DNA of 16,527 nt from an uncultured archaeon (lineage in GTDB: Archaea > Asgardarchaeota > Thorarchaeia > Thorarchaeales > Thorarchaeaceae), in the NCBI GenBank assembly GCA_964473825.1, contig CAYYQL010000049.1:1-16527 (forward strand). The letters run 5' to 3'. This document shows, piece by piece, positions 1-16,527 of the stretch. How positions within the stretch are numbered: the first letter of the stretch is position 1; each line of letters begins with the position of its first letter. The notes under the pieces are model-generated. The model made no database searches, was not told the DNA's origin, and was given only the letters and a program-made list of their open reading frames with translations. The position numbers and the translations under genes are program-made.

Positions 1-478
1 CAATGCGGACCCAGAAATCGTTATCAGAATACTTGAAACCCTTTGCCACTTGGAGCGTGAACTTGTCAAACTTTTCCTCCAAATACTCGATCTCTTGCAA
101 AGGTTCCTCAGGGGCGGTCTCTGGCTCTTCAGTTGTTAGCTCCTCAAGCTTCTCTTCTATGACTTCAATTGCTAGTCTGACTTTCTCCTCGAAGCTCTCA
201 GCAGAACCTACGGTCTCGGGGATTGAGATGACCACAATGTCTTCACGTCCACGTGCCAGTGCGATTTCTGAGGCACAGTTCGTTCCACACCCATCTAGAC
301 AGATGATCTGTGAGGTCCTGTAATCACGCATCTCGCCAGGACGTTCGGTAAAGAGAGCCCCTATACTTCCGATGACAACATCATCATGATTCTTCGCTAA
401 TCGCTCCGCTACTGCCCGGGTGACCTCACCGCCAGGTCGGTCGTATCCTGCACACGGGATCATGTACTTCCGGATCAT
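1..478 (-). CDS. DGC-domain (putative Zn-binding) protein fused to a glycine-cleavage-H/lipoyl-carrier-like domain; truncated by the left window edge
   Basis: Not in the ORF track because its stop lies outside the window. Manual translation from ATG 478: MIRKYMIPCAGYDRPGGEVTRAVAERLA...QIICLDGCGTNCASEIA...acidic linker...FDKFTLQVAKGFKYSDNDFWVRI. CAG and DGCxxxC match the DGC family. KYSDNDFWVRI resembles the GcvH N-terminal Y-S/T-x-x-H-x-W-V-R motif. A GAGGT SD-like motif overlaps the upstream ferredoxin stop. Confidence 0.75.
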   Translation of the reverse strand, partial: MIRKYMIPCAGYDRPGGEVTRAVAERLAKNHDDVVIGSIGALFTERPGEMRDYRTSQIICLDGCGTNCASEIALARGREDIVVISIPETVGSAESFEEKVRLAIEVIEEKLEELTTEEPETAPEEPLQEIEYLEEKFDKFTLQVAKGFKYSDNDFWVRI

Positions 479-489
479 GAATCATGACC

Positions 490-798
490 TCACTTGGCTC
501 GCTCGGCCTTTATGATATTGAGAATGTCTGCCTTCGAAGGGAAGGAGATGGCATCTTTAGGACACATCTTCTTGCATGCCGTACAAAACACTACGCAGTT
601 GTAGGGATTCTCAACAGCGATTAAGAACGGATCCTCAAGCGGCTTGAAAACACGATGTGGACAGAACTTCAAGCAATCGTATTCGCCATCACATCCATCG
701 CACTTGTCAGTATCTATGGTGGGCCACCAGGGAATCTTTCCGCGGTCGACCCCCATGAAGGTAGTATCAGGTCCTGACTCACTCGACGTCGTATCCAT
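490..798 (-). CDS. 2x[4Fe-4S] dicluster ferredoxin-family protein
   Basis: Two cluster motifs, CDGCDGEYDCLKFCP and CVVFCTACKKMCP, followed by AISFP. The annotated start overlaps the upstream gene by 20 nt; the Met of MGVDRGKIPW is an alternative start. Confidence 0.9.
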   Translation of the reverse strand: MDTTSSESGPDTTFMGVDRGKIPWWPTIDTDKCDGCDGEYDCLKFCPHRVFKPLEDPFLIAVENPYNCVVFCTACKKMCPKDAISFPSKADILNIIKAERAK

Positions 799-1153
799 GC
801 TTCTTCAACTCCTCAGTCACCTTCTCAATAGCTTCCTCGGTTGTCATGTCGCGTACATCGATTGGTACCAAGTCTTTTTGGACATCCATCCCGCGATTCT
901 TGAATGCGTCTCGGAACAGCTTGTATTGCATTATGGGCGCACACCCTCCTATGAAGACCTGCTGTCCCGGCTGCAGCACATCCTCCAAGTATCGGTCTCC
1001 GTCTTCTTCGCATAGTTGCGGATGGATGATGCCGTGTTTCACCGGGAGAACCATTCGGACGGTGTTAATGAAGTCCCAGACGTCCATCTTTTCAAATCCG
1101 GGACACTTACCTGTGCATACACACATGATGAAGGCTGGTTTCTCAGAGGTCAT
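779..1153 (-). CDS. Small stand-alone heterodisulfide reductase subunit A N-terminal-domain-like protein (putative Fe-S binding)
   Basis: CVCTGKC, HPQLCEEDG, IGGCAP, LFRDAF and IDVRD mirror the HdrA N-terminal CxCG...xCS...ACS/TP...FR...NIRE pattern. Only 124 aa, with no FAD-binding GxGxxG domain. Confidence 0.75.
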   Translation of the reverse strand: MTSEKPAFIMCVCTGKCPGFEKMDVWDFINTVRMVLPVKHGIIHPQLCEEDGDRYLEDVLQPGQQVFIGGCAPIMQYKLFRDAFKNRGMDVQKDLVPIDVRDMTTEEAIEKVTEELKKHGYDVE

Positions 1154-1171
1154 CTTGTTCGACTCACGACT

Positions 1172-1193
1172 TATATCGAACTATCTCGATATA
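1172..1193. promoter_or_regulatory. Palindromic operator (TATATCGA-N6-TCGATATA) overlapping the probable promoter of the HdrA-like/ferredoxin/DGC operon
   Basis: Perfect 8-bp inverted repeat with a 6-bp spacer, about 20-40 nt upstream of ATG 1153, containing TATA-like sequence. Confidence 0.6.
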
Positions 1194-1296
1194 TCAATCC
1201 TTCTATAGGGCATCTCTCTATCTTAACACCTCTGGTCTATGGACTCCTACATAGTAGCAGTTGGAGATGAAGCAATCACATAGCGAATGAAGACTC

Positions 1297-1791
1297 TCAC
1301 CTTCGCGATCCTTTCTTCCTCGGAGTTACATCAATCGGCTCCTTCTCGGTCGTTTGCTTCTTACGCAACGGCGGAACCTTCTGATCCCACATGTCAGGAA
1401 GTACGAGCCTCGTGAGATTCGGATGCCCTTCAAAAGTCACATCTAAGATATCATGTATCTCGCGCTCGTAGAGTGATGCTCCCGGAATCAGATTAGTTAG
1501 AGTTGGAACAACCAGATCGTCCAGAGGCACCTTCGTCCTTAGACCAAGATGTATTCCCTCATTCATGAGATGGTATATCAGCTCTATCTCATCATCCAAT
1601 TCCAATCCAGTGATTGTTGATAGGTGTGTGAAACCTTTGCTGTGAAGCAGAGTAATGGTGTCAACAATGCAGTCTCTGGATACTTCGACAAATACCCGGC
1701 GTTCACGAGCTACTTGACCTCCCTTTAGGCACTGTTCACTCAGAACTTGTTTCAAATGATCGAGTATTGCCTCTTCTTCGGTTTGACTCAT
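1297..1791 (-). CDS. NADH-quinone oxidoreductase subunit C / group 4 membrane-bound hydrogenase NuoC-like subunit (Complex1_30kDa family)
   Basis: HLSTITGLE...ELIYHL...LRTKVP...VPTLTNLIPGASLYEREIHDILDVTFEGHPNLTRLVLPDMW...PPLRK is the canonical NuoC signature. AGGAG SD-like motif upstream. Confidence 0.9.
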   Translation of the reverse strand: MSQTEEEAILDHLKQVLSEQCLKGGQVARERRVFVEVSRDCIVDTITLLHSKGFTHLSTITGLELDDEIELIYHLMNEGIHLGLRTKVPLDDLVVPTLTNLIPGASLYEREIHDILDVTFEGHPNLTRLVLPDMWDQKVPPLRKKQTTEKEPIDVTPRKKGSRR

Positions 1792-2144
1792 TATCGTGCT
1801 CTACTCCTGTTAGCATTCTATGTGAATCTGGTGTACCGTCCGATGCTCGTGACTGTTCATAGGCACCATATTTCCCGTGTCTTTTCTCCAAGAAGTGTAT
1901 TAAAGAACTTGTATCTGGGAGGCTCTGCTGAGTAGTGTAGGAATTACGGGTAAGTTGGACAAACAGCTCCCCAGGTAGATGGATAGACTCTTTCTTAAGA
2001 AGAAACCTCATCCAAGACATGTCGCAGTAAACGCGGTCTAATTAGCTCATTCCATAGAGAGGGAGGGGTTGGCTGTGCGCTTTAGAAGGGAAGTTTTGAG
2101 CTTGTTCAACGTTGAAACCGAAGAGGCTGGTTCTGACTGGCGAT

Positions 2145-4661
2145 TCAGTAGTTGGTTAGCTGCAAAAGCTTAGCGGGCAGCTCCTCAATGGACTCAATTG
2201 GTAAGTAGGAACCGTGACAGGCCTTTGCAAGACTCTCCGACGCTTGAAGACTGAACGTGCCCTTGGGTACAAGAATGATCACTCTAATGTCCTGTTGTTT
2301 CATCTGAGCAGCAAGCTTCTCGCATGATACTTGATCAGACAGGTACATGTCAGTGTTGAATATGAACACCTTCTCTTTTGCTCGACTCCTATCTAGGTTA
2401 TCGAGGGCCAATCGCATTGCTTGCATTCCTCCTGTTCCCCCGGATGCTCGCACATCAAGCAGGTCAGAGGCCACCTCATCCACTGATACGGTCTTGTCAG
2501 TTATCTCCTTGACAATATGTGTTTCTGAGTCAAAGAGCACAACCCCAAAGTCATCTTGCTGCACACCATAGAGCCCAGCCATTACCGATATGGCCAGCAT
2601 GCCGAGCTTGTTCGGGTCATCCATACTGCCCGACTTGTCCAATGCCCAAAAGAAAGCTCGTTGCCCTTGATATGTTTCCGTTATCAAGAAGTCCTCAGGA
2701 TCGACTGCATCGAAGGTGGTTCTCCCTAATGACAGCAGCGAGTCAATAGTCTCTTCTAAGTCGATCAGATCAATATCATCACCGATTCTGAACGGACGAA
2801 CTGTTGTTGATTGCTGGATTCCACCCAGCATAGATGACCCCATCGTCTGTCGTGCGAAGCGCATGCCGAGGTCGATAAGGAGTCCCTTTGCAATCAGCTT
2901 GAGCCGCTGCATCAGCTCTGGTGGTAGGGCATCTCGATAGCTATACCAGATTTTCACGATGTTTGTTGCAGGACCCCCAAGCAGGCCGCCGAGGACCATC
3001 TCGGTTCTATCCTTGTCCGTGCCATGGGACTGCTGACCGTATCGCCCAGCGCCTCGAACCATGTTCTGGCCTAATGCTGCGCCAAAATCAACATGGGCGA
3101 TTGCTCCCATTGCAGATTGATTAGCGCTCTCCTGTGCTGTGTCTGCAAGCTCGCGTAGCTGATTTTGAGTCAGAACGGCCGATGATATGAGACTGTGTAG
3201 CCGTTCGAAGTCTGACACACCTGACTTGATCAGTGTCTTGATTACTTGGAAACTGGGATTCACTAACTCGAGGATCTCCTCCTCTGTCATTCCCAGTCTA
3301 GTTCCTGCTTCTTCTATAGCCTGCCTTGACGGAACAGAACCTATCCGTGAGGCCTGTCTTACAGTCTTCCTGAGATGTGTCTTGGTCTGGGTAGAACGCA
3401 CTGCTTCATCGGTCAGGCTCTGCATTGCCTCCTGCCAGTGCTCGCCCTGTCTGGATTTGCCCAGCTTGTCCTGCAGGTTACTCATCTGTGAGAGGCTATT
3501 CATGAGGAAGTCTGTGTGTGTAGAACGTGACTTGGCCTGATGCAGAAGGTCATCTGTCATCTTGTCTACGAGGTCTCTCCAGTCCTGGTTGTCCATTGCG
3601 TGGTCAGCCAGCTGTGAGTGGTCTACCTTGTCCCTCGCAGAACCATCATAGTTCTCGTTGAAGGCCTTCATGACCTGGGCGGAGTGGTCCTTACCCGTAT
3701 GCCGCTTGATGCTATCGGCTAGGTCCATTGCCTGGTCAAGTGTGTAGTCATTCGCCGCCTTGTCAACCAGCTCCTCGACATTCTCCGTGTCACGGCCCAA
3801 TTCAGAGGAATACGAAGCCGCCTGATGCAGGTTTTCGATGTTATCCTGGAGTGTCCTATCCATAGAGGAAAGGGTCTTCTCATCCGGTACCTCCATTTCC
3901 TCCATCATCTTCAGTGACTTGGCAGCTGTGGCTGGATCCCGACGAGCAAGGTCTGAGAAGGCCTCCTCGACATCATCGTCTCCCCGTAAGGCTTTTGCCG
4001 CCACCCTTTCTGCGGAACTCGGCGATTGGGCCACGTCGTCCAGGCTATCAAGTACCTGACTGTTCTGGATGTCCTGACTTCTCAGATTACCCATCCGGTC
4101 AAGAAGCTCGGAGGACGCAGTCGATTTGAGCTGCTCATCACTGGAGATTCCGCGCAGGACTATATCGCCGTCTGTTAGGTAGTCCCGCGACGCATCGTAA
4201 AGATCAGATTGGCCTCGCTGCTTGAGTTCCTGAAGATACTGATACCCCGCCTCAACCTTGTCCTTCTTGATAATCTTGCGGAGCGACTGTTCTCTCTTGA
4301 TCTGAGCGATGATTTCACCGAGTCTGTCCTGTTGAATAGCTTGTTGTGCCGCATCAACTGCGACTTGCTCCTCTTCCTTCTCCTGTTCATTCTTCCTTCC
4401 GAAAACGATGTCCTCGGCGATGATCCTTGCAATTTTCTGATCGAGTGGGTAGGTGGTAAAGACTGCTGCATCAATAAAATCATCCAGAGTGAATTCTCCG
4501 TTCCTGAAATACCTTGCAGAGAGCAGCTGCGGAATTGCCTGGGTCTGCCTCATGCTTGGCTTCTTGCGTACCTCCTCATGGTTTCGCATCCGAGCAACAA
4601 ACTCGAAGGCAAAATCCAAGACGCTGCTGGGAAACGGCTCAATGGAGGACTTCGTGGTCAC
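2145..4661 (-). CDS. Large VWA-domain protein (CoxE/ViaA-like MoxR partner) with a long helical middle region
   Basis: C-terminal VWA with MIDAS residues LDKSGSM, ASGGT and NTD, preceded by a CoxE-like RPFRIGDD-IDLEETID segment. Starts 10 nt downstream of the MoxR ATPase. Confidence 0.88.
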   Translation of the reverse strand: MTTKSSIEPFPSSVLDFAFEFVARMRNHEEVRKKPSMRQTQAIPQLLSARYFRNGEFTLDDFIDAAVFTTYPLDQKIARIIAEDIVFGRKNEQEKEEEQVAVDAAQQAIQQDRLGEIIAQIKREQSLRKIIKKDKVEAGYQYLQELKQRGQSDLYDASRDYLTDGDIVLRGISSDEQLKSTASSELLDRMGNLRSQDIQNSQVLDSLDDVAQSPSSAERVAAKALRGDDDVEEAFSDLARRDPATAAKSLKMMEEMEVPDEKTLSSMDRTLQDNIENLHQAASYSSELGRDTENVEELVDKAANDYTLDQAMDLADSIKRHTGKDHSAQVMKAFNENYDGSARDKVDHSQLADHAMDNQDWRDLVDKMTDDLLHQAKSRSTHTDFLMNSLSQMSNLQDKLGKSRQGEHWQEAMQSLTDEAVRSTQTKTHLRKTVRQASRIGSVPSRQAIEEAGTRLGMTEEEILELVNPSFQVIKTLIKSGVSDFERLHSLISSAVLTQNQLRELADTAQESANQSAMGAIAHVDFGAALGQNMVRGAGRYGQQSHGTDKDRTEMVLGGLLGGPATNIVKIWYSYRDALPPELMQRLKLIAKGLLIDLGMRFARQTMGSSMLGGIQQSTTVRPFRIGDDIDLIDLEETIDSLLSLGRTTFDAVDPEDFLITETYQGQRAFFWALDKSGSMDDPNKLGMLAISVMAGLYGVQQDDFGVVLFDSETHIVKEITDKTVSVDEVASDLLDVRASGGTGGMQAMRLALDNLDRSRAKEKVFIFNTDMYLSDQVSCEKLAAQMKQQDIRVIILVPKGTFSLQASESLAKACHGSYLPIESIEELPAKLLQLTNY

Positions 4662-4671
4662 GGAGCAACCC

Positions 4672-5577
4672 TCAATCGCTCAGGCTTCTTCGAACAAGGG
4701 AGTTGACAGCCGGCTCAGGGTCAATTCCAGGCCGGAAGCGTAGTGCACCTGTGAGGACGTAGGTCGCTGCCTTGGAGAGGATCCCGTAATCAACCTCCTT
4801 CTTGTTCTCTCGCTTGGCCATCTGTGACGCAAGCCGAGAGATAGAGATTCCTGCCCGGATGGATGCAGGCGCTTCAATATCGGTGCTATTCCGTGTGGCA
4901 TTCACCAGCCCATAGACATTCTCAAGCAGATAGTCGCTGAGCTTGTACTCAGGACAATTCATCTTGACTATTTCGAGCTCTGTCTCCTTTCGGGGATATC
5001 CAATCCTGATCCAGACACGTATCCTGTCTCGTAATGCTTCGCTGAGTCGATGTGCACCTGCCATTTCCTCGGGGTTCATAGTTAGTACGGGGAAAAAGTC
5101 CTCGTGAGCGGTGATGCGCCCGAGTCGCTGAACATTCACTGATCTCTCCTCAAATGGCTCAAGGAGGCTGTTCTGGACGTACTCCGGCAGTCTATTACCC
5201 TCGTTCAAGCCGAAGACCCCACCGAAGACCATCGTCTTGAGCAGTGGGCCAGGGTCGAAACTATCCAGTGTGAATCCCTTGCTCAAGACAAGAGCAGGAT
5301 TGAATGACCCGATGAGATGAGACGGTCTCACTCCCTCGTCTCCCGTAATCCAACTGAAGTCCCTTCCGCTCCTCTCAGCATACGCTCGCAAAAGCAGAGT
5401 CTTACCCGTTCCCGGAGGGCCAATGATTCCCGGAATGAGACTGGCGTTCTCGCAGTCTTCGAGGATATCGTAAGCATCTTTGTATTGCTCCTTGATTACG
5501 ATCTTGACTCTCTGCTTCTTGGTTTCTGACAGGCGTTCATCAAAAGCATCTGCAAATTCAACTAAGCTTTCCTTCAT
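4672..5577 (-). CDS. MoxR-family AAA+ ATPase
   Basis: Walker A GPPGTGKT, Walker B variant FGLNEGNR, QNSLLEPFEE, sensor 1 TMNP, Arg finger LSEALRDR, sensor 2 SIRA. Confidence 0.92.
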   Translation of the reverse strand: MKESLVEFADAFDERLSETKKQRVKIVIKEQYKDAYDILEDCENASLIPGIIGPPGTGKTLLLRAYAERSGRDFSWITGDEGVRPSHLIGSFNPALVLSKGFTLDSFDPGPLLKTMVFGGVFGLNEGNRLPEYVQNSLLEPFEERSVNVQRLGRITAHEDFFPVLTMNPEEMAGAHRLSEALRDRIRVWIRIGYPRKETELEIVKMNCPEYKLSDYLLENVYGLVNATRNSTDIEAPASIRAGISISRLASQMAKRENKKEVDYGILSKAATYVLTGALRFRPGIDPEPAVNSLVRRSLSD

Positions 5578-5623
5578 AACAGCTACCCCACCGTGAAGCT
5601 CAAAATCCTATGTTTGTCTGAAG

Positions 5624-5631
5624 TATATAAA
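5624..5631 (-). promoter_or_regulatory. Archaeal TATA box of the moxR-VWA operon
   Basis: TTTATATA on the minus strand about 47 nt upstream of ATG 5577, with a GGTGGGG SD-like motif between them. Confidence 0.55.
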
Positions 5632-5693
5632 GGGTCACGGTATCACTCTTAGGCTCTTGTCTGATCAAGTGGGGGGAATGTCTTCCAATCAGA

Positions 5694-6683
5694 CTACTCC
5701 TGCGATAGCTGACGGGAATACTTGAAGATTGCAGGTTGGCCTCCTGTATGCCAGAAGAGTGTCGGACGTTCGAGCTCGATCTCGCCTGCCAATGCGTGTC
5801 TGACCAGTGCCAGCCCGGCCCTTCCCGTATAGACTGGGTCTAGCATGATCCCTTCAAGCTTTGCAAACATCTGGATGGCGGATTTGACTGCTCTATCAAA
5901 TATTCCATACCCTTCACCAAGGAAACCGTCATCGATTCTGGCTTCTGGCTTTCCACCGGTGGGAATGTCGGGGAATTGATCACGCACTCTGGTCACCAAC
6001 TCTCGTACTCTCTCCATCTGCGGACCCTCGGCATCAACAGCGCTAACAGCCATGAGCTCTACATCCAGGCCAGCTGCTTCTGCTCCTACAATCATTCCAG
6101 CAAGGGTTCCCCCCGTTCCCGAAGCAAAAACGATCTGCTCAGGACGGAAGTCCCACGTTTCTATTTGCTCCTTCAGTTCTTCCATGGCCAAGACGTAGCC
6201 TAGTACACCAAGAGGAGTACTGGCCCCCGCAGGAATTGCATAGGGTTGCAATCCTAACTCTGAAAGTGTGTTGGTCACATCTCCAAGCCGCTTATTCAGG
6301 TCAAAGAGGTCATCATTGGGATAGAATTTCAGTTCTGCACCCATGTACCTCGAAAGGAGGAGATTCCCCTCTTGGGTTTCGGGCTCTTCTCCACCCAGCA
6401 GGAGGATACACCGCAATCCTAGTCTGGCGGCTGCTTCAGCTGTCTGTCTACAGGAGTTGCTCTGTGTTGCTCCCACTGTGACTACGGTGTCGCATCCGCT
6501 TTCGATCGCATCTGCTAAGACAAATTCTAGCTTCCTTGTCTTGTTACCGCCAAAGCCGGGCCCTGTGAGATCATCACGCTTGATCCACAATGAATCAAAA
6601 CCCAGTGAGTTGCCAAGGTTGTCCATTCTGTGAAGAGGCGTGGGAAGGAAAGCCAGCCTCTCACGATGTAGATCTTCTAACAT
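5694..6683 (-). CDS. dcyD: D-cysteine desulfhydrase / ACC deaminase family PLP-dependent enzyme (D-cysteine desulfhydrase-like residues)
   Basis: PTPLHR, KRDDLTG-GGNKTRKLEF (PLP lysine), QSN, SGTGGT, LDPVYTG, HTGG. It has YT and HTGG rather than the YE and HLGG of true ACC deaminases. Confidence 0.85.
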   Translation of the reverse strand: MLEDLHRERLAFLPTPLHRMDNLGNSLGFDSLWIKRDDLTGPGFGGNKTRKLEFVLADAIESGCDTVVTVGATQSNSCRQTAEAAARLGLRCILLLGGEEPETQEGNLLLSRYMGAELKFYPNDDLFDLNKRLGDVTNTLSELGLQPYAIPAGASTPLGVLGYVLAMEELKEQIETWDFRPEQIVFASGTGGTLAGMIVGAEAAGLDVELMAVSAVDAEGPQMERVRELVTRVRDQFPDIPTGGKPEARIDDGFLGEGYGIFDRAVKSAIQMFAKLEGIMLDPVYTGRAGLALVRHALAGEIELERPTLFWHTGGQPAIFKYSRQLSQE

Positions 6684-6746
6684 GTCTTAAGCACTATCAC
6701 AGAAACTCGATGATGGAATAGTAGGAGAACCAACTCCCATTCTTGC

Positions 6747-6914
6747 TCACCAATCAAGGAAGACTGCAAGCAATGCAAGAAGGATTATGAGTGCGATAGC
6801 GGCTCCTATGAGTTGACACCAGCACTCGCAACACTTGTTGCAGCAGCCCTCGTCTTTCTCTGTTTCTTGTTTAGTTGGCCCCGAATACTCATCTGGCAGT
6901 GGAACTTCAACCAT
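6747..6914 (-). CDS. 55-aa cysteine-rich, C-terminally membrane-anchored microprotein
   Basis: Below the ORF-track cutoff. Manual translation: MVEVPLPDEYSGPTKQETEKDEGCCNKCCECWCQLIGAAIALIILLALLAVFLDW*. Polar N-terminus, Cys cluster and a ~19-aa hydrophobic helix. Fills an otherwise empty gap; an alternative in-frame GTG lies at 6923. Confidence 0.7.
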   Translation of the reverse strand: MVEVPLPDEYSGPTKQETEKDEGCCNKCCECWCQLIGAAIALIILLALLAVFLDW

Positions 6915-7037
6915 TTCATCCACTCAACTTAGTTTAGTGCAGTTCTTCTCGCCTGCAACAAACGCTCACAAGCTCAACAGTCTTATGAGCATATCGGGCA
7001 TATCTGTCCGCTCTCTCTCCAAAAAGAAGAAAAGCCT

Positions 7038-8501
7038 TTGTTCAGTCTACTAGACATTCGCGAGAGATTGGACAGGCCAGGATTGAGGACGTTGAATGAA
7101 GAGAATGTCACCACCATTTTCGACCGCCCGCGAGGACTTCGTTTTATCGGACTAACACAGATGCTCTTTGGGTTTCTTGGATTACTTGGAAGTATTGGGC
7201 TCATCTATGCATGGTATGTTGGTGTACTTGACCTTGTGGGGGTGGGACCGTTCTATGCCCTGGCCATGATTCTTGGGGTTGCTATACCCTGTCTTGTAAT
7301 AGGCAACTATGTCGACGATCTTCGTAGGAAGGCCGTCGGTGCTCAGATAGTCTATAGCCTGCTTGCGGTACTGCTCAGCATCTACTTCTTGATGTGGAGA
7401 GGCCTAAACTATCGATGGAGCGTTCCTTTCTTTGAGATGGCATACGTGGTGTACATCGGGAACTTGGCCGCTGCTATCCTCATTGTGGAAATGGCTTTTG
7501 CCCTTTACCTTATCCTCAACTGGGAACAAGTTGTACCACCGGAAGGGGCAGTGGTGGTGCGCGATAGGGCGCGAGCACGTGAACACAAGAAACGTCTGAT
7601 GCCCACTCCCATCAGCCCTGGTCTCATATCTCGGGATGGTTTCACTGAGGTACCTCCTGAAGAGAGGGAGAGGATTCTTGAGATTCGACGAATGACTACT
7701 GACGAGGGAATGGCAATCCTATGCTCAAACTGTGGGGGAGCAACCCCATTGACTGAAGCCAGGAAGGATAACACAGTGGAATGTGCATATTGTGGTGTGA
7801 GGCTCGGTCTGAGCAGTGTGTTCGTTCCGTGTGAGAATCATCCGAACTACCTTGCTGCAACAAAATGCTCTGTCTGTGGTGATTACTACTGTCGCAAATG
7901 CCTAACAGCACAAGAACCACCCGTGGACGAGAGATGGGAAGGATCAACAATATTCCTCTGCAAGAAGTGCTTTGAGGGAAGATATCGGCCGGCCGTGACA
8001 ACAACATCTTTAGTCATTCCGATTGATTCACTCTTTCAAAAGGCTGGTGGACGGTTTTCTCGGCTTGGAAAAATCTACAGGCGCTTTCTGGGTATGTATG
8101 GACGGTCCATGAGATGGGTAGTTCATCTCGCTGCACGGATGGCTGCAGCGATTCCTAAGTCTAGCGGTGGTGGCCGTGGGGGCGATGATGCAGCAGCAGC
8201 ACTGCTGGTGTTTGTTCTCATTGTTATCGCCATTCCTGTGGCAATTGGGGCCGTTCTCCTCGTTGCCGGCATCGTGATAATCCCGATACTCTTCTATGCA
8301 GGGCTCGTTGGTGTCACAATTGAGGCTGTACGAATAATAAGACGTACTGATTTCGTGTCGGTAGAAGAAGGGAGGGACATTGGTATAAGAAGGCACGAGA
8401 AGCCTGAGCAGAAGGAATCACCAATGAGAGGCGTTTCGAGAGAGTGGCAGCAACCCACCGCTGAAACAGTACCATCTGAAACTCGGCATAGGAGGGGCTA
8501 G
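7038..8501 (+). CDS. Multi-pass membrane protein with a central Zn-ribbon + B-box-like zinc finger and a C-terminal hydrophobic hairpin
   Basis: About 4 N-terminal TM segments, then CSNC..CAYC, CENHP..CSVC..CRKC..CKKC, then a Gly-rich linker and a ~45-aa hydrophobic stretch. Start uncertain (TTG at 7038, 7068 or 7092). Confidence 0.8.
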   Translation: MFSLLDIRERLDRPGLRTLNEENVTTIFDRPRGLRFIGLTQMLFGFLGLLGSIGLIYAWYVGVLDLVGVGPFYALAMILGVAIPCLVIGNYVDDLRRKAVGAQIVYSLLAVLLSIYFLMWRGLNYRWSVPFFEMAYVVYIGNLAAAILIVEMAFALYLILNWEQVVPPEGAVVVRDRARAREHKKRLMPTPISPGLISRDGFTEVPPEERERILEIRRMTTDEGMAILCSNCGGATPLTEARKDNTVECAYCGVRLGLSSVFVPCENHPNYLAATKCSVCGDYYCRKCLTAQEPPVDERWEGSTIFLCKKCFEGRYRPAVTTTSLVIPIDSLFQKAGGRFSRLGKIYRRFLGMYGRSMRWVVHLAARMAAAIPKSSGGGRGGDDAAAALLVFVLIVIAIPVAIGAVLLVAGIVIIPILFYAGLVGVTIEAVRIIRRTDFVSVEEGRDIGIRRHEKPEQKESPMRGVSREWQQPTAETVPSETRHRRG

Positions 8502-8502
8502 A

Positions 8503-9330
8503 ATGGAAACAATGCGAGAAACAATTCTGTGTCCTGTTTGTGGCGGCAGAATCGCTTTTGTCTACCGAGATGAAGTTAATCGATGTGAGTATTGCGGGAG
8601 TCCTGTCCTCGGCGCGGATCAAGACAGGAACTGTGAAAACCATCCCGAGCAGTTGGCAAAGGGAGTATGCCATGTCTGTGACAAACTCATTTGTGAAGGA
8701 TGCATGGAGCGGCGAGTGGGCGACTATGGAGGCAAGCTTCTGACTATTGTGAACTGTACCAGCCCTGCCTGTGTCCTACAAAGTGAGTGGGCACGACCCC
8801 ACAACGAAGAACTTGAGCGGTTGATAGACTTCGAATGGGCCGACAGAATTGACAATCTCATCTTCAGAATGACCGGTCTTGGAGCTGTGCTGATGATGGT
8901 CTTTGAGCTAGTCTTCGTGTTGGCCCTGCTCTACATTCAGTATCTGACACCTTTCGGCTGGAGTGACCTGAACATGCCATACATCATCTTGCGGGGAGAC
9001 ATTGTGATAGTCCTGAGTATACTCGGCAATCTCCTCTCTGCGATGATATTACAGACCGCCCTGCAGGTCTATGCACATGAGAGACAGCTCACCTCTGGGA
9101 TTGTGCTTCTCTTCCTGATAATCGTCCAGGCCGCGTTTCTCTTGTTTCGAGGGCTCTATTTCGGTCTAAGATCACATCCGAACCCACTGCTCGTACCCAT
9201 GCTGCTTGCTGGCTTTCTGTTTGCGACAATTCTTGTATTCGTTGGCTCCCTTATGGCTATCCGTGTTGGTCTCAAGAAGAGATCTCAAGTCAAAGACGCA
9301 TATGCCAGACTTGGTCTCAGGGAACGATAA
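8503..9330 (+). CDS. Membrane protein with an N-terminal Zn-ribbon + B-box-like zinc finger and ~4 C-terminal TM helices
   Basis: CPVC..CEYC, CENHP..CHVC..CEGC..CTSPAC, then four hydrophobic segments. ATG is 1 nt after the upstream TAG, with an AGGAGG SD. Confidence 0.82.
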   Translation: METMRETILCPVCGGRIAFVYRDEVNRCEYCGSPVLGADQDRNCENHPEQLAKGVCHVCDKLICEGCMERRVGDYGGKLLTIVNCTSPACVLQSEWARPHNEELERLIDFEWADRIDNLIFRMTGLGAVLMMVFELVFVLALLYIQYLTPFGWSDLNMPYIILRGDIVIVLSILGNLLSAMILQTALQVYAHERQLTSGIVLLFLIIVQAAFLLFRGLYFGLRSHPNPLLVPMLLAGFLFATILVFVGSLMAIRVGLKKRSQVKDAYARLGLRER

Positions 9331-9337
9331 TTCTCTC

Positions 9338-11107
9338 CTAAGCCGACGGCACATCGAAGAGATCGATCAATCTGAATCGGTTTACATCCACGAGCCCCAA
9401 GTCAGTGATTTTGAGATGCGGAATAACAGGCAGACTCAAGAAAGCCATTGACATGAAAGGCTCCTCTAATTCTGCGCCTAGTTCGTCAGCTGCATCACGA
9501 AGCTTCTTCAGTTTCTCGCTCACTTCTTCTATCGATTTGTCTGACATTAGACCTGCAATCGGGAGAGGCAGGGCCTCAAGCACTTCTCCATCGCGAATGA
9601 GAGCAATGCCTCCTTGCATACGAGTGATATGGACAGCAGCCTCCATCATGTCCGTGTCATTTGTTCCTACAGTAACTATGTTATGACTGTCGTGTGCAAT
9701 TGATGACGCCATCGCCCCGGTCTTCAATCCCGTCCCCTTCACAAAACCGAAAGCACGTGGAGGAGTCGCATTGTGCCGCTCTATGACCGCAACCTTAGCT
9801 AGGTCTCTATCGATGTCTGGAACTGCCAAAGCACCGTCCATATGGGTGTCTTCGACTAGGTGTTCTGTTACAATCTGATTGGGAATCATTCCGATGACAT
9901 TCATCTGGTCACCCTTGGCCTTTATTTGGAAATCTTCAGGTTCGAGCCAATGGATGTTTACTGACCTTCTGAGGCGGGGTTGTTCCTGAGCACCAAATTC
10001 CTGGACCATCTTTCCGTCCTTGGCAACGAGAACTCCTTGTTTGAAGACCATCTCGACATTTACATTTTCTAAAGAGTCAAGGACTGAGATGTCTGCATGA
10101 TACCCGGGAGCAACGGCTCCAACATATTGCAGGCCGTAGTGACGGGCTGTTGAGAGCGTGGCCACTCTGATTGCCAGCATCGGGTCAAGTCCAGACTGAA
10201 CTGCATTCCTCACCATGCTATCAATATGCCCCTTCTCAAGAAGATCTAATGTGTTTCTGTCATCTGTAACGAAACTTACGAAGTCTGCCGTTTCCGGCCG
10301 AATAATGCCAATGAGATCTTGAAGGTTCTTTGCAGTTGAGCCTTCTCTGATGTGGATGTGCATACCTCTCGCGAGTTTTCGCTCAGCTTCTTCGAGCTCA
10401 GTACATTCGTGTTCGCTTGTTATTCGAGCTGCGCAATATGCATTCAAGTCATGCCCTGCAATACCTGGAGCATGACCGTCAATCCTCTTGCCCATCTGTA
10501 GAGCTACACGTATCTTTTCGAGGATTTCAGGTTCTCGAAACACGACACCTTGGTAGTTCATAGCCTCGGCTAGTCCAAGCACATACTGCTCTGTCATTAG
10601 TGGCTGAATATCCAGAAAATCAAGTGCAACTCCATTTGTCTCCAAATCTGTCGACGGAACGCAAGATGGCAGCATGACATAAAAGTCGAGAGGGCCACCT
10701 CTCATGCTCTTGCTCATGTACATTATTCCCTCCATGCCGAGAACATTGGCTATCTCATGGGGGTCTGCGATTACAGCGCCTGTCCCATGAGGCACTACAG
10801 CCCGTGCATACTGTATTGGCATCACCATTGACGACTCAACGTGAACATGCCCATCGATGAATGAAGGAACCACATACTTTCCCTTGACATCAATGATATT
10901 GCTCCCTACGTACTCACCAATCCCAGCTATGTAGTTTCCATGAATTGCCACATCCCCCTCTTCTATCTCGCCCGTGAAAACATTGACCACGGATGCGTTC
11001 CTTAAGACCAAGTCTGCACGTGTTCTTGCGGATGCAACATCGATCATCTCATCAAGGGGATACTCTGCAGGTCGTGACAGAAACAAAGCATGGTTCTCCT
11101 TACTCAT
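9338..11107 (-). CDS. ade: Adenine deaminase (AdeC, amidohydrolase superfamily)
   Basis: FIDGHVHVESS, DPHEIANVLG, PSCVP, DGHAP, EHEC, IREGS, VTDD, IERH, SIAHDSHN, LPLPIAGLMS, LSLPVIPHLKITDLGLVDV; typical length. Confidence 0.95.
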   Translation of the reverse strand: MSKENHALFLSRPAEYPLDEMIDVASARTRADLVLRNASVVNVFTGEIEEGDVAIHGNYIAGIGEYVGSNIIDVKGKYVVPSFIDGHVHVESSMVMPIQYARAVVPHGTGAVIADPHEIANVLGMEGIMYMSKSMRGGPLDFYVMLPSCVPSTDLETNGVALDFLDIQPLMTEQYVLGLAEAMNYQGVVFREPEILEKIRVALQMGKRIDGHAPGIAGHDLNAYCAARITSEHECTELEEAERKLARGMHIHIREGSTAKNLQDLIGIIRPETADFVSFVTDDRNTLDLLEKGHIDSMVRNAVQSGLDPMLAIRVATLSTARHYGLQYVGAVAPGYHADISVLDSLENVNVEMVFKQGVLVAKDGKMVQEFGAQEQPRLRRSVNIHWLEPEDFQIKAKGDQMNVIGMIPNQIVTEHLVEDTHMDGALAVPDIDRDLAKVAVIERHNATPPRAFGFVKGTGLKTGAMASSIAHDSHNIVTVGTNDTDMMEAAVHITRMQGGIALIRDGEVLEALPLPIAGLMSDKSIEEVSEKLKKLRDAADELGAELEEPFMSMAFLSLPVIPHLKITDLGLVDVNRFRLIDLFDVPSA

Positions 11108-11242
11108 TTCCTACATCTTTGTGGTAGCCAGTGAAAAGGCTTTCCAAATAGCCTCCTGTTGTCTGACGATTGACCAACCGCATCTCTCGCTCCTATCAAC
11201 AGACTTATGTGAAAGTTCATCATAGTTAATCTGGTGTAAAGA

Positions 11243-11353
11243 ATGAACAAAGACAAATTGGAGTGCCAGTTTTGTGGCGAAACGTTCAACTCGAAAGAAG
11301 AAATGAAGAAACATGCCACCAAGCACCACCAGGAACGCATGAAGACCGAATAA
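11243..11353 (+). CDS. 36-aa single C2H2 zinc-finger microprotein
   Basis: Below the ORF-track cutoff. MNKDKLECQFCGETFNSKEEMKKHATKHHQERMKTE* fits C-x2-C-x3-F-x5-hydrophobic-x2-H-x3/4-H exactly. GGTG SD-like motif at 11233-11236. Confidence 0.85.
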   Translation: MNKDKLECQFCGETFNSKEEMKKHATKHHQERMKTE

Positions 11354-11442
11354 TGGCCATCGGTGTATCTCGCTATTTGCTATATGACACAATCTGCTTT
11401 TATGCAGAGGTAGCATAGTCTGTTTGTAAGAAAGCAGACTAT

Positions 11443-12225
11443 GTGGTATCCATGTTGTGCTCAGACACTCAGGCTTCTTGTGCCTATCAGCTGATTCCTA
11501 TAAGATTTGCAGAACAAGTCATCGAAGATGATGACTTGACAGATATCCTTCTGAAGAGTGCAAGCAGAAGAGCAACGCCGATTCAACGCGGAGATATTCT
11601 TGTCATAGCCGCATCAGTTGTATCGAAGGCAGAGGGCAGGTCTGTACCGCTGGTTGGCGTTGCACCCTCGATGAAGGCCAAGACTATCGGCACTCGTCTG
11701 GGAATTGATCCTCGCAAAGTAGAGGTTGCTCTTGATGATGCTGTACGAATTGTAAGGTCAGACAAAGTATTGATAACTAAGAGATCCGACGGGCTCATCA
11801 CGGATATGAGTGGAATCGACGAGAGCAATGCTCCGACAGGCTACGTGCTACAGCTCCCTGGGAACCCTGATGCTTCAGCTGCAAGTATCCATCACGATAT
11901 CAAGAAGCTAACCGGTCTGCATATACCTATAATCATCAGCGATACTCAGGGCAGGCCATGGAGACTTGGTGCTGTGGGAGTAGCCATCGGAGTCGTGGGG
12001 ATGTCACCATTCATGCCGCATGCCGGCAAGACAGACCTGTTTGGAAATGTGCTTCGTGGATCCTTGGAATGTCTTGCTGATGAACTAGCGGCCGCGAGTG
12101 GACTGGCAATGGGTCAGGGCGGAGAAGGCGTACCTGCTGTGATTGTCAGAGGTGTCGACTACAGCCTTGTCGAAAGTGAAACAGTAGGAATTGCAAGGAT
12201 CGATACAGAGAATCTCTTCCTTTAG
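11443..12225 (+). CDS. cofE: Coenzyme F420-0:L-glutamate ligase
   Basis: GDILVIA..VSKAEG, GIDESN, LPGNPDASA, IISDTQGRPWRLG, DLFG, ADELAAA..MGQ..EGVPAVIVRG. Start codon uncertain. Confidence 0.9.
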   Translation: MVSMLCSDTQASCAYQLIPIRFAEQVIEDDDLTDILLKSASRRATPIQRGDILVIAASVVSKAEGRSVPLVGVAPSMKAKTIGTRLGIDPRKVEVALDDAVRIVRSDKVLITKRSDGLITDMSGIDESNAPTGYVLQLPGNPDASAASIHHDIKKLTGLHIPIIISDTQGRPWRLGAVGVAIGVVGMSPFMPHAGKTDLFGNVLRGSLECLADELAAASGLAMGQGGEGVPAVIVRGVDYSLVESETVGIARIDTENLFL

Positions 12226-12262
12226 GTCTCAGAGAGAGGAAAGGATGAAATCATTCACGTTT

Positions 12263-12946
12263 CTACATTTCTTGGACGAGCGATTGCTGAAGCTTCAAGC
12301 TGGCCTGATTTCCTTCTTCTTTTCCAGGTCTGGTTCGTCCCCATGGGGCGTGGAGGAAATGGATTGCGTGGGGGCGTGTGTTCTTATTGATGTGAACATA
12401 GCCAGTCTTGTCCAATAGGCGCACGAGCTTGCGGGTTTCTTTTATGCTATGATCAGCCGCTGCAGACAGTTCTTTGTAGGTTGTTTCGCCTTTATTCATG
12501 ATTATTGTTAGAAGGTTAAACTCTGGCATAGACAAGATGGTGTTTCGGAGAGACTCGTTTTCTCTTCTGAGCGAATCCTCGTCAACCGATAGTATCCTTT
12601 CTATCCTTTCTTCTAGATGATCTATTTGCTGGACCAGCCTGGATCGTTCTGCTTCGAATCTTCCTATGAGTCCGCTAGACTCGTGGGTGAGCTGTGCACT
12701 TAGGTCTTCTCCAAATCCATCAATGGCCTCTCTGGCCGCAAGGCGTGACTCTTTCAGTATACCTCCGATATCATCAGAGTTCAGCCATTGACCTTCGACA
12801 AGCTGTCCCAACTGAGAAAAATACGCATCAAGTCTTCTGACCCACAAGTCTCGCGCCTCTTGAAAGGCTCCTGCAACCTTGAGTGTCAGTCTTGCTGAAG
12901 TGTCATCTGGAGCAGTCATTGTCACACCTAGTATCTCTGACGACAT
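12263..12946 (-). CDS. Helical/coiled-coil protein with a C-terminal winged helix-turn-helix domain
   Basis: Heptad segment FEAERSRLVQQIDHLEERIERIL...LRRENESLRNTI, then LLTIIMNKGETTYKELSAAADHSIKETRKLVRLLDKTGYVHI, which is a wHTH pattern. Confidence 0.7.
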   Translation of the reverse strand: MSSEILGVTMTAPDDTSARLTLKVAGAFQEARDLWVRRLDAYFSQLGQLVEGQWLNSDDIGGILKESRLAAREAIDGFGEDLSAQLTHESSGLIGRFEAERSRLVQQIDHLEERIERILSVDEDSLRRENESLRNTILSMPEFNLLTIIMNKGETTYKELSAAADHSIKETRKLVRLLDKTGYVHINKNTRPHAIHFLHAPWGRTRPGKEEGNQASLKLQQSLVQEM

Positions 12947-12992
12947 CCATGCAATTTAGACCTAGTATTGCAGAGATATGATAGCATCGGGC

Positions 12993-14378
12993 TCATGAAG
13001 CCAGAATGTAGTACTTGAGAACAAAATCAGCTAGGCTCTTTGAGATGTTAGGACCCTCATCTTGAAACTCTCGAAACGACGGGACATCAACTTTTTGCAC
13101 ATAGATGCCTGCCATTGCAAGAGCTTCTCTCAATCGGTTGAATAGCTCCTCACTTATCCGCACTTCTTTGATTCCAAGTTCTTGACACATTCGAAACCCA
13201 TACTCCGAGAGCATCAAGCAGCCTATGCTAGCATACCCCTCATGAACTGGGACTCGCATGCGTTCTATCTCTTCCTTTCGTGCATCAACAGCTTCGGAAG
13301 CCAGACTCAGAAATCCATTGGCAATGAGGTCATCAATGCTCATGAATAGCGTCGAGCCCCCAGCACTCACTTGTTTCTGCAATAACTCAGCAGCATTCTC
13401 AGAGATGTTCCGCAGTAATTCCTCAAGAGTATTGGACGACTCTACGGAGTTTAGCAGATCGAAGGGCGGGCCATCATAACCAGAAATCCAATCAAGCCCG
13501 AGTCCCTCCATCATCCCTTTCTGTGCATGGAACCAATAGCTACTATCGATGTGTTTCAAACTCTTCTTCAATCGACTGACTAAAGAGCCGATGAATTCTT
13601 CTCGCCATTGCTCATAGCGAATCCAATGCATTCTCTCGGCCAAGAATGAACCAAGCCATAGCACAGGAGGTTTTGGTGCGGCTTTGGGTGCAGAGGTTAT
13701 GACATTCTTGCTGCTCTGCACCTGGCTCAATGCAATATGCTTGAAGAGTGCTTCTGCGTGAAGCATGTCGTTTGGACCTACAATAACACTCTCAAGAGTT
13801 GTAGACCAGAACAAAGGCGTCAGGTCAAGTGTCATGCTCTCTTGAGCACCTATGTGTCGACTTCTTTGCTCCTTGGAAGCAGAAGAAACTGGCTGGGTGT
13901 CAATGGACGCCGCAATTGGTTTGAATGTCAGAATCAGCTCTCTGAGCTCAGGCATATTGCCCACCACTCTTAGGTCGAGATTGGTGAATGGGTTTCCACC
14001 AATGTTGATTTCCTCAAGGTGGACACAGCTTTGCAGTGGTGCCAGATCCAATGTCCTGAGCTGATTGTTACTCAAGTCCAATCGTTTCAGCCAATCACAA
14101 GAGGTCAGCGGTTTCAGGTCAATCGTTCTGAGCTCATTGCCACGTAATGTTAGAGATTCCAGTCGTACAAAATCACTGAGCGGCGAGAGATCGATTTCCT
14201 CCAGCTGGTTTTCGTAGAGCCAGAGGATTCTGATGTATCGAGGATCGGAAATGCTCGAGAGGTCAACCGAGCGTGCGCCCATCATCCCAAAGTATACCAC
14301 ATTTCCGCGAATCGCTTTCGTTGCCGTAGAACCGTCCGTCTTTGTGTATTCCAAGAGGTTATCACGCAAAGGTAGCAC
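12993..14378 (-). CDS. Leucine-rich repeat protein (22-aa internalin-like repeats) with an uncharacterised C-terminal domain
   Basis: About five LxxLxLxxNxLxxIDLxPL repeats, N-terminal YTKTDG cap, C-terminal helical domain with LGL...GYDG and GGSTLF motifs. GTG start, no signal peptide. Confidence 0.88.
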   Translation of the reverse strand: MLPLRDNLLEYTKTDGSTATKAIRGNVVYFGMMGARSVDLSSISDPRYIRILWLYENQLEEIDLSPLSDFVRLESLTLRGNELRTIDLKPLTSCDWLKRLDLSNNQLRTLDLAPLQSCVHLEEINIGGNPFTNLDLRVVGNMPELRELILTFKPIAASIDTQPVSSASKEQRSRHIGAQESMTLDLTPLFWSTTLESVIVGPNDMLHAEALFKHIALSQVQSSKNVITSAPKAAPKPPVLWLGSFLAERMHWIRYEQWREEFIGSLVSRLKKSLKHIDSSYWFHAQKGMMEGLGLDWISGYDGPPFDLLNSVESSNTLEELLRNISENAAELLQKQVSAGGSTLFMSIDDLIANGFLSLASEAVDARKEEIERMRVPVHEGYASIGCLMLSEYGFRMCQELGIKEVRISEELFNRLREALAMAGIYVQKVDVPSFREFQDEGPNISKSLADFVLKYYILAS

Positions 14379-14510
14379 TCTCCGGTTCCGTCATGCAAGA
14401 GTCTTGAGCTCCATTCAATCTAACATCTTACCGAGTCTGTCTAGTACTTGGAGATTACTTATTGTTATTGAACCGGAATTCTTTTCTGTTGATTTGCTGG
14501 AGAGAAGACC

Positions 14511-14810
14511 ATGTCCACAGCGGATTACATAGCAGAGGTTAGAAGGGCCATCAGAGACCTCGTCGAGGCAAGCATGAAGGATTCAGAGGCAGACATCAAG
14601 CGTGACTCAGAGAAAGCAACTCAAAAGATACGTGCTGTCATAATAGACATCGTGGAAGAGAGCAGAGGAAAACTCGTCGGTTCTGAATCTAGGATTGCTC
14701 TAGATGAAGTAGCACATATGTTGGGCTACACCAATGGGATGAGCCTCATGATTGCATTTGATGTGAGGCCAAGACCGAAACCGGACCATGTTCCGCCACC
14801 ACCACCGTAG
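14511..14810 (+). CDS. Hypothetical 99-aa helical protein with a proline-rich C-terminus
   Basis: ATG preceded by GGAG. Charged amphipathic helical composition, ending RPRPKPDHVPPPPP. Fills the gap between the two LRR genes and converges with the next gene 6 nt away. Confidence 0.7.
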   Translation: MSTADYIAEVRRAIRDLVEASMKDSEADIKRDSEKATQKIRAVIIDIVEESRGKLVGSESRIALDEVAHMLGYTNGMSLMIAFDVRPRPKPDHVPPPPP

Positions 14811-14816
14811 GTTGGC

Positions 14817-15506
14817 TTACGACCACTCCACCCGTCCTAGATGCTGAGTCATACCTGGAGCAACATAGGATAGCTGCTTCATTTTGGGATTGGCAACGAG
14901 ATTTGTATGTTCATCTATGGTGACCTTCTCCAAGTCTTCAAGGTGTAGAAGAGGCGAGATGTCGAGGCTCTCCAAGGAGTTGTCGTGAAGAAAGAGGTAT
15001 TTTAGCGACTTGCACCTTGATAAGGGTGCTAGATCGAGGTGTTGAAGTCTGTTACCAGACAGAACCAGATAGTTGAGATCCAGACATCTTTCAAATGACC
15101 GCAGATCAAAACTAATCAATTCATTGTCTGAAACATAGAACATTCTCAGAGTTGAGAATTCTGGAAAAGGCTTCATGTCCATTTGCTGAATCTTGTTCTT
15201 TGACAGGTCAATTGCTTCGATCTTCTTCGATTCACATATCGGTTCTAAACATACATAATCCAAGTTATTATCTGAGAGATTCAGTGTTCGCAGGGTCGAG
15301 AGGTGGCTCAAAGGTTCCAAGTCAATCTCCAATAGATCATTCTGGGACAAATCTAGCTCCTCGAGCTCTTGAAACCCGGCCAAGGGCTCCAGTGCAATAT
15401 CTGCGATATCGAGTCCACAGAGATCCATGTTTCTAATGTCCGTACTTCGTCTCATCTCAAGGCTTTCACCCTGTGATGTTATGTACCCAAATACCGCTTG
15501 GCTCAG
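14817..15506 (-). CDS. Leucine-rich repeat protein (22-aa repeats); ORF-track start at 15455, probable CTG start at 15506
   Basis: About seven LxxLxLxxNxLxxxDLxPL repeats. The frame stays open 17 codons upstream of ATG 15455 (LSQAVFGYITSQGESLE), supplying a Y..G cap like the paralogue's YTKTDG. Confidence 0.85.
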   Translation of the reverse strand: MSQAVFGYITSQGESLEMRRSTDIRNMDLCGLDIADIALEPLAGFQELEELDLSQNDLLEIDLEPLSHLSTLRTLNLSDNNLDYVCLEPICESKKIEAIDLSKNKIQQMDMKPFPEFSTLRMFYVSDNELISFDLRSFERCLDLNYLVLSGNRLQHLDLAPLSRCKSLKYLFLHDNSLESLDISPLLHLEDLEKVTIDEHTNLVANPKMKQLSYVAPGMTQHLGRVEWS

Positions 15507-15564
15507 AGTGGTGCACCCTCACATGTATAGAACTGAGGTTGGCAATGTACGCAAAGACTATTGA

Positions 15565-16161
15565 CTATTGCGATTCGCACGTGGGCTCCCTCAGGAGGGC
15601 TGAAGGATCATCTTTTGTCTTACCACGGGGTACGTGATTCCACACCGGAGGATTGCGAGTCGTTTCGACAAACCTCTCAAGAAGAATCTTTATTCCTTCA
15701 GGATTGTGTATCCCTTTGAATACTATCTCCGGCTCATCTAATGATTCAACCGAGTAGATGCAGACATCCCCCGCATCGGCTTTTCGGTCTTCTGGCCCAA
15801 TCGAGGTATCGATGCAGGTTACTTGGTCATAGAACACCTTCTCAGTGTGTCGCTTTAGGATTCCTTTCTTGACGCGGGCATTCCATGTCGTTATGACATA
15901 GAGAATGAGTCGCCGTTTGGCCTCTACTTGAATGATAAGAGCAGCACCGAAGAAAATGGCACCGTTGGCCAAGAACCATATTAGCTGTTGATATGGAATG
16001 ATTTGAGCGGCGGTCAAGGCATTATAGGACAATCCGATGAGAAGAATGACTGCCCCAAGAATGTAGAAGAATAGGAATCTGACCCTCTTGGGATGAAAGA
16101 TGGCGACGAGTTTCTCTCTGTTCTCAGGTGCTAATGTGTACTTAGAGATGGTTCCGCTCAT
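15565..16161 (-). CDS. Two-TM membrane protein with a bacterial-type PH (bPH_2-like) domain
   Basis: EKLVAIFHP, two TM helices, then YVITTWNARVKKGILKRHTEKVFYDQVTCIDTS...AGDVCI...IVFKGIHNPE, the typical YxITxxR..GI..I..V..G.V.I..F..I.NP pattern. Confidence 0.78.
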   Translation of the reverse strand: MSGTISKYTLAPENREKLVAIFHPKRVRFLFFYILGAVILLIGLSYNALTAAQIIPYQQLIWFLANGAIFFGAALIIQVEAKRRLILYVITTWNARVKKGILKRHTEKVFYDQVTCIDTSIGPEDRKADAGDVCIYSVESLDEPEIVFKGIHNPEGIKILLERFVETTRNPPVWNHVPRGKTKDDPSALLREPTCESQ

Positions 16162-16263
16162 TTTCTTAACCCGAGGGCCATGTTTCTGAATGTCTTATCA
16201 GGAGGGTCTACCTGTTGCGAGGACCAACCCGCAATCATAGTTTGAATAGGTCTATGAAGAGCG

Positions 16264-16527
16264 CTATGTTGGATAGATATCCCAAAGAGTGTCACACGCG
16301 TGAACCACATGACCGACCAATGTTCGAATCTCTTCTGCGTTGAGGTCAGTATCGTTCGTCTCTGCAATCACAATGATGTCATCGTCATCATCTATGGCAA
16401 ACTTGACACCGTTTGCTTTCCATGACTCCTTAAGCATATCATATGCGAGCTGAGCTCGTCTATCTTCAGCTATTTCATTGAAGTTTGTGAATGGTGCGAC
16501 TATATAGAGCCAAGACTCATCTTTGTT
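16264..16527 (-). CDS. Partial (5' end outside window) acidic protein, YbjN/CesT-type chaperone-like fold
   Basis: Manual translation: ...NKDESWLYIVAPFTNFNEIAEDRRAQLAYDMLKESWKANGVKFAIDDDDDIIVIAETNDTDLNAEEIRTLVGHVVHACDTLWDIYPT*. The strand-helix-KF.ID...I-helix pattern resembles YbjN-like proteins. Confidence 0.6.
   Translation of the reverse strand, partial: NKDESWLYIVAPFTNFNEIAEDRRAQLAYDMLKESWKANGVKFAIDDDDDIIVIAETNDTDLNAEEIRTLVGHVVHACDTLWDIYPT

Follow-up and report, generated by a model that had tools for sequence, protein, structure and literature searches.

The window, which is the whole stretch of 16,527 nucleotides that was analysed, carries two adjacent genes for putative membrane proteins, here called A and B, and upstream of them a small divergent gene for a cysteine-rich microprotein. 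The features discussed are given below, with the residues of A numbered from the TTG codon at 7038.

6747..6914, reverse strand: microprotein with a Cys cluster (MVEVPLPDEY...GCCNKCCECWC) and one transmembrane (TM) helix, divergent from A
6915..7091, no strand: intergenic region between the divergent microprotein and A genes, shorter if A starts at 7038
7092..8501, forward strand: gene A, about 469 aa (487 aa if the start is the TTG at 7038)
7131..7517, forward strand: N-terminal four-TM-helix (4TM) bundle of A, residues 32-160
7722..7970, forward strand: zinc module of A, with a ribbon (C229-C252, 7722-7793) and a B-box-like cross-brace finger (C265-C311, 7830-7970)
7971..8147, forward strand: most conserved linker of A, FEGRYRPAVTTTSLVIPIDxLF (FEGRYRPAVTTTSLVIPID), and an amphipathic helix (residues 329-370)
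8187..8345, forward strand: long hydrophobic segment of A, residues 384-436, Kyte-Doolittle peak 3.2
8490..8495, forward strand: Shine-Dalgarno-like AGGAGG within the 3' end of A, 7 nt upstream of the B ATG
8503..9330, forward strand: gene B, 275 aa, with an N-terminal Zn ribbon and B-box-like module, a 4TM bundle and a basic C-terminal tail
8530..8772, forward strand: zinc module of B, with a ribbon (C10-C31, 8530-8595) and a B-box-like finger (C44-C90, 8632-8772)
8833..9276, forward strand: 4TM bundle of B, residues 111-258

As the earlier note had read from the open reading frames, a single nucleotide separates the two genes: A ends with the TAG at 8499-8501 and B begins with the ATG at 8503. 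The A stop and B start overlap or lie 1-6 nt apart in other genomes, and the position of the AGGAGG motif inside the 3' end of A suggests translational coupling. Both A and B are real genes; their dN/dS values (0.12 and 0.08, respectively) show purifying selection, and they are strictly co-linear. The true start of A is probably the TTG at 7092, since the closest A homologue begins with MNEDNVTTIFDRP and the conserved TIFDRPxGLRFIG block of A lies upstream of the ATG at 7161 that was chosen in the database gene call. Promoters presumably lie within the divergent region 6915..7091.

Linkage of the two genes, which the earlier note had proposed to check, held at every locus read in related genomes. 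In all 22 of them, from 17 genera of one family and from a sister family (f2), the order is A then B on one strand, the two genes abut or overlap, and both are single-copy. A has 181 homologues (51-79% identity), whose named sources are almost always Thorarchaeota, and matches to a B profile, full-length in most cases, occur in 78 of the 85 genomes of the family as well as in the single sister-family genome. None of the other families sampled in the phylum has a full-length B, and a search of 1.84 billion representatives returned no full-length relatives of B outside two 50% clusters. A and B are jointly missing from two fairly complete genomes (G317, 93%; G336, 97%). By these searches the pair appears to be confined to the order Thorarchaeales rather than Asgard-wide, and this restriction to one order means that co-occurrence statistics across Asgard genomes cannot separate function from descent.

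The genes around the pair are less constant. Homologues of the microprotein (MTEIPMPxDY...GCCxxCCxC followed by a TM helix) are found upstream of A, in divergent orientation, in five genera (g1, g6, g11, g12 and g13); none is beside A in g2, g4, g5, g8, g9, g10, g14-16 or family f2. Its dN/dS against a congener (G384) is 0.14, a value that comes from few substitutions, and no NCBIfam or PADLOC family was found for it. The idea that it is a third subunit is not supported by its presence upstream of the pair in about half of the genera and its absence from the sister family; on gene order it is a facultative neighbour outside the core pair. Throughout the family the pair has an adenine deaminase gene beside it. 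This gene is convergent and hence not co-transcribed with the pair; for that reason, and since it is not beside the pair in family f2, its role as a functional partner was rejected as unsupported. MoxR-VWA, a PALP enzyme and a VIT1-like gene were likewise rejected as partners, synteny being lost in G369 or G311. Among the loci read there is no conserved client or partner gene adjoining the pair.

The feature that A and B have in common is a zinc module of about 90 residues (A residues 229-311, B residues 10-90). Its predicted ligands are C229, C232, C249, C252, C265, H268, C277, C280, C285, C288, C308 and C311 in A, and C10, C13, C28, C31, C44, H47, C56, C59, C64, C67, C85 and C90 in B; all 12 are invariant or nearly so in a 35-sequence alignment of each family, and position 67 of B is Asp in a few members. 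Comparison of the two modules by BLASTP (36% identity over 64 residues, E 1e-9) and by hhalign (probability 98.3%, E 2e-14, 65 columns) shows homology far beyond chance, which bears out the earlier claim of a paralogous module with 12 ligands in each protein. Homology of the A and B 4TM bundles, on the other hand, was rejected (hhalign probability 3%), as was that of the A hairpin to either bundle (0.2% and 0.4%). The zinc module thus appears to be the only part common to A and B, their membrane domains being not detectably related, and the mirror-image architecture described in the earlier note holds for the position of the module and not for the bundles.

Within the module, the first half has two CxxC knuckles separated by 14-16 residues in both A and B, as in C4 zinc ribbons of the RpoP/Rpo12 type; the ribbon half of the module profile matches RNA polymerase subunit P (4qiw, E 6.9e-4), and the B model has strands at 6-9, 16-19 and 26-28 in this part. 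The second half follows the pattern C-x2-H-x8-C-x2-C-x4-C-x2-C-x17/19-C-x2/4-C in A, B and a set of small paralogues (below), which is the eight-ligand spacing of B-boxes with an atypical last pair (distal Cys, not His). That this finger is B-box-like, as had been noted, agrees with the Pfam zf-B_box model, which matches 32 of 35 B-family members at E <= 0.01 (best E 3.3e-5), and with the matches of a module profile (A4) to solved B-boxes: MID1 B-box1 (2ffw, E 6.6e-5), MID1 (2jun, E 0.0012) and TRIM2 (8ams; 17.6 bits for the B-box stretch). For the proteins of this window the signal is weaker, PF00643 giving 22.8 bits on B against a gathering threshold of 24.1 and no match on A, where only ANCHR-like_BBOX (17.3 bits) and IBR (18.3 bits) appear; a few homologues carry a precomputed PF00643 match. 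The C-H-C6 ligand pattern of the finger differs from the C3HC4 of RING and the C4HC3 of RING-CH domains. Of the 35 A members, 7 match FYVE (PF01363), none better than E 0.003, and A has HFCRxC and FLCxKC without the RRHH or WxxD of the FYVE signature. These matches support the assignment of the module as a C4 zinc ribbon followed by a B-box-type cross-brace finger, a predicted three-zinc cassette.

In A the order of parts is 4TM bundle, zinc module, linker and amphipathic helix, Gly-rich spacer, hydrophobic hairpin and basic tail. The invariant acidic IGNYVDDLRR motif is at the cytoplasmic end of TM2, invariant polar residues lie inside the helices (Q103, Y106, S107 and N142), and the outer loop between TM3 and TM4 is a beta-hairpin. 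A run of invariant columns in the family alignment spans F312-F340; in the AF2 model residues 315-329 have pLDDT below 50 and a helix occupies 329-370. The long hydrophobic segment contains 46 uncharged residues with conserved P400, P416 and G422 and has basic flanks on either side. AF2 models it as a single 53-residue helix; we infer from these features that it is a two-pass hairpin with both ends cytoplasmic. The AF2 model of B has a mean pLDDT of 89.7. Its bundle has conserved intrahelical polar residues (E135, N176, Q184, Q188 and E209), a polar stripe along TM2 (N176-A180-Q184-Q188-H192) and a conserved HERQ in a cytoplasmic loop.

The earlier note had placed both zinc modules in the cytoplasm, and the charge distribution agrees with this prediction: in both proteins the positive-inside count (K+R) is 0.1-0.5 in the odd loops and 6.4-6.5 near the zinc-module side and in the tails. 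Both modules are therefore predicted to face the cytoplasm. Prediction of an A-B complex gave a score of 0.60 (three runs, 0.58-0.63), against 0.00 for the best of three unrelated controls. By the tool's own rating, predictions in this range fail more often than they hold unless the pairing was already likely. At least 55% of contacts recur between runs, and the partner pLDDT is 75 or higher. Of 80 solved complexes 58 reach the pass mark of the tool, as do 2 of 110 mismatched pairs, and scores of 0.60 or less comprise only 7 of the 80 solved complexes together with both passing mismatches. The prediction weakly supports binding of A to B, and with it the heteromeric membrane complex that had been proposed.

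Searches of Pfam, NCBIfam, PADLOC and the PDB returned no family that explains the membrane parts of A or B, and no characterised transporter or enzyme family for either protein, in line with the earlier note. A sequence search of the PDB with whole-family profiles of A and B gave nothing useful, a Foldseek search of the PDB with the B model gave no match at E < 0.1, and fold searches return generic four-helix-bundle matches only. The ESM Atlas (shape and features) returned a Thorarchaeota cluster of the pair's own and two Microcaldota clusters with scores of 0.77-0.78, which serve as leads only. Tetraspanins (compared: CD53, 6wvg; CD9, 6k4j) have a large second outer loop, a CCG motif and disulfide cysteines, a signature not found here. 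Pfam found no rhomboid, chaperone, LiaF-TM, DnaJ/TPR or other quality-control domain in A, B or their conserved neighbours, and we found no description of this gene pair in the literature.

The best-known B-box fingers are those of eukaryotic TRIM proteins. The first six ligands of the A and B fingers follow the C-x2-C/H-x8-11-C-x2-C-x4-C-x2-C of TRIM and MID1 B-boxes (2ffw, 2jun, 8ams), but the fingers end in a distal C-x2(4)-C that follows a beta-hairpin insert, where the TRIM and MID1 domains have H...H, and A and B are membrane-embedded and lack a RING or coiled coil. A closer comparison is with the prokaryotic membrane-associated B-box proteins, for which a role in membrane-protein folding, stability and proteolysis was predicted by computation (Burroughs, Iyer and Aravind 2011, Mol Biosyst 7:2261, as summarised in PMC4506424). 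Like those proteins, A and B join a binuclear B-box-type finger, on the predicted cytoplasmic side, to a polytopic membrane protein; unlike in those proteins, a C4 ribbon always stands ahead of the finger to make up a fixed three-zinc cassette, and the cassette is present in two different proteins of one coupled pair. On this comparison the pair may be regarded as a so far undescribed variant of these computationally described proteins.

The module also heads fast-evolving small membrane proteins with two helices, archaeal triple-zinc-finger proteins (for example the L022 array and P0248-P0276) in which it is followed by 2TM and a C-terminal zinc ribbon or helical tail. They share with A and B the 12-ligand cassette CPxCG...CxYCG...CxNHP...CxxCGxxFCxxCL...C(x2)C and, like the C-terminal half of A, are membrane-anchored right after the module. 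They are 170-255 aa long, patchy in distribution and tandem-amplified in a few genomes, with arrays of up to five genes (L022), whereas A and B are single-copy, strongly conserved and have extra 4TM bundles. A homology search with one small paralogue as query returned only 2 proteins. In a tree of the modules A and B are not sister groups, each being on a long stem from a bush of small paralogues.

We favour, tentatively and at a little short of an even chance, a reading in which A and B form a heteromeric membrane complex specific to Thorarchaeales, with the zinc modules as cytoplasmic docking platforms. A translationally coupled bicistron would yield A and B as two subunits in fixed proportion, and each would display a three-zinc module (C4 ribbon and two-zinc B-box-type finger) at the cytoplasmic membrane face. 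The unrelated membrane domains (4TM bundle and hairpin of A, 4TM bundle of B) would pack together in the bilayer, and the modules, whose docking function we infer, would be docking or oligomerisation surfaces that pair mutually or recruit cytoplasmic or membrane clients. By analogy with the computational proposals for prokaryotic membrane-associated B-box proteins, a non-catalytic role as a scaffold, sensor or membrane-protein homeostasis factor seems most likely, and quality control, signalling and scaffolding are the kinds of work in which the pair may take part. A bolder version of the docking idea, which we consider a long shot, is that the pair is a membrane machine specific to Asgard archaea, in which the two B-box cassettes make up a cytoplasmic heterodimeric platform recruiting membrane-remodelling or cargo-sorting factors (ESCRT-III/PspA-type or small-GTPase) to a ten-helix membrane core; such a prokaryotic machine would prefigure or parallel the zinc-finger membrane adaptors of eukaryotes, and the small 2TM paralogues would be its variable, exchangeable versions.

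It is unlikely, in our judgement, that A and B are instead a small heteromeric transporter, channel or membrane enzyme (4 + 4 + 2 helices), in which the TM2 stripe, E135 and E209 of B together with the NYVDDLRR of A would form a substrate or ion site and the zinc modules would be regulatory or structural. The helices carry invariant polar and acidic residues within them or at their ends, which favours such an activity, and those within the helices, together with IGNYVDDLRR, resemble a site for binding or catalysis more than part of a passive scaffold; the very high conservation (53-63% identity among the homologues listed, dN/dS about 0.1) would suit a housekeeping function, and the adenine deaminase gene is a neighbour throughout the family. 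That gene is convergent, and hence not co-transcribed, and is absent from beside the pair in the sister family, however, no transporter or enzyme match was found in Pfam, NCBIfam or the PDB, the fold searches gave only generic bundles, and we know of no transporter with an N-terminal B-box module. Rather improbable also is the view that A and B are independent membrane-anchored zinc-finger adaptors of one superfamily that do not bind each other and are adjacent through descent and shared regulation. The many stand-alone small 2TM proteins headed by the same module in tandem arrays, the separate positions of the A and B modules in the tree and the weakness of the complex prediction all fit it; the invariant order, spacing and single copy of the pair at all loci read, as against small paralogues that evolve fast and vary in number, do not, and neither do the coupling signals, the joint absence of the two genes or the score of 0.00 for each of the three unrelated controls.

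Two further readings rest on analogy. The pair might be a membrane-stress sensor or anchor comparable to bacterial LiaI/LiaF, its zinc modules recruiting an ESCRT-III/PspA-type protein to damaged membrane, which we think very unlikely. B-boxes are reported to be fused to, or to share operons with, LiaI-LiaF-TM, PspC and Toastrack (PMC11237479), and B resembles the bacterial B-box + LiaI-LiaF-TM proteins in having its B-box N-terminal to a four-helix membrane domain. Bacterial zf-B_box + LiaI-LiaF-TM clusters are also among the nearest models in an ESM Atlas shape search, but at a TM-score of only 0.31, and the LiaI-LiaF-TM models PF18917 and PF22570 (LiaF-TM, LiaI-LiaF-like_TM1) gave no match to B at E up to 10 in a whole-genome search and none in hmmscan. 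The presence of two Snf7-family genes in this genome would speak for this reading, but they are on other contigs than the pair, and no conserved stress-response regulator lies nearby. A membrane-bound E3-like ligase (a MARCH/TRIM analogue) for a ubiquitin-like modifier would be suggested by the class of the second finger (a binuclear cross-brace of the RING/B-box class), by weak matches of the module profile to RNF4 and TRIM RING domains, and by the weak IBR and FYVE matches in A members. We give it hardly any credence: the ligands are C-H-C6 rather than C3HC4 or C4HC3, UQ_con (E2, PF00179) has no match in this 95.7%-complete genome, though control genomes were equally silent and absence is thus not proven, and B-boxes mostly mediate assembly, not catalysis. 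The link to ubiquitin and ESCRT genes that the earlier note had raised accordingly finds no backing in the E2 search, where the control was silent too, or in the location of the Snf7 genes.

If the favoured A-B complex is real, it would make a compact system in which to study the working of prokaryotic B-box modules at membranes, a question addressed so far by computation only; practical gain will be modest until a function is found. The pair joins a B-box-type finger to two membrane domains for which the searches run returned no known family, and to our knowledge the lineage-specific membrane proteins of Asgard archaea, the prokaryotes known to be nearest to eukaryotes by descent, are almost entirely uncharacterised. 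Since it is nearly family-wide, single-copy and strongly conserved, the pair is probably important for the cell envelope of Thorarchaeales.

The pair considered here consists of two adjoining genes for membrane proteins, A and B, in a window whose gene content is archaeal (F420-0:gamma-glutamyl ligase, adenine deaminase, a MoxR-type ATPase and an LRR protein). The pair and its immediate neighbours are:

6747–6914, minus strand: tail-anchored Cys-cluster microprotein, MTEIPMPxDY...GCCxxCCxC and then a TM helix, conserved where present
7038–8501, plus strand: open frame of gene A, stop TAG at 8499–8501
8503–9330, plus strand: gene B, start ATG at 8503
9338–11107, minus strand: adenine deaminase, convergent, 7 nt past the B stop

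The A stop ends at 8501 and the B ATG lies at 8503, so the 1-nt spacing claimed in the earlier note is correct. An AGGAGG (8490–8495) sits inside A, 7 nt ahead of the B start, the usual arrangement for translational coupling, which suggests that the two genes are so coupled. The database call for A (446 aa, from Met42, ATG 7161; A residues are numbered from 7038) leaves out a conserved block, TIFDRPxGLRFIG. Since this block lies upstream of 7161 and the closest A homologue (79% identity) starts MNEDNVTTIFDRP, at the position of TTG 7092, the true start of A is likely TTG 7092.

A residues 226–289 and B residues 7–68 are 36% identical (BLASTP, E 1e-9), and the profiles of the two module families match with 98.3% probability (hhalign, E 2e-14), which bears out the claimed paralogy. 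Each protein carries 12 metal ligands: a zinc ribbon supplies four Cys (CxxC-x14/16-CxxC) and the second half supplies eight (C-x2-H-x8-C-x2-C-x4-C-x2-C-x17/19-C-x2/4-C). In alignments of 35 sequences from the A family and 35 from the B family, all 12 show no or almost no variation, and they stay invariant in a 23-sequence alignment that includes more distant module carriers. At E <= 0.01, 32 of the 35 B-family sequences have a Pfam zf-B_box match (B of the window itself stays below the gathering score, at 22.8 against 24.1 bits), and the module profile matches MID1 B-box1 (2ffw, E 6.6e-5) and the TRIM2 B-box, its first part matching RNA polymerase subunit P. The A copy gives weak IBR, FYVE and ANCHR-B-box matches and nothing stronger. 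Judged by its sequence, the second part of the module is B-box-like, and the description of a zinc ribbon plus B-box-like module with three putative zinc sites holds at that level.

No relationship was detected among the N-terminal four-helix bundle of A, the C-terminal four-helix bundle of B and the C-terminal hydrophobic segment of A (hhalign <= 3%). The "mirror-image architecture" of the earlier note thus stands as a single module at different positions, in two membrane proteins that are otherwise unrelated by this measure. The AlphaFold2 model of B, built with the family alignment, is confident (mean pLDDT 89.7), with a beta-rich zinc region (6–85) and helices at 111–148, 166–191, 195–219 and 230–269. 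The model of A is weaker (mean pLDDT 71.6); its confident helices are 32–61, 70–92, 97–121 and 140–160, and it also has a beta-hairpin in the TM3–TM4 loop, an amphipathic helix (329–370) and a 53-residue helix (384–436). Family averages of K+R are 0.1–0.5 in loops one and three of both bundles and 6.4–6.5 in the zinc-module-side segments and tails of A and B, and the 46-residue hydrophobic segment of A has basic flanks on either side. By the positive-inside rule, this distribution predicts that both zinc modules and both tails are cytoplasmic, hence on the same face as had been supposed, and that the last hydrophobic segment of A is a hairpin.

Both genes have more than 150 homologues, named almost exclusively as Thorarchaeota MAGs, the best 120 being mostly 51–63% identical. 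A B profile was run against 400 genomes of the phylum. It matched 78 of the 85 from the window's family, mostly at full length, and, again at full length, the one genome that represents the sister family, which belongs to the same order; no full-length match came from the other families sampled, of which the largest contributed 135 genomes. The B family is narrow: only two full-length 50% clusters came out of 1.84 billion cluster representatives searched exhaustively by profile. In nearly every case the A module lies 0.6–0.8 kb upstream of B on the same strand, and A precedes B, abutting or overlapping on one strand, at 22 of 22 loci (17 genera plus the sister family), so the linkage of the two genes is conserved. 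A and B are jointly missing from two genomes that are 93% and 97% complete. In comparison with a congener, A has a dN/dS of 0.12 and B one of 0.08.

The neighbours are less constant. Of the genera read, only five (g1, g6, g11, g12 and g13 of the window's family) have the microprotein (dN/dS 0.14) upstream of A, and it is absent there in the sister family; its proposed role as a third part of the system is not supported. Adenine deaminase is convergent beside B at every family locus read, not in the sister family, and the MoxR-VWA, PALP and VIT1-like genes lose synteny in some lineages; the conserved core is A and B alone. The gene for an 838-aa protein, with a VWA match in related loci, adjoins the MoxR-type AAA+ gene (window 2145–5577, minus strand); the two are the usual MoxR-VWA pair, syntenic with A and B in several genera but not all. 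In the sister family (G311, L020:4350–6686), ORFs of 457 and 138 aa without a Pfam match follow A and B on the same strand, and a Ras/Roc-like small GTPase gene adjoins them on the opposite strand.

The 12-ligand cassette also occurs at the N-terminus of proteins of 170–255 aa, directly followed by two TM helices and often with a helical tail or a CPHC...CQNC zinc ribbon at the C-terminus:

L022:3765–9260 (G334 contig 3, Thorarchaeales): five tandem small paralogues, four of five with the C-terminal CPHC/CQNC ribbon
L024:8058–8567 (G332 contig 36, same genus as the L022 genome): further small paralogues, several copies
L023:2970–3623 (G099, another Asgard family): small paralogue of 217 aa with a complete 12-ligand module, two TM helices and a helical tail ending EEAIRQLAE

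Apart from the last of these, every full-length module found in the 400 genomes belongs to Thorarchaeales. These paralogues are patchily distributed and fast-evolving, and the window's own genome has none. The C-terminal half of A (module, linker, hairpin) has their layout. In a maximum-likelihood module tree, A (support 100/100) and B (98/100) form separate clades on long stems from the small-paralogue bush and are not sisters. A 344-aa protein elsewhere (L003:583–1617; G000 contig 1, about 259.5–260.5 kb) carries a zinc ribbon (CPVCNG...CSFCGS) at its N-terminus and two TM helices at its C-terminus, with a soluble domain between them; its ribbon is matched by 350–377-aa ORFs in many family genomes.

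B-boxes on prokaryotic membrane proteins are already known, by computation, as a general kind. New are a cassette in which ribbon and B-box come in fixed combination, its occurrence in two unrelated membrane proteins of a single coupled pair, and the membrane domains of A and B themselves; our literature searches turned up no description of the pair.

Complex prediction gave A and B a score of 0.60 (three runs, 0.58–0.63), against 0.00 for the best of three controls; the runs share at least 55% of contacts, with partner pLDDT of at least 75. Of 80 solved complexes, 58 reach the pass mark, as do 2 of 110 mismatched pairs, and passing scores of 0.60 or under belong to only 7 of the 80 solved complexes and to both passing mismatches. 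The heteromeric complex proposed earlier is thus weakly supported by the prediction, which together with the strict gene coupling makes it more probable than not that A binds B. That the two are instead independent adaptors without mutual binding seems to us rather improbable.

The main rival, which we consider unlikely but somewhat less so, is that conserved polar residues make the pair a small transporter, channel or membrane enzyme. Invariant across the 35-sequence alignments are E135, N176, Q184, Q188, E209 and a HERQ loop in B and Q103, Y106, S107 and N142 in A; in addition, IGNYVDDLRR at the cytoplasmic end of A TM2 is invariant or nearly so family-wide, and its NYVDDLRR (residues 90–97, window 7305–7328) hints more strongly at a ligand or metal site than any other feature of the A membrane domain. 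Searches of Pfam, NCBIfam, PADLOC and the PDB gave no family for the membrane parts, which places the pair outside characterised transporter and enzyme families, as anticipated. A Lia-like stress sensor is improbable: the nearest ESM Atlas shapes include, at low TM-score, bacterial proteins in which a B-box is fused to LiaI-LiaF-TM or to a rhomboid, and the LiaF-TM Pfam models do not match B. Least probable of all is an E3-like ligase. E2 (UQ_con) had no match in the window's 95.7%-complete genome (control genomes were equally silent), both Snf7 genes of that genome are on other contigs than A and B, and a ubiquitin or ESCRT link of the pair finds no support here.

We prefer, at a little under an even chance, the reading in which A and B would form a Thorarchaeales-specific heteromeric membrane complex. 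Its two paralogous three-zinc modules would provide a cytoplasmic platform for docking or oligomerisation, and the best-conserved stretch of A, the linker FEGRYRPAVTTTSLVIPIDxLF right behind the finger (of low model confidence), may be a docking segment. By analogy with the roles proposed for prokaryotic membrane-associated B-box proteins in PMC4506424 (citing Burroughs et al. 2011), the complex would act non-catalytically, as a scaffold, as a sensor or in membrane-protein homeostasis.
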